Shown here: in pieces, positions 1-64,000 of the stretch
Layout: every line of letters starts with the position of its first letter
Numbering within the stretch: position 1 is the first letter of the stretch
From: Candidatus Pyrohabitans jungbluthii
GTDB lineage: Archaea > Hydrothermarchaeota > Hydrothermarchaeia > Hydrothermarchaeales > BMS3B
Assembly: GCA_002010065.2 (NCBI GenBank)
Contig: MTMD02000001.1
Coordinates: 32,001 to 96,000, forward strand
Reading direction: 5' to 3'
Length of the DNA stretch: 64,000 nt
Position numbers and translations under genes: made by a program
Notes under the pieces: generated by a model
What the model saw: the letters and a program-made list of their open reading frames with translations, nothing else
The model's database searches: none
What the model was told of the DNA's origin: nothing

Positions 1-25
1 CCCGCCTTAAAGCGCTGAGGGGTGA

Positions 26-937
26 GTGATGCACATTTTATCTTTTCTTGACCTGAAAGACATAATAAATGAGGTCTTTGAGAGTGCTGCTCAGCTTAAG
101 GCAGAAGCCAGGCAGGGCGAGTTTAAGGAGCTTCTGAAGGGCAGGACACTGGCGATGATATTTGAAAAGGCGAGCACCCGCACCAGGGTGAGCTTTGAGG
201 TGGCGATGACCCAGCTGGGCGGGCATGCACTCTACCTCAGCCCCAAGGACATGCAGCTGGGCAGGGGCGAAACCATCGCCGACACCGCTCGCACATTAAG
301 CCGCTACGTGGATGCGATAATGATACGTGCCTATCGCCACGAGGATGTGGTTGAACTTGCGAGGCATGCGAGCGTGCCGGTAATAAACGGCTTAACCGAT
401 CTGGAGCACCCCTGCCAGGCGGCGAGCGACTTCTTCACCATGCGCGAGATTAAAGGCACGCTCAATGGTGTTAAACTCGCGTACGTGGGCGACGGAAACA
501 ACGTGTGCCATTCTTTATTACTCGGCTCCGCTTTGCTCGGCGTTAACTTCGTATGCGCCACTCCGCGAGGGTATGAGCCTGAGCCAGGCATAGTACAGCA
601 GGCAATTTCTCTGGCACAGGAGAGCGGCGCTAAAATTGAGATACTCAACGACCCTGCGGAAGCGGTGCGGGGGGCAGATTTTATATATACCGACGTGTGG
701 GTGAGCATGGGGCAGGAGAACGAGGCTGAGCAGCGCATGCGCGCCTTCCGTGGGTATCAGGTCAATTCGGAGCTGCTCAAACATGCGCCCGAGGCAAAGG
801 TGATGCACTGCCTGCCTGCGAAGCGGGGCTACGAGATAACCAATGAGGTAATAGACGGCGAGGCTTCCATAGTCTGGGAGCAGGCGGAGAACCGCCTGCA
901 CGTGCAGAAAGCCATCCTTGTCAAGCTTATGGGGTGA
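26..937 (+). CDS. argF: ornithine carbamoyltransferase
   Basis: FEKASTRTR carbamoyl-phosphate motif, HPCQ, DVWVSMG and HCLP motifs. Confidence 0.96.
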   Translation: MMHILSFLDLKDIINEVFESAAQLKAEARQGEFKELLKGRTLAMIFEKASTRTRVSFEVAMTQLGGHALYLSPKDMQLGRGETIADTARTLSRYVDAIMIRAYRHEDVVELARHASVPVINGLTDLEHPCQAASDFFTMREIKGTLNGVKLAYVGDGNNVCHSLLLGSALLGVNFVCATPRGYEPEPGIVQQAISLAQESGAKIEILNDPAEAVRGADFIYTDVWVSMGQENEAEQRMRAFRGYQVNSELLKHAPEAKVMHCLPAKRGYEITNEVIDGEASIVWEQAENRLHVQKAILVKLMG

Positions 938-940
938 ACC

Positions 941-1843
941 TCAAGAACCCTTTGCTTCCACCTTGTGGATTGCCCAGTAGACCAAAGCCAAGCTCAGAAG
1001 GAGCCCCGATATCGCCAGAATCTCAGTAATCTTCTCAGGGGAGATGGACAGAATGAGAACCTTGCGTATAACCGCCGCAAGAGCTACGCTCACAAACATC
1101 TTTAAGCTAAGTACACCTCCCCTCAGGCGTTTTATTTCCCCATCTAGAAGTTCGGATATGGCGTAGAGGATGAGCACAGAGCCCATAAGGCTCAGCACAC
1201 CTTTCTCAAGCAGCATCTCTCCATTAATAATCATGAACATCTCATACACAATCCAGTATACCAGAAATAGTCCTGAAACTAAAAGGGTAAGCACTATGAA
1301 GATGTCAAAACCGTAGGATATGCGCCTTATCCCCTCTATGAGGGTCCTCTGGTATTTCCCTAATGCCAGGTACAGCTTCAGCTCCTCTTCTCTGTAAGAG
1401 CTTAGCATTACATCCAGGTTCAAATCCAGGAGCTTTTCAACAGAGCTCATAACCTTATCTCTATTTTCAGAGCAGCCAAGCTCAAGTGTGAGCTTTTCCA
1501 GGATAAACCGCCTTATAAAATTCATTGTGGCCGTCATGTAGTGAGGAGGGAGCCCAATTTTGACATGTACCTCTCCAATCCTGTAGAGAGATTTAATATA
1601 TCCTGCATCGTATTCCCCAGAAAAAAGAATCTCAAACCAGTTTTTCAATTTCTCCCCATGCCTTTTCAACACTTTTTCATTTGGAATATACTTCTCCACA
1701 TCCCTAAATGTGGCAATATAACAATGAAGCTCCTGAACAAACTCTGTACTGTACTTTTTCCCGAAATCCCTCATCTTCCTGAGATTTTCCTCATCCTCCA
1801 CCCCCCAGTTGTAATAAGCCTTAAGCTCTTCAATGGTCTCCAT
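941..1843 (-). CDS. protoglobin/globin-coupled sensor domain fused to a PsiE-like membrane domain
   Basis: N-terminal globin-sensor-like sequence (WFEILFSGEYD...IGEVHVKIGL); C-terminal 4-TM region with FVSVALAAVIRKVL. Confidence 0.75.
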   Translation of the reverse strand: METIEELKAYYNWGVEDEENLRKMRDFGKKYSTEFVQELHCYIATFRDVEKYIPNEKVLKRHGEKLKNWFEILFSGEYDAGYIKSLYRIGEVHVKIGLPPHYMTATMNFIRRFILEKLTLELGCSENRDKVMSSVEKLLDLNLDVMLSSYREEELKLYLALGKYQRTLIEGIRRISYGFDIFIVLTLLVSGLFLVYWIVYEMFMIINGEMLLEKGVLSLMGSVLILYAISELLDGEIKRLRGGVLSLKMFVSVALAAVIRKVLILSISPEKITEILAISGLLLSLALVYWAIHKVEAKGS

Positions 1844-1992
1844 ACAGATAATTTAATATGATTGTAAATAAACCTTGTTGCCAAAAGCTTCGCACCTAAA
1901 TTTGCACCTGCACATGCAGAAGAAGATTCTGATTAAGCTTATTGATAACTGCGATACATATTTAAGCACCGAGTTTTAACCAGAATTGTGGT

Positions 1993-2724
1993 ATGAGCAG
2001 ATTAAGAATTCTCAGCTCAGGAGAGTGGGACCTGCTCGCTGTGGTGGCTGCGAGCTTAATAGGTATAGTCGCCCATGTGCTGAACCTGATTCCAGAGGGC
2101 TACATTATATCCCTCATACTCCTGCTTCTAGCACTGCACGCTCTGCATGAGATTGGGCACGACATGAAGTTCGACGAGGCGAATGCAGCAATTCTCAGCA
2201 TAGAGAGGAGGCTCACGGGCTTAGAGCCAGAGGTTAAGGTGATCACAAGAGACCACTTCAAGCACGGAGAGGCGCTTGCCAGGAGAAACAGGGGTACCTT
2301 CGTGTGGTTCAACACCCCCATGACGGTTATGCGCTCCCAAGAAGCATTTGACCTGATGCTGAAGCCTGCGATAGAGAGCAGAGCCACAAAGAGGGTGGAG
2401 TTCATCCTTAATCCAGAACAGAAGGACTTCTTTGACAGGGAGGTGTGGCCGAAGATACAGGCATGCCGGGGCAGGGAAAAGGTTTCCTACCCAGCGTTTG
2501 TTCCCATAAAGGAGAATTTTGCATTTAAGATGATTGACGCCAGCGAGACGGAGGAGGCAAAGGAGTTCCACCTGACCTTTCTCGATAGCCCCTTTACCAT
2601 AACCAGGGAGGGGGAAAACGGCAGCACAGTCGTGCACCCGAAAATAATCTTCCATGTGTTGCCCAAGAGTGAGCTTTCAAAGGAGCTTAAGGAGGTTTAT
2701 CTGCACTACTCAACTGCCGTGTAG
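1993..2724 (+). CDS. hypothetical membrane-anchored protein (2 N-terminal TM helices)
   Basis: 243-aa ORF with hydrophobic N-terminus and soluble C-terminal domain. Confidence 0.65.
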   Translation: MSRLRILSSGEWDLLAVVAASLIGIVAHVLNLIPEGYIISLILLLLALHALHEIGHDMKFDEANAAILSIERRLTGLEPEVKVITRDHFKHGEALARRNRGTFVWFNTPMTVMRSQEAFDLMLKPAIESRATKRVEFILNPEQKDFFDREVWPKIQACRGREKVSYPAFVPIKENFAFKMIDASETEEAKEFHLTFLDSPFTITREGENGSTVVHPKIIFHVLPKSELSKELKEVYLHYSTAV

Positions 2725-2726
2725 CG

Positions 2727-2990
2727 TTATAGCAGGCGATGCACCTCTGTAATCTCAACTTCGCCCACATCTGGAATGGAGCGGAGCGCTTTCTCAATGT
2801 TGTCGGCTGCGCCCTCTGCATCAGCCACCACAAACTTGGCAACTATCGCAACCAGACCAAAGGCAATAGGCTCCTTCTCAGCGGAGTTGAATCTCGCCTC
2901 CTTTATACCCTTCACCTTCTCCAGAAGTTCGTCTATATTAACCTCTACACTCTTCGGCATTATCTTTGCAGTAACCAGAACCTCAGCCAT
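2727..2990 (-). CDS. ef1b: translation elongation factor aEF-1beta
   Basis: KIMPKSVEVN...EPIAFGL motif, 87 aa. Confidence 0.93.
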   Translation of the reverse strand: MAEVLVTAKIMPKSVEVNIDELLEKVKGIKEARFNSAEKEPIAFGLVAIVAKFVVADAEGAADNIEKALRSIPDVGEVEITEVHRLL

Positions 2991-2999
2991 AATTTCACC

Positions 3000-3161
3000 T
3001 CATGGACCTTCAAAGCCGCACTCACAGCGATACCTTCGCCCGAGTTTGCGGCAGCGTTCACATCTTACAATCAAAGCTTCGCACTCCGGGCATGGAAACT
3101 TTACGCTGCCTCCACCCACTTTAATGTAAGCTCCGCAGGATATGCAGGTTAATTCTTCCAT
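3000..3161 (-). CDS. small Zn-ribbon protein (DUF1610/COG2888 type), absent from ORF track
   Basis: Manual translation MEELTCISCGAYIKVGGGSVKFPCPECEALIVRCERCRKLGRRYRCECGFEGP; GGAGGT RBS; this family normally lies upstream of aEF-1beta. Confidence 0.9.
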   Translation of the reverse strand: MEELTCISCGAYIKVGGGSVKFPCPECEALIVRCERCRKLGRRYRCECGFEGP

Positions 3162-3236
3162 AACATACCTCCGTTAGTTAATGAGATGTAAAAGCCTTCC
3201 TTTTCAAGCGAGGTAACAAGGGAAAATATTACTAGG

Positions 3237-4532
3237 CTACGCTTTGACTGTCACGCTTCCCTCTGGCACAATCTTGGCGAGTTCCTCAAAAAACTTCGGG
3301 AAGGATATGGAGGCGCACTCTACGCCATGCACAACACTTCTACCCCTCGCGGCAAGGGCTGCGATGCTCAGCGCCATCGCAAGACGATGGTCGCCGTGGC
3401 TGCTTACCTCAGCACCGCGCAAATTGGCTGTGCCTTTTATCTCCATGCCGTCTCTGCGCTCTTTTATCTCCGCGCCAAACTTCGCAAACTCTCGTGAGCA
3501 GGTTGCGATGCGGTCACTCTCCTTGTAGCGGGCGTGCTCCACATTCTTTATCACAGTCTTTCCCTCCGCCTTAACCGCAAGCGCAACCATGGTTGGGAGC
3601 AGGTCAGGAGTATCTCCCAGGTCAACCTCAATGCCGCTGAGCTCACCGTCCCCGCGAACTCTAACCCAGCCCTTCCCCGACTCTACACTAGCGCCCATCT
3701 CGCGCAGAATCTCAAGTATAGCTCTGTCACCCTGCTTTGAGCGAGAGTTGAGGTTCTCCACTGTAACCTCACCTCCAGTTAGTGCGGCAAGGGCTAAGAA
3801 GTAGGAAGCCGAGGAGTAGTCTCCCTCCACCGCATAGCTTCTTCCCTGGTAAATTTTACCAGCGGTAACCCGGAAGCTTTCATAGCTGTGATTCTCAACC
3901 TCCGCGCCAAAGGTGCGCATAATCTCCAGGGTTATGTCCACATAGGGCTTCGACTTCAGGGGCGAGGTTAGCACAACCTCAACATCGCTCTCTGCGTAAG
4001 GCGCAACTATTAGCAGAGAGGAGATGAACTGCGAGCTAACGTCGCCGCGAATCTTCGCAACTCCTCCGCGCAGCGAACCGCCTTTAATCTTCACAGGCGG
4101 GCACCCGTTGTCCAGCATGCTTTCACCACGCACGCCAAGCATCGAGAGCGCATCTAAGAGTGGCTGAACAGGGCGGCGGCGAAGCGAGGCGTCGCCGGTA
4201 AGAACAACCTCGCCATCAAGCGAAGCAACGCCCGTGAGCAGGCGCAGCGTAGTGCCAGAATTTTTGCAGTCGACCTCCTTCGCAGGAGTTGCCAACCTGC
4301 CCTCGCTTCCCTTCACGATGGCTACTCCCTCATTCTTCTCCTCTACGCTCACCCCGAAGCTCCTCAACCCTGCGATAGTTGCCAGGGTATCTTCAGATAC
4401 GAGATAATCAGATATCCTAGAGCTACCTCGCGCTAACCCGGCTACGACGAAAGCGCGGTGGGTATAGCTCTTTGAAGGCGGAGCGACAACGCTTCCATGC
4501 ACCTTTTCTACGCCCTTGATTACCGCTTTCAT
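3237..4532 (-). CDS. aroA: 3-phosphoshikimate 1-carboxyvinyltransferase
   Basis: PPSKSYTHR, NSGTTLR, SSQFISS, KESDR and DHRLAM motifs. Confidence 0.96.
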   Translation of the reverse strand: MKAVIKGVEKVHGSVVAPPSKSYTHRAFVVAGLARGSSRISDYLVSEDTLATIAGLRSFGVSVEEKNEGVAIVKGSEGRLATPAKEVDCKNSGTTLRLLTGVASLDGEVVLTGDASLRRRPVQPLLDALSMLGVRGESMLDNGCPPVKIKGGSLRGGVAKIRGDVSSQFISSLLIVAPYAESDVEVVLTSPLKSKPYVDITLEIMRTFGAEVENHSYESFRVTAGKIYQGRSYAVEGDYSSASYFLALAALTGGEVTVENLNSRSKQGDRAILEILREMGASVESGKGWVRVRGDGELSGIEVDLGDTPDLLPTMVALAVKAEGKTVIKNVEHARYKESDRIATCSREFAKFGAEIKERRDGMEIKGTANLRGAEVSSHGDHRLAMALSIAALAARGRSVVHGVECASISFPKFFEELAKIVPEGSVTVKA

Positions 4533-4600
4533 AGCAGCACCGCTATGATTATATACCTTCGAAGGATAATATCTTTCCGGTATTAAAACCTAGGGGTTGA

Positions 4601-4885
4601 ATGATGCTCGAAAACCTTAGGAGTGAGATTGAACTTCTGCGCAGGCATGTGAAGGTCCTCCGGATGGTGAAGCAGCACGAGCCTGTGGGTATAATAAAGC
4701 TCTCTGAGCTGAGCGGCATACCCCAGCACAAGGTTCGCTACTCCCTGCGCGTTCTGGAGCAGAAGGGGATAATAAAGCCCTCGCCACAGGGGGCGGTGAC
4801 CACGCGCAAGGCACAGAGTTTTCTCAAATCTCTCCCTGAGGAGATAAAGAGGCTGAAGAAAGAGCTGGATTCGTGCCTTGAATAG
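4601..4885 (+). CDS. small winged-helix transcriptional regulator (COG3388-like)
   Basis: PVGIIKLSE...HKVRYSLRVLEQKGIIKPSPQGA. Confidence 0.8.
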   Translation: MMLENLRSEIELLRRHVKVLRMVKQHEPVGIIKLSELSGIPQHKVRYSLRVLEQKGIIKPSPQGAVTTRKAQSFLKSLPEEIKRLKKELDSCLE

Positions 4886-5359
4886 CTACTCCTCTTCTTC
4901 CCCTTCTTCGAAGTTTATCTTGTACTCCTCTTTTGAGACCGACGCAGTCTCCATCACCTTGTCTGAGACGTAAACCGGTGCACCTGTACGCACCGCTAAA
5001 GCTATGCTGTCGCTGGGGCGGGCGTCGAACTCAAACTCATTGCCGTTCGACCTTACGATAAGCCTGGCAAAGAACACACCCTCGCTCAGGTCGTCTATGA
5101 GCACGCGCTCAATTTTGGAGTTGAGCCCCTCGAGGATGTTAACAAGCAGGTCATGGGTAAGCGGACGCGGATAGGGCACATTCTCAAGAGCAGTCTGAAT
5201 TGAAAAAGCTTCAGCCGCACCGATGTATATCGGGAGAACCTCCCCACGGTCATTCTCAAGAAAAACCACCGGCGTTACGCCCTCTGGCACGGGAGACATG
5301 AATACCCCCACAACGCGAACGCGCTGAAAACCTTCAATCTTTTCCTCAACTTTTTCCAT
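4886..5359 (-). CDS. bifunctional nuclease family protein (DUF151)
   Basis: LPIYIGAAEA, RPLTHDL and DARPSDSIALA motifs. Confidence 0.92.
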   Translation of the reverse strand: MEKVEEKIEGFQRVRVVGVFMSPVPEGVTPVVFLENDRGEVLPIYIGAAEAFSIQTALENVPYPRPLTHDLLVNILEGLNSKIERVLIDDLSEGVFFARLIVRSNGNEFEFDARPSDSIALAVRTGAPVYVSDKVMETASVSKEEYKINFEEGEEEE

Positions 5360-5430
5360 AAGAGTCCCCTAGTTAATTTTACAAGGTTTTAGCTTATTAA
5401 CGTTTTGCATAAAATCGGAGGTTGTGCTGA

Positions 5431-6402
<972 letters not shown>

Positions 6403-6407
6403 TAGCT

Positions 6408-7022
6408 ATGGAGGTAATAGCCAAGGGCGCGGAAGCCAATCTATACCTGGAGGACAACATTGTTATCAAGGAGAGGATACGTAAGGAGTATCGTATCAGG
6501 GAAATAGACGAAGCCCTGCGCACCACGCGCACAAAGCGTGAGGCAAAGCTGCTCTCTCTCGCGAGGCGTGCAGGCGTGCCAACGCCTGTGGTGCTGGATG
6601 TAGACAACAGAAGCAAGTGCATAACCATGAGCTACGTAGAAGGGGAGAAGGTTAAGTACATCGTTGAAAAGCTGAGCCAGGAGGAGCTTAAAAGGCTGTT
6701 TTCTGAAATCGGCTCGCTTGCGGCAAAGCTGCACCGCGCCAACATTATCCACGGCGACTTAACCACGTCGAACATGCTGCTTTCGCAGGGCAGGGTTTTC
6801 TTCATAGACTTTGGACTGGGCGAGGTGAACCCCAGCTTGGAAGCCAAGGGCACAGATCTTCTCGTTTTCAGGAAGTCGGTGCGCTCCACGCATTTTAGGC
6901 GTGAGAAGGAGATCCTCGAAGCGTTCTTCTCAGGCTACAGAAGTGAGTATCCTGAAGGCGAGGAGGTTATAGAGAGGATGAAGCGCATAGAAAAGAGAGG
7001 GAGGTATATCTCTGCCCGTTGA
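6408..7022 (+). CDS. bud32: KEOPS kinase Bud32 (alternative start 6393)
   Basis: KGAEA, HGDLTTSN and IDFGL motifs; follows kae1; ATG at 6408 has a GGAGGT RBS. Confidence 0.93.
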   Translation: MEVIAKGAEANLYLEDNIVIKERIRKEYRIREIDEALRTTRTKREAKLLSLARRAGVPTPVVLDVDNRSKCITMSYVEGEKVKYIVEKLSQEELKRLFSEIGSLAAKLHRANIIHGDLTTSNMLLSQGRVFFIDFGLGEVNPSLEAKGTDLLVFRKSVRSTHFRREKEILEAFFSGYRSEYPEGEEVIERMKRIEKRGRYISAR

Positions 7023-7563
7023 GCTTGCGTTTGTAACCAGCAATGAACACAAGTTTAGCGAAGCTGAGGAGATTTTAAAAGGCGTGGCAAGGCTTCGGTG
7101 GAGGCAAGAGAGCTACCGCGAGGTTCAAGCAGAGACGCTTGAAGAGGTGGTAAAGGAGGCGCTCACGGAAATACCCGGCGACAACTTCTTTATTGAGGAT
7201 GCAGGTTTATTCATCCCTGCGCTCAACGGTTTCCCCGGGGTTTACTCCGCCTACGTTTTTAAAACCATTGGAAACGAGGGCATTCTGAGGCTGCTTAAAG
7301 GTGCGGATAACCGGGAGGCAAGCTTCCGGAGCGTCGTGGGGCTAAAGCTTAGAGGCGAGGTGAAGCTCTTCACCGGCGAGGTTCGCGGAAGGATAGCCCT
7401 TGAAGCGAAGGGCAGCGAGGGCTTTGGCTACGATCCTATTTTTATCCCCGGAGGCTACGACAGAACCTTCGCAGAGGATACCCGGCTCAAGCAGAGGGTT
7501 TCGCATCGAAGGCGGGCATTGGAGAAGCTGGCAGCGTACCTGCGAACTACCCACCACTTCTGA
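7012..7563 (+). CDS. rdgB: non-canonical purine NTP pyrophosphatase (RdgB/HAM1); probable CTG start
   Basis: EDAGL, GFPGVYS, GFGYDPIF and SHR motifs; the conserved FVTSNEHK lies in frame upstream of the ORF-track start at 7084. Confidence 0.88.
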   Translation: MPVELAFVTSNEHKFSEAEEILKGVARLRWRQESYREVQAETLEEVVKEALTEIPGDNFFIEDAGLFIPALNGFPGVYSAYVFKTIGNEGILRLLKGADNREASFRSVVGLKLRGEVKLFTGEVRGRIALEAKGSEGFGYDPIFIPGGYDRTFAEDTRLKQRVSHRRRALEKLAAYLRTTHHF

Positions 7564-7909
7564 AGCTCTCTATTGCAGCGGTGAGATTTTTCGACAGTAT
7601 GCTCACATTCTCAGAGGCGTTGCTCTCAGGGGTTATCTTTTTTATTATGCCTGCCACCGCCTTAAATTTGCTCGCCAGTTTTTCCAGCGCCTCGGATACA
7701 TTCTGCCTGTAGCTTTGCTCCGCCTCTTGGGCGCGCAGCGAATACTGCTCTCCGCTGATCTCGCCCTGAATCCGCGCCCTGAGAAGCTCTGACTGAGTGT
7801 CCACCATTTTGCTTGTGGAGCTCGTTATTGTATACACAACACCGGCGAATAGTGCTGCGATGCCTATAGCAAGAGCCAAATAAGATTTTCCCAGCATGCT
7901 TCCCCTCAC
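7547..7909 (-). CDS. hypothetical protein with one N-terminal TM helix
   Basis: 120-aa ORF, hydrophobic N-terminus then helical region; fills the gap before cooS. Confidence 0.55.
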   Translation of the reverse strand: MRGSMLGKSYLALAIGIAALFAGVVYTITSSTSKMVDTQSELLRARIQGEISGEQYSLRAQEAEQSYRQNVSEALEKLASKFKAVAGIIKKITPESNASENVSILSKNLTAAIESFRSGG

Positions 7910-8164
7910 AGGCCTGGCCTATAACAATATTTCGTATTATCTTTGTGGTAGGTAATATTAAAAGGTTAGCAAGCACGCTAGGGGGTTCAATTCTGAATCT
8001 ATGATTGCATGGGGTGATAAGAACCTTCGGTCAAAACCCTTCGGGTTTTCCCTCACCACTTCGACGGCGAGGGTAACGCTGATGGTTCATATGTGGTGAA
8101 CATTTTCGGGAAAAAGAATATCTATCATTATAAATAATGACGGTTTCTCAACGGAGGTGTTTAA

Positions 8165-10039
8165 ATGGAAAAGCCAAGTGTGCATGAGACTATAAACGAG
8201 ATGTATCAGAAGGTTAGAGAAGAGGGTATCTCCAACGTGGCTGACCGCTACGAAGCCCAGAGCAAGAAGTGTACCTTCTGTGTTCGTGGGCTTAGCTGTC
8301 AGCTTTGCAGCATGGGACCTTGCAGAATAACTGAGCAGGCTCCTTATGGTGCATGCGGCATCGACGCAAATGGAATAGCCATGCGTAACATGCTCCACAG
8401 GAACATAATGGGCACCGCAGCTTATTCCTATCATGCGGTTGAGGCGGCAAAGACGCTTAAGGCAACAGCCCTAGGCAAGACCCCCTTCAAAATAAACGCG
8501 CCTGAGAAACTCATAGCCTTTGCTCAGGCTCTGGGCATCGAGACAGAGGGCAGGGATATAAACGATGTGGCGGTGGATGTGGCTGACTTTGTTATCGCCG
8601 ATTTAAATCGAGACGCGGACGAGCCCAGCAAGCTTGTGGAAATCTTTGCCCCGGAGCAGAGGAAGAAGCTCTGGAAGGAACTGGGAATCTTCCCGGGCGG
8701 TGTGCTCCACGAGATAATGGTGAACGCAGCCTCAAGCATGACCAACGTGGACAGCAATTACGTCTCCCTGGCTCTTAAAGCGATGAGGATGGGCATAGCC
8801 ACGGCGTTTCAGGCACAGCTCAGCCTTGAGATTATTCAGGACGTGCTCTTTGGCGTACCAAAGCCCCATAAGGGCTACGTCGACCTGGGCATCATAGACC
8901 CGGAGTATGTGAACATCGCTGTAAACGGGCACGAGCCCTTTGTGGGCGCTGCCCTGATTGAGCTCGCCAAAAGCGAGGAGGTGCAGGCAAAAGCAAGGGA
9001 AGCAGGAGCAAAGGGTTTGAAGATAGTGGGCTCCATCGAGACTGGGCAGGAGCTTCTGCAGCGCTACAACGTGGATGACGTGTTTGTGGGCTTGACGGGC
9101 AACTGGATAACCCAGGAGTACGTCCTTGCCACTGGAGCAATAGATGTCTTCGCAATGGACATGAACTGCTCCCTGCCGAACCTGGCTGACTACGCTGAAA
9201 AGTACGGCGTTACGCTTGTGCCGGTGTCCAAGCTGGTGAGAATGAGAGGCGTTGACAAGGGCTTGGACTATAAACCAGAGCTGGTAAAGGAGCAGGCTGA
9301 GGAGCTCATCAACATAGCTATTGAGAACTTCAAAAAGAGGAAGGGCAAGCCCACAAGGGTGCCAAAGCGCAAGCAGGAAGCCATAGTCGGCTTCTCCATA
9401 GAGAGCATCCTCGATGCACTGGGTGGAAGCCTTGACCCGCTGCTGGAAGCCATAAAGAGTGGAGATATTAAGGGCGTCGTTGCCCTGGTGAGCTGCACAA
9501 CACTGAGGAACGGACCCCACGATGAGAACACAGTTACAATAGCAAAAGAGCTGATAAAAAGGGACATACTGGTGCTCAGCATGGGCTGCGGCAACGCCGC
9601 AGTGCAGGTCGCAGGCTTAACCAGCTTAGAGGCTCAGGAGCTCGCGGGTGAGAGACTCAAAAAGGTGCTCAAGGCGCTGAACATCCCGCCAGTGCTCAGC
9701 TTCGGCACGTGCACAGACACCGGCAGGTTGGCGCAGCTTGTCACAGCCCTCGCCAACGCCCTCGGCGTAGACACAGCGCAGCTACCCATAGCGGCAACAG
9801 CGCCAGAGTACATGGAGCAGAAAGCTACAATAGACGCCATCTTCGCTGTCGCTCTCGGAGTTTATACCCACGTCGCCCCGCTGCCCCCTGTAACCGGCGC
9901 TCCCGAGCTTGTGAAGCTTCTAACTGAAGACGTGGAGAGCATCACCGGCGGTAAGCTTGCGCCAGAGTGCGACCCCATTGAAGCTGTGGACTGGATCGAG
10001 AAGCACATAATGAAGCGCAGAGAGGAGCTGGGCATTTAA
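8165..10039 (+). CDS. cooS: anaerobic CO dehydrogenase (CooS/prismane superfamily) with divergent C-cluster ligands
   Basis: CxxC...CQLCSMGPC...CG, NGHEP, DMNC, VSCTT, GCG, GTCTD and EQKA motifs; GGAGGTG RBS. Confidence 0.9.
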   Translation: MEKPSVHETINEMYQKVREEGISNVADRYEAQSKKCTFCVRGLSCQLCSMGPCRITEQAPYGACGIDANGIAMRNMLHRNIMGTAAYSYHAVEAAKTLKATALGKTPFKINAPEKLIAFAQALGIETEGRDINDVAVDVADFVIADLNRDADEPSKLVEIFAPEQRKKLWKELGIFPGGVLHEIMVNAASSMTNVDSNYVSLALKAMRMGIATAFQAQLSLEIIQDVLFGVPKPHKGYVDLGIIDPEYVNIAVNGHEPFVGAALIELAKSEEVQAKAREAGAKGLKIVGSIETGQELLQRYNVDDVFVGLTGNWITQEYVLATGAIDVFAMDMNCSLPNLADYAEKYGVTLVPVSKLVRMRGVDKGLDYKPELVKEQAEELINIAIENFKKRKGKPTRVPKRKQEAIVGFSIESILDALGGSLDPLLEAIKSGDIKGVVALVSCTTLRNGPHDENTVTIAKELIKRDILVLSMGCGNAAVQVAGLTSLEAQELAGERLKKVLKALNIPPVLSFGTCTDTGRLAQLVTALANALGVDTAQLPIAATAPEYMEQKATIDAIFAVALGVYTHVAPLPPVTGAPELVKLLTEDVESITGGKLAPECDPIEAVDWIEKHIMKRREELGI

Positions 10040-10062
10040 GTGCCCTCCCCTTTTTTATTTTA
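10040..10062 (+). terminator. pyrimidine/T-rich archaeal-type terminator after cooS
   Basis: CCCTCCCCTTTTTTATTTT directly after the stop codon. Confidence 0.5.
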
Positions 10063-10299
10063 TTAAGTCAGGTGGTAGGATTTTTCTCTTCGAATTAAAT
10101 TTCTTCTGAATCAGTATTCAACTCAAAATCAGCCTCTTAAAATAGTCAATTGGTACATCGGTGTCAGTTTCATTGCTTTTCAGCCTTAGATTTTCTTCAG
10201 GTTTTTTATCGCCTTGCTCAGGGGGAGAATTAATAACTTAAATTCTACAATATTATGGTTTATACTAGCAACCTCAAGGGGCGCACTGGAGGTTTTAGA

Positions 10300-11913
10300 A
10301 TGATCCTCAGGGGCAATATCGTGGACGTGAAGAGGGGTGAAGTATATGCCGGAGAGGTGGTTTTTGAGGGAGGAGTTATCAGAGAGGTGCGCGAGACCAG
10401 AGGAGAGTTCTCCAGCTACATTCTTCCCGGGCTGATTGATGCGCACATCCACATAGAGAGCAGCATGCTCGTGCCCAGCCGCTTCGCTGAGGTGGCGGCA
10501 ACGCACGGCACTGTCGCTGTCGTTGCTGATCCCCATGAGATAGCCAACGTTCTCGGCATCGCAGGCATTGAGTACATGATACGCGACGCCTCTCATGTGC
10601 CGCTGAAGTTTTACTTCACCGCCCCCTCGTGCGTGCCTGCAACGCCTTTTGAAACCTCCGGCGCCAGGCTGGGCGTAGAAGAGGTTGCCTCGCTGCTCGC
10701 CCGAGAGGAGATTGTCGCCCTTGGAGAGGTGATGAACTATCCGGGTGTAGTTGCCCGCGACCCTGAGGTAATGGCCAAGCTGAATGCCACTAAGAAGCTG
10801 GGCAAACCCATAGACGGCCACTGCCCAGGACTTAGAGGCGAAGCACTGCGCAGCTATGTGGAGGCTGGGATAAGCACAGAGCACGAGTGCACATCGCTGG
10901 AAGAGGCGGAGGAAAAGGCAAAGCTCGGGATGAAGATAATGCTCCGCGAGGGCAGCAGCGCAAAAAACCTTAAAGCACTGGCTCGCTTCAAAGGTGAGGC
11001 TTTTCTTGTGAGCGACGACGTCCATGCCAAAGACCTGCTCCGCGGGCATGTGAATTACCTGCTCAGGCGAGCGGTTGAAGAGGGAATGGACGAGGTTGAG
11101 GCTGTGAGGAGGGCATCGCTTTACCCTGCAAAGCACTACCGCTTAAACGTGGGGATGCTGCGCGAGGGCGATACCGCTGACATCGTCGTGGTTCGCGACC
11201 TGCGCAGCTTCACCTGCATAGAGTGCTACATCAACGGCACCCTCGTGGCGGCGCGGGGAAAGGCGCTCTTCGAAGCTTCACCGCTTGAAGGCGAGAATAC
11301 AGTAAAGGCAAGCCTTAAATCTCCTGAGGACTTCCGAATACAGGCGAAAAAAGCTAGCCCAAAGGTTAGGGTGATAAGGGTTGTACCCGGGGAGATAGTC
11401 ACCGACGTTGAGATTGCCGAAATTCCCGGGAGAGAGATTAAAGCCATGCCTGAGCGGGACATTCTCAAGCTTGCGGTGGTGGAGCGCTACGGTGGCAATG
11501 GCGTTGCAACTGCACTGGTTAAAGGCTTCGGGTTGAAGAAAGGAGCCATAGCCTCGAGCATCGCTCACGACTCCCACAACATAATCGCCGTTGCCGCTAC
11601 CGATGAGGACCTGGCGGAGGCAGTGAATCAGGTTATACGCATGCACGGCGGCATTGCTGTTGTTGCGCATGGAGAAGTGCTCGCATCGCTGGCGCTGCCC
11701 ATCGCAGGATTAATGAGCCCTGAGCCTGCTCAGCAGGTGGCTGAGAGGATGGAGAAGCTCAACCAGGCAGCACGTAGCCTTGGCTGCACCCTCGAAGCAC
11801 CGATAATGGCGCTTTCCTTCCTGGCGCTGCCCGTGATACCAAAGCTGAAGCTCACCGATCGCGGTCTCTTCGACGTGGAGAGATTCGAGTTCGTGGAGCT
11901 GGAGGTGCAGTAA
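10300..11913 (+). CDS. ade: adenine deaminase
   Basis: PGLIDAHIHIESSM, DPHEIANV, GEVMN and AHDSHN motifs; ATG at 10300 follows GGAGG. Confidence 0.94.
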   Translation: MILRGNIVDVKRGEVYAGEVVFEGGVIREVRETRGEFSSYILPGLIDAHIHIESSMLVPSRFAEVAATHGTVAVVADPHEIANVLGIAGIEYMIRDASHVPLKFYFTAPSCVPATPFETSGARLGVEEVASLLAREEIVALGEVMNYPGVVARDPEVMAKLNATKKLGKPIDGHCPGLRGEALRSYVEAGISTEHECTSLEEAEEKAKLGMKIMLREGSSAKNLKALARFKGEAFLVSDDVHAKDLLRGHVNYLLRRAVEEGMDEVEAVRRASLYPAKHYRLNVGMLREGDTADIVVVRDLRSFTCIECYINGTLVAARGKALFEASPLEGENTVKASLKSPEDFRIQAKKASPKVRVIRVVPGEIVTDVEIAEIPGREIKAMPERDILKLAVVERYGGNGVATALVKGFGLKKGAIASSIAHDSHNIIAVAATDEDLAEAVNQVIRMHGGIAVVAHGEVLASLALPIAGLMSPEPAQQVAERMEKLNQAARSLGCTLEAPIMALSFLALPVIPKLKLTDRGLFDVERFEFVELEVQ

Positions 11914-12004
11914 GCTCACAACTCTATATTACTTTACATTGTTATAAGTTACTTTCGAACTTTAAAGTTATATGAGACCTCTTTGGGAAGTGTGGTGATT
12001 CGAC

Positions 12005-12478
12005 ATGAAAATAGGTGAAGCGCTGGCGAGGACCAAGCTGCTAAAGAACAAGTTGGTTGAGCTGCAGAAGCTTCAGAGGAGGACATTTTTTGTCGAGGAG
12101 GGCAAAACAAAGGAGGCAAACTTTGATGAGCTCGATAGAGAGCTATCCAAAGTAATGGAGGAGCTACGAGAACTGAAGCTGAAAATACAGAGAGCCAATC
12201 TCAACACCTACATAGAGTGGAAAGGAAGGAAGATATCTCTAGCTGAGGCAATCCTTATAATAGGAGACCTACGCTCACAACTCGCCCATCTCGACGCGCT
12301 AGAGACAGATTCTAAGTTCGGTATCAGAAGCCTCTTCGACAGAAAGACTAAGGATGAGGTGGAATACCTGCCCCAGAAGTCCAGAGTGGAGCTACTAGAG
12401 CTGAAAAAGAAACTGGAAGCTGAAAAGACAGCACTCGACAATCTGGTGCAGAGCACCAACTGGAGGACGGAAATATAG
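12005..12478 (+). CDS. DIP1984-like helical coiled-coil protein
   Basis: MKIGEAL start, internal ISLAEAI, KIQRAN and terminal DNLVQSTNWRTEI match the family pattern (MKLAEAL...IQxxNW). Confidence 0.75.
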   Translation: MKIGEALARTKLLKNKLVELQKLQRRTFFVEEGKTKEANFDELDRELSKVMEELRELKLKIQRANLNTYIEWKGRKISLAEAILIIGDLRSQLAHLDALETDSKFGIRSLFDRKTKDEVEYLPQKSRVELLELKKKLEAEKTALDNLVQSTNWRTEI

Positions 12479-12667
12479 CTCATCTCTTCATAGAGATGAG
12501 GCGCGGGTATGGAGGTGCCTAGTGGGGCTCCAGCTGCCGTGGAAGGCAAGAGGTGCGTGCTGTGAGGCGACGCCTTAAGGTTCAGCGATTAAGGGTCAGT
12601 GCACCTTCAAGGCTCACCGCTCAGGGCTCAACCGCCACCATGAGGCTCCTCCACCCGCTGCTTTTTT
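12479..12667 (+). ncRNA. putative structured non-coding RNA with 7-nt periodic motifs, downstream of the DIP1984-like gene
   Basis: 9-bp hairpin 12479-12500; long closing helix 12501-12528/12634-12661; internal helices; eight TYA heptads; T6 tract at the 3' end. Confidence 0.6.
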
Positions 12668-12700
12668 GCATAAATGCAGAGGATTTGGAACTAGCTACCT

Positions 12701-13209
12701 CTACCTCCCCATGTACTCCTCCAGCTTCCCCTCCGCCTGCTTCCTCTTACACCATTCGCGCAGGGTTTCCCTCTCACCGAGGTACTTATAGTAGGGCACG
12801 CCGTAACCGCAGCTTGTCATTACCTCCTGTATGTGCAGCAGGATTATCTGCCTCGCATAGGAGGGCACCTCCAGCTTCATCCTGGCCATTAAGCCTCTTC
12901 TCTCAGCCTCCTCAAGGGAGAGCACCTCTCCCCTGCAGTACAGGCGGAGAACCATCGGCTTGGCGTCGAAGCTGCAGAACATCACCGTAACCATTCCCCC
13001 TGGGCTATGTGCCTCGCTGTCTCATTGCCGCTTCCCGGGTAGTCGATGTAGGCCACGGTTTTGCTGTCGATTACCGAGAAGGTTTTGTACCCCTTCGGAG
13101 AAATGTTAACCCTCCCTCCATCGGGAGGAGCAGAGGCGACGAAGAATATCCTCTGAGCCTCAATGAATCTTTTCAGCTCCTCATTCAGCTCCGGGTAGAA
13201 TTCCGCCAT
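12701..13209 (-). pseudogene. pyridoxamine 5'-phosphate oxidase-like FMN-binding protein split by a 1-nt frameshift
   Basis: FFVASAP...NISPKG...GSGNET (13209-12982) continues as VTVMFCSFD...SCGYGVP in another frame; break at a G5 run near 12996-13000. Confidence 0.8.
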
Positions 13210-13385
13210 TACACTCTCTCCCGAATTCCTGAATCTTACTTCTGCACTTCAGCCTTATCAGATTTTCGCTTTATAAAATTTCTCTTTAGAATCCATTATT
13301 CTTTTAGTCCTACATTAGTCTTATTCTGACGCAAAGGCGATAGGCTGGAAAAGTGAAAACTTCGGCTGAAATATCCAACATCCCC

Positions 13386-13406
13386 TGTGCATGTTATCTG
13401 TGCACA
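13386..13406. promoter_or_regulatory. inverted repeat TGTGCA-N9-TGCACA, candidate vapBC autoregulatory operator
   Basis: Inverted repeat ending 8 nt before the antitoxin start. Confidence 0.4.
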
Positions 13407-13414
13407 TATAAAAC

Positions 13415-13639
13415 ATGGGCACGAAAACTATATCTCTCTCCGAGGAAGCCTACAGATTGCTGAAAGAGGCAAAACTTCCAGGCGAAAGCTTTTCGGATGT
13501 TGTGAAGAGGATGATTAAAAAGAGGCCTCTATCAAGTTTTGCTGGCTTATGGGCGGAGCTGGAAGATGAGAAGATAGAAGAAATTAAAAAATTAATCAAA
13601 ATTGAAAGGGAGATTTCTGATAAAAAATGGGGGTACTGA
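13415..13639 (+). CDS. vapB: VapB-type antitoxin (DUF217-like)
   Basis: KTISLSEEAYRLL...ESFSDVVKR; directly upstream of a PIN gene. Confidence 0.88.
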   Translation: MGTKTISLSEEAYRLLKEAKLPGESFSDVVKRMIKKRPLSSFAGLWAELEDEKIEEIKKLIKIEREISDKKWGY

Positions 13640-13642
13640 ATT

Positions 13643-14029
13643 GTGGTGGTTCTTGAAACTGACTTCCTAATAGATCTTCTCAAAGGTGAGGAGTATGCTG
13701 TAACCAAAGCCAGAGAAATTGACGAATCTGGAGAACCAAAATTCGTCACGCCTGTTTCAGCCACAGAGTTTCTCATTGGTGCCCACTATATTGGTGGTAA
13801 ATATCTTAAAGCCGCCATGGAACTTTTGTCTTCACTTGAAATCCTTGAGTTTGACTTGGAAGCATGTTATGTGGCTGGTGAAATAGGCGCCACTCTTGCA
13901 AAAGAGGGCAAGCACATAGGTGTAGCAGATACCATGATCGCGGGCATAGTAAAGAGACATGGAGAAAAGCTGCTCACGAGAGATGAGAATTACTCGCGAG
14001 TTAAAGGGCTCGTGGTGGAGAGGTATTAA
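13643..14029 (+). CDS. vapC: PIN-domain toxin VapC
   Basis: VLETDFLID, E, DTMIAG and LLTRD acidic PIN motifs. Confidence 0.9.
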   Translation: MVVLETDFLIDLLKGEEYAVTKAREIDESGEPKFVTPVSATEFLIGAHYIGGKYLKAAMELLSSLEILEFDLEACYVAGEIGATLAKEGKHIGVADTMIAGIVKRHGEKLLTRDENYSRVKGLVVERY

Positions 14030-14232
14030 ATCCTCTGTGCTAAGATGGCTCCTTGGTATGACCGCTCTGAGGCATACAGCATTTATGGGCCACGGGGAAA
14101 GTGAAAGCCTCAGAATGGCTTATAGCAGCATCCCATCCATAAAATTTGGGCGAAAGTATATATACTTCTTCCAGCAATAAATAATAAATTAAAAATAGTT
14201 TATTTATATATAAAAAAGGAGGTGGGTGTGGC

Positions 14233-14709
14233 GTGAGCATAACACAAAAATTGGCTATTCTATATGCTATCCTTATAACTCTCGGCACCGCAGGTGCGCA
14301 GATGATGGGAGGCTATGGAGAAGGCGGCTATTACGGAATGATGGGCGCTCCCGGTTATGGGTTTGAGCCCAACACAAGTTACTACTCCTATCGGGGCTAT
14401 CAAACCTATCCCTACGGGTATGGTGGTATGCCCATGGGTGGTTATGGTATGATGGGCGGTATGATGCCAATGATGGGTGGCTATGGTGGTTATGGAATGA
14501 TGGGAGCTTATCCGGGCTATGGGATGGGCTACTCTGGTGGCTGGTTCCTGCTGCTTCTTCTCATAGCCGTGGCAGCGGTTCTAATTTACTACGCAAGGGG
14601 TAAAGAAGCAGCCCCTTCGAGTGCAAAAGATATCCTGGACATGAGGCTGGCTAAAGGCGAGATAACCCAGGAGGAGTACCAGAAGCTCAGAGAGGTGATT
14701 GAGGGATGA
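14233..14709 (+). CDS. Gly/Met/Tyr-rich membrane protein with C-terminal SHOCT domain
   Basis: Signal-like N-terminus, GMMG/GYG repeats, TM helix, ILDMRLAKGEITQEEY. Confidence 0.8.
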   Translation: MSITQKLAILYAILITLGTAGAQMMGGYGEGGYYGMMGAPGYGFEPNTSYYSYRGYQTYPYGYGGMPMGGYGMMGGMMPMMGGYGGYGMMGAYPGYGMGYSGGWFLLLLLIAVAAVLIYYARGKEAAPSSAKDILDMRLAKGEITQEEYQKLREVIEG

Positions 14710-15272
14710 AAAAGGGCATCGCAATAATAATCGCAGCGGTTCTCGTATTCCTCGCTATTGGCTTGTACAACCAGTACTCATACTACAGGGCGGCTCCATT
14801 CTATGGCGGTGGAGGGATGATGATGGGCACACCTTATCCGGGGGCACAGCCCGGCTATGTGCAGCCAGCGCCGCAGATACAGTTCTCCTCAAACGGTGAG
14901 ATGATCTATTATACTGGCGTCAACAAGAGGGGAGAGCGTATTGTGCCCAGGTTCGGTGGACCCATGTGGCTCTATATGCACGGCGGAAGCTGTGTATCCT
15001 GCCACGGTGAGGACGGCAGAGGTGGCAAGCCAGTGATGATGTGCTCTGAGGTTCCGCCGGACATAAGGTACAGTGCGCTAACCAGCGAGGAGATGGAGCA
15101 CGAAGAGGGCGAAGAGCACCCGCCCTATAACGAGACCACGATAAAGCGGGCAATAACTCAGGGTTTAAACCCCGCCGGCGAAGAGCTTGATCCGTGCATG
15201 CCCAGATGGGCAATAAGCGAGAATGACCTGAACGACTTAATTCTCTTCCTTAAGGAGCTTGACAGGAGGTGA
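14706..15272 (+). CDS. membrane-anchored monoheme c-type cytochrome
   Basis: CVSCH heme motif, distal MPRW, N-terminal TM helix. Confidence 0.85.
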   Translation: MKKGIAIIIAAVLVFLAIGLYNQYSYYRAAPFYGGGGMMMGTPYPGAQPGYVQPAPQIQFSSNGEMIYYTGVNKRGERIVPRFGGPMWLYMHGGSCVSCHGEDGRGGKPVMMCSEVPPDIRYSALTSEEMEHEEGEEHPPYNETTIKRAITQGLNPAGEELDPCMPRWAISENDLNDLILFLKELDRR

Positions 15273-15511
15273 ATAATATGGCGACGAAAAACGATAAGCT
15301 TGTGGCTGGAATTATCCTGACGGTGGTTGGCTTGCTTGGTCTCAGCTCAGGCGGAATGATGGGCTATGCAGGCATGGGCGGCATGATGGGTGGCTACGGG
15401 ATGATGGGCGGCTACGGCATGGGCTTTGGGTTCTTCCCACTGCTGATCAGTGCGGTATTTCTGGGCATAACTCTATTCGGGGTCTACCTGATATACGAGG
15501 CAGTGAAGTGA
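15269..15511 (+). CDS. small 2-TM protein with GMMG-repeat loop
   Basis: TM-GGMMG repeats-TM; GGAGGTG RBS suggests ATG at 15278. Confidence 0.7.
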   Translation: MNNMATKNDKLVAGIILTVVGLLGLSSGGMMGYAGMGGMMGGYGMMGGYGMGFGFFPLLISAVFLGITLFGVYLIYEAVK

Positions 15512-15622
15512 AGGAGAGTATAAAGTAGAAAAAAAGCGCATCGAAAACATAGGGGAAAAACCTACTTCTCCCCTCTCTATTCCTCATTTATCTAGGGGAA
15601 TGTTGTTATTTTATTGTCAAAA

Positions 15623-15760
15623 TTATATTGTTTTTGATAATTTCGGTGAGCATATTTCTCTTGATGCTTGCGTAGGTCTGTTTAGAATAATAACACGTTC
15701 TCTCAGCTTCTTTGCCCTGCCGAGCAACCTTTCTGTCTTTTCAATTTTAACTTGCTCCAT
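15623..15760 (-). CDS. short ORF (45 aa) coupled to cas6; possibly a truncated gene remnant
   Basis: GGAGGTGA RBS in the cas6 end; MEQVKIEKTERLLGRAKKLRERVIILNRPTQASREICSPKLSKTI. Confidence 0.3.
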   Translation of the reverse strand: MEQVKIEKTERLLGRAKKLRERVIILNRPTQASREICSPKLSKTI

Positions 15761-15765
15761 TAAAA

Positions 15766-16545
15766 TCACCTCCCCACCTTCACCTCCATGAAGCCGAAGC
15801 CAAGGGAGTTGCGTTCCCCGAAGCCGGCGTCTAAGCCGAACTGCAAAAGCTCACGCTGCTCCCTCGTTAAATGCGAGAAGTGAAACTCCCACAGAGAGGC
15901 GAACACCTTTACCTCGCGGTTTTTGATGAGCAGGTGATTGCACACCTGCTTCCTGAACACAAACTGCTGGAAGAGCGGGAGGTAGCGCTCTTCTTCCACA
16001 TCAGCGCCCAGAAAATGTTTGTACTTCTTAATCAGGTTATCCTCAAGCTGGCGCAGGAAGGCTTCGAAGGCTATGTTGGGACGCCAGTAAACGTAGGCGT
16101 GCTCGCTGCGTATGCCGTACTTAGCATAGCTCCTCTTTGGGATGCGCACTATAATGGGTGTTCTGGTGACAAGCGCGACGCTATGCTTAACCTTCGGGCG
16201 GGCTATCCTAATCTCTCTAAGATAGAAGCGCATATTGCCGAGGTTTACAACCTCTCGCTCCAGAAGCGACTCTGCAAAGGTGCGGATAAGCTCATTGTCG
16301 GGTGAAGAGATTGCCACGTAGCGCGTGTCGCCCTCGCCAATATCGAAGGGCGAGTAGATGTTGGAAAAGCAGAAGTACTTGTAACCTCTGGCGTCGTGGA
16401 GGTGCTCGTAGGCGGTGCCCCTCAGAAGGCTGTACACAAAGCCCTGGAGCTTGGCATGGTAGCGCAGGTCGTAAGCGTAGTCGCCGGCGCTCTCAAGCGT
16501 GAGTATCAGCCTGCTTATCTTCCACCCCTCCCATCTCGGCTGCAA
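15766..16545 (-). CDS. cas6: CRISPR-associated endoribonuclease Cas6 (orphan in this window)
   Basis: LHD..GYKYFCFS, ISSP, TRTPI and C-terminal G-rich loop GFGERNSLGFG. Confidence 0.92.
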   Translation of the reverse strand: MQPRWEGWKISRLILTLESAGDYAYDLRYHAKLQGFVYSLLRGTAYEHLHDARGYKYFCFSNIYSPFDIGEGDTRYVAISSPDNELIRTFAESLLEREVVNLGNMRFYLREIRIARPKVKHSVALVTRTPIIVRIPKRSYAKYGIRSEHAYVYWRPNIAFEAFLRQLEDNLIKKYKHFLGADVEEERYLPLFQQFVFRKQVCNHLLIKNREVKVFASLWEFHFSHLTREQRELLQFGLDAGFGERNSLGFGFMEVKVGR

Positions 16546-16560
16546 ACACAGGCGTTCCCC

Positions 16561-17976
16561 CTAGTAACTCCTGCCCATTATTATAACCTTCTCCGCCTTT
16601 TCGCCGCAGCCCACGCAGGTGCCCTGCGCTGGCTCCTCATCGAGAATACCTAAAATGTCAACATCGACGCGGTCTTCTATACTCTTGCCGCAGGCTTCGC
16701 GCCCGCACCACATGGTTTTAACCACACCGCCCTTCTCCACAACCAGCTTCTTTATCTCCTCTATGCTTGCGGCGGTGTGGATCCTGCTCTCCATCTCCCG
16801 CCACGCACGCTCCTTCAAGTTTGAGGATATCTCTGCAAGCGTCTCGCGCACGCGCTTGCGAACCTCGCTGCGAGGCACTGAGAAGCGCTCACCGGTGTCG
16901 CGGCGCACCAGAGTAACCTTACCCTGCTCAATATCCCTGGGGCCGAGCTCTACCCTGAGAGGTACGCCGCGAATCTCCCAGTCGTAGTACTTGCTTCCGG
17001 GGCGAATATCTCGAGAATCCACGTGAACTCTAAAATCGCGGAGCTCTTCTCTAAGCTTCTCCACCTCACTATCAACAAGCTCCTTCTTATCCTTGAACCA
17101 GATGGGCACAACCACAACCTGAATGGGCGCCACCTCTGGCATTAAGCATAAGCCAGAGTCGTCGCCGTGCAGGGCGAGAAGCGCTGCTATAACGCGGTCG
17201 CTTATGCCATAGCATGTCTGGTACGCGTACTCCTGCTCACCCTTTGGGTTCTCAAAAGTTATGTCGAAGGTGCGAGAGAAGTTCTGCCCGAGATTGTGGA
17301 CGGTGCCGATCTGCAGTGTCCTTCCGTCAGGGAAGATGGTGTCAAAAGCCATCGTATACTCAGCGCCGGGGAACTTGTCCCAGTCTGGGCGCCTCGAGAT
17401 AATGTAGGGTATCCCCAGGGTGTCGAAAAAGCTTCTGTAGCATGAAATTGCCTCACGCACCTGCCTCTCAGCATCCTCCATGCTTGCATGCGCGGTGTGC
17501 GCCTCCTTGAAGGTGGTAATCTCGCGAAGGCGAATAAGCGGACGGGTGTGCTTGGTCTCGTAGCGGAAGGTGTTTACCACCTGATAGATCTTCAGGGGCA
17601 TGTCCGCGTGGCTTCTTATCCAGAGCGCAAAGATGGGATAAATGGCGGTCTCGCTGGTTGGGCGAAGGGCAAGCTTGACCTTGAGAGGCTCAAGGCCGCC
17701 GTGGGTAACCCAGTAAACCTCATCCTCAAAGCCTGCGATGTGCTTTGCCTCTTTAGCAAACTCATGCTCAGGTATAAGTAGTGGAAACAGCGCCTCCTCG
17801 TGACCCGTGCCGTCGAGGATTCTTCGGATAAGCTCCACCACATGGCGGCGAATTTTAAAGCCGTAGGGGTACCACACGTAAACACCCTTAACAGGGTACC
17901 GCACATCCAGAATCTCTGCCTTCTCAATTATCTCATTGTACCACTCGCTGAAGTTCTTCTTCCACTTCTCGCGCAT
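16561..17976 (-). CDS. proS: prolyl-tRNA synthetase, archaeal/eukaryal type
   Basis: [33 protein letters not shown]-terminal Zn site and terminal Tyr. Confidence 0.97.
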
Positions 17977-18033
17977 CTCATCACCGTTGCATTGCCTAGC
18001 GACGTCAACGCATGCGTTATAACTTTACCATAT

Positions 18034-18612
18034 TTAAAGGTTGCCTGCAGCTATATCAGCGAAGTAGCGGTGCAGGCGAGAGTCGCGGGTAAGCTCTGGA
18101 TGAAAGGCACAGGCTAAGTAGCGCCCCTGCCTGGCGAGCACAATTGCATCGTCAACGCGGGCGAGAACTTCTACACCCTTACCAGCGCGAGTTATAATGG
18201 GAGCGCGGATGAACACTGCATGGAAAGGCTTCTCTCCTAGCGCTGGTATCGTCAGGTCAACCTCAAAGCTCTCTCGCTGCCTGCCGAAGGCGTTTCTCGC
18301 CACGGTGATGTCCATAAGCTTTAGCGAAAACTGCTCATATCCTTCAATCTCCTTGGCAAGGAGAATTGCCCCTGCGCAGGTGCCGAAGATCGCCAGCTCT
18401 GGATTTGCGTGAATCGCCTTATCTATGCCGTACTTCTGTATGAGCTTTCCTATGGTGGTGCTCTCCCCGCCGGGAATCACAAGTCCGTCAAGCTTGCTTA
18501 CCTGCTCCGCCTTCTTCACCGCTATAACCTCTCCCCTCCTGCGAATCGCCCGCTTCATAGCTGAGAGGTGCTCCGCAACGTCGCCCTGAAGTGCAAGCAC
18601 ACCCACCTTCAT
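18034..18612 (-). CDS. pdxT: PLP synthase glutaminase subunit
   Basis: GVLALQG, PGGEST, GTCAG and FHPE motifs. Confidence 0.96.
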   Translation of the reverse strand: MKVGVLALQGDVAEHLSAMKRAIRRRGEVIAVKKAEQVSKLDGLVIPGGESTTIGKLIQKYGIDKAIHANPELAIFGTCAGAILLAKEIEGYEQFSLKLMDITVARNAFGRQRESFEVDLTIPALGEKPFHAVFIRAPIITRAGKGVEVLARVDDAIVLARQGRYLACAFHPELTRDSRLHRYFADIAAGNL

Positions 18613-18615
18613 GGC

Positions 18616-19521
18616 TTAGCCTCCCTGCCTCGCTAGTTCAGAATCTATTATCACCTTAAACGCCTCAAAAGGCTGCGCTCCCTTTAGAGGAATGCCGTTT
18701 ATGAAGAACGCCGGCGTGCCCGTGACGCCTGCGTTGATTCCATCCTGAAAGTCCTTTCTAACTTCCTCCTCGTACTTACCGGAGGCAAGACAGATCTTAA
18801 AGCTCTCCACGTCAAGAGAAAGCTGCTGCGCATACTCAACAAAAGCCTCCTCTCCGCGAGCTGACCAGTCGGTTTGCTTCTCAAACAGCACATCGTGGTA
18901 CTCGAAGTACTTGCCCTGCTCTCCGGCGCAGTTCGCGGCTTCTGCGGCTTTTAACGCATACGCATGAATGTTCTCCAGCGGGAAGTCGCGGTAGACAAAG
19001 CGCACCTTGCCCTCGTATGTTTCGAGTATTTTATCCAGCGTCTCCTCCCTAAACTTCCTGCAGAAGGGACACTGGTAGTCGGAAAACTCGATTATCACAA
19101 CGGGAGCATCGCTTGGACCAATCGCCGGGTCGTCGTCCTCGCTCACCTCCACCCGCTGAGGCTCTGGTTTCTGAATGGGCTGGGACATATTTACCATCTT
19201 AAGCACGAGGATTTCGCCATCCTTGGTTACGTATACGGGGGTAACCTCCAGCACATTTCCGGCATGGGTAATCTCAATATCAAGGCGGTAGAGGTAATCT
19301 CCATAGGGTGAGGAGTTGACCACTCTGCCGCTCAACCCCTGCGGTTTGAGGAAATTCTCGTCAATATACGCGAACGTTTTCTCCCCCAGCTGCTGCGCAT
19401 CTAACGCAGCGGAGGGTGTAGAGGTGGCTTCCCGCTCACCAAGCGTGTTAGCCATGAAGTAGCCAATAGCGATGCCAATGGCAATACCCACTACAATAAG
19501 CTGCAGGGCTCTGTTATCCAT
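18616..19521 (-). CDS. membrane-anchored DsbA/thioredoxin-fold disulfide oxidoreductase
   Basis: EFSDYQCPFC, RDFPL, GTP cis-Pro motif; N-terminal TM helix. Confidence 0.9.
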   Translation of the reverse strand: MDNRALQLIVVGIAIGIAIGYFMANTLGEREATSTPSAALDAQQLGEKTFAYIDENFLKPQGLSGRVVNSSPYGDYLYRLDIEITHAGNVLEVTPVYVTKDGEILVLKMVNMSQPIQKPEPQRVEVSEDDDPAIGPSDAPVVIIEFSDYQCPFCRKFREETLDKILETYEGKVRFVYRDFPLENIHAYALKAAEAANCAGEQGKYFEYHDVLFEKQTDWSARGEEAFVEYAQQLSLDVESFKICLASGKYEEEVRKDFQDGINAGVTGTPAFFINGIPLKGAQPFEAFKVIIDSELARQGG

Positions 19522-19535
19522 CTAAATCTCCGTCC

Positions 19536-20417
19536 CTACACACCGCGCACCTGTAGAAGCTCTTCTGGCTTGAGCTGGCGTATGTCGAGACCCTTCATAG
19601 GTTCGCCTATGCCCTTAGAAATCTCCGCAAGAAGTTCAAAGTCGTCATAATGCGTTGTCGCCTCGACTATTGCACGCGCCCTCGCCTCGGGATCAGAGGA
19701 CTTGAATATGCCAGAGCCCACGAAGATGCCGTCTGCGCCAAGCTGCATCATAAGCGAGGCATCCGCGGGAGTAGCTATTCCACCCGCGGCGAAGTTCACC
19801 ACGGGTAGGCGACCAAGCTTGGCGGTCTCCCGCACAAGGTCGAGAGGAGCCTGGAGTTCCTTGGCGGCATAGTAGAGCTCATCCTCCCGCATGCTCTTGA
19901 GGCGGCGAATCTCGCCCATAACCAGGCGCATGTGGCGCACAGCTTCGACGATATTCCCGCTGCCTGCCTCGCCCTTAGTGCGGATCATCGCAGCGCCCTC
20001 GGCGATTCTGCGCAGCGCTTCCCCGAGATTGCGCGCGCCGCACACGAAGGGCACCTTAAATTTGTGCTTGTCTATATGGTTCTGCTCGTCCGCAGGCGTT
20101 AAAACCTCGCTCTCATCTATAAAATCAACGCCCATCGCCTCGAGAATCTGAGCCTCGGCGAAGTGTCCTATCCTCACCTTCGCCATCACAGGTATGCTCA
20201 CAGCATCCATAATCTCCTGAATCTTCGCAGGGTCAGCCATTCTCGCCACGCCGCCAGCGGCGCGTATATCCGCAGGGACTTTCTCCAGAGCCATCACCGC
20301 GACTGCGCCAGCGTCCTCGGCGATGCCCGCCTGCTCGGCGTTGGTAACGTCCATGATAACACCGCCTTTCAGCATCTGCGCCAGACCACGCTTCACCTTC
20401 ACAGTACCTTTCTTCAC
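19536..20417 (-). CDS. pdxS: PLP synthase lyase subunit
   Basis: [16 protein letters not shown] and [11 protein letters not shown] motifs; GTG start after GGAGG. Confidence 0.96.
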
Positions 20418-20418
20418 T

Positions 20419-21777
20419 TCAATCCCTCCTGAGTATGAACCTCTTAACCGCAAGCTTCTTCTTCGCTGCCCTTGCAGCAGCTTCCTCTATCCTGCGCCTC
20501 ATCTCAGCCATCATCTCGGGCTCTTCTTCTCCCACAATCTTTTTAACCTTCGTGTACGCTGCCTCTCTGAACTTAGCCTTGAGCTCGCGCTCGCCCTCGC
20601 TGTTCTCAAGGTAAGCTCCTCTGCCTACTTCTACTCTTCCTACCTCATAAACTTTTGCCACACCGCGAAGTGCCGCTTTTACCTCGGCAGCGCTATCCTG
20701 AGGCAGGATGAGCATAAGAGAGTCAGTGCTTATCCCGAGGGGGTCAATCTCAAGCTCCTGAAGCATCTCAAGAACCCTCGGGTTAACCGACTTATAAAGC
20801 TCCTCCTCGTAGAACACCAGCTTTTTGCGAGCGGTGCGGGAGATTTCCCATGCGTCGCCCCGTACACCGCCGTTGGTAACATCGCTCATGGCGTGCACCT
20901 CGCTAAGAAGACTGCGCTCCATCACCGCCTCACATGCTTGCATGAACTCCACATTCAGCGTTTCTTTAACCACGTCGTAGCGCTGGTGGTATATTGCTAT
21001 TGTTGAGACCGTGCCCCCGCCTTTTCCTTCTGTGAGCAGGATAACGTCTCCAGCCTCCGCTTGCCTCCTCGCCTTTGGAGGCTCGCGAGAAGTGCCAACC
21101 GCAGCGACGCTGGCAACGAGGCGCTCACCAAACACCATATCGCCGCCCACGCGCAGCGTACTCCCTGCGACGAGAGGAGTAGAGCAAAGCTCACCCACGC
21201 AGGCTACGCCGGCTGTGAAGTCGAAGAGCTTGCCTATGTCGCCATCATCGGCAAGGTGCAAATCGCTTATAAGCGCTCTGGGTTTAGAGCCCATTACATA
21301 CACATCCCGAAGCGCCGCTCTGGCTGCGTGGAAGCCGGCGAGAAAAGGAAACTCGCTCAAGCGAGAGTGCATGCCGTCAACGGCTACGGTGATGTACCCT
21401 GCCTCGCCGGCTACGACCCCGGCGTCGTCCTGCTGGCGCGCGTCCACCACCGCTTTGGTGGCGCCGATAATCTGGGCCAGCTTGCGGTGCACAAAAAAGT
21501 CGCCCTCGCCGCGAGAGCCAACACCGAACTCGCCCATGCCAACGCCTGCCTCAGCGTAGCCCAGAAGCTCCTGCAGGAAGGTGTCATTCAGCTTACGAAA
21601 GCCTAAGGAAGCCTTCACCTCCTCCACAACAGCACGAGCGAAGCGTAGGCGCTGCTCCTCGCTCCAGTCTTTAAATTCGGCAATGCGCTCCGCAAGTGCC
21701 TCAGCTACCCTGGCTTCATCCTCGCCTTTGAGCAGCCTTTTTCGAACGAATCCTTCAAGATCCATTAACAGCTCCAC
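20419..21777 (-). CDS. AIR synthase (PurM)-related protein, archaeal
   Basis: [22 protein letters not shown] and DVTNGG motifs. Confidence 0.85.
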
Positions 21778-21796
21778 TCTTTATATATGTCAATAC

Positions 21797-21885
21797 TAAC
21801 CGGCACGGATGGGGTGATATGGACGGGGAAGGCGTCCTCATAACGGTGAGGATGGGGTAATAGGGGCGGGTGCGGCGCCCCTATA
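21797..21885 (+). repeat. tandem pair of a G-rich ~44-nt hairpin unit (locus A)
   Basis: GGCACGGATGGGGTGATATGGACG-GGGAAGG-CGTCC and GGTGAGGATGGGGTAATAGGGGCG-GGTGCGG-CGCCCCTAT; homologous to 29833-29955 on the minus strand. Confidence 0.8.
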
Positions 21886-21930
21886 AAAAGGTTAATATAT
21901 CGACTGCAATATTTTATAGCGGGTGCTGAG

Positions 21931-22311
21931 ATGAAGGTCAAAGAGATAATGCACGGCATAACTGTGGTGAAGCCAGATACTAGCGTTAAAGAAGTCGCCG
22001 AGCTGATGACGGCGAAGCGCATAGGTTCAGTGCTGGTTGAGCTTGCACCTCTGCGCTACGGCATACTCACAGAGAGAGATATCCTGACCAAAGTCGTGGC
22101 AAACGACGTTGACCCGAAGAGCGTCAAGGCAAAGGAGATTATGACTGAGCTTCGCGTGACCATAGACGCAGAAGCAAGCGTGGAGAAGGCGTCGGAAATA
22201 CTCAATGTGCACCATATCCGCCGCCTGCCGGTGATGAAGGACGGCGAAATCGTGGGCATGGTCACCGCTCGCGACGTGGCGAAGGCGTGCATGAGGTTAT
22301 TCTCAAGGTAG
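21931..22311 (+). CDS. stand-alone CBS-pair protein
   Basis: VKEIM, GILTERDI, IRRLPV and GMVTARD motifs. Confidence 0.9.
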   Translation: MKVKEIMHGITVVKPDTSVKEVAELMTAKRIGSVLVELAPLRYGILTERDILTKVVANDVDPKSVKAKEIMTELRVTIDAEASVEKASEILNVHHIRRLPVMKDGEIVGMVTARDVAKACMRLFSR

Positions 22312-22379
22312 CCACAAAATATTTATAATGAAAAATCGTGATAATTGTTAATATCGGTGATTGTCGTAGAGGTGAAGAA

Positions 22380-23504
22380 ATGAAGCTTGCCTATGTTGGC
22401 TTGCCCTGTCAGCTTCAGGCGCTACGAAAGCTGCAGCTCTTCTCTGACCAGCTTGGCCAGGAGTGGGCTAACAGCGTGAGCCTTACTATTGGGCTGTTCT
22501 GCCGCGAGAACTGGGCGTACACCTGTTTCCGCGCCCTGGTTGAGGACGACTACGGCGTGAAGCTGAGCGAGGTTGAGAAGTTCGACATAAAGAAGGGCAA
22601 AGTTATAGGGATGCGCAACGGTGAGGTGGTGCTGGAGATACCCCTCGCGGAGACCAAGCCTTATGTGCGTGTGGGCTGCCAGGTTTGCCTCGACTTTTCC
22701 GCTGAGCTTGCAGACCTGAGCGTGGGCGCCGTGGGTTCGCCAGCGAAGTACAGCACCGTTATAGTGCGAACAAAGCGGGGTATGGACCTGCTTAAAGCAG
22801 CGGAACGCGAGGGCTACGTTGAGGTGAAGCACATAAGCGAGGTAAAGCCGGGACCGAAGCTGGTGCTCAAGCTCACAAAGGAGAAGCGCGACGAGAACCT
22901 CGCCGAGGCGGAGCGCAGAGAGCGCGCTGGCTACGTGGCTAAGCACATAGCCACGATGGGAGAGAACAATCTGGAGAAGCTGGTGGAGGAAGCCCAGGGC
23001 AAGAGCTTCGCTGATTTAGAAAAAGATGTTATAGACGCTGGCATGTGCATCTCATGCGGGACCTGCGTTGCGGTTGCGAGCGAACAGTTGGAGATGGTGG
23101 AGGAGCGCCCCCGCCTGAAGGAAGGTGCAAAGGGGGATGTGCCCAACGCTTACCTAGCATGTCCCCGCACCTCGCTGCCCAGCATGGTTATAGCCGAAAA
23201 GCTGTTCGCTGATGAGGGCGAAATGAATAGCGACAGCCTGGGGAAGTACATTGACATCTTCGCAGTCAAAGCCACGGATAAAGCAAAGCTCACCCGCTGG
23301 CAGGATGGTGGTGCAGTTACTGCGCTGCTGCTCTATGCGCTCAAGGCGGGAGAAATAGACGCGGCGATTACTGCGAAGCGTGACGAGAACTGGCGTCCAC
23401 TTGCAGTCGTAGCCTCGAGCGAGGAGGAGCTTCGCGAGACAGGAGGTACGCTCTACTGCTACGTGACCAACATGCCCCTGCTGCGGGAGGTGGCTTCAAA
23501 GTGA
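22380..23504 (+). CDS. F420 hydrogenase/dehydrogenase beta (FrhB/FpoF)-like protein with permuted domain order
   Basis: VGLPCQ, IGLFC, GCQVCLD, ADLSVG, then CISCGTC, then [10 protein letters not shown]; GAGGTGA RBS before ATG 22380. Confidence 0.82.
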
Positions 23505-24040
23505 AGGAAATACGCTTCCATGGTCGAGGAGGTCAGGGCGCAGTCACTGCTGCAGACCTGCTTGCAATGGCAGCCTTCTTTGACGGCAAGTACTCGCAGG
23601 CTTTCCCAAGCTTCGGCACAGAGCGCAGGGGGGCGCCTGTCACAGCGTTTGCCAGAATAAGCGACCGCTTCATCCGCTTGAGGAGTCAGATTTATGAGCC
23701 GGATTACATTGTGGTGCAGGACCCCTCGCTGCTCGAGGTTATAGATGTGGCGAAAGGACTTAAGAGCGATGGCAAGGCGCTTGTAAACACTGAGAAGAGC
23801 ACTTTGAAGCTAAACACCGAGGCTGAGGTTTACACGATAAACGCCACAAAGATTGCCCTCGACGTGCTGGGCGTGCCCATAGTCAACACCGCCATGATAG
23901 GTGCCTTTGCGGCGCTCACCAAAGAGGTTTCTCTGGATTCGGTAATAAAAGCGGTGCGCAGACGCTTTCCTGCAAAGCTCGCTGAAAAAAACGTTAAGGC
24001 GGTTGAGGTGGCGTACGAGAAGATGGAGGCCAAGCTATGA
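23501..24040 (+). CDS. porG: pyruvate:ferredoxin oxidoreductase gamma subunit
   Basis: [11 protein letters not shown] and [10 protein letters not shown] motifs. Confidence 0.93.
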
Positions 24041-24300
24041 AGGTTAACATCGCAGCGTGCATCACTGAGCCCGGGAGCTCAGAGCGTAATAAGACTGGCG
24101 GCTGGCGCGTTTTCCGCCCGGTGATTAACAATGAGCGCTGCATAGACTGCGGAAGCTGCTGGATATTCTGCCCTGAGGCGTGCATATCCCGTGACGAGAA
24201 GGGCGAGTATGAGGTGGACCTGGACTTCTGCAAAGGCTGCGGAATCTGTGCAAATGAGTGCCCGTCTGAAGCTATAGAGATGGTGCTGGAGGAGAAGTGA
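24037..24300 (+). CDS. porD: pyruvate:ferredoxin oxidoreductase delta subunit
   Basis: TGGWRVFRP and two CxxCxxCxxxCP motifs. Confidence 0.93.
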
Positions 24301-25472
24301 TGCCCCACAAGGATGTGATGCATGGCTCTCGCGCGGTTGCCGAGGCGGTAAGGCTGTGCGACGTTAAAGTGGTTGCCGCTTACCCAATTACACCCCAGAC
24401 GCACATCGTGGAAGACATCGCCGAGATGGTGGCAAACGGCGAGCTTAAGGCAGAGTACATAATGGTTGAGAGTGAGCACTCTGCCATGAGCGCATGTATT
24501 GGAGCGAGCGCTACAGGGGCAAGGGTGTTCACCGCCACTGCTTCGCAGGGGCTTGCGCTCATGCATGAGGTGCTGTGGATAGCCTCTGGCATGCGCCTTC
24601 CTATCGTCATGGTCAACGCAAACCGTGCGCTGAGTGCGCCGATAAACATCTGGAACGACCAGAGCGACTCCATCGCCGAGCGTGACTCTGGCTGGGTTCA
24701 GATTTACGTGGAGACCAACCAGGAGGCGCTGGACAGCGTGATTCAGGCTTACCGCATAGCTGAGCATAAGGATGTGCTCCTGCCCGTGATGGTGTGCATG
24801 GACGGCTTCGTGCTCACCCATACCGTGGAGCCGGTAGAGGTGCCTGACGAAGAGCAGGTGAAGCGCTATCTGCCTGAGTTTGACCCACCTTATGTGCTCG
24901 ACCCTGAGCAGCCTGTTACCATGGGTTCCCTGGGCGACCCCAACTACTATATGGAGTTCAGGAAGCAGCAGGAGCTTGCGATGGAGAATGCGCTTCGCGT
25001 GGCGAAGCAGGCGGATGAGGAGTTTAAGGAGATCTTCGGGCGAGGTTATGGTCTGGTCGAGGGCTACAACCTCGAAAACGCCGAGATTGTGCTGGTAACT
25101 ATGGGCTCCCTGGCAGGTACCATAAAAGAGACGCTCGACGCCCTAGGCGATGAGAAGGTTGGCCTGCTCAGGATCCGCCTCTTCCGCCCCTTCCCGAAGG
25201 AGGAGGTGCGGAAAGCACTTGCGCAGGCGAAGGTGATAAATGTAATTGAAAAAGATGTTTCCATCGGCTTTGGTGAAGGTGCTCTGATGACTGAGCTCAA
25301 GAGCGTGCTCTACGGCAGCAATGCAAAGATTCTCGGTACCGTCGCTGGGTTAGGCGGGCGAGACATAACCATGACGCACATCCGCGAGGCTATTGAGCGG
25401 GCAAAGCGTGCGCTGCGTGGCGAAAGCGTTGAAGAAGTAGCCTGGGCAGGTTTGAAGGAGGAAGCGCTGTGA
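24297..25472 (+). CDS. porA: pyruvate:ferredoxin oxidoreductase alpha subunit
   Basis: [20 protein letters not shown] and GLGGRD motifs. Confidence 0.94.
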
Positions 25473-26443
25473 AGGTCGTTGCAGATATTCCCAGCTATGT
25501 GAAGTGCCGCCACGTGTGCGGCGCAAGTTTAGCGGCTAACCGCTGCTTCAAGTTCAGACTCAATGTTAAAGATGTAAATGAAGAGGAGTATTTTGCTCCT
25601 GGACATAGAGGTTGCGCCGGCTGTGGTTGCACCATAGCCATGAGGCTTGCGCTTAAAGTCGCTGGTAAGAATGTGATTGTAACCCACGCAACTGGGTGCA
25701 TGGAGGTTATAAGTTCACCCTATCCAGAGACCGCCTGGCGCGTGCCCTGGATTCACGTCGCCTTTGAAAATTCCGCCGCCGTGGCGAGCGGCGTGGAAGC
25801 TGCGCTCAAAGCACTGGGTAAAAAGGACAGGGTTAAGGTAATCGCCTTTGGTGGCGACGGCGGTACTGTGGATATAGGCTTCCAGGCGCTCAGTGGCGCT
25901 CTGGAGCGCGGGCATGACTTCGTGTACATATGCTATGACAATGAGGCGTACATGAACACAGGTATACAGCGCTCTGGCTCCACGCCCTACGGAGCTAGCA
26001 CCACCACCTCACCCCCTGGCAAGGAGAGCTTTGGTAACAAAACCTTTAAGAAGGATATGCCCCACATAGTCGCTGCCCACGGCATACCCTACGTGGCCAC
26101 TGCAAGCGTGGCTTTCCCCCTAGACTACATGGAGAAGGTAAAGAAGGCGCTTAGCGTAGAGGGACCTGCGTATGTGCATGTGCACGCGCCCTGCACCCCC
26201 GGCTGGGGAATAGCCAGCGAGAAGAGCATAGAAGTCGCGAGGTTAGCGGTGGACAGCGGCATGTGGATACTCTACGAGATAGAGAATGGCAAAAGCAGGG
26301 TGACCTACAAGCCCACGGTGAAGAAGCCTGTGAAAGAGTACCTACGCATGCAGAAGCGCTTCCGCCACCTCACAGAGGAGCACATCGATGTGCTTCAGCG
26401 CTACGTTGACGAGCGCTGGGCGGAGGTCTTTGGTGAGGATTAA
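25469..26443 (+). CDS. porB: pyruvate:ferredoxin oxidoreductase beta subunit
   Basis: [16 protein letters not shown]...[12 protein letters not shown] motif, PCTPGW. Confidence 0.93.
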
Positions 26444-26601
26444 TTAGCGAGGTCAGTAGTTTCAGAGGCACTGCATGGAGAGTGGCGACTTTTAGTTTTT
26501 TAATTCTTTAGCTTATACTTTATTTGCGATTATAATTACATTTTTGGTAAAAACGTAAGATTTATCTGTTTATCGAAGAAAAATTCAGCAATACTGGAAA
26601 G

Positions 26602-27057
26602 TTAATGGCATCCCTTCTCACAGGTCTCGCGGGCGAACTCCTCCTCGCGCACGCCTATATGCTCCTCCCTTGCCAGAACCTCCCCGCTCACAGGGTCAAC
26701 GTAGACAACCATTGCATTTATGCTTCCTAAGCCTGCGCACCCGCACTTTCGCTCCATAATCTCCACCCGCCAGAGGTAGCGTCCCACCTCAGGCTTGAAC
26801 TCCAGCACAGCGCGCTCCACTCGCAGCGATGCGTTCTCAAAATGCTCCTCCGCAAATTTTATAAACTCCTCATCCTCGCTGGCGATGCGTACTGCTTCCT
26901 CGCTGGATATGGGGATGTGCACACTCGAGTTAAGCTTCTCAAGCTGTGCACTTAGCTGCGCCACCTCCCCGCTAACGCGTGCATAATTAAAAAGCAACCC
27001 ACCGGTTAAAAGCGCAAAGGCTACTATCACTACAGCAAGAGTTTTATTTTCCACCAT
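26602..27057 (-). CDS. membrane-anchored PepSY-like protein with CGC and C-terminal CxxxCH
   Basis: TM helix, ISSEEAVRIA...W.V...VYVDPVSGEVL pattern. Confidence 0.6.
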   Translation of the reverse strand: MVENKTLAVVIVAFALLTGGLLFNYARVSGEVAQLSAQLEKLNSSVHIPISSEEAVRIASEDEEFIKFAEEHFENASLRVERAVLEFKPEVGRYLWRVEIMERKCGCAGLGSINAMVVYVDPVSGEVLAREEHIGVREEEFARETCEKGCH

Positions 27058-27058
27058 C

Positions 27059-27316
27059 TCAGGCTCTCGGGATACCGCCCTCGTTGATTATGAGCACATC
27101 CTTCACCGCCTTAACTGCAGTGAAGGGTATAAGGATTTCACCCCGCTCATTCAGCCTGAAGTACTTCGGGTCCACATCTTTGCCCGGCTTAACTATGAGC
27201 ATCATCACTTTGCCCGCGACGGTCTCAATGCTTATGTCAGTAAGCCTGCCTATAACTGTTCCGCGGTCACTAACCACATTCCTCCCGATCAGGTCTCTCC
27301 CTGCAATCCTGCCCAT
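27059..27316 (-). CDS. PRC-barrel domain protein
   Basis: LIGRNVVSDRG..IG...IPFTAVKAVKDVLII. Confidence 0.88.
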   Translation of the reverse strand: MGRIAGRDLIGRNVVSDRGTVIGRLTDISIETVAGKVMMLIVKPGKDVDPKYFRLNERGEILIPFTAVKAVKDVLIINEGGIPRA

Positions 27317-27351
27317 TCTCTCCTGCCTCCATGTCTAAATTTGCAAAGGCG

Positions 27352-27771
27352 CTACTTAAAGCTTAGCCCTCTCCTTGCTGCGGATATTATGTCGCTAAGG
27401 GTAATTATACCCTCTGGCATCTGAGTCAGCTCGGTTTTGCCTTTTGCACCCTTAACCACAAAAAGCCTGCTCACCCTGTTCTCCCTCATCAGCTTCGCTG
27501 CCTCAAGAAGCGTCGCATCAGGGTCTATTCCAAAAAAGCTAGTGCTCATTATCTCCTCAACCTTCGCCTCCTTGCTTATACCCCTGCTCAGGGCACGCAC
27601 CATGTCTGTATCTGAAACAACCCCTACGGGCTTGCCCTCATTGTTCACCACGAGCAAGCCGGAGATGCCCTCGTTGCGCATTACGCGAGCGACGTCGCGC
27701 AGGCTCATACCCACCTCCACTGTGATAAGTGGCTTCCTGAGGAAATCTGAAACCTTGCTCTCCAGCATCAC
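27352..27771 (-). CDS. CBS-pair protein
   Basis: ISGLLVV, GVVSDTD, VSRLFVV and GIITLSD motifs. Confidence 0.88.
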   Translation of the reverse strand: MMLESKVSDFLRKPLITVEVGMSLRDVARVMRNEGISGLLVVNNEGKPVGVVSDTDMVRALSRGISKEAKVEEIMSTSFFGIDPDATLLEAAKLMRENRVSRLFVVKGAKGKTELTQMPEGIITLSDIISAARRGLSFK

Positions 27772-27774
27772 AAC

Positions 27775-28188
27775 TCACTCCGCAATGTACCTCACCAGAT
27801 CAGAGGAGGTAAGTATTCCAACAGGGAGCTGGAGGTAGGGCTTTGAGAGGCTCGCCTTCTCCGGCCTCTCCTCCTTTACCACAAAGAGGCGGTGCACCCT
27901 CTCGCGCTCCATCACGCGGGCTGCCTTTTCCAAAGGTGCCTCCTCCTCAATTATAAGAGTAAAGGGCATCATCACCTCGCTCACCTTCGTGGTCTCAAGA
28001 TCCTTGCCCTTGATGATAGCGTCCAGCACGTCGGTATCTGATATTACACCCACCGTATCGCCGTCCTCGCTTACCACCGCAACGCCCGAGATTCTGTACT
28101 TCGCCATAACTCTTACCACATCGCTCAGCGTGGCGTTAATGTCGACGGTGTAAACCCCCCGCGTCATATAATCCTTAACCATCGCCAT
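27775..28188 (-). CDS. CBS-pair protein (paralogue of the neighbour)
   Basis: ISGVAVV, GVISDTD, VHRLFVV and GILTSSD motifs. Confidence 0.88.
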   Translation of the reverse strand: MAMVKDYMTRGVYTVDINATLSDVVRVMAKYRISGVAVVSEDGDTVGVISDTDVLDAIIKGKDLETTKVSEVMMPFTLIIEEEAPLEKAARVMERERVHRLFVVKEERPEKASLSKPYLQLPVGILTSSDLVRYIAE

Positions 28189-28192
28189 GCTC

Positions 28193-29767
28193 TCACATCT
28201 CCAGCTCCTTTACGCTGTAAACCCCAGGTATTGAAGCGATTTCCTTAACCACCTCTTTACCTACAGGCTGGTCCACGCTCAGCACCATAAGCTGCGTTTC
28301 GCCTTTCTCGCGTCTGCCCACCTGCATTGCTCCTATATTTATCTGTTTTTCCCCCAGAACCGTCGCCACTCTGCCTATCATCCCAGGCTTATCCTCATGC
28401 TTCACAATGAGCATCTTCCCGCTCGGGGTTAGCTCAATGGCGTACTCCTCTATGCCTGTGATTCTCACCTCGCCGCCAACGCTTGAGCCCTTGACCATGG
28501 TCTCGCCCTCGTCGGTCTTCACCCTGAGGATTATAAGGCTCTCGTACTTCTCTGCATCCTCCCGCTTTGCCTGGGTAATGCGTATATCGCGGTTTTTCGC
28601 CACCACAGGCGCGTTCAACAGGTTCACACCTTCTGTAAGAATGGGCGAGAGCAAACCTTTGAGAGCCGCATTGGTGAGCACCTCCTGGTGTTCCTCCTCC
28701 GCAAGGGCTCCACAGAAGGTCACCTCCACATCGCGAATCCTGCCAGAGACAAGCTGAATTGCGAAGTTGCCCAGTGCCTCTGCAAGCGCAAGGTGATCCT
28801 TGAGCTTATCCAGCACCTCCGGCGGAAGCCTGGGCATGTTCACCACATTGCGCGGAGGTTCGCCGCGAAGCACCTTGAGCACTTCCTCGCAGGCAATGAG
28901 CGAAGCATAGCGCTGCGCTTCTTCGGTTGAAGCACCCAGGTGAGGTGTAACTATGCAGTTGTCCAGCTCCAGGAGAGGGTTGCCGAATGGTGGCTCCTTC
29001 TCAAACACGTCAAGGGCAGCACCTGCCAGCTTACCTGAGCGCAGGGCATCGTAAAGCGCTGCCTCATCCACCACGCCCCCGCGGGCGGCGTTTATTAAGT
29101 ACGCCCCGTCCTTCATCTTGGCTATAGCTTCGGCATTTATCAGGTGCCTGGTCTGCTCCGTCAGGGGCACGTGGATGGTGATAAAATCGCTCCTCGCAAG
29201 AAGTTCGTCAAGCTCAACCACCTCAACGCCCAGCTCCTCTGCAAGCTTCTTTGAGATGTAGGGGTCGTAGGCTATGCAATGCATCTCAAAGGCTTTGGCC
29301 TTGCGCACCACCTGGGAGCCTATCCTACCCATCCCTATTACGCCCAGAGTTTTTCCGCGAAGCTCAATGCCCAGAAACTTCTTCTTCTCCCACTTACCTG
29401 CCTTGAGGCTGGCATTCGCCTGAGGTATTCGCCTTGCGAGAGCAAGCATTAAACCAATGGTATGCTCCGCTACGGTTATGGACGAAGCTTCGGGAGCGTT
29501 AACCACGATAATGCCACGCTCTGTCGCAGCCTTGATATCGATGTTGTCCACGCCCACGCCAGCTCTGCCTATAACCTTAAGGTTCTCAGCAGCTTCTATC
29601 ACGTCTCGGGTAACCTTTGTGGCACTCCTAACGAGAAGCCCATCTTTATCGCGAATCTTCTCAATAAGCTCCTCTTTGCTTAACCCAGTTGCAACCTCAA
29701 CCTCTGCATGCTGACGAAGAAGCTCTATCCCTGCCTCGTGGAGATGGTCGCTCACCAGTATCTTCAT
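28193..29767 (-). CDS. serA: D-3-phosphoglycerate dehydrogenase (long form with ACT domain)
   Basis: [10 protein letters not shown], GxGxx[22 protein letters not shown]; ATG 29767 after GGAGG. Confidence 0.95.
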
Positions 29768-29832
29768 CCTGAACCTCCTGCGTCTGAATTTTTCATATAA
29801 TGGGGTGCGGTGGTATTTAAAATATTCTCTGA

Positions 29833-29955
29833 ATAGGGGCGCCTTCCCCGCCCCTATCACCCCTTCCGTACCAGTAAGGGCGCCTTCCCCGCTTCGTCAC
29901 CCGGAACCGAGTTCCGGGCAACCCCTATCACCCCATCCTCACCAAGGCGCCGCAC
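29833..29955 (-). repeat. tandem pair of the G-rich hairpin unit (locus B), one copy with an inserted 12-bp hairpin
   Basis: Minus strand: GGTGAGGATGGGGTGATAGGG-GTTGCCCGGAAC-TCG-GTTCCGGGTGAC-GAA-GCG-GGGAAGG-CGCCCTTA-CT-GGTACGGAAGGGGTGATAGGGGCG-GGGAAGG-CGCCCCTAT. Confidence 0.8.
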
Positions 29956-30051
29956 ATACAGGAGAAGTAAAAGCCGGCAGCAGAAAAATTTATAAGCCAC
30001 TTACGTGTTGTTAACCACAGGATAAATCAAGGTTAACGAAGGTGGTGAGGA

Positions 30052-30852
30052 ATGTTCATAAGCGAGAACGCAAGGCTCAACTTTTTCAGGTGGCGGTACG
30101 AGGCAGAGTTCTACTACAAGCTTGCTCTTGCCTTTACCTTTGCCGGGCTCACCGGCATTGGGGCGCAGGCGAAGCTATACCTTCCCTTCACCCCTGTGCC
30201 AATAACAGGACAGGTGTTCTTTGTGCTCCTGAGCGGCGTTGTGCTGGGCAGGAATTACGGCGCGTTGAGCATGGCGCTCTACGCAGCGCTTGGTGCTTTA
30301 GGTGTACCCTGGTTCGCCGGGGGTAAGGCTGGAGTAGAGGTGCTCCTGGGCGCAACCGGAGGCTACATCCTCGGCTTCATCCTTGCTTCATACCTGATTG
30401 GCTACTTCACCGACACCTACATAAGCTCTCGAAGCCTAGCCTCGCAGCTCGGGCTAATGTTCGCTGGCGTTGGGATAATCTACACTCTTGGCGCAGTGCA
30501 GCTCGCTCACGTGGCGAAGCTGAGCACTGGCGAGGCTCTAGCTAAAGGGGTGCTCCCATTCATCCCGGGCGATATACTAAAGGCCCTCGCCGCAGTAGCA
30601 ATTTCCACAGCGGTCCTGCCTAAGGCAAGCTATGCCCAGGAAAAAGACGCAGGTGCACAGAGCGCAGGAAGAGCAAGGCTCTACCTCAGCGCCATCGCAG
30701 CAACGGCGGCTGCTTTCTTCCTGGCACTCTTCTGGATAAAACTCTTGGGACTCAAAAGCGCGAGCGTGGCGGAGCTTCTGTGGTATTCGCTGACCTACTC
30801 CGCAGCGGTGCTCCTGTGCGCCGGAAGCGCAGCCTACCTGGCGAAGAGGTAG
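30052..30852 (+). CDS. bioY: biotin ECF transporter S component with extra C-terminal TM helices
   Basis: PVPITGQ, LGVPWFAGG, TGGYILGF and PFIPGDILK motifs. Confidence 0.9.
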   Translation: MFISENARLNFFRWRYEAEFYYKLALAFTFAGLTGIGAQAKLYLPFTPVPITGQVFFVLLSGVVLGRNYGALSMALYAALGALGVPWFAGGKAGVEVLLGATGGYILGFILASYLIGYFTDTYISSRSLASQLGLMFAGVGIIYTLGAVQLAHVAKLSTGEALAKGVLPFIPGDILKALAAVAISTAVLPKASYAQEKDAGAQSAGRARLYLSAIAATAAAFFLALFWIKLLGLKSASVAELLWYSLTYSAAVLLCAGSAAYLAKR

Positions 30853-30858
30853 CCTGAG

Positions 30859-33800
30859 TCAGACCCGCCTCAGGGCGGAAGTCTTCTGTTCGATATACCT
30901 CTCCAGGAGCTCCCCCTTTTTCTTCAACTCTTTATCCTTCTCCTCCAGGAGCTTCTTAAGCTCCCTAACCTCCTCCTCCAGCTTTTCCTTTTCCTCTAGG
31001 AGTGAGGAGTACTTCTTCTCAAGCTGCTTTGCGCTCTTGTATGCGCTTGCCTCTATCCTGCTGAAGATCTTCTCCGCCGTTGCTGTGGCGTTCTTTATAA
31101 GCTGGCCAGCCTGGGAAAGAAACTCCGTCCTTGCCTCTCTGCCCTCCCTGACTCCCGGCGCAGTGCCAACGCCAAGCTTTGCATCCTCGAGGTACTCTAT
31201 CGCAACCCTCAAGAAGGAAACGCACCTCTCCACATCCCCATCAATCCCATCAACGCTCGCAGAAAGGGTGTACAGCTTCTTTATAGACTGAGAGGCGCCC
31301 TCAATGGCGATATCCACCTGCTTTGCGCTGTACTTCCTGAAGCAGGCTTCAACACCCTTCGCAGCCTTCCCCAGCGCTGCGAAGACCTCCTTCTCCAGCT
31401 CCTTAAGCTCCTTCTCAACCTTCACCGACTCCTGGAGCAGCTTCTGCTTTAAGCGAGAATTCTCATTTTTCAGCATCTCCATCTCCGCGCTCAGCTTCGC
31501 AAGCTCTCTGCGCAGCCTCTCAATCTCGACATCCCTCTCCTTCTGCTCTCTAACGGCGCTGTCCACCCTGCCATAGAGGAGCAGGTTCTCCTTTTCCAAA
31601 GTCTTGCACTTCTCCTCATACTGCTCCAGCTTCTGCACCTTTGCTTTGAGTTCCTCGAAGGCTTTGCTTTTCAACGCTGCCTCCTCACGAAGCGAATGGT
31701 ACTCCTTCGCAAGCTTTGCCAGCTCCTCCTTCTCCTGGGTGAGGCTCTCAAGCTCCGTCCTGTACTGGGAAAGCGCTGCCTCCTGCTCGCTGAATTTCTG
31801 CTTCAGCTTTTCATGCTCGCCCTTCAGGGCCTCAAATTCATAAAGCTTCGCGAGCATCCGCTCAATTTCCTTCTCCATCCGGGAGTTCTCTTCCAGCAGA
31901 GCTTTAATCTTGCCTCTCGCCTCCTCAAGCTCCTTCGCATTTTTCTCATTCTCTGCGGTAAGGCTGGTGATTTGTTCCTTCGCCGCCTCAAGCTGGGCCT
32001 CAAGTTTTGCCACCTTGCTTTCTTCCGCCGCTAACCTCTGCTTCAGCTCCTGATTTTCCTTCTCATAGCCTTCGAGAAGCTTTATCCTTGAAACCAGCTC
32101 CTGAATCTCCTTCTCCAGCTTTTCTCTGAGGTTCTCAAGCTCGCCCTTCTCCTCCCTGGTTATCTTGAGTTCTTCCACGCGTGCCCCAAGCTCCTGCTTC
32201 GTGCTATTAAGCTCTTCCTCCAGCTTCTCCTTCATGGCTTCAAGCTCAGCGAGCTTTGCATCAAGCTTCTTAATCGTATCCTCCAGCTCGACGATCCTAT
32301 CCTTGGCCGCGAGAAGCTCTCCCTTCGCCTGCGTCGCCTCCTCCTCGTATTTTTCAAGAAGCTTCACCCTGCTGGCAAGCTCACTCCTCTCGCTACGTAG
32401 CTCTGCAAGCTCATTCTCAAGCGTCGCCTTCTCCACATTCAGCTTCTCTACAAGGGTCTCAAGCTCCTGCTTGGCCTCGGAATCTTTCCTTAGCTGGGCT
32501 ATTTCCCTCTCCTTCTCCTTCAGCTCCTGCGTAGCCCTGCCAAGCTCTTCCCTTTGCTGGGAAAGCTCCTTTTCCAAGCTCGCCTTCTCAGCGAGCGTCG
32601 TGGTAAGCCTGTCCTTTAGCTCAGCTACCTCTCCCTCAAGTTTTTCAATGCTGCGCTTCGCAGAAGCCAGTTCCGCCTTGAGGTCTTCATTTTCCTTCTC
32701 AAAGCCCTCAAGCAGCTTTACTCTACTTACATATTCTTCTATCTTCTCGCTCAACTCCTTAATCTTCGCCTCGTTGTCTATCCTGACCTTCTCAAGAACC
32801 CTCTTCTCCTCTTCGAGCAATTCTTTCTCTTCCTTAATTTTAAGAAGCTCCTCAATCTTTTCCTTTGCCAGACTGTGCTCATTCTCAAGTTTCCTGTACT
32901 CCTGCTCCAGCTTTTGATGTTTTTCTTTAAGTTCTGCCAGCTCCTGCTTCACAGCATCGAGGGTTTTCACCAGCTCGTTAAGCCTGGCGCTCTGCTCCTC
33001 GACGGTAAATTGCGAAGCGCGGAGATTCTCAGTTAACTCCTCAACCTTACCTTCAAGCTCTTGCTTTTTATCACCCAGCACCTGGAGCTTCTGCTTTAGC
33101 TCCCGTATAAGGGAGCGCATCTCCTTCTTCTCAAGATCATCGCCCGCAAACTCCCACTTCTCAACCTTCTCCGCCGAGAAGTCCAGAATAGCGCGAATGC
33201 TCTCATGAGCCCTCTCATAACCTTCAAGAAGTCTGTCTCTGATAAACAGCGTGGCGCGCTCCTCCACCATCTCCTGGTTTCTCGCCAGCAGCGCGTCGAT
33301 CTCTGCCTTCCTCTTCCTTAGTTCACCGAGCTTTTCATCAATCTCCCTCTTCCGCTCCTTCAAGCTATCGCATCTCTCCTTCAGAGAGGGTAGGTCTGAA
33401 AACTCCCTTAGTATCTCCTCCTCCTTTTCCCGCTTTCTCCTCTTAATCACCTCATATTCAGAGGAGAAATACTTCAGCTTGAGCTCAAAAAGGTCTGTCC
33501 TTGCCTTAATCTCCCCTATACTCGCCTTGCCGGTAATCTTTCCCACAAAACCCCCCTTTGGAGAAATCTCAAGAACACCTCCCCCCGATGAGTATTCATC
33601 AAGGAGAGTTTCCAGGGTAACAGGCTTACCGGCCAGCTTAATCTCCACATCCTCGGCATAGGGGGCGATGTCCCTGATAAAAGCCTGCCTCACCCTCGAG
33701 GCTTGCGCTGAGAACTCCCTCTCCACCTCATCTCTACTGCGCTCATACTCCTCAATCTTCTTTGAATAAGCCTCCTCGCAGCTCTTCAGCTTGCCTTCAA

Positions 33801-34167
33801 CTTCCTCAGCCTCCTTCTCCAGGGAGGCTATCTCCTCCTCAAACTTCTTGAGCTCCTGCTCTCCCTCAGAAACCGCCAATAGCTCTTCACGGGTTTTTGT
33901 GACCTGCTCACAGAATTCTTCGAGCATCTCAGAGGCGCGTATCCCCGTATTTTTAACAAAATCCCGCTCCTCTGGGAAATTCTCGTGTATCAGCTTAATT
34001 AGCTCAATAAGAGGGCTGCGAAGCGAGAGTGAGCGTTTTTCTATCTCTGTCAGCATGTCTATAAATTCCCTGCTTGCAGGTTTCTCTAAAGATGAAAGAG
34101 ATTTTATATCCTCATGGATTGAATACCACTCACTTCTGAGCACGTCAAGAAGCTCGCTTACCCTCAT
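30859..34167 (-). CDS. 1102-aa E/K-rich coiled-coil protein, no recognisable ATPase motifs
   Basis: Extended heptad pattern; recurring RVKLLE motif; no Walker A seen. Confidence 0.85.
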   Translation of the reverse strand: MRVSELLDVLRSEWYSIHEDIKSLSSLEKPASREFIDMLTEIEKRSLSLRSPLIELIKLIHENFPEERDFVKNTGIRASEMLEEFCEQVTKTREELLAVSEGEQELKKFEEEIASLEKEAEEVEGKLKSCEEAYSKKIEEYERSRDEVEREFSAQASRVRQAFIRDIAPYAEDVEIKLAGKPVTLETLLDEYSSGGGVLEISPKGGFVGKITGKASIGEIKARTDLFELKLKYFSSEYEVIKRRKREKEEEILREFSDLPSLKERCDSLKERKREIDEKLGELRKRKAEIDALLARNQEMVEERATLFIRDRLLEGYERAHESIRAILDFSAEKVEKWEFAGDDLEKKEMRSLIRELKQKLQVLGDKKQELEGKVEELTENLRASQFTVEEQSARLNELVKTLDAVKQELAELKEKHQKLEQEYRKLENEHSLAKEKIEELLKIKEEKELLEEEKRVLEKVRIDNEAKIKELSEKIEEYVSRVKLLEGFEKENEDLKAELASAKRSIEKLEGEVAELKDRLTTTLAEKASLEKELSQQREELGRATQELKEKEREIAQLRKDSEAKQELETLVEKLNVEKATLENELAELRSERSELASRVKLLEKYEEEATQAKGELLAAKDRIVELEDTIKKLDAKLAELEAMKEKLEEELNSTKQELGARVEELKITREEKGELENLREKLEKEIQELVSRIKLLEGYEKENQELKQRLAAEESKVAKLEAQLEAAKEQITSLTAENEKNAKELEEARGKIKALLEENSRMEKEIERMLAKLYEFEALKGEHEKLKQKFSEQEAALSQYRTELESLTQEKEELAKLAKEYHSLREEAALKSKAFEELKAKVQKLEQYEEKCKTLEKENLLLYGRVDSAVREQKERDVEIERLRRELAKLSAEMEMLKNENSRLKQKLLQESVKVEKELKELEKEVFAALGKAAKGVEACFRKYSAKQVDIAIEGASQSIKKLYTLSASVDGIDGDVERCVSFLRVAIEYLEDAKLGVGTAPGVREGREARTEFLSQAGQLIKNATATAEKIFSRIEASAYKSAKQLEKKYSSLLEEKEKLEEEVRELKKLLEEKDKELKKKGELLERYIEQKTSALRRV

Positions 34168-34351
34168 TTAGATCACACTCATTTGTGGAGTTTGGTATCC
34201 ATTTTTTAAAAGCCTTACGCATAGGGAGGATTGGTGCATAAAATTTTTGAAATATTTTTCAATTAAAGGGGGTGATGTGAAGATTCGTTCTAAAAAAGTT
34301 TATATCAAATAAATTTAAAAATTTTTAAATATTAATTCAGGGTGCACTGAG

Positions 34352-36442
34352 ATGCTCGGGATTATAAAAAAGGTTGGGTCGGCAATAAGGAACATGAAAC
34401 TTGTTTATAAAATTGTTGGAAGCTTTCTGATTATTGCCCTCCTATCCCACGCTGTGGGAATAATCGGGTACATGAAAATCGGAGAGATTAATTCAGCAAC
34501 TGCGAGGATATCTCAGGAGGCGTGGCCAAAAGCCGAAGCTTCTGCCCGGCTCTCAGAGGAGCTTTTTCTGCTTTCAGAATCTGCACTTAAGTATGCGGTT
34601 GCAGATTCTGAGATGCGCAAGGAGCTTAAAGACAGCTACTTCACCAGGGGAGAGAGATTGAGAGAGCTTATAGCTGAGATGGACGCCCAGCCTCTACATG
34701 TTCAGGAAAAGGAGGCGATGCTGACAATAAAAGAGACCTTCCCAAAATTCTTTGAGGCCGGGCTTACGCTGATGAGCGCATACGAGGAACTGAGCACAGC
34801 AAGAGAAGAGATTTCAGAGAAGGCTGAGGAGATCCACGAGGTGGGAGATGAGATAATCGAGACATCTGAAAGTCCTGCAATTAAAGAAGGAATCATAGAG
34901 CAGATGCTGGCAGCCTATGAATACATCAGCATCGGAGAAGAAGAGGAAAAGGAAAGGTTCTGGGAGGTTGGAAATAAATTAAAGGAACTGCCTGAGTATT
35001 CGAGCATAGAGGAAGAGCATACGCATTTTGAGGAGATTGCTGCAGGGCTTTTCGATACTTACGAGGATATGAAGGTGAAAGAAGCTTATGCAGAGGAGAG
35101 GAGGAGAGAATTTGAGAATTACAGAGACATTATTGTAACAAATGCCAGGAACCTCATTGAGGTGCAGAGGGAAACAATGGTCAGTGCAATGGCCACTGCT
35201 ATTCAGGAAAGTCAGGACACCAAAGAGGAATTGCAGACTGTTGCAGGTGCCGCAGTGCTTCTTGCTTTGATTTTTGCCATTGTTGGAGTGAGGACGATTA
35301 CCCGCCCGCTGAAGGAAATTTCAGAGAAGGCCAAAAAGGTTGCTAGGGGTGACCTGACGGTGGAGATCCGCAGCCAGAGCAAAGACGAGCTAGGTGAAGT
35401 TGCTAACTCCTTCTCTGCGATGCTTAAATCCCTGAGAGAGCTTATTGGTGATGTAAGAAGGGTGGCAGAAAACATCGCCTCTTCCTCCCAGCAGCTTTCT
35501 GCCACCAGCCAGAACGTCACTGCCTCGGCGGAGGAGATCAACAGCATAACCCAGGAGATAGCGGAGAGCTCTGCTACTGTCGCCTCAAAGACTCAGGAGA
35601 CAATGAAGGTCATGGACAATATGGAAGGCTCCCTTAACAGGGTGGAGGAAAGCGTGGCAAGAGCGATGAGCATAGCTGCTAGAACACGGGAGACGGCTGA
35701 GCAGGGAAGCGATGCCGCAAAGGAAGCGCTGGGCAGGATCAGTGAGATGAGAAGGCTAACCTCTCACACATCTGAGATGGTGAGAGAACTCGGGGAGAGC
35801 ACACAGAAGATAAGGAGGATCGTGGAAGTGATCTCCAACATCGCGGAGAAGACGAACCTGCTCGCTCTAAACGCCGCGATAGAGGCTGCGCGCGCAGGTG
35901 AGCATGGTCGAGGCTTTGCTGTAGTTGCGGAGGAGATAAGAAAGCTGGCGGACAGCTCTGCAAAGTCGGCAGAGGAAATAGGAAGCATAATCGACGAGGT
36001 AGGGAGGAAGGTAGGACAGGTGGTAAGCGAAATAGAGGCAAGTGCTGAGGATATAGAGAGTGGCACCCAAGTGGTGAGCAGTGCCCTTGCTTCTTTCAAC
36101 GAAATAACAAAAAGTGTTGAGGAGACCAGTGGGGTAATAGGTGAGATAAATCTCGCCACCAAAAAGCTTAAAAATGATGCAAGGAGCGTAATTGAATCAG
36201 CTAACTCCATTGCGGCAATGATAGATGAGACTGCTGCCGCAACCCAGGAGACAGCCGCCGCTGTTCAGGAGCTTAGCGCCGCGATGCAGGAGCTTGCAGC
36301 CATGGCTGAGCATCTCTCTGAGGCGGCGCAGCAGCTTGAGGATTCTGTGAAGATGTTTAAGGTCACTGATTCACCACCTACGAAGTCCGTGGAGCCTCAA
36401 AGCACATCTAAAAGCGTTATATTGGAAAGCTTAAGTAAATAG
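34352..36442 (+). CDS. methyl-accepting chemotaxis protein
   Basis: TM-sensor-TM-HAMP (DELGEVA); [37 protein letters not shown] signalling hairpin. Confidence 0.95.
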
Positions 36443-36455
36443 AATCTCAAATTTT

Positions 36456-37934
36456 GTGATAGTTGCGAGAAAAAAGTTTTATATTGTCAAGCATAAGGCT
36501 ATGAATAAAGGAAAAGAAATAGGGATGATCCCCTTGGAAGCTCTGCTGGAGGAAGTGACCCAGCTTAGGGAGCTGGAGAAGACCTATCTCAAGGTTATAA
36601 AGGCGCTTCATCTTGAATGTACGAGACTTGAAGAGGAGGTTTCTCAACTCAGGAGGCTGAAAGAAGAGGTTAAATATCTGCAGCAGCTTGAGCTTTGGTA
36701 TATCAAGGCGCTCAAGGGCTTGAACGAGGAATGCAATCGCCTTGAGAGGGAGATTTATGAGTTGAAGAGGAGGAGCGTCTTACCCCAGACGTCTGTTAAC
36801 ATCGAGAGGTACCTTGAAGGTGACTTCACGCTTCTGGAGCTTCTTGCCTTTGCAGATAGCAGAGTTAGCCTGAAAGCGCTTAAAAAGGCATCCAGCTGGC
36901 TTGGAGTGGAATACAGAAGAGCAAAAGAGGAAATCAAGAAACTCGAGAGAGATGGGATTATCTACCTTAAAAATGGGCATGCGGTGATAAGAAGCGAGGT
37001 GCAGGAGCAGTTCAGAGATTACCTGCTCCGCAGTATTCCAGATAGAGATGAGATAATAGAAAACCTCAATGCCGATGCCATTGAAGCTGTTGAGCTGCTC
37101 CGCCGCAGACGTGGCGTGCTAACAAAAGACAAATTTGAAGAGCTGGACGTGGATAAGAAGGCTGCACTTCTGAAGCTTGTAGAAAAGAAGCTACTCTTCA
37201 GAACCATCGACAGGGATGGTGAGTTAATCTACTTCATGCCCGAAGAAGTTCTCGAGCTAATGGAGGAGCTTCGAGTAGAGGTTGCGAAACGCTCAAAAGT
37301 GACAAGAGAAGAGTTGATGAAAAAATTGAACATCAAAGACCCGACGGAGGAGGAAATTGACCTCATACTAAGCACATTCAATGAGTCTGAACTGGAGCCG
37401 GCTGAGCTTGAAAGCAATGAAACACTTATTGAAGCTTTCCGCAATGAGCAGGTTGATGTGTTGGTAAACGCTCTGAAGAGCGAAGATGTGCACATCCGCA
37501 GATTCGCTGTCTCTGCCCTGTGGAAGATTGGAAGCAGGGATGTGGTGGAACACCTTATCGAGATGCTCGACGATACCGACGCCTATGTTAGAAGGCTCGC
37601 CATCTCGGCGCTATTGAAGATTCCCGACGAGCGCATGGTGGAGCCGATGATAAGGAAACTCGACGACGAGGACAGCATGGTGCGCTACTCCGCTGCGTCC
37701 TACTTTGACAACTACCCTCACTCAAGCGCTTTTCCCTCGCTAGTGAAAGCTCTTAGGGATGAGGACAGCATGGTGCGCACCGTCGCCGCCTCAGCGCTCG
37801 GCAAGCTTGGCATGAAAGAGGCTGTGCCATATCTGATAGAGGCTTTAAGGGATGAGGACGCGTGGGTAAGGCACTGCGCTGCTGAAGCTCTGGACAAGAT
37901 AAAAGGCAGGATAAAAAATGTACGATTGGCTTGA
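36456..37934 (+). CDS. coiled-coil + winged-helix-like + HEAT (PBS-lyase) repeat protein; true start may be 36501 or 36525
   Basis: L.DED..VR..AA.ALG repeats; [13 protein letters not shown] motif. Confidence 0.8.
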   Translation: MIVARKKFYIVKHKAMNKGKEIGMIPLEALLEEVTQLRELEKTYLKVIKALHLECTRLEEEVSQLRRLKEEVKYLQQLELWYIKALKGLNEECNRLEREIYELKRRSVLPQTSVNIERYLEGDFTLLELLAFADSRVSLKALKKASSWLGVEYRRAKEEIKKLERDGIIYLKNGHAVIRSEVQEQFRDYLLRSIPDRDEIIENLNADAIEAVELLRRRRGVLTKDKFEELDVDKKAALLKLVEKKLLFRTIDRDGELIYFMPEEVLELMEELRVEVAKRSKVTREELMKKLNIKDPTEEEIDLILSTFNESELEPAELESNETLIEAFRNEQVDVLVNALKSEDVHIRRFAVSALWKIGSRDVVEHLIEMLDDTDAYVRRLAISALLKIPDERMVEPMIRKLDDEDSMVRYSAASYFDNYPHSSAFPSLVKALRDEDSMVRTVAASALGKLGMKEAVPYLIEALRDEDAWVRHCAAEALDKIKGRIKNVRLA

Positions 37935-39834
37935 TAAGTTGCTGGAGGAGGATGAGAAGGAGCTTAAGGAGATTTCATTCCCTAGAGGTAAGAAGCTCGA
38001 AAAGCACTTCAGAAACCTCAAAGAGGTAAAGAAGTTCATTGAGAAGTCAAAATTTACTGGGATAGTAAGGGCCAAGTCGAGAATTGAAAATGTCTTTCTC
38101 CTGTATCTCCAAGGGGAACTTGCTGGAGCTGCTACCTTTTCAAGGCTTGGGCTGTATACCACATTTGGAGAAAAGGCCCTCAGTAACATCCTTGACTCCA
38201 GTTTCGTTATAGAGTCTATAGAGGAGTATAATCATGAAGAACTCTACTCTACGCTTATTTCAAATCCTGAGATGGTAGCCAACAAGAACCTCCAGAGGAA
38301 AATCTTCAGTATAAGTGAGACCATTGACACCCTCCCCCCAGAGACTGTTGGGCTGCTTGAGATGCTGGTATTCAGTGAGGGGGCTGTACAGAGAGAGCTA
38401 CTGAGAATTGTTAGCCTATCGGTATTTCTCTCTGACTTCGGAGAAAATGACTTCAATGCTGCCATTGACACAATAGATAAGCTTGACTTTGTAACAGAAC
38501 GCAATGGCGGTTATGAAATCAGCAGTGAATACAAAGCCCTGCTGCGGCAGATATTTCTCAAGCGTGCCAAGGTGGAGAAAGCGAGGGAACTTATTAGAAC
38601 CGACCAAACCACCAGTCAGCTCCTTTCCCTTTTAGCCGATACCGGAAAGGTCAGCTACAGTGAACTCAAAAAATTTCTAGGTGGAGAGGTGGACACAGCG
38701 ATAAGCAAGCTTGTGAGCCTTGGGGCTCTGTTTAGAGGCGTGGACAGCAGCGGTTTGCCAACCGTATTCCTCCCGAAAGCGCTTCATGAACAACTCCTCG
38801 CAGAAAGGACAGAGGAAAACCAGCGTGTGGAAGAGGTGGAGCTGAGCAGGGAAGAGCTGATGAAAAAACTCAATATACGTGAACCCACAGATGAGGACAT
38901 CGAGGCTATAGTTCGCTCTATACTGGAGGAGTCTGAGGATGAACTTGAGGCACTTCATCCCCTTATTGAAGCACTGAGAGAGGGCGATGCTCGGGTAAGA
39001 AGCGTCGCAGCCTCCGCCCTAGCAAAGATAGGCGACGCGCGTGCAATTGAGCCCCTGATACATGCCCTGTTTGATGAAGACAACAATGTGAGGGTAAGCG
39101 CTGCAAAGGCGCTGGGCACGTTGAAGAGCCCAAAGGCTGTAGAGCCCCTGATTGAAACACTCAGCGACGAGGATAGTGCCGTAAGAGCAAGCGCTGCAAA
39201 AGCCTTGGGGAGCATTGGCGACACGCGCGCAATAGAGCCTCTGATCTCTACCCTTAGCGACGGGGACAGCACGGTAAGAGCAAGTGCCGCAAGAGCTTTG
39301 GGGAGCATCGGTGACGAACGCGCAATAGAGCCTCTGATTGAAGCCTTTTATAAGGAAGAGGATGAACTTGCGCGCAGGGACATAATATCCGCGCTTTCCG
39401 GTTACAGAGACGAGAGAATACTGGAGATTATGATACAGTGTCTTAAGGATAGAGATGCCTATGTGAGGCGCATCGCCGCCTCGGCGCTCTGGAAGAGTGG
39501 CGGTGAGCGTGCCATTGAACCACTCATCGAGGCGCTCAAAGATGAAGAAAGCACTGTGAGATACTGCGCAGTCTCAGCTTTGGATGGAGTCAAGGATGAG
39601 CGCGTGATTGAGCCGCTCATAGGGGCACTCAACGACAATGATGATATGGTGCGCACCGTCGCTGCCTCTGCCCTGGGCAAGATTAATGACGAGAGGGCGA
39701 TAGAGGCGCTCAAGAAGGCACTTAATGATAAAAGCGAATGGGTTCGAAACTGTGCTGCTGAGGCACTACAGAATCTCGGCGTTAACATCCCAGACACCAA
39801 ACCTGAGACACTCTTCGAGAAAAAAGTTATATAA
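37918..39834 (+). CDS. DUF2226-like N-terminus + HEAT (PBS-lyase) repeat protein
   Basis: KFTGIVR...[12 protein letters not shown]-terminal pattern; [13 protein letters not shown] motif; about 9 HEAT repeats. Confidence 0.78.
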
Positions 39835-39863
39835 GCACTGACTACGTAACCTCTACCGGAGGT

Positions 39864-40667
39864 ATGCGAATGGGCACATCTATAACAATAGCTGCCGGCA
39901 AGGGTGGTACAGGCAAAACAACCATAAGTGCCAATCTTGGAATCGCTCTTGCACAGAGGGGGAAGAGTGTCACAATTCTCGACGCCGACATAGCGATGGC
40001 AAATCTGGAGCTTATTCTCGGAATGGAAGGGAAAAGCAGAACCCTGCAGGACGTGCTTGCAGGGGAGTGTGAGATTGAGGAGGCCATATATGAGGGTCCA
40101 GGTGGAGTTAAGGTTGTTCCGGCAGGCATAAGCTTGAGCAAGCTGAAAAGGGTGAATCCAGAGAGGCTCGCTGGGGTTATGGAAAGTCTTGTGGATAGAA
40201 CCGATATTCTAATTATTGACGCTCCTGCAGGCCTTGGAAAGGAAGCATACATTGCTCTCTCCATGGCAGAAAATCTCATACTTGTGGTAAACCCTGAGAT
40301 TTCGTCACTATCAGACGCGCTTAAAACAAAAAAGGTAGCTGAGATGTGCGGCACAAACGTGCTTGGTGCGATACTCAACAGGGCAACAGGCAATGAGTTT
40401 GACCTTACTGCGCATCATGTAGGCGCTGTGCTTGAGACACAAATCCTGACGGTGGTGCCGGAAGACAGCGAGGTTAAGAAAGCCTCTGCAATTGGTGTGC
40501 CTCTAGTTATAAGCTCACCCACATCAAAGGCTGCTATTGCAATAAACAGGCTGGCGGCAGAGCTTCTCGGCGAGGAGTACATACCTCCTACAACTCCTGA
40601 GAAAAAGAAGAGCATCCTGCAGAGACTTCTGGGTGGGCTGAAACTTAAGACAAGAAGCGCACCTTGA
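39864..40667 (+). CDS. minD: archaeal MinD/ParA-family ATPase
   Basis: [23 protein letters not shown]; amphipathic C-terminal ILQRLLGG. Confidence 0.92.
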
Positions 40668-40677
40668 GTGGATACGC

Positions 40678-40908
40678 ATGGTGGACGTTTACACCTCCTT
40701 AAAAATTCTCTACTTTCTCTTCGGAATAAGCCTAACCTTGAACGTAATCCTTGCCTTTAAGGTTAGAAGCCTCCGCCTCAAGATAGAGGAGATGAACAGC
40801 CGGATTACACTGTCTGAAGAGGAGATCCAGCAGATAACCGCACGCCTGAAGCGTCTTAGCGAGCTTCATGGCGACATAGAGCTTCCCCCAATCACACTGA
40901 GAAGGTAG
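40678..40908 (+). CDS. small single-TM coiled-coil protein after minD
   Basis: N-terminal TM helix then heptads; 10 nt after the minD stop. Confidence 0.6.
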   Translation: MVDVYTSLKILYFLFGISLTLNVILAFKVRSLRLKIEEMNSRITLSEEEIQQITARLKRLSELHGDIELPPITLRR

Positions 40909-41774
40909 CGCAAGGAATCTGAGAACTCCCTGAACCTCGCCCTCGCAACCTCCTTGCCCTTTGACGTTATCACGTACATTTTACCTCTCCCTTTGTGGAA
41001 GGATTCCTGCTTTATAAGCCCCTCCTCAGCCAACTCATGCAGAAGTGGGTAAACCATGCCCTGACTCACAAGCACACCGTAGCGATGGAATATGGTTTTG
41101 ATGATATTGTAACCATGCATTGGCTCCTGCATTAGTATGGAAAGGATTATTAAATCCAGAAACTTTTTCACCAGGCTCTCGGTTATCTCAGCGGAGATTA
41201 TCTCGATTCGCCTTTCTTGCGCCTCTCCAGAAACAACGAGGGGTGCGATTACTGTTTTCTCTGCATCAGCCGAAACCACCACTAAGCTGTATAGTCTCAG
41301 AATCTGTTCTAGGAATTCGCTGTCCACCGCCTCGACATTGAAGCAGGTGACAAATGTAGCTTCAGGAAACCTGCCAAATAAATCTTCGAGTACTGAAATA
41401 AACTCTCTGCGCAGGAGATAGCCTGGAGAAGTATCAAAATCGAGAACCGCAGCGCCTCTTTTGTGCTCTATTAAAAATTTTTCAAGGGCTCTGCTAAGGT
41501 TTTGAAGGGTGTTCTCAGCCTTTGCCACCGACTTCTTTATGCCCATTTCATAAATCCTCAGGTTACCTCTGACCCCAAGCTCAACCGCACTCTCCACAAA
41601 GGCGTAAGAATAGAATACACCCTTATTTTCAGATAAACCTGCTTTAACAAAAGCTCTCACCGCTTCCTGCTTATCAAGTTTTGAATCATAGAGAAAAAGC
41701 ACTTTATCTCCATCTGCAATGTTTTTAAACACAAACACTTTACTTTTTACAGGAAAAACCAAAAACTTCTTCAT
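40866..41774 (-). CDS. PadR-family regulator with N-terminal MEDS/RecA-like sensor domain
   Basis: EPMHGYNII...GMVYPLLHELAEEGLI...KMYVITSKG. Confidence 0.8.
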   Translation of the reverse strand: MKKFLVFPVKSKVFVFKNIADGDKVLFLYDSKLDKQEAVRAFVKAGLSENKGVFYSYAFVESAVELGVRGNLRIYEMGIKKSVAKAENTLQNLSRALEKFLIEHKRGAAVLDFDTSPGYLLRREFISVLEDLFGRFPEATFVTCFNVEAVDSEFLEQILRLYSLVVVSADAEKTVIAPLVVSGEAQERRIEIISAEITESLVKKFLDLIILSILMQEPMHGYNIIKTIFHRYGVLVSQGMVYPLLHELAEEGLIKQESFHKGRGKMYVITSKGKEVARARFREFSDSLRYLLSVIGGSSMSP

Positions 41775-41825
41775 GCAAATTATATATCAACACAGAAGAT
41801 TATAAAATTTTCTCATTATTGAGAC

Positions 41826-42434
41826 TTAGGCTGAGAAATTACTGCCCAGCTCCTCAAGCTTCCTGCGGAGTTCACTCTCCTTTATCGCAACCGTAACCTC
41901 GCCCAGAGTGCGCTCCATTATCATCCTGGCAACGTCCTGCTTGCGCTTTATCGCCACGATGGCGCTTGGATAAACAAGAGAGTTAAGCTCGTGGGTTATC
42001 TCATCCATAATATCAAGAAGACGCTCTATCTCGCTCAGCCTATCCTCGCGAAGCAGGTCTAAAATTCGCCTCCTGAGTTCGCCCACCACATCCGCCAAGC
42101 CAAGGAGGTACCACTCAGGAGGCACGCGAAGCTCTCTATGCGAGGGCACATCTTCGCCGCGCAGGAGGCACAGCGTAAGCCTTGCCTCCACGTACTCCTG
42201 CACAGCCTCCTGAAGCAAGCTAAACCTGAAGTCGTCCTCAGCAAGCATGGAAATTAGCTTCTCTGCCTCGTGGAGAAGCTCCTCCGCAGCTTCATACTGG
42301 CTGCGATGAAGCTCACGTAGAGCCTTTGTAGCCAGCCTCCTTATCTCCCGCCCTAAGCTAAAGACCTCCTCACGTCGAGCATCCTTGATGTCGAGCTCTT
42401 TCTTTATATCTGCCATTATCTCCTTTATACCCAT
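41826..42434 (-). CDS. translin-family protein
   Basis: QEYVEA, YLLGLADVVGELRR and KRKQDVAR motifs. Confidence 0.88.
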   Translation of the reverse strand: MGIKEIMADIKKELDIKDARREEVFSLGREIRRLATKALRELHRSQYEAAEELLHEAEKLISMLAEDDFRFSLLQEAVQEYVEARLTLCLLRGEDVPSHRELRVPPEWYLLGLADVVGELRRRILDLLREDRLSEIERLLDIMDEITHELNSLVYPSAIVAIKRKQDVARMIMERTLGEVTVAIKESELRRKLEELGSNFSA

Positions 42435-42440
42435 GACGCT

Positions 42441-43352
42441 TCATCCCTTTTTAATAAGAAAAACTTTGCTGTCCCGCGAGGCGTCGACCACCTCATAGCC
42501 TGTGGCCTCGGCAAGGGCTCTCGCAAAGGCTTCTACCTCCTCATAGCTCGGCATATCCTCGCGTCTCAAGCGGCGCCGGGAGTAGCCAACGTGCACATAA
42601 CCTTTAGCTTCCACGAAATCAGGCTCCGCTCGCTCTATGAGCGGGACAAAGGCTTCAGGCGCCTCCAGGTTGTAACCGCGCACCAGGGTTATGCGTACAA
42701 CCTTCCTGCTTCTGCTCTGGGAGAATACCTCAAGACTGTGCATTAGGCGCTGCCATCCATCTCGAACTCGCGGAGCGTTAATCCTGCGGTAAAGCTCCTC
42801 ATTATAGGCAATAAGAGAGAGGTAGAGGCTGGTAGGGCGAACCTCTGCAATTCGCTCAGGGTTCATGCCGTTGGTCACAAGGAAGGTGGTCATTCCGCGT
42901 CGATGGAATGCTTCGATTAGCTCTCCTATGTACGGATAGTTCGTGGGTTCGCCAGCGAGGGAGATTGCCACGTGCTTGGGCGAGTAGGCTTCTTCCATCT
43001 CCTGCCTGGTGACACGCTCCCTCTCGCCCCAGTAGCCGCTGAGCAACGCGCGTTGAGCCTTAATCGCCTCCTCCACTATAAACTCTGGCTCGTCGTACTC
43101 GCCCTGCATCTCCGCGCCCAGAGTGTGCTCCACGGGGCGCCAGCAGAAGAGACAGGAGTGCTGGCACCACGCCACGCTGGGCGTCATCTGCAGACAGCGG
43201 TGCGAGGCTATGCCGTAAAACCTGGATTTATAGCAGGAACGCTTTCTGAGGAGGCGTTCTTTGGTCCAGTGGCATACCTTGACCGCAGAGTGCCTGCCCA
43301 CTATGCGATAGCTCTGCTTCTCCAGAATCGTCTTAACCTCAGGTGTCAGCAT
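42441..43352 (-). CDS. taw1: tRNA 4-demethylwyosine synthase (radical SAM)
   Basis: HSAVKVCHW, CYKSRFYGI.SHRC, CQHSCLFCWR and ISLAGEPT motifs. Confidence 0.94.
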   Translation of the reverse strand: MLTPEVKTILEKQSYRIVGRHSAVKVCHWTKERLLRKRSCYKSRFYGIASHRCLQMTPSVAWCQHSCLFCWRPVEHTLGAEMQGEYDEPEFIVEEAIKAQRALLSGYWGERERVTRQEMEEAYSPKHVAISLAGEPTNYPYIGELIEAFHRRGMTTFLVTNGMNPERIAEVRPTSLYLSLIAYNEELYRRINAPRVRDGWQRLMHSLEVFSQSRSRKVVRITLVRGYNLEAPEAFVPLIERAEPDFVEAKGYVHVGYSRRRLRREDMPSYEEVEAFARALAEATGYEVVDASRDSKVFLIKKG

Positions 43353-43396
43353 GATTTTTATACTTAAGGTTAACGTCTTAGCATAATGCGATACCC

Positions 43397-44320
43397 ATGA
43401 GCTTCGAGGAGATTGCAACAAGGGCGAGGAAAGCGCTGGTGATAGGCATTGGAGGGGGAGGCGACATAATAGGCTGCATCCCCACAGCGAGGTACCTCTC
43501 TTTCCTGGGCGTTGAGGTTATACTCGGCGGGCTCACCTGGGAGCGGAGGGTGGTGGACCCAAAGCCAGGACCCAGGCGTATAGATGAGCTGGAGAACTGC
43601 ACCCCCATCTGTACTGCCATGGCGCTGGCAAATTCTCGCACAAAAACGAGTTACGGTACCCCTCTTACGGAGAGCGTAGCTTCAGAGGTGCTTGGCGAAG
43701 AGGTAGTGCTTCTGGACATAAACGGCGGCGCTATAGCTACGGCTGAGGCGCTTCGCTGCGCCATTGAAAAGCTTGGAATAGATATGGTCGTGGGCATAGA
43801 CGTAGGAGGCGATTCCCTTGCAAAGGGGGATGAACGCGGAGTTCAGAGCCCTCTCGCGGATGGGATAATGCTCGCCGCACTGGCGAAGCTTCCCGTTCCA
43901 AGCCTTCTGGGGGTAATAGGCTACGGCAGCGACGGCGAGCTTACAATTGAGGAGCTTCACCGCAACGTGGCTGCGTTAATTGAAAAAGGCGCATTACTTG
44001 GGGCAAGGGGCGCCACGAGGGAAGACTTGGAGATTATGGAAAAAATAGCCTCTGCAACTGCCACAGAGGCTTCCAAGCTGGTAGTTGAGGCAGGGAAGGG
44101 GAGATACGGAGCGTATAAAATCAGAAAGGACTCGCGCAGCGTTTATCTCACACCCTGTGCGCTTGTAACCTTCTACTTCTCTTCCAAGCATGTGTTTGAG
44201 TTCAGCAGAATAGCTCAGCTAATCGCATACACAGAATCCCTAAAGGAGGCTGACGAAATTCTGAGAAGTCATGGTTACCTGACTGAGCTTTACTTTGAGG
44301 AGGGTGACGCAAAAATTTAA
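43397..44320 (+). CDS. DUF1152-family protein
   Basis: GIGGGGD, DVGGD, SPLAD and GSDGEL motifs. Confidence 0.8.
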   Translation: MSFEEIATRARKALVIGIGGGGDIIGCIPTARYLSFLGVEVILGGLTWERRVVDPKPGPRRIDELENCTPICTAMALANSRTKTSYGTPLTESVASEVLGEEVVLLDINGGAIATAEALRCAIEKLGIDMVVGIDVGGDSLAKGDERGVQSPLADGIMLAALAKLPVPSLLGVIGYGSDGELTIEELHRNVAALIEKGALLGARGATREDLEIMEKIASATATEASKLVVEAGKGRYGAYKIRKDSRSVYLTPCALVTFYFSSKHVFEFSRIAQLIAYTESLKEADEILRSHGYLTELYFEEGDAKI

Positions 44321-44345
44321 TACCCGTAGCAACCTTCTAATTACT

Positions 44346-44495
44346 ATGAAGCGCGAGCTTGTGGGCATACTCACGAGGAGCGAGAATCAGCCTGCGCTCA
44401 AGGATGAAGAAGGCAAGATACGCTTAATTTACAACCTGTTCGACGGGCTAAGCGGAAAGAAGATTAGGGTTACAGTGGAGACCCTTGAAGACTAA
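44346..44495 (+). CDS. small hypothetical protein (49 aa)
   Basis: MKRELVGILTRSENQPALKDEEGKIRLIYNLFDGLSGKKIRVTVETLED; TATA-like TTTAAT upstream. Confidence 0.5.
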   Translation: MKRELVGILTRSENQPALKDEEGKIRLIYNLFDGLSGKKIRVTVETLED

Positions 44496-44860
44496 CCAGC
44501 GCCTCCACTGCGCGAGGCGCGGGCGCGAATGGCTTCCTGAATTTTCGCCTGAAGTTCCTTGAGGCGAGAGGTTACTTTCTCCTCCTGGCGCTTTAGCGTA
44601 TTTATCCTGAGCTCCAGCGTCTCCTTCCTGTCTTTGAGTTCCGCCTCTACCTTGCCCTTCTCACTCTTTATGAGCAGGTTGCCCACACTCTTGTAGACCT
44701 CGGCATCTTCGCCGAGCTTCTGCACCTCCTCCAGAGCGCGGGTAACCTCCTTGAGCTGGAGCTCAATCTGCAGCCTCTGCGTGGCTATTGCCTCAGCCTG
44801 CTGCTGAAGCTGCTGAAACTGGGCAAGCTGATGCTGAAGTTGTGGGGGTATCTGCTCCAT
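44492..44860 (-). CDS. pfdB: prefoldin beta subunit
   Basis: IPPQLQ...VYKSVGNLLIK; superoperon position. Confidence 0.94.
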   Translation of the reverse strand: MEQIPPQLQHQLAQFQQLQQQAEAIATQRLQIELQLKEVTRALEEVQKLGEDAEVYKSVGNLLIKSEKGKVEAELKDRKETLELRINTLKRQEEKVTSRLKELQAKIQEAIRARASRSGGAG

Positions 44861-44863
44861 TTC

Positions 44864-45112
44864 TCAACCTCCGGTTAGCTGAATCGCAAGTTTGAGCCAG
44901 CGCATGAAAGATGAGAGCGAAGCTCTCAGAGATGCGGCGTCGCGAGCGCAAACCTCGAGTATTATCTTGCTGCCCTCTCTTTTAAAGGTTGCCCTGGCTC
45001 TATTCGATGGCGACGCACTCACCTCAGGCAGCACCGCTGCATGCACCACCTCTGCCTGAGCCTCTGTATCGAAGCTTATCTTAATCCTCGCCTCTCCCGA
45101 GCGCATCCTCAA
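44864..45112 (-). CDS. pcc1: KEOPS subunit Pcc1
   Basis: PEV...RA...ARDAASLRASLSSFMRW. Confidence 0.88.
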   Translation of the reverse strand: MRMRSGEARIKISFDTEAQAEVVHAAVLPEVSASPSNRARATFKREGSKIILEVCARDAASLRASLSSFMRWLKLAIQLTGG

Positions 45113-45515
45113 TCACCTTCTCCACGTTGAACTCCGGTCCATCTCGCAGCATAAGCGAGGTGCCGCGCTGCATTACGATGCCCTCTTCCACACCCAGAGC
45201 ATGAGCAAGCTTGGCGGCAAGCTCTCCCTGCGTAGAGTAGCCGTACCTGCGTTTAATCTCCCGCGTAAGCATCGCGCGGCTCAGCTTCAGAGCGAGCACG
45301 CGAGAGCGGGATCGGTAAACCTCAATAAGCGAAGGGTTCCCCCGCCTCTCCTTGATCATGACCAGGCGGTCTTCTTCGCTAGGTACGAGGGAGAAGATAT
45401 ACTCAAGGTTCGCCTTACCCCGCGTGAGATAAGCCGCACCAATAGCTTTGGCAACGTCTCTGCTAAAGCTGCGAGTGCGCGGCGATGGCTTGCGCGAGGT
45501 GGTAACTAATATCAT
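45081..45515 (-). CDS. Brix-domain (Imp4-like) protein
   Basis: MILVTTSRKPSPRTRSF, RGK and GNP motifs. Confidence 0.88.
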   Translation of the reverse strand: MILVTTSRKPSPRTRSFSRDVAKAIGAAYLTRGKANLEYIFSLVPSEEDRLVMIKERRGNPSLIEVYRSRSRVLALKLSRAMLTREIKRRYGYSTQGELAAKLAHALGVEEGIVMQRGTSLMLRDGPEFNVEKVIEDALGRGED

Positions 45516-45517
45516 CC

Positions 45518-45649
45518 TCAGCGAGCTTTAACCCGCTTCACAACGCTTGAGCGAACCTTGAATAATATCTTATAGCCACAGAAGGGGCAGCGCACTGGCT
45601 CATCCTTCGCTAGCTCTACCTCGCGCTGACAGCTACCACAGCGGTACAT
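45518..45649 (-). CDS. rpoP: RNA polymerase subunit P (Rpo12), absent from ORF track
   Basis: Manual translation MYRCGSCQREVELAKDEPVRCPFCGYKIIFKVRSSVVKRVKAR. Confidence 0.93.
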   Translation of the reverse strand: MYRCGSCQREVELAKDEPVRCPFCGYKILFKVRSSVVKRVKAR

Positions 45650-45651
45650 GC

Positions 45652-45918
45652 TCACTCACCTGCCGCCTTCTTCACAGCGCGCTCCACTGTAAGCGCCGCC
45701 GCTGTCTGCGGAACATAGGCGCCACCAGTAAACTTTGCACCGCACTTTCGGCATGCCCATATCCCTGAAGCCACGCGCTTCACAGCGCGTCGCTGGCACA
45801 CTGGGCAGGTGTGGCGGAGCCGCTGCTTCCTGTCTATCTCAAGCCACTTCTTTCTCAAGCGCATTCCATAGCGGGGTCCAAATTTACCAGCAGACCCAAC
45901 TTTCTTTGTCCTTCCCAT
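45652..45918 (-). CDS. rpl37ae: 50S ribosomal protein L37Ae (eL43)
   Basis: TKKVGSAGKFGPRYG, CPVC...GIWACRKC, FTGGAY. Confidence 0.96.
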   Translation of the reverse strand: MGRTKKVGSAGKFGPRYGMRLRKKWLEIDRKQRLRHTCPVCQRRAVKRVASGIWACRKCGAKFTGGAYVPQTAAALTVERAVKKAAGE

Positions 45919-45923
45919 GAGAA

Positions 45924-46718
45924 TCACCCGGGTATGTGCTTTCTGAGAAATTCCGCCTTCTCTCTCCCCCGCCTAACGATGTCAAGGATTTCCTCCTGAG
46001 TAAAGGTGCCACTCCCACCCTTCTGCATCGCCACTATTTCGCCGCGCTCGTTGTAGCCTATGGTGAGCCTAGCATCGAGCACCTCTTCCTCCTCAAGGCA
46101 GGGGTCTACCACTATGTGCCCGCCTATCTTCGCAAAGGTCACCTCCACCGGGGTGTCCACTATTGGAAGCTTCTCCTCCGTCTTGGTCTTGTAATCTATC
46201 CTGCCGTTCTCCTCCAGCTTCGGAAAGACCGCATTCTTCAGCGCGGCAATTGCTCCCAAGGTGCAGGCATCGAAGAGGTTGCCGTCGTAGTCAAGGGGGT
46301 GGAGGTCTATAAACACTATCCAGACAAGTTCTCCCTCCTTTATGCACAGCTTCTCCATGTCTATGCACTGGGACTCGCGTATTGCGCGGTCAACCACGCG
46401 TGCTAATTCAACTGTATCCTCGTCTGGCGGGCCACGCTCAAAGCTAGGGCTTGCCAGGGGTATAAGCTCAGCGTTGGTGGTGAGCACACCCGAGTCTGGC
46501 ATATCCGGGAAGGGCTCGCCTACCGCAAGTTTAACCCCAACCATTACCTGGGTCTTTCCAAGCTTCACCAAAGCCGAACCCTCAGCGCGCTGGTTTATGC
46601 CAACCTCAACGCTTAGCTCGCGATACTCGTCAAAAGCCCTGCCATCCACGCGCTTGCCGCTATTGAGAAGGTTGACAATGTGGTCCCGCTTAACGTCAGC
46701 GATAATCTCCTGTCGCAT
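45924..46718 (-). CDS. rrp42: exosome subunit Rrp42
   Basis: RVDGR, AEGSA, ELARVVDRAIRES and DGNLFDA motifs. Confidence 0.95.
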   Translation of the reverse strand: MRQEIIADVKRDHIVNLLNSGKRVDGRAFDEYRELSVEVGINQRAEGSALVKLGKTQVMVGVKLAVGEPFPDMPDSGVLTTNAELIPLASPSFERGPPDEDTVELARVVDRAIRESQCIDMEKLCIKEGELVWIVFIDLHPLDYDGNLFDACTLGAIAALKNAVFPKLEENGRIDYKTKTEEKLPIVDTPVEVTFAKIGGHIVVDPCLEEEEVLDARLTIGYNERGEIVAMQKGGSGTFTQEEILDIVRRGREKAEFLRKHIPG

Positions 46719-47440
46719 TACTCGCTACCTCCATATCTCTTTCTCAGTGCTTCCTTCTGCTTCTCGTAAACCTGCATGCAGCCCTTAACCGCCAGCTTAA
46801 AAGCCTGCTCAAACTCTTCCTGGGTTAAGTTGCCGTCCATCTGAAGCAGGCTCACCTCGCCAGTGCGTGGCACTATAGCTACTGGCAAATCAGCCTCACC
46901 GTAGTTATCCTCGATGTCAAAGAGGTCAAGCACTATGTGTCCACCCACCTTGCCTGCGGCGCACGCTGGCACGAGGTCTTTCATGGGTATTCCCGCATCG
47001 GCTAAAGCAACGCTTGCGGCGGTTATGCCAGCGCACCTAGTGCCTGCCTGCGCTTGAAGGATTTCTATGAACACATCTATGGCAGTCATGGGATAGAGGT
47101 GGGTGAAGACCACGCTCTCCAGAGCCTGCCTTGTCACCTTTGAAATCTCCATGCTTCGCCTATCCGGACCAGGGCGCTTGCGCTCGTAAACTGAGAAGGG
47201 AGCCATGCTGTAGTATGTGCGCAGCACTGCTCGCTGAGGGTTTGCCTCGTGGCGGGGGTGAATCTCTCTCGGACCGTAGCATGCCGCAAGTACCTTATTT
47301 CCACCCCACTCAACATAAGCTGAGCCATCTGCGCGCTTGAGCACGCCCGCCTCGATCTTCAAAGGTCTCAGCTCATCAACGCGCCTTCCATCCAGGCGCC
47401 TTCCATCTATAATAAACTCTTCTGGTTCACCTACCTTCAT
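46718..47440 (-). CDS. rrp41: exosome subunit Rrp41
   Basis: RLDGR, ADGSA, GPRE, AGTRCA and EADLPVA motifs. Confidence 0.95.
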
Positions 47441-48110
47441 ACTTTTCCCTCTCTCTAACAATCATCTCTTTTATCCTGTCGGTTAAGCCTGAGGTGTGAG
47501 CCTCTGCTTCAATCTTCTTCACAGCGCGCTCCACAAGGTCTGCGATCTCCGGCTTAGCCTTTATCCACACCAAGCCATTCTGCCCAACAAGCATCCTGCA
47601 CCCCGTCTCTTTAACTATCATAGAAATCATGGAGCGCTTTCTTCCTATCACGCGAGGCACCTTCGCTGGGGAAATCTCCACCAAGCGACCACCCTTAATT
47701 ACACGGCAACCACGCTGGCGCATAGTGATGTAAATCCTCCTGTGAGGCGTAACCTCGCGCACGTAGGCGTAGATCACTGTACCTGGGCTCATCACCTGGC
47801 GCAGGGGGGTACGGAAGGGGTCAACCTCGCGGTAGTAGTCGCTGGCGTTGAGTATAGCTGAGTATGGGCAGTTTATGTCCACCTCCCATGCGGTCTCGTA
47901 GACGGTGCCCACCACTGTGCCTATTACAAAGTCCCCAACCTTGGGGTAGTACCTTCCCGTGAGGGGGATAACCCTAACCTTTCCCTTTGTGGTATCCAGA
48001 AGTCCAAGAACTGAAGCATAAACCCTGTCGCCGTCGCGATAAACGCCTTCGCCGACCTTCACCTTACCCTGTGCAACTTCTTCACCTGGTATCACAAGCT
48101 TTCTTTCCAT
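47427..48110 (-). CDS. rrp4: exosome RNA-binding subunit Rrp4
   Basis: VIPGE, YYPKVGD, VPRVIG, GQNGLVW and HTSGLTD motifs. Confidence 0.95.
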
Positions 48111-48119
48111 GCGCAGACC

Positions 48120-48812
48120 TCACAACATCCTCGTCTCAAAATCGCCCTTTGTAAGCGCGTTTAGTTCACGGAAAAGCTCGTCCACTGCGCCAGCGGGGAG
48201 CTTCATCACAAACGCCCATGAGCCGTCCTTCAGCCACTCCTCCTTCTCGGGCTTGCCAAATTTTATAACAACTGGATAAGCCTTTGCAGCGTAATTCGCA
48301 GGGATCTTTACGGCGAACCTACGCTCCTCAAATTTTATGGGAAGCAAGGGGCGGAGAGCCTTTATTATCGCAGGTATCTGCTCTTCAGCGCTCTTGTGGA
48401 TGTCTATGTTCACCCTCGCCTCTTCCAGCGCCTTCTCAATACGCTGGGGCGGGTGAGGTGTGCCCGTCTGCGGGTTTATCGCATGCCTAGCGATGTAGTT
48501 AACTATCTGCCTGCGCCGCTGCTCCTGCATCTTCCTGCGCTGCTCTGTGGTAAGCTGAATCTCGCCCTTCCTTATAATCTTACGCACAGCTTCCTCAAAG
48601 GAGTTCACCTGCAGCAGCTTAAGCGCATGCTCCAGCGAAGCCTTATCCCCGCGTCTGGCATCCTTAAAAATGGTGTCCACTGCTAAGAGCTTCTCAAAGT
48701 CCACGTCCTTACCCTGCTTCACCTCAAGGGCGAGATCAGGATCAACCAGAATCTCAAAACGCTCGCCCCTCGTCTCGAGGCGAGCTATCACCGCCTCATC
48801 GAGGCTGACCAT
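48120..48812 (-). CDS. ribosome maturation factor SBDS/Sdo1
   Basis: [18 protein letters not shown] and PHPPQRIE motifs. Confidence 0.94.
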
Positions 48813-48817
48813 TGGCG

Positions 48818-49570
48818 TTACTCCTCTTCTTCCTTCTCTGTCTTCTTAGGTACCTTCTCTATGTACGCCTTAACCTCCTGAGGGGTGAACTTCCTGAATT
48901 CATGCGTTGAAAGCTCAACCACAGCCATGTCAATGGATGTCTCACTCATCTTACCATCGGTGACCTCATTCATTATCTTGAGTGCAAGGTCTATCGCCTC
49001 ATCCTTCGTTAAATCATCGCGGTACTCGTTCTCAAATATCTCCATCGCCGTGCTCCTGCCGGCGCCTATCGCCGTTGCCTTGTACTCAATCAGCGCTCCA
49101 CTTGGGTCTGTCTCAAAGAGGCGCGGGGCTTCGTTCACGCCTGCGATGAGCAGGGCGATACCAAAGGGTCTAACCCCTCCGTGTTGGGTGTAAAGTTGCT
49201 TGAAGTCGCATATCTTCTTGGCGAGCAGCTCCACATCTATGGGCTCGCCATAGGTTATGCGATGCACCTGGCATTCAACGCGTGCCCTGTCAACAAGAAC
49301 ACGCGCATCGGCAACCAAACCAGAGGTTGCGGCGGCGATGTTATCATCAATCTGAAAAATCTTCTCTATACTCCTCGCCTCCACGAGCTTGGAGGTAATG
49401 CGCTTATCCACAGCAAGGAGAACGCCGTCGCTGTACCTTATTCCCAGCGAGGTGGTGCCACGCTTCACCGCCTCCCTCGCATACTCTACCTGAAATAGCC
49501 TTCCGTCAGGGCTGAACACAGTGATAGCCCTGTCATAACCCATGCTCGGCATTGGTTGCATCTTCTTCAC
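48818..49570 (-). CDS. psmA: proteasome alpha subunit
   Basis: [20 protein letters not shown]. Confidence 0.97.
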
Positions 49571-50084
49571 CTCTCAAATCACTTTTTGTGACCCCGATAA
49601 ACCTCATCTTCTGAAACTTTAACCTCTCAATGAGCTCCTCATCACGAGGCAGGGCATCAACCCTTTCTCCACTTTCCCTAACAACTACAAACTCCTTGCC
49701 CTTAAACTTTACTGTCCTCTCAGAATTTATAAAGTGTCTCCTCCTATTTAAAAACTTCCTCTTGAGCGCCTTCACTGTACCGCTCACGCCCAGGCTGCGA
49801 AGGTGGACGCGGTCTCCCGAGATTTCCCCCACCAGACTGAGGGCGGCGATCACGTTAGCCACGCTGCGGTGGGAGCATACCACAAAGCCTTCCTGCGTGG
49901 CCTCGTCGAAGTCCAGCACAAAGAGGTTAAACTCCGCCACCTTGGTTTCGCCGAAGAGGGCGAGCGCTGAACTTACTATTGCTCTGGCCACTTCCTCCCT
50001 GCTGAAGGGGCGGTCGCTCTCCACGCAGAAGGCGACGTAGCGCTTTCTCTCCCTAAGCGCAGGTGGCAAGGCTTTAATCTTCAA
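49533..50084 (-). CDS. rnp2: RNase P protein Pop5/Rpp14 with C-terminal extension
   Basis: LPPALRERKRY and GVSGTVK motifs. Confidence 0.9.
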   Translation of the reverse strand: MKIKALPPALRERKRYVAFCVESDRPFSREEVARAIVSSALALFGETKVAEFNLFVLDFDEATQEGFVVCSHRSVANVIAALSLVGEISGDRVHLRSLGVSGTVKALKRKFLNRRRHFINSERTVKFKGKEFVVVRESGERVDALPRDEELIERLKFQKMRFIGVTKSDLRGEEDATNAEHGL

Positions 50085-50739
50085 CCAACCTCACCCCCTG
50101 CGCAATCTCGCGCTTCGCCAGCTTTTTCTTTTCCAGTATCTCCTCGGGCACCTCCTCAAGGGCGCGCCTCGCCTCTTCGCGGGTGAAGCCTATGCTCAGA
50201 AGCACCGCCTCCGCTTCCTTTGTGCTCCTGAGCCCATACCTGCTTTTAGCTCCTGAAGTTACCACAATATTGAAGTCGTACTTTCTGCTCAGCAGGAGTA
50301 TTCTGTGCACCTTCTGGAGGTGCCTTACCCTCGCAACACCCCTGGCTGCGATTATGCTGCTGAGATCAACCTCAATCGCCACGTGGTTCTGCGCCGCCTG
50401 CCTTGCAATCACAGCATCTACACCCGAGTCACGCCTTCCAAGGTAGGGATGAGCCAATATATCGACACGCGAATCACGAGTGGCAGCGCGATTGATCGCT
50501 GCCTCGCCACCGTGCACCACCACGTAGTCGAAGTTTCGCCAGCTGGTGCGGAGCGCCTTAATCAGAGCACGCTTACTATCCGCCTTTATCTCCACGCCTG
50601 AGAGAGCGTTGTCATAAGCTATGCCATCGCAGAGTCCCAGCCTTATCCCCAGGGTACGTGCCTCTTCAAGCAGCCTCGCAGGAGAGTCAACGCCTTTGGA
50701 ATTCAGTGAATGAACGCGCAGGTCTATGAACATCCTCAC
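50074..50739 (-). CDS. rnp3: RNase P protein Rpp30
   Basis: INRAA...VDILAHP and VTSGA motifs. Confidence 0.9.
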   Translation of the reverse strand: MRMFIDLRVHSLNSKGVDSPARLLEEARTLGIRLGLCDGIAYDNALSGVEIKADSKRALIKALRTSWRNFDYVVVHGGEAAINRAATRDSRVDILAHPYLGRRDSGVDAVIARQAAQNHVAIEVDLSSIIAARGVARVRHLQKVHRILLLSRKYDFNIVVTSGAKSRYGLRSTKEAEAVLLSIGFTREEARRALEEVPEEILEKKKLAKREIAQGVRLVED

Positions 50740-51158
50740 CGCCCGAGAAGTTTTTTAATCCCCTCCTTTATCTCGTCTTCGTTGTAGGGGTAGCTTGTAA
50801 CCACAAGCACAACCTGAAGCCCCTGCCCAAGGCGCAGCTTGCCAAGATATGCCTGCATCTTGTCCAGGCGAATGTAGAACCTGCCCTGCTCAAAGCGCTG
50901 CTCCACCTCTTCGCGCAGCCTCTTAAGCTCCTCCTCAGGTAGAGCTTCTGTTAGCCTCTTCAGAAAGGCGCGAATCTCGCGCTGCCTCGTTAGTTCTGCT
51001 TCCAGAATAGCTATGGGGTTGCCAAACTGACCCCTCGCGTGGCTCTGCTTAACCTCCACCTCTATGGGAAAAATGTTGGTGAGGGCAAGCTTTACCCTCT
51101 CCACCTCTTCGGTTGCGTGGGCGAAGCAGCTTGCCTTAACGCTGAGTACCCTCATCAC
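50736..51158 (-). CDS. exosome-operon RNA-binding protein (COG1325/DUF54)
   Basis: HATE, GQFGNPI and FYIRLDKM motifs. Confidence 0.88.
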
Positions 51159-51739
51159 TTTCCTTTGCGCTGATGCGCCCTTATGCTGGGTCTGACCTTC
51201 TCAGCACCCTTACCTTTATTCCTCAGACCGCGGGAACGCTTGCCAGCGCTTGTAAGCCCGCGGAACACTCGCCCGCGGTGAGCCTTGCCAGCGATCCAGC
51301 ATAGCTCTTTATCATTGCGCACCGCCGGGTGGTGGGGGTCGACCATGATTACCTCAAAATACTCATACTTTCCGTCCTTACCAACCCAGTAGGAGTTGAG
51401 CACCTCCAGGTTTGGATACCTGCGCTGGGCACGTTCTTCCGCTAACCACTGCAATGACTTTTTAGGGGTGTACTTCACCACACCCATTCGCTTTGGCCTA
51501 CGTCCGGCGTTGGGGCGCTCCTTCCTGCGCCCGCCTTTGCGAATCCTAGCGCGAACAACAATTATACCCTGCTTTGCCTTGTAGCCCAGCGCCCTCGCGC
51601 GGTCTAAGCGAAGAGGCGCTGGAACACGCACCACGCTCGCGCCATGGTGCCACTCTGGCAACCGCTGGCGCATTAGCTGGTGAACATAACTTTCACTGGG
51701 TCTCTTCCACGCCTGCGCTATGTACTTGTATGCACCCAT
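51155..51739 (-). CDS. rpl15e: 50S ribosomal protein L15e
   Basis: [16 protein letters not shown] and RGLTSAG motifs. Confidence 0.97.
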
Positions 51740-51988
51740 TTTTTTCACCTTCAGAATTAGAGGATAAAAATCCGAGTCTTTCTAAACTGATGCGGTACCG
51801 TATATAAAGATTATTGAGAGGTGGAGATTGCTGTGATGAGGGTATGAGAATGAAAATATTAAATGGTTTTGGGAGCGGCATTGATGTTCTAACCAAAAAT
51901 CTCCCAATAAAGCGACCTTAGGTGCACTGATAGATAATAGATGGCTAAGATTAATTGAGAGGACTGCAGAGAACAGAACGGTTACAGA

Positions 51989-52275
51989 TTACCTCTCTGG
52001 TTTTATTTTTGTCGACAAGGATATGGTGATGGTTTTTTGTTTATTTCCCTCTCCACCTAAGTTAAATATCCCTATATTTAGCCCACCAGAACCGCTGACT
52101 GTAACAGAGCCCCTAATCTCTATGGTTACATCACTTTCAGTTTCAATGCTTGCTTTAATTTCCTTGTTTATTGAGTCTAGAATTTCTCTAAGTTCAACTG
52201 TATTTTTGGTGGTTCTTTTACTTCTTTTCGAATTTCGGAAAAATCGATCGGACCAGTTGCAACATACATTTTCAT
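51989..52275 (-). pseudogene. frameshifted AT-rich small gene, Pepco/Trypco-like pattern
   Basis: MKMYVATGP...LEKF* overlaps a start-less frame ...LDSINKEIKASIETESDVTIEIRGSVTVSGSGGLNIGIFNLGGEGNKQKTITISLSTKIKPER*; 287 nt is one base short of a codon multiple. Confidence 0.45.
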
Positions 52276-52405
52276 ATACTTACCCCCTATATAGTTTCGT
52301 TAGATTTGGAATATTATTTATACTTATTGTCTATACTTTACTGTTTGTAGTATCCCACCACGTCACATTGAAAACAAATAAATACCCAGCGGGAAAGGAA
52401 TTACC

Positions 52406-53455
52406 ATGCCCACCTACGCTATGCGCACTGTGCTTGGGGTTTTCCTATTCTCCGAGGAGGGGAAGCTTCTTACCTTTGAACCTTTTGCCGAAGAGGAAGC
52501 TGCAGAGAAGATTTCTTCTCCAGAACTTACTGAAGAGGAAAAGAAGCTGAAGGAGAGGTTTCCGGATGCGAGATTTGAGCCCATTGATGAATTTCCAACC
52601 CCAGGTGGCGAGTTCCTGAGGAGCAATCTGGACGCCATTCTTTCGCAAATTGGGATGAGTAGAAGCGAGTACTACTCCCGCCTGCGCCGCGTTGCCTTCG
52701 CAATTGTCAAGGCGAAGCTTAAACGCTCCCTTGAAAAGCGGGACCTGCTCATAAAGCAGGCTGTGCTTGCCCTCGAGGAGCTGGACGAAGCCCTGAATGT
52801 GCTCTCCGCTCGGCTTAAAGAGTGGTACCTCATCCACTTCCCGGAGATTGAGGATATAGAGGCGGAGAAGCTGGCTGAGCTAATTCATCGCCACGGCAGA
52901 AGGGAAGCTCTTCCCGGTTATGCGGAGCTTGCGCAGCGCTCGGCCGGGGCTGAGCTTACAAACGAGGACATTGAGATGCTCCGCACCTTCGCCAAAGATG
53001 TACACCAGCTTTATAAGCTCAGGGATAAGCTCCAGAGCTACCTGCAGCAGCTGATGGAGACGCTGGCTCCAAATGTTAATTATCTAGTGGGCGCTACCAT
53101 AGGCGCAAAGCTTATTGCGCTTGCCGGTGGTATAGCAAAGCTCGCGGGTATGCCGGGTAGCAGAATTCAGGTTCTGGGCGCCGAGAAGGCGCTGTTCCGC
53201 CACCTTCGCGGGCGCGGTAGACCGCCCAAGCACGGGGTGATATTCCAGTACCCAGCGATTAAAGCGGCGCCAAAGTGGCAGCGGGGCAAGATTGCGAGAA
53301 GCCTCGCAGCGAAGCTTGCAATTGCCGCTCGCCTCGATGCATTTGGCGGAGAGTTCGCTGCAGAGGAGCTGAAAGAGAAGTTTGAGAGGCGCGTTGAGGA
53401 GATTAAGAAAAAGTACCCAGCGCCGCCAAAGCGGAAGAGGAGGCGGAGACGGTGA
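52406..53455 (+). CDS. nop5: box C/D RNP protein Nop5
   Basis: EWYLIHFPE, APN, IQVLGAEKALF, PPKHGVIF and RGKIAR motifs. Confidence 0.96.
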   Translation: MPTYAMRTVLGVFLFSEEGKLLTFEPFAEEEAAEKISSPELTEEEKKLKERFPDARFEPIDEFPTPGGEFLRSNLDAILSQIGMSRSEYYSRLRRVAFAIVKAKLKRSLEKRDLLIKQAVLALEELDEALNVLSARLKEWYLIHFPEIEDIEAEKLAELIHRHGRREALPGYAELAQRSAGAELTNEDIEMLRTFAKDVHQLYKLRDKLQSYLQQLMETLAPNVNYLVGATIGAKLIALAGGIAKLAGMPGSRIQVLGAEKALFRHLRGRGRPPKHGVIFQYPAIKAAPKWQRGKIARSLAAKLAIAARLDAFGGEFAAEELKEKFERRVEEIKKKYPAPPKRKRRRRR

Positions 53456-54111
53456 AGATTCAGGAGCTCTTCGATGGAGTTTACAGGATTGGCGAGGACA
53501 TAGCCACGCTCAATCTCACACCTGGCAAGAGGGTGTACGGGGAGAAGCTGGTGAGATGGGGAGGAAAGGAATACCGCCTGTGGAATCCCTACAGGAGCAA
53601 GCTCGCCGCCGCTATTCGCCTTGGACTTGAGCAGCTTCCGCTGGGCAAGAGCGCAAAGGTGCTCTATCTAGGCGCCGCTCAGGGCACGACTGCTTCGCAT
53701 GTGAGCGACATAGCGCGGGAAGGCGTTGTTTACTGCGTGGAGTTCTCACCCCGAGCAATGCAGTCTCTTCTCGCCTTAGCCGAGGCGAGGGAGAATATCA
53801 TACCCATCCTGGCGGACGCCTCAAAGCCCGAGAGCTACTCATACCTTCTAGAGAAGGTGGATGTGGTCTATCAGGACATCGCCCAGGCGAAACAGAGCGA
53901 GATTTTGCTGAAGAATGTGCGGGCGTACCTGAAGGAAGACGGTCACTTTATGCACGTGATTAAGGCGAGAAGTATAGATGTAACAGCGAAGCCGGAAGAG
54001 GTGTTTGAAAAAGAAGTAAAAAAGCTCAAGGAGGCTGGACTGGAAGTTATTCAGAAGCTGAGGCTCGAGCCCTACGAGAAGGACCACCTCTTTGTGCTGG
54101 GTAGAGCTTAG
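53452..54111 (+). CDS. flpA: fibrillarin-like rRNA/tRNA 2'-O-methyltransferase
   Basis: VYGE, WNPYRSKL, VLYLGAAQGTT and KARSID motifs. Confidence 0.96.
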   Translation: MKIQELFDGVYRIGEDIATLNLTPGKRVYGEKLVRWGGKEYRLWNPYRSKLAAAIRLGLEQLPLGKSAKVLYLGAAQGTTASHVSDIAREGVVYCVEFSPRAMQSLLALAEARENIIPILADASKPESYSYLLEKVDVVYQDIAQAKQSEILLKNVRAYLKEDGHFMHVIKARSIDVTAKPEEVFEKEVKKLKEAGLEVIQKLRLEPYEKDHLFVLGRA

Positions 54112-54296
54112 CGGCGCCACTCAGCGTAAACCGGACAGGTGATGCACTCAGCCGGCGGGGAATTCTTGTCCTCTATCTTCTCGGGGCACTCAGGATAGCT
54201 TCCGGTGCAGTTGGGATACTTCCTGCGTATCTTCTCCCACGCAATCTCAGCCTCAGACTTCCTCCTGGGCATCTTTTTCTGCTGCTTCCTCGCCAT
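54108..54296 (-). CDS. small basic protein with four Cys (possible metal binding)
   Basis: C-x6-C...CxxCP; GGTG RBS; follows the ASCH gene. Confidence 0.55.
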   Translation of the reverse strand: MARKQQKKMPRRKSEAEIAWEKIRRKYPNCTGSYPECPEKIEDKNSPPAECITCPVYAEWRR

Positions 54297-54350
54297 TCTT
54301 ACACCAAAAAAGTGTTGCTGTGCGGAGGGTATATAATACTTTTGGAAATC

Positions 54351-54668
54351 CTAAATAACAACCATCACCTCAAAATGCACTATGGTTACGAATTCACTTT
54401 CGCTCAGCTTTCCGTAAATTCGGCGCAGCACTCTGAGAAGCTCCTCTCTGCTGGCGAAGCCGTCCCGCCTGGCGTCCTCATCTGTAAGCTCGGCAATGCG
54501 TTTCACCTCGCTCCCTAGCACCCTTGCCTTGGCGAAGGGCTTGTGATTCACTGTAAGCTCTACCACCTCCCCCTTAGCGTACCTTCGCTTTCCCTTCCTC
54601 ACTGTCGTGCTCTTCCTGCCCCTGAGAATCAGCCCGACGTACTCAGGGTTGAAGTTTATTCTCCTCAT
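54351..54668 (-). CDS. ASCH-domain protein
   Basis: ILRGRKSTTVR and LTDEDARRDGF motifs. Confidence 0.9.
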   Translation of the reverse strand: MRRINFNPEYVGLILRGRKSTTVRKGKRRYAKGEVVELTVNHKPFAKARVLGSEVKRIAELTDEDARRDGFASREELLRVLRRIYGKLSESEFVTIVHFEVMVVI

Positions 54669-56934
54669 ACCACACCCACACCTTTCTTATCGCCCTGGTG
54701 AGCGTGCCAAAGGCGTTGCCCAGCTCATCCCAGCCCTTGTGCTGAAGGCACTTTCCTATTACAACAAGCTCCTCTTCGGGCGTAAGCTCCGCTCTCCTTG
54801 CTCTTGAGAAGTGGTATCTCATCAGCGGCTTGGCGATGTCACCTATGCTCTCGTAATAGCTCAGGTTGGAGAAGTACTTCTCAAGTCTGGTTTTGGCTAC
54901 GCGGTCTAAACTCGGGTCTGGCACCTTCGCATCTATCTTTAGGCTTCTAAGCATAAGCATCGCCACGCTCGTGTTGAGACTCCTCAGTTCGTCTGCCAAG
55001 TACTCTATCAGCCTCTTAACAAACTCCGCATTTATCTCCGCAACCCTCTTCTCAAGGCTGGAGGTAAGAGGTTTGATTACAACTAGGGTATGCTCCCCGG
55101 AAATCTCATTTCTCTGCGCTGTTATGTGCACCGGCACAAAGGCATTGCGATCCCAGAAGCGCATAAGCTCAGCAGAAACCCCAAAACCAGCGGCAAGGTA
55201 GGCATCGCCCCTCTCCCTTGCCCACTTCTCCAGCTCACGCAGCGCAAAGCTTCCTATACCAAGGTTCATCGCCTTAGGGTGGGTGGCAATCCTCACTATG
55301 CGAAGCCCTCTCAGCTTTGGAAACTCCTCATCGCAGTAGTGCTTGAGTATCACATCGGGCACAATTTGACCCTTAGGTCTGTAACCCTGAGCCATCGCAG
55401 CAATTAGCTCATCCTCAATCTCGCCCTCCTCAGCCACGTGGAGCGAAGCCACCGTTTTCCCGTTCGCCACCACGCGAAAGGCGAAGTGCTTTGGAATGTC
55501 GCCGAGGATGAGCACATCTGAAGGCTTGTTGCGGTAGTGGGCGAGAATATATATCCCGAAGAACTCCCTCAGTAAGCGGTCGTTGGAGTAAAGCTCGTCC
55601 CTGTCGAGGGGCTCAAAGCTAAGCTCCCCAGCTTTAATTGCTTCAAGGTCTCCATCGGTAAGCTGCGCAGGCTTGGCGTCAAGCAAGAGCACATCGTATA
55701 ACCATGCTTCTACGGGGTCGCCAGCAGCATAGCGTATGGGCTCTGAGAGGTTCATCTTTACAACCTCGTACTCACCAGAGGACTCGAATTTTCTCAGAAA
55801 GCGTATGCTGAATCCTCTACCCGCGCCCTCGTAGCCATGAATGGTGCTGGAGAAGATTATGTAATCCGCCTCGCCTCTGGTTAGCTCCCACAGTACCTCC
55901 ACTGCAAGCGCAGCAGCCTCGTCCACAATTATGACATCTGCATAGTCCTTTTCTGTCAGCGCCCTGCGCGGCACCGCATATTCCACGCGGGCGTACCTGC
56001 TGTTTATCAGCGTTATAAGTTCGCCCTTTTTCCTCACAAAAAAATCCGTCATCCCCTGCCTTATCATCGCCTTCTTGAGAAAGAGGAAGTAGGTCTGCAC
56101 TGCTCGCGGAGAGGGTGCCACCACGAGCACGCGAACAGCGCGCTTAAGCCTGCGGTTGAGCACAGAGATTAAGTAAGGCGTGAGTATACCCAGAAGCGCC
56201 GTCTTTCCCCTGCCTCTATCAGCAGTGATAACCGCTGCCTTCCGCTTGCCTGCGAGAAAGCCCTCAAACCGGCGAAGCACATCTACCTGGTCCTGGGTGG
56301 CGCACAGCTTATACAGCTTCTTCTTTATCTCACTCTCCTCAGGTAGCCTGAGCTTCTGCTTCTTCTCAGCGGTTTGCTTTAGGTCAAAGCCCTTGAGCAC
56401 CTCTCCAGCGTCGCAGTCGAAGAAGATAGCTCCCGCTGCCTGCATGCTCTTCTCTATAAACCTGCGGTAAAAGCGGGGAACAACCTCGCTTCGCTGAGCT
56501 TCGCCAGCGAGGTCTTCATGGAGCCAGGATATTAAGCTGCGCCATGCTTCTGGCTGAGGCGAGAGGGCGAGGATTACTCCACCTTCGGCGATGGTTTCAA
56601 CAGCTATGCCAAGGTCATTGGGGTTGAATCCCTGCGTCAGGTCGATGAGCAGCGCTTCGTAGGTCTCGCCCAACACGCGCTGCGCCTCCCCGAAGGCTAC
56701 GAATGCACCAGAGAAGCGCTTCTTTGCAGCGTCTATAAACTCTTCCTTACCTAATACGAGCAGCTTATCCTTCTTACCTGCAATTTTCCTCCATGCCTTC
56801 AAGACACGTGCAGCTAAGGCGAGCGTCTCCGTGTCCACCTCAGAGGTGCACAGGAACACAGCAAAGCGGTGGCGGTTGCGCAGCGAAATATTGCTCGCCC
56901 GTTTCACCTCAGAAAGAAGAGCCTCCACCGACAT
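54643..56934 (-). CDS. tmcA: tRNA/RNA cytidine N4-acetyltransferase (TmcA/Nat10)
   Basis: TADRGRGKT, DEAA, STIHGYEGAGRGF, EPIRY, AHYR and IVRIATHP motifs. Confidence 0.95.
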   Translation of the reverse strand: MSVEALLSEVKRASNISLRNRHRFAVFLCTSEVDTETLALAARVLKAWRKIAGKKDKLLVLGKEEFIDAAKKRFSGAFVAFGEAQRVLGETYEALLIDLTQGFNPNDLGIAVETIAEGGVILALSPQPEAWRSLISWLHEDLAGEAQRSEVVPRFYRRFIEKSMQAAGAIFFDCDAGEVLKGFDLKQTAEKKQKLRLPEESEIKKKLYKLCATQDQVDVLRRFEGFLAGKRKAAVITADRGRGKTALLGILTPYLISVLNRRLKRAVRVLVVAPSPRAVQTYFLFLKKAMIRQGMTDFFVRKKGELITLINSRYARVEYAVPRRALTEKDYADVIIVDEAAALAVEVLWELTRGEADYIIFSSTIHGYEGAGRGFSIRFLRKFESSGEYEVVKMNLSEPIRYAAGDPVEAWLYDVLLLDAKPAQLTDGDLEAIKAGELSFEPLDRDELYSNDRLLREFFGIYILAHYRNKPSDVLILGDIPKHFAFRVVANGKTVASLHVAEEGEIEDELIAAMAQGYRPKGQIVPDVILKHYCDEEFPKLRGLRIVRIATHPKAMNLGIGSFALRELEKWARERGDAYLAAGFGVSAELMRFWDRNAFVPVHITAQRNEISGEHTLVVIKPLTSSLEKRVAEINAEFVKRLIEYLADELRSLNTSVAMLMLRSLKIDAKVPDPSLDRVAKTRLEKYFSNLSYYESIGDIAKPLMRYHFSRARRAELTPEEELVVIGKCLQHKGWDELGNAFGTLTRAIRKVWVWYEENKLQP

Positions 56935-56976
56935 GATACCCCCATCTAATTGCTAAAATAACAACAAAAAGGCTCG

Positions 56977-58059
56977 CTACATCAGGAGGCTGAGGTACTC
57001 TTTAAGTAGCGACGGGTAAAGGCGTGGGTTGAATAGGATGTTGGTTATAAAGTAGCACTCATGAGTGCAGCAGCAGGCATTGCTCTTTATTTCAGCAACC
57101 ACCCGCCTCGCGTCCTGCGATGCGAGTAGCTTATTTATGTCGTAGTCATACTCGCGCAGATTTCCCATCTTCTTCTCAAGAAGCTCACACGGGTAAACGT
57201 CGCCGGATTCTGTTACCACCAGGTTGAGCTTGCCAGCGTAGCACGGAATTAGCCTGCGCTTCTCCTTGGCGGTGCGATATATCAGCCTGCGCTGGAGAAT
57301 GTCCTGTGCCGCCTTCAGCCTAGCCCCCGGGAAGCGGTACACCTTAGCCTTTCCAGAGCGCAGCTCCTGCTCCATCCTCTCAATAAGTTCGCGATAGCGT
57401 TCCATATCCACGCGTTTCATCTTCTCGCTCACGTCGCCGCGAATGAGCGAGAGGGTGTGGGTTTTTATGCTCTCCATGCGGGAGACGTACTCGAAGATCT
57501 CCTCTATTTTATCCTGGTTGGCGGAGCAGAACACGGTGTTTATGCCAAGCTCGAAGTTCGGGTACTTATCAAGCAGAGGCGAAAGCCTCTCGTATGTCTC
57601 AAGCACCTTCTCAAAGTTGCCCCTGACTCCGCGAATGGTGTCGTGGTCCTCGGCTATGCCGTCCAGGCTTAGTTTCACTGTTACTGTGCTCTTTCGGCAA
57701 TGCTTCAGAATCTCTTCAGTCTTTTCTGCGATGCGTTGCGGAAGAAGCCCATTGGTGGGCAGGAGCATAATCACCGGCTTAGTGTGCCTGTAAAAAACCT
57801 TTGCAATCTCAACTATATCTTCGCGGAGGAACACCTCGCCACCCGAGAAAGCCAGCCAGAGAAGTTCAGGCATGCTGGAGGCGAAGCGCTCAATCTCTCC
57901 CAGAGAAAGCTCATCCTCTTGCACTCCTCTTTTCTCTTCATTTAGATAGAAGCAGAACCTGCAGGCGGAGTTGCACCGCCTGGTTACAAAGAAGGTAAGC
58001 TGCACAGGCTTATCCTTGATAAACACCTGCCTCACGTGGCGCAGCGGCGAGTACCTCAT
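56977..58059 (-). CDS. radical SAM protein with SPASM/twitch domain
   Basis: CNSACRFC, SGGE, CYAG...GDVYPCE, C-terminal Cys cluster. Confidence 0.9.
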   Translation of the reverse strand: MRYSPLRHVRQVFIKDKPVQLTFFVTRRCNSACRFCFYLNEEKRGVQEDELSLGEIERFASSMPELLWLAFSGGEVFLREDIVEIAKVFYRHTKPVIMLLPTNGLLPQRIAEKTEEILKHCRKSTVTVKLSLDGIAEDHDTIRGVRGNFEKVLETYERLSPLLDKYPNFELGINTVFCSANQDKIEEIFEYVSRMESIKTHTLSLIRGDVSEKMKRVDMERYRELIERMEQELRSGKAKVYRFPGARLKAAQDILQRRLIYRTAKEKRRLIPCYAGKLNLVVTESGDVYPCELLEKKMGNLREYDYDINKLLASQDARRVVAEIKSNACCCTHECYFITNILFNPRLYPSLLKEYLSLLM

Positions 58060-59060
58060 CGCAAAACCCCCAGCTTCGCTTTGAGTATGTAGAGTCCTGT
58101 GCCTAAAGCGGCGCCTATCGCTACTGCAACGGGGTAAACAAGGAAGAAGTAAGCCGTAGCAGCAATCGCGAAGCCTGCGCCTTTTGCATTATAAAAGCTC
58201 CTTATGAGATTGCGGCTTACGTAGAGGTTGAGGAACTGCGGGAGAAGGGCAAGAGCTAGGGGAGTGCCAAAGAAAGCCCAGCTTAAGAGCAGCGCAAGGG
58301 TGGCAAAGAACATTGCCACGTTCACCTTGAGCTCCACCGATGCAGCGCCAGAATCAGCGAGCAGATCGCGATTGCGCAGGGAGTAGAGCGTCCAGTACAT
58401 GCTCTTTCGCACAGCGTTTCTCAGGGATTTTAAAAGGTTGAAGTTGAAGATATGCCCCACCTGTATCCTGGGATCCAACCTGAGCCTGTAGCCAGCCCTT
58501 TTAAGTCTGTGGCTGAACTCCACATCTTCCACGCTGGTGGTGTGCCCCATGAGATTATCCCTTACAAAACCGCCAGAGCTTTTGAAAAGCTGCGCATCTA
58601 TAGCCAGGCAGTGCGTTGCGAGGTAGTCCGCCTCCTCGCGCTTGGTCTCGCAGTAGTTGACGTAGACCGATTGAAAGGTGCTGAAGAACCCCTGGGAGAA
58701 AGGTGGTATCTTGGTGTAGGTGCCGCCCACTATGCGAGAGCCGTTGCTCATGGCACGATTCACAAGCTTCAGCGTGTCCCTTGCGAGCACACAGTCCGCG
58801 TCTATGAAAAGCAGAACCTCGCCTTTGCTGTGCTCAGCGCCGACGTTTCGCGCCACGCTCGGGCCGAGCTGCCTCTCAAGCTTTATCAGCCTGCATGGAT
58901 AGCGCTTTATAATCTCTACCGAGGCGTCTGTCGACGCGTCATCAACCACGATTACCTCGAAGTTGGAGTAATCAGAAGCAAATACGCTCTCAAGGCACGC
59001 TTCCAGCGTAGCAGAGCCATTTCTGTTTGGTATTATCACAGAGATGAACTTCTCCTTCAT
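58056..59060 (-). CDS. GT2-family glycosyltransferase with C-terminal TM helices
   Basis: SVIIP, VDDAS, ARN, DAD and ED motifs. Confidence 0.92.
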   Translation of the reverse strand: MKEKFISVIIPNRNGSATLEACLESVFASDYSNFEVIVVDDASTDASVEIIKRYPCRLIKLERQLGPSVARNVGAEHSKGEVLLFIDADCVLARDTLKLVNRAMSNGSRIVGGTYTKIPPFSQGFFSTFQSVYVNYCETKREEADYLATHCLAIDAQLFKSSGGFVRDNLMGHTTSVEDVEFSHRLKRAGYRLRLDPRIQVGHIFNFNLLKSLRNAVRKSMYWTLYSLRNRDLLADSGAASVELKVNVAMFFATLALLLSWAFFGTPLALALLPQFLNLYVSRNLIRSFYNAKGAGFAIAATAYFFLVYPVAVAIGAALGTGLYILKAKLGVLR

Positions 59061-59104
59061 TCATTTAAAAGCCACAGGTTAACCTGCCCTGCGATATTTG
59101 TAGG

Positions 59105-60850
59105 ATGTTATCTATACTATATAGGACAATCACGGAGAGAGGTTTTAAATTGCAAACAGATGAGCTTAAAAGTAAGCTGCTGAGCACCCGAGGCATAGCT
59201 GTCGCCTCTCTGGTTATAACCCTCCTGCTCTTCCACTTCCGTAGCTATGATGACAATCGCACTACAAGCTGGCGCTGGGTTTTTGCCAGCGGCGACACCA
59301 GCTTTGCTGTGCTGCTTTGCCTCTTCGCCTTGGGCATTGCCTATATATTCTCCAAAATTGAAGTAAAGGAGCGCCACGAGGGGAAGGTACTCTTCGCCTT
59401 CGCCTTTATCTCAGGCGTCCTTTTTCTCCCAATACCAGAGATTATGATAGACACAGCGCGATACTTCACCTATGCCAAGTACGCCGAGCTTTATGGCTTG
59501 GGCTACTTTGTGAAGGAGTGGGGGTACGCGATAAAGCCCTGGACAGACCTGCCTCTGGTGCCCTTCATCTATGGCATAATTTTCCGCTTTCTGGGTGAGT
59601 CCAGGCTGTACATTCAGGTATTCAATCTGCTCCTCTTCTCGAGCAGTGTGCTGCTAACTATGAGAATTGGTGACGTGCTCTTTGGAAAAGGTACAGGCTT
59701 CTACGCCGGCTTGGCTCTGCTCGCCATGCCCTACTTTCTCATTCAGGTGCCCCAGATGATGGTAGACGTGGCAACGATGTTCTTCCTAACCTTGGCGGTT
59801 TACTCCACAATAAACGCACTGGAAAAGGGCACCCTCGCTGCGGCAGCATTTGCAGGAGTTGCGGTAGCTTTAGCCTTCTTCTCGAAGTACTCCACCTGGA
59901 CAATGCTCTCCGTGCTAGCGGTGGTTTTTGTGATATATGCTAGAAAAAACATGGAGAAAGCGCTTAAAATATATACGATAATCGCTGCCCTTTCTGGCTT
60001 GCTAATCGCAGCGGTTATACTGCCAAAGCTTCCTGTGTTTGTAGAGCAAATCGAGCTCTTGAGGAGTTATCAAGCCCCAGGGCTGAGAAGGTGGAGTGAG
60101 AGCTACCTCTCGACCTTCTTCTTTCAGATTCACCCCTTTGTGAGCCTCGCCGCAATTTATGCCCTCTACCTGGCGGTAAAAGAAAGGCGTGGCGAAGTAG
60201 CCATAGCTTTGTGGCCTTTCTTACTGCTTTTTCTCCTGGATGTAAAGAGGATACGCTACACACTGCCCCTGTTCCCCATGCTGGCGCTGCTTGCGGGCTA
60301 TGCAATAAGCAGGGTAAAAGACGCTGAGACAAGGAAATTTCTCGCCGGTTACGCAATGAGCTTTTCCATTCTCCTCGCCCTCTTCGCCTTTCTGCCATTC
60401 ATTGAATCACTGAGCATTGTAAATCTTCGCGATGCTGGAGAGTTTCTCGACACCCTGAGCGTTGAAGAGGTTGAGGTCCATACGTGGGTACCGCCAAAGA
60501 CTAGCTACAACCCCAGCATAGCCGTTGCAATGCTTGACCTTTTTACGAGCAAAGAGATAATCTATAATCCTGATCCAATAATCCCGCCTGAGAAAGAAAA
60601 AATACTGCGCTCGCCCATAAGATTCACCTGGGAGTATGAGGTTCCCCCCTACTACAGGCGCAACTCCTCCGCAGAGGTCGTGGTTATAATTCAGAGGCAG
60701 TACAATGGCATGCCCGCATATCTTGAGCAGAGAGTTTCCAACCTGACCCTTCTCGCAAGATTCAACTCCACCATAGAGGGGCTATTCCGCTTCCGCACCC
60801 TCATAGATGTATATGGCCCTGCGCAGATTTCGCAGGTAGAGAAAAAATAG
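59105..60850 (+). CDS. polytopic GT-C (ArnT/PMT-like) glycosyltransferase
   Basis: Multiple TM helices; DTARY, DLPL, SKY and RYTLPLFP motifs. Confidence 0.78.
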   Translation: MLSILYRTITERGFKLQTDELKSKLLSTRGIAVASLVITLLLFHFRSYDDNRTTSWRWVFASGDTSFAVLLCLFALGIAYIFSKIEVKERHEGKVLFAFAFISGVLFLPIPEIMIDTARYFTYAKYAELYGLGYFVKEWGYAIKPWTDLPLVPFIYGIIFRFLGESRLYIQVFNLLLFSSSVLLTMRIGDVLFGKGTGFYAGLALLAMPYFLIQVPQMMVDVATMFFLTLAVYSTINALEKGTLAAAAFAGVAVALAFFSKYSTWTMLSVLAVVFVIYARKNMEKALKIYTIIAALSGLLIAAVILPKLPVFVEQIELLRSYQAPGLRRWSESYLSTFFFQIHPFVSLAAIYALYLAVKERRGEVAIALWPFLLLFLLDVKRIRYTLPLFPMLALLAGYAISRVKDAETRKFLAGYAMSFSILLALFAFLPFIESLSIVNLRDAGEFLDTLSVEEVEVHTWVPPKTSYNPSIAVAMLDLFTSKEIIYNPDPIIPPEKEKILRSPIRFTWEYEVPPYYRRNSSAEVVVIIQRQYNGMPAYLEQRVSNLTLLARFNSTIEGLFRFRTLIDVYGPAQISQVEKK

Positions 60851-60859
60851 GGGGAGAGA

Positions 60860-61048
60860 CTAAATCCTCCTGTTCAACTCCTCAAGCAGCTTCTCGAGGT
60901 CTAACCCGCGGTCCTCAGCAACCTCTCGCAGTGTGCGCTTCATCGTAGTAAAGTCGCACTCACAGATATTGTGCTCCAAGAGGTAATCCACAGCTTCCGG
61001 ATACTCCCTGAAAATCTGGGCTATTTTCATATCAGGCGTTATCGCCAT
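60860..61048 (-). CDS. small DUF1858/ScdA-N-like protein
   Basis: ITPDMKIAQIFREYPEA...CEC...TLREVAEDRGLDLEKLLEELN. Confidence 0.7.
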   Translation of the reverse strand: MAITPDMKIAQIFREYPEAVDYLLEHNICECDFTTMKRTLREVAEDRGLDLEKLLEELNRRI

Positions 61049-61052
61049 GGCG

Positions 61053-61508
61053 CTACCTCGCCACAAGAACGCTGCACGGCGCGCGCTCCACAACCTCCCT
61101 ACCAACGCTGCCCATCAGCATAGTCCTGCGCTTTGAATGGGGCCCCACAACGATGATGTCAGCGCCCTCCTCTTCGGCGGTCTTTATTATCTCCTCCGCT
61201 GGGTGCCCTATCTTAACTATCTCCTTCGCCACAAGCACACTGCTCTCGAGGCAGGTCTTTGCCGTTTCAAGCACCTTTTTACCACTCTCGGTGAGAAGGT
61301 CTGCAAAGTTCTTACCTTCCTTCTTTAGACTCTCCAGCACCTCAGTAAACTCTGGTTTTCCCAGAAGCTCATAGTCATAAAGGTCACTGAGGTGAGCTAC
61401 ATATACAAGACAAAGCTCTGCGCCGAACTTCTCGGCAAGTTTCCCCCCCATGTTCAAAGCTTTAACGGAACTCTCGCTCCCATCAAAAGCAACAAGCACT
61501 TTCTTCAT
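61053..61508 (-). CDS. universal stress protein
   Basis: VAFDGSE, GHPAEEI, MGSV and PCSVLV motifs. Confidence 0.93.
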   Translation of the reverse strand: MKKVLVAFDGSESSVKALNMGGKLAEKFGAELCLVYVAHLSDLYDYELLGKPEFTEVLESLKKEGKNFADLLTESGKKVLETAKTCLESSVLVAKEIVKIGHPAEEIIKTAEEEGADIIVVGPHSKRRTMLMGSVGREVVERAPCSVLVAR

Positions 61509-61528
61509 CTAAAATACACCTCCAATAT

Positions 61529-61555
61529 AAAAAGACGTAGGGAAGTCCCTACGTC
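61529..61555 (-). terminator. hairpin + T5 terminator after the cupredoxin gene
   Basis: GACGTAGGGA/TCCCTACGTC inverted repeat followed by TTTTT on the minus strand. Confidence 0.65.
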
Positions 61556-61563
61556 AGTAGCCT

Positions 61564-62226
61564 TCAATAGCCTGCACCGTAGCCAGCGGCTTCGCCATAG
61601 CCAAGCGCTTCTTCTCCGTAACCAGTGGCTTCACCGTAGCCTGCGCCCTCTTCAGCCGCTTGAGCGGGCTGAGCTTCTTCTGCCTTGGGCTTCACTATCA
61701 GCTTGCCTTCCATGCCCTTTTCTCTGTGCCCATTAACCGGGCAGTAGAAGGTGTATTCACCCGCTTTCTCAGCGACAAATTCCACCGTAACCGATGCTCC
61801 TGGCTGTATCCCTGCCTGCATCTGTGCAGTTTCCTCGCCGTAGCCCGCGGCTTCACCGTAACCAGCGCCATATCCAGCGGCCTCGCCATATCCCTCAGCA
61901 GCACCCTCCTCAGGCTTCACTGCATACACACCAAGCTCATCTATGGCAAAGTTGTGCACCTGCGAGCCAACGTTCTTGATGGTTATCCTAACCACGTCTC
62001 CCTCGCTGACGGTTATGCTTGCTGGCTCAAATTTGAACTCCGACGCTTCGATGGTGAATTCCTTTGCTTCAGCGACGCCTTTTGCGGGCGCTGCCGCAGC
62101 AGGAGAGGGTTTTACATCCTCGAGACCTGCTGGTACGCCCGGAGAGAAGCTGTAGCCGACTATGAAGCTAAGCGCCATTGCGGTGACTATTGCAAGCACC
62201 GCTATATCGTCGCGCATTGCGATCAC
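61564..62226 (-). CDS. membrane-anchored cupredoxin with AGYG repeats
   Basis: FEPASITV.EGD, HNF, YCPVNGHREKGM type-1 Cu ligands. Confidence 0.85.
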   Translation of the reverse strand: MIAMRDDIAVLAIVTAMALSFIVGYSFSPGVPAGLEDVKPSPAAAAPAKGVAEAKEFTIEASEFKFEPASITVSEGDVVRITIKNVGSQVHNFAIDELGVYAVKPEEGAAEGYGEAAGYGAGYGEAAGYGEETAQMQAGIQPGASVTVEFVAEKAGEYTFYCPVNGHREKGMEGKLIVKPKAEEAQPAQAAEEGAGYGEATGYGEEALGYGEAAGYGAGY

Positions 62227-62477
62227 GCCTTCTTTATCCTGTAGACAAATGTACCGCCGTCGGAGCGCTTCTCTATTATCTCATGCCCTTCCTTGTCGCA
62301 GAGCGCTGTAATACTCTCCTCTGAGGAGGGGTTGTCAAAGAGCACTTCAAGTACATCGCCGCTCTTCAGCTTCTGCAGCGTCTTCATTGTGTAGAGTTGG
62401 GGATGTGGACATACATAGCCCTTGACATCCAGCTGGTATACTCCATCTTCAAGCTTCTTAACTTTCACTTTCTGCAC
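62223..62477 (-). CDS. TusA/SirA-family sulfurtransferase
   Basis: LDVKGYVCPHP motif. Confidence 0.92.
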   Translation of the reverse strand: MQKVKVKKLEDGVYQLDVKGYVCPHPQLYTMKTLQKLKSGDVLEVLFDNPSSEESITALCDKEGHEIIEKRSDGGTFVYRIKKA

Positions 62478-62481
62478 CTCC

Positions 62482-63957
62482 TTACTCTATCTCTATGTCA
62501 ATATCAAAATCCTCTTCCTTAAGCTGGCGCTCAGTCCACCAGTTGAGGAACTTCACGCTTGCCAATGCGCCGCCGCCCATGCCCAAGAAGAACAGCCAGC
62601 CACCGGGGTCACCGCCAGCAACACGGATGTAGAATGCACCGATGTTGCAGCCCAGTGCTATTCGCGCACCGAGACCCATGAGCGTGCCTCCGAGGATGCC
62701 CCAGACTGCCAGCTCCTTGGTTGGTGCCTTGAACTTGAACTCCTTGTTGAGCAGAGCTATGGCTGCCGCACCAAGGATTATACCTATGGACATGAGCAAC
62801 GCAGGGTTGTGCCACGGCTCGGGTATGCCGTTCATTACGCCAAAGTATATATTGTCCTTCATGTTCCATCCGAACTTCTCCAGCACCCAGGCACCCACCT
62901 GCGCTTCCTGTGTGGTTATATACCAGTAACCGGGGTCAAACACTGTACCTCTCCTAGAAACTTCTTCCACAAAACCAAGCTTCACCAGAGCCTGGCCGAA
63001 GTTTTCTATACCGAACTTGTCCCTGAGGCTCTGCATCGCCATTACGTGGATGCCTGCTATTATGCCAATTAGAATCCCCGCAAGGGTTGTTCTTTTCGAA
63101 GCAGTTATCATCTGCCAGAAGCCGTAAAGCTCGTCTTTGAGACCCAGCTTAACATCCCCGCCGTCCGCAGGCAGTGTTGCTGCTTTCTTCTCTATAATGC
63201 GCCTGACAATGCCCTTCCTAGCAACAAACCAATACGCGAGGCTGAGGAATATCAGCGTGGGTATTATGGTGTTGATGATCGAATTCGCTATAAAGTATTC
63301 GCCAAGGCTAAGGCCCTTACCAAAGAATTTCTCTGCCAAGGTGAACTTAGGCTGCGGGAATATGTAGCCCCTCAGAAGCTTGTCGAACCATCCCTGCGCA
63401 TCTACGAATATCGCTTGAGAGAAGGATATCGCGAGCAGAGCAAGCATAGAGGTGCCATTACCCTCGCCGGTTTTGTACAACGTACCAGAAGCACAGCCAC
63501 CAGCGAGCACCATACCCAGACCAAATATAAGCCCGCCAACAAGTTCATGTATACCCAGTGGGCCAGGATGGAAGGTGCTCAGCTGGTTTGCCGCCAGCAC
63601 TGCCATGATAACGCTGAACACACCCATGGCGACCATTATGCCCACGAACATCCTAGTTACGCCGATGGCGAAGAGGTCGCGCCACGCTGAAGCGAAACAG
63701 AATCTGCCCCACTGCAGAAGTATGCCGTAGGCAAAGCCGAACCATGCGTAGGCAATGATGTACATGTAGATCGGGTTGACTCTATAGTACCACAGGCTTA
63801 TTATCAACATTATGCCAACTACAGAAAAAGCCCAGAATTTCCTCCTTCTATCGGCATCGTCTGCCATATTCATCCTTTCCTCCTTAAGCTTGTACTGAGC
63901 ATTCTGGAGTATCTTGTTCCCCATACCTATATTTATATTTTTCGAAAGTGGTTTCAA
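62482..63957 (-). CDS. YeeE/YedE sulfur-compound transporter (true start probably near 63870)
   Basis: GRFCF, GMVLAGGCASG and ALGCNIG motifs; many TM helices. Confidence 0.92.
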   Translation of the reverse strand: MKPLSKNINIGMGNKILQNAQYKLKEERMNMADDADRRRKFWAFSVVGIMLIISLWYYRVNPIYMYIIAYAWFGFAYGILLQWGRFCFASAWRDLFAIGVTRMFVGIMVAMGVFSVIMAVLAANQLSTFHPGPLGIHELVGGLIFGLGMVLAGGCASGTLYKTGEGNGTSMLALLAISFSQAIFVDAQGWFDKLLRGYIFPQPKFTLAEKFFGKGLSLGEYFIANSIINTIIPTLIFLSLAYWFVARKGIVRRIIEKKAATLPADGGDVKLGLKDELYGFWQMITASKRTTLAGILIGIIAGIHVMAMQSLRDKFGIENFGQALVKLGFVEEVSRRGTVFDPGYWYITTQEAQVGAWVLEKFGWNMKDNIYFGVMNGIPEPWHNPALLMSIGIILGAAAIALLNKEFKFKAPTKELAVWGILGGTLMGLGARIALGCNIGAFYIRVAGGDPGGWLFFLGMGGGALASVKFLNWWTERQLKEEDFDIDIEIE

Positions 63958-64000
63958 GATAACCGAAATTTAATTCCTCACACTTTCATAAAAATCAAAA

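What the first reader, a model, noticed from the sequence alone, without database searches (positions are those of the whole stretch)
12005..12667. DIP1984-like coiled-coil gene followed by a structured RNA with 4+4 exactly 7-nt-periodic motifs: candidate ribonucleoprotein system
Seen: directly after the stop codon is a perfect hairpin CTCATCTCT-TCAT-AGAGATGAG (12479-12500). A long closing helix follows: GCGGGT/ACCCGC, GGAGGTGCCT/AGGCTCCTCC and GTGG-GGC/GCC-A-CCAT (12501-12528 with 12634-12661), ending at a T6 tract. Inside are TGCC/GGCA and AGGTGC/GCACCT (12551-56/12601-06) helices. TYA triplets start at 12575, 12582, 12589, 12596 and at 12607, 12614, 12621, 12628. The heptads are TTAAGGT TCAGCGA TTAAGGG TCAGTGC / TCAAGGC TCACCGC TCAGGGC TCAACCG, and 7 of 8 have G at position 6. 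Period 7 is not codon-related. Fixed positions with variable fillers fit a tandem array of protein-binding sites better than a microsatellite. Knowledge: as far as I know DIP1984-like proteins have no settled function. Inference: the protein oligomerises on its own 3' RNA, one subunit per heptad, as an RNA-scaffolded assembly, an autoregulatory device or a type III-like toxin/RNA-antitoxin pair. It sits in an accessory island near vapBC.
Basis: partly seen in the sequence, partly recalled or inferred. Interest (0 to 1): 0.88.

Follow-up and report, generated by a model that had tools for sequence, protein, structure and literature searches.

The report
Helical protein gene with heptad-repeat RNA
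A small gene for a helical protein of unknown function is followed directly by a folded RNA that carries eight evenly spaced 7-letter words, and relatives in archaea, bacterial plasmids and phages show the same gene-plus-RNA layout, so the two probably work together as an undescribed protein-RNA particle.

Summary

- **The gene.** The ORF at 12005-12478 is a DUF6847/DIP1984-fold protein.
- **The RNA in the window.** Behind the stop codon lie a hairpin (H0), a 22-bp closing stem, three xGAyG pentads, eight UYAxxGx heptads arranged 4+4, and a T6 tract.
- **Conservation.** All 17 distinct archaeal homologues (about 40% protein identity) whose downstream DNA was complete and could be read carry the same element on the gene's strand.
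- **Helices.** H0 and the closing stem covary: 16 of 22 pairs show compensatory changes. There are 30 G·U cells against 3 A·C cells, which points to a plus-strand RNA.
- **Heptads.** They are conserved as sequence, not as base pairs. Period 7 scores best in 17 of 17 loci.
- **Other classes.** Distant relatives on Bacillota megaplasmids and in Bacillus phages keep the layout with a different word (NNNNACG). Canonical bacterial DIP1984 genes also have a conserved 3' element.
- **Mobility.** The cassette is an indel: 1 of 38 genomes of the phylum has the gene, and three same-genus genomes have no spacer at this site.
- **Prior description.** There is no Rfam match, and I found no paper on it.
- **What is inferred.** That the protein binds the heptads is an inference, not shown. 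A model predicts a symmetric dimer.
- **Closest analogue.** HutP, which reads 7-nt-spaced triplets just after its own gene.

The parts
11914..12004 (+). A+T-rich leader of the inserted cassette. It holds a TATA-like TTTAAAGTTATAT and a GGTGA ribosome-binding site. It is the presumed promoter and 5' UTR.
   Evidence: Sequence read. The stretch is absent from same-genus genomes G001-G004, where the adenine deaminase stop is followed at once by other sequence. Promoter function is inferred, not tested.
12005..12478 (+). Gene for a 157-aa DUF6847/DIP1984-fold protein with four long helices and a beta-hairpin.
   Evidence: PF20935 at 4.4e-11 and 43.4 bits, cut-off 27. NF038048 at 55.5 bits, below its cut-off of 70. 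AF2 model with pLDDT 93.7. The only significant PDB fold match is 3kdq, TM 0.82, E 4e-6.
12479..12500 (+). H0, a 9-bp hairpin that begins at the first base after the stop codon.
   Evidence: A hairpin of the CUUAUCU..AGAUAAG type sits 0-21 nt after the stop in 14 of 17 homologous loci. In the 14-row alignment, 93.9% of cells pair and 4 of 9 pairs show compensatory change.
12503..12528 (+). 5' arm of the closing stem P1 (GCGGGU-AU-GGAGG-U-GCCU-A-GUGG-GGC).
   Evidence: The outer 13 pairs of P1 covary across 14 loci: 12 of 13 pairs show a change on both sides, and 93.8% of cells pair against 32-54% when the partner is slid.
12535..12548 (+). Small internal hairpin UGCC-GUGGAA-GGCA.
   Evidence: Homologues have one or more hairpins of varying size and sequence at this place. 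I did not test it for covariation.
12558..12572 (+). Three pentads of the form xGAyG (UGCUG UGAGG CGACG) that lead into the heptad array.
   Evidence: They align with UGAUG GGAUG UGAUG of the homologues. G12569 and G12572 are invariant in 13 of 13 rows.
12575..12602 (+). Heptads 1-4: UUAAGGU UCAGCGA UUAAGGG UCAGUGC.
   Evidence: U1 and A3 are conserved in every heptad, and G6 most strongly in heptads 1, 5 and 7. Period 7 scores best, z = 3.4 in the window.
12603..12606 (+). A 4-nt insertion (ACCU) at the variable centre of the array.
   Evidence: Most homologues have eight contiguous heptads. Insertions of 3-13 nt occur only at this point.
12607..12634 (+). Heptads 5-8: UCAAGGC UCACCGC UCAGGGC UCAACCG.
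   Evidence: T and A at positions 1 and 3 of heptads 5-8 are invariant in 13 of 13 aligned rows.
12634..12661 (+). 3' arm of the closing stem P1.
   Evidence: This arm alone survives in the nearest relative G001, directly after its adenine deaminase stop codon.
12662..12667 (+). T6 tract, the likely transcription end.
   Evidence: T-rich runs follow or lie within the 3' arm in the homologues. Termination here is inferred from general knowledge of archaeal oligo-T terminators, not from any call.

Best explanation
Window 11914-12667 is a compact, horizontally acquired two-part module. One transcript carries a DUF6847/DIP1984-fold helical protein gene and, starting at the first base after its stop codon, a structured RNA of about 185 nt.

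The RNA has four parts:
1. a stop-proximal hairpin (H0);
2. a closing stem of about 22 bp;
3. a variable inner hairpin;
4. a platform of about 75 nt predicted to be unpaired, made of three xGAyG pentads and eight UYAxxGx heptads with a variable centre (4+4).

The stem ends at an oligo-U tract.

The most likely working model is that the protein encoded just upstream reads the heptads with a fixed 7-nt step. A model predicts a two-fold symmetric dimer. The closing stem brings the two halves of the array side by side, so several dimers could zip the two antiparallel tracks into one defined ribonucleoprotein particle. That particle would either be the functional unit or feed back on the messenger's own fate.

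- **Shown here:** the RNA, its structure, its strand, its strict linkage to the gene family and its mobility.
- **Inferred:** binding, stoichiometry and biological role.
For: **Linkage**
- The two protein-based scans fetched 18 loci. 15 carry the whole element, 1 has it cut by the contig end, 1 contig ends inside the gene, and 1 holds a 3'-truncated gene without it.
- With four more loci from genome searches, this gives 17 distinct full instances. Each lies 63-207 nt after a 149-159-aa homologue on the same strand.
- In a 401-genome sample of one DPANN phylum, 6 genomes have a PF20935 match over the cut-off, and 5 of those 6 have the RNA downstream.
- A sequence-only model of the core hit 4 of 151 genomes at E <= 1e-4. 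Three of the hits lie next to the gene and one is a false positive.

**Structure**
- For H0 plus P1, 93.8% of cells pair, against 81.3% in shuffles (0 of 500 reach the observed value). 16 of 22 pairs have compensatory changes. Controls with the partner slid give 32-54%.
- The duplex between each locus's own 5' and 3' flanks averages -37.3 kcal/mol, against -24.5 for flanks from different loci. The locus's own 3' flank ranks first in 9 of 17 loci and in the top three in 15 of 17.

**Strand**
- There are 30 G·U cells against 3 A·C cells.

**Heptads read as words**
- A fold-back pairing of the two halves reaches 71.4% paired against 72.0% in shuffles, with no compensatory change.
- U1, A3 and G6 are kept in a 59% G+C thermophile-like copy and in 26-41% G+C copies alike.
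- Period 7 is the best of periods 5-9 in 17 of 17 loci.

**Co-variation of protein clade and word**
- Distant relatives on Bacillus and Paenibacillus megaplasmids and in Agatevirus phages keep the order gene, hairpin, closing stem, array, closing stem. Their motif is ACG, spaced by 7 or 8 nt. Period 7 is best in 4 of 5 of them.
- phiAGATE gp045 passes the PF20935 cut-off with 33.5 bits.

**Protein**
- The self-association model scores 0.72 against a best control of 0.00. The mark was reached by 20 of 30 proteins solved as pairs and by 1 of 23 solved as single chains. The runs agree in at least 73% of contacts, and the partner's pLDDT is at least 80. The interface is symmetric, between two copies.

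**Mobility**
- 1 of 38 genomes of the phylum has the gene.
- In three same-genus genomes the two flanking genes abut.
Against: - No experiment or expression data bear on this. No RNA run held the stretch, so transcription, co-transcription and the 3' end are all inferred.
- Nothing shows that this protein binds RNA. It matches no known RNA-binding family, and its only structural relative, 3KDQ, has no assigned function.
- The dimer prediction may reflect the solved 3KDQ crystal, which holds four chains. The calibration of the tool used two copies, while this job used four.
- Periodicity in the window alone is not exceptional for the genome: 171 places reach the same lag-7 value.
- One canonical DUF6847 gene in a DPANN genome has no recognisable element downstream. 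So the link is not universal in the form modelled.
- In the canonical bacterial class, period 7 was best in only 1 of 4 loci in the first test and in 4 of 7 after I re-cut the regions.
One candidate is the NYN-domain nuclease encoded directly upstream in 3 of 13 loci with enough upstream sequence.
Confidence: 0.55

Rival explanations
1. A toxin/RNA-antitoxin pair resembling type III systems. The protein is harmful when free. The repeat RNA, made from the same transcript, sequesters it, so the cassette behaves as an addiction or abortive-infection module.
For: - It is a small self-contained cassette that comes and goes between close relatives.
- It sits beside vapBC and a CRISPR-Cas locus in the window.
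- In other loci it sits beside nuclease genes: YhcG/DUF1016 and NYN.
- The RNA has tandem short repeats, and the protein is predicted to self-associate.
Against: - From recall of ToxIN-type systems (no call checked this), the repeat RNA precedes the toxin gene, its repeats are about 34-36 nt, and the toxin is an endoribonuclease. Here the RNA follows the gene and the repeats are 7 nt.
- No nuclease or toxin family matched in Pfam, NCBIfam or PADLOC.
- The same layout occurs inside tRNA gene clusters of virulent-type Bacillus myophages. That is not where an addiction module is expected.
- Toxicity was not tested.
Confidence: 0.15
2. A cis-acting 3' UTR or terminator element read by host factors and not by the DUF6847 protein. 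Candidates are a host RNA-binding protein or nuclease, or in archaea a K-turn binder. It would set the stability or processing of the messenger.
For: - The element starts at the stop codon and ends at a T-run.
- H0 is conserved in sequence as well as in structure, as a processing or protection site would be.
- A NYN-domain gene lies directly upstream in 3 of 13 loci.
- In Paenibacillus thiaminolyticus a tRNA starts 9 nt after the 3' arm, so tRNA-processing enzymes would cut there.
Against: - A host-read element should not change its repeated word together with the clade of the linked protein.
- The module is kept intact after transfer between very different hosts and between G+C contents of 26% and 59%. 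That points to a partner that travels with it, and the only constant partner is the gene.
- A platform of about 75 nt with eleven ordered short words is more than known stability elements need. This last point is inference.
Confidence: 0.17
3. A DNA-level element, either double- or single-stranded: iterons of an origin, a recombination site that moves the cassette (attC-like), or a single-strand origin.
For: - The cassette is an indel placed exactly between two convergent genes.
- It has a gene followed by an imperfect inverted repeat, as integron cassettes do.
- Structural look-alikes of the protein include the Siphovirus Gp157 family and phage clusters.
Against: - The helices hold 30 G·U cells against 3 A·C cells, so they work on one strand only. 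That excludes a duplex site.
- The element always has the gene's orientation (17 of 17 archaeal loci and 5 of 5 Bacillota/phage loci) and ends in a T-run.
- It accompanies one gene family only, whereas attC sites accompany many.
- It is single-copy in the genome.
- A 7-bp step does not match the DNA helical repeat.
- A single-stranded DNA form is not formally excluded.
Confidence: 0.05

Closest known systems
HutP and the hut terminator RNA of Bacillus subtilis
   Same: An oligomeric protein reads short words spaced by 7 nt (XAG plus a 4-nt spacer). The words form two clusters separated by a linker, one cluster on each of two symmetry-related surfaces, so the RNA wraps the protein. The RNA target lies directly after the stop codon of the protein's own gene. 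Source: PMC2425495, read as passages around the search terms.
   Different: - HutP is an unrelated fold and family. The window's protein matches only DUF6847.
- HutP has 3+3 words, while this element has 4+4 heptads plus three pentads, enclosed by a long covarying stem.
- HutP antiterminates downstream hut genes. Here the RNA ends the transcription unit, and the next gene is convergent in the window and in at least six other loci.
TRAP and the trp leader RNA; CsrA with CsrB-type sponge RNAs
   Same: Many copies of a short word on one RNA, each bound by one subunit or site of an oligomeric protein. This is recalled general knowledge, not checked in any call.
   Different: Different protein folds and words, and a different spacing (recalled: 2-3-nt spacers for TRAP, GGA in hairpin loops for CsrB). 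Neither RNA is a fixed 3' appendage of the protein's own gene inside a mobile cassette.
Type III toxin-antitoxin systems (ToxIN, CptIN, TenpIN)
   Same: A protein gene and a repeat RNA encoded side by side in one small mobile unit, with the RNA repeats binding the protein. This is recalled, not checked in any call.
   Different: The gene order is reversed and the repeats are 7 nt rather than about 34-36 nt. No endoribonuclease family matched. Toxicity is untested.
DIP1984 / 'septicolysin' proteins (PDB 3KDQ; NCBIfam NF038048; Pfam DUF6847)
   Same: The same fold (TM 0.82 to 3kdq) and the same Pfam family. Canonical members on plasmids of Acinetobacter, Psychrobacter, Picosynechococcus, Enterococcus, Paracoccus, Mycobacterium and Streptomyces are also followed by a conserved non-coding block.
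   Different: - The window's protein scores below the NCBIfam cut-off (55.5 against 70) and belongs to an archaeal branch.
- Its RNA has a different word and core sequence.
- The papers listed treat these genes as plasmid cargo of unknown role. I saw only the listings and the starts of the abstracts.
TAACTGA heptamer direct repeats of Beggiatoaceae, Cyanobacteria and Bacteroidetes
   Same: [quoted passage not shown] Source: PMC4679880, abstract read.
   Different: Those are exact repeats of one heptamer, scattered at about 169 places per genome, mostly just upstream of start codons. They have no enclosing structure and no linked gene family. Here the heptads have fixed and free positions, occur once per genome, and lie inside a covarying stem behind one gene family.

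Membership tests
Pfam DUF6847 (PF20935) / DIP1984 fold | Whole-protein score over the curated cut-off | tested here: met
   43.4 bits against a cut-off of 27, covering residues 13-157.
Pfam DUF6847 (PF20935) / DIP1984 fold | The same three-dimensional fold as the solved member 3KDQ | tested here: met
   AF2 model with pLDDT 93.7. Foldseek against 3kdq_A gives E 4.4e-6 and TM 0.82/0.84. No other chain has E <= 0.001.
NCBIfam NF038048 DIP1984_fam (subfamily model) | Score over the curated cut-off of 70 bits | tested here: not met
   55.5 bits. The protein is a relative outside the named subfamily.
Any Rfam 15 RNA family | A covariance-model match at the gathering score, or any match with a low E-value | tested here: not met
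   - No match in the whole window at gathering scores.
- At E <= 10 in 12300-12800, the only match is a chance lncRNA hit of 7.5 bits.
- No match in 13 homologous loci at gathering scores, nor in 7 of them at E <= 0.5.
- In the bacterial and phage loci, only tRNAs and weak miRNA or plastid hits appear.
Type III toxin-antitoxin | The repeat RNA lies upstream of the toxin gene, separated from it by a terminator | tested here: not met
   The RNA lies downstream of the gene in 17 of 17 archaeal and 5 of 5 Bacillota/phage loci. The defining feature itself is recalled, not taken from a call.
Type III toxin-antitoxin | The toxin is an endoribonuclease of the ToxN/AbiQ, CptN or TenpN type | tested here: not met
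   No such family matched in Pfam, NCBIfam or PADLOC.
Type III toxin-antitoxin | The protein is toxic and is neutralised by the RNA | not testable with these tools
   This needs expression in a laboratory host.
HutP-type antiterminator system | A protein of the HutP family | tested here: not met
   The Pfam scan returns only DUF6847.
HutP-type antiterminator system | Two clusters of words spaced by 7 nt on an RNA just 3' of the protein's own gene | tested here: met
   for the element, and PMC2425495 passages for HutP. This is a likeness of mechanism, not membership.
HutP-type antiterminator system | The RNA is a terminator that gates co-directional downstream genes | tested here: not met
   The next gene is convergent in the window and in L003, L004, L008, L013, L018 and L044.
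Integron attC site | An imperfect inverted repeat that follows many unrelated cassette genes | tested here: not met
   Every true match of the core model follows a DUF6847 homologue. There are no other copies in the genome.

The most novel reading that the evidence does not exclude
The whole DIP1984/DUF6847 superfamily is the protein half of a previously unseen class of mobile ribonucleoprotein particles. This would include the 'septicolysin' genes common on Acinetobacter plasmids, a phage family inside tRNA clusters, and an archaeal branch.

In this reading, each clade carries its own cognate 3' RNA whose platform presents about eight 7-nt units, the size of an anticodon loop. Symmetric protein dimers zip the two half-arrays into a defined rod. 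The particle would act in conflicts over RNA, for example as a decoy or sensor for loop-cutting nucleases. That would explain why phages and megaplasmids keep it among their tRNA genes and why archaea keep it in defence islands.
Probability: 0.25. Interest if true: 0.92.

Novelty: new variant of a known kind. Interest (0 to 1): 0.82.

Why it matters
**A first functional lead for DUF6847/DIP1984.** A crystal structure of this family (3KDQ) was released in 2009, and its genes are common on plasmids: 367 plasmid records matched, 339 of them Acinetobacter. The function is still unassigned. A conserved, structured RNA glued to the gene is a concrete lead, and it can be tested with gel shifts, co-purification and cryo-EM.

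**Candidate new RNA families.** The work defines at least one family absent from Rfam 15, and probably three related ones. Their design is unusual: an unpaired platform of ordered 7-nt words held inside a covarying stem.

**A natural specificity experiment.** The word changes with the protein clade: UYAARG in archaea and NNNNACG in Bacillota and their phages. That offers a ready-made system for studying protein-RNA recognition.

**Reach.** The layout occurs in archaea, in bacteria and in virulent-type phages, where it sits among tRNA genes. This points to a portable function rather than lineage-specific regulation.

Tried and rejected
- **Rfam.** Nothing relevant in the window or in any related locus.
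- **Expression.** No RNA holder was listed for 11950-12700. Three metatranscriptome runs from the same study laid nothing on 11800-12800. This says nothing either way about expression.
- **Viral contigs.** Neither the protein nor a consensus pattern of the core was found in IMG/VR.
- **Plasmid tblastn.** P0001 at E <= 1e-3 and P0097 found nothing. Relaxing to E <= 10 gave the three weak Bacillota hits that opened the second class.
- **First alignment.** RNAalifold on the first gappy alignment predicted no pairs. I replaced it with trimmed full-element rows and explicit pair counting.
- **Fold-back of the two half-arrays** (UUAA on UUAA). Rejected: it pairs no better than shuffles and shows no compensatory change.
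It is present in the window but not conserved.
- **HEPN-like Rx4H motif** (R90..H95). Rejected: the H is Q or K in close homologues.
- **Box C/D or K-turn reading of the pentads.** I found no conserved CUGA partner in the archaeal class, so it is left open.
- **My first automatic H0 finder** picked internal hairpins. I redid it restricted to the first 25 nt after the stop.
- **L038.** A 22-bit match of the core model is a false positive: there is no homologue upstream and the match lies in coding-like sequence.
- **Cluster names.** The look-up for ten distant homologues gave no organism names.
- **BFVD fold search.** Only weak, unnamed phage hits.
- **Origin of the indel.** I could not decide between an insertion in the window's lineage and a deletion in G001. 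G001 keeps the 3' arm only, and G002-G004 have no spacer at all.
Full report
**What is in the window**

The ORF at 12005-12478 (+) encodes 157 aa.
- It matches Pfam DUF6847 with 43.4 bits against a cut-off of 27.
- It matches NCBIfam DIP1984_fam below that model's cut-off, 55.5 against 70 bits.
- Its weak sequence match in the PDB is 3KDQ, E 3.7e-4.
- An AlphaFold2 model built on 92 homologues has pLDDT 93.7. It shows four long helices and a beta-hairpin.
- Its only significant fold match in the PDB is 3kdq, TM 0.82.

- hairpin H0 at 12479-12500;
- a closing stem pairing 12503-12528 with 12634-12658;
- a small hairpin at 12535-12548;
- heptads starting at 12575, 12582, 12589, 12596, 12607, 12614, 12621 and 12628;
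- T6 at 12662-12667.

The plus strand folds 3.85 sd better than shuffles. Taken alone, the 7-nt periodicity beats 2000 of 2000 shuffles, but 171 other places in the genome reach the same value. The window by itself is therefore suggestive, not decisive.

**Comparison settles the question**

A word-indexed search found only six relatives, four of them at 71-84% identity.

Scans with an alignment of these proteins returned 3 genome loci and 15 metagenome loci with homologues of about 35-46% identity. When I printed the DNA after each stop codon, the same design appeared again and again:
- a hairpin of the type CUUAUCU..AGAUAAG;
- arms able to pair across 150-250 nt;
- the block UGAUG-GGAUG-UGAUG-CC;
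- eight units of the type UUAAAGA.

Of the 18 loci:
- three are duplicates or near-duplicates of others;
- one contig ends inside the gene;
- one contig ends inside the RNA;
- one holds a 3'-truncated gene without the RNA.

A sequence-only covariance model of the core found the window's copy at 47.5 bits and nothing else credible in its genome.

In 151 genomes of a DPANN phylum the model gave four matches. Three lie just downstream of a homologue and one is a false positive. Searching 401 genomes of that phylum from the protein side gave six matches over the Pfam cut-off. Five of them have the RNA downstream. The sixth is a high-scoring canonical member and has none.

In all, 17 distinct full instances lie 63-207 nt behind a 149-159-aa homologue on the same strand.

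**Structure and strand**

I used an alignment of 14 full elements and wrote the pairs of H0 and the outer closing stem explicitly.
- 93.8% of 275 cells form standard pairs, against 81.3% when partners are shuffled. None of 500 shuffles reach the observed value.
- 16 of 22 pairs show changes on both sides, including 12 of 13 in the closing stem.
- Sliding the partner by 1-3 columns drops pairing to 32-54%.
- Each locus's own 5' and 3' flanks pair at -37.3 kcal/mol on average, against -24.5 for flanks from different loci. The locus's own 3' flank is the best of 17 in nine loci and among the top three in fifteen.
- The helices contain 30 G·U cells and only 3 A·C cells, so they work on the gene's strand.

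By contrast, pairing the two halves of the heptad array with each other does no better than shuffles (71.4% against 72.0%) and shows no compensatory change. The heptads are therefore conserved as words:
- U at position 1 and A at position 3 in every unit;
- G at position 6 most strongly in units 1, 5 and 7;
- a variable fourth unit, where all insertions fall.

An unbiased test of periods 5-9 picks 7 in 17 of 17 archaeal loci, with z from 1.8 to 8.1 and 3.4 in the window.

**The cassette is mobile**

- The RNA is single-copy in the genome.
- Only 1 of 38 genomes of the phylum has the gene.
- In three same-genus genomes the adenine deaminase and PNPOx-like genes are convergent and separated by 1-10 nt.
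- The nearest relative has only the 3' arm, the T-run and the following spacer, directly after the deaminase stop codon.

So about 720-790 nt, comprising promoter-like leader, gene and RNA, were gained in the common lineage of the window's genome and G001. Most of it was then lost in G001, or some variant of this history occurred. I could not fix the direction of the last step.

**A second class with another word**

A relaxed tblastn of the protein against plasmids gave three weak hits in Bacillus badius and Paenibacillus polymyxa. Using the Paenibacillus protein as query found a third plasmid and nine records of Bacillus phages: phiAGATE, Bobb, SDFMU_Pbc and Bp8p-C/T. phiAGATE gp045 passes the DUF6847 cut-off with 33.5 bits.

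I read five of these loci. Behind each of the five genes lies the same order of parts:
- a hairpin after the stop;
- a long closing stem, for example GGGUAAG...CUUACCC plus a U-run in pSC2, and GUAGAAGAGGAAAA...UUUUCUUCCUCUUCUAC in phiAGATE;
- inner hairpins;
- an array in which ACG recurs every 7 or 8 nt, with spacings 7, 7, 7, 8, 8, 7, 4 in pSC2.

Period 7 is best in 4 of 5 of these loci. In the phages and on the Paenibacillus plasmids the cassette sits among tRNA genes. In P. thiaminolyticus a tRNA starts 9 nt after the 3' arm.

**Canonical DIP1984 genes**

Using the canonical DPANN protein as query found 367 plasmid records. I read seven loci from Acinetobacter, Psychrobacter, Picosynechococcus, Enterococcus, Paracoccus, Mycobacterium and Streptomyces.
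- In the six whose records carry annotation, the gene is followed by 270-620 nt without an annotated gene.
- All seven share blocks near GGCGAG and ACCAYRYRCUGA.
- RNAalifold on four of them predicts a closing stem of 14 pairs, 8 of them with compensatory change. The stem holds a K-turn-like bracket.
- Heptad periodicity is not established in this class. Period 7 was best in 1 of 4 loci in the first test and in 4 of 7 after I re-cut the regions.

I treat this class as a lead.

**How it most likely works**

What is constant is the gene, a hairpin at its stop codon, a stem that closes a loop, and an ordered set of words 7 nt apart whose identity changes with the protein clade.

A four-copy fold of the protein scored 0.72 against 0.00 for three controls.
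- The mark was reached by 20 of 30 proteins solved as pairs and by 1 of 23 solved as single chains.
- The runs agree in at least 73% of contacts, and the partner's pLDDT is at least 80.
- The interface is symmetric, between two copies, through helices 2 and 3.
- A relative has been crystallised, so the pass may come from memory. The calibration of the tool also used two copies, not four.

A dyad-symmetric dimer has two antiparallel binding tracks. An RNA whose closing stem lays heptads 1-4 beside heptads 5-8, with a tolerant turn at the fourth unit, is what such a protein would need. This step is inference.

HutP is the nearest precedent (PMC2425495, passages read). It reads three XAG words separated by four nucleotides, in two clusters bound on two faces of a hexamer. 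Its RNA begins just after the hutP stop codon. HutP, however, gates downstream genes. Here the next gene is usually convergent, so the RNA ends the transcription unit.

**What it is not**

- No Rfam family matches in any class.
- PADLOC gives nothing beyond a chance Cas2 hit at E 0.054.
- It is not a type III toxin-antitoxin by layout or by protein family, though a sequestration logic is not excluded.
- It is not a duplex DNA site, given the strand asymmetry.
- Literature searches for DIP1984, DUF6847, PF20935, septicolysin, Gp157, heptamer repeats and the Agatevirus phages returned no paper that describes an RNA linked to these genes. This rests on listings and abstract starts only.

**Limits**

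- There is no expression or binding evidence.
- The sample of homologues is modest and partly from short metagenome contigs.
- The 14 rows used for covariation are related, so the shuffle control overstates significance. The slid controls and the comparison of own against other loci's flanks are the fairer tests.

Noticed in passing
window 12701-13209 (-): The PNPOx-like gene downstream is split into two overlapping ORFs (12982-13209 and 12701-12994) at a C/G homopolymer run. The nearest relative G001 has one intact 171-aa ORF (L002 961-1476). This is either a frameshifted pseudogene or an assembly error.
   Followed up: partly
window 13415-14029 (+) and 15766-16545 (-): A vapB/vapC pair (VAPB_antitox 1.2e-14, PIN 1.2e-15) and a cas6 gene (Cas_Cas6_C 5.5e-17) lie within 4 kb of the cassette. 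In G001 the stretch beside the PNPOx gene translates as a repeated QNKANVGLK pattern (L002 694-876). That looks like a CRISPR array read as protein.
   Followed up: partly
window 14233-14709 and 15269-15511 (+): Two small ORFs are rich in repeated GYGMMGG-type motifs and have a hydrophobic segment. Between them lies an ORF with a CxxCH motif (14706-15272). They may be metal-related membrane proteins. I did not examine them.
   Followed up: no
window 11897-11915 and 12510-12531: The last codons of the adenine deaminase gene (TGGAGGTGCAGTAAGCTC) resemble the 5' arm of the RNA's closing stem (TGGAGGTGCCTAGTGGGGCTC), with 9 identical bases followed by AGT..GCTC. This may be a trace of how the cassette was inserted or lost.
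   Followed up: no
L004 79-651, L010 2196-2792, L013 765-1376: A NYN-domain (predicted nuclease) gene lies directly upstream of the DUF6847 gene on the same strand in 3 distinct loci of 13 with enough upstream sequence (Pfam 6.5e-18 to 9.4e-23). It may be an optional third component.
   Followed up: partly
L015 1265-1412: In one metagenome locus an extra small ORF of about 48 aa sits between the DUF6847 stop codon and H0. By eye it resembles an AbrB/SpoVT-type fold. So the RNA does not always begin at the stop codon.
   Followed up: no
L050 1248-1330 and 2780-2864; L051 280-3542; L052 1000-1081 and 2315-2399; L053 686-3547: In the Paenibacillus megaplasmids and the Agatevirus phages the gene-plus-RNA cassette is embedded in tRNA gene clusters. 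In L052 a tRNA starts 9 nt after the RNA's 3' arm, which suggests shared transcription and processing.
   Followed up: partly
L054-L060 (plasmids of Picosynechococcus, Acinetobacter, Enterococcus, Psychrobacter, Paracoccus, Mycobacterium, Streptomyces): Canonical DIP1984 genes are followed by a conserved non-coding element with blocks near GGCGAG and ACCAYRYRCUGA and a covarying closing stem that holds a K-turn-like bracket. The two actinobacterial copies also contain a GGTTCGACTCCC stretch like a tRNA T-arm. None of it is in Rfam.
   Followed up: partly
L049 1501-2022: The Bacillus badius plasmid copy of the gene appears frameshifted at an A-run near codon 135. The C-terminal helix continues in another frame up to a stop at about 2020, while the downstream RNA is intact.
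   Followed up: no
L016 3001-3450: One metagenome copy of the archaeal-type gene is truncated after about residue 125 and has no RNA behind it. It is a decayed copy, which fits the idea that gene and RNA are lost together.
   Followed up: partly
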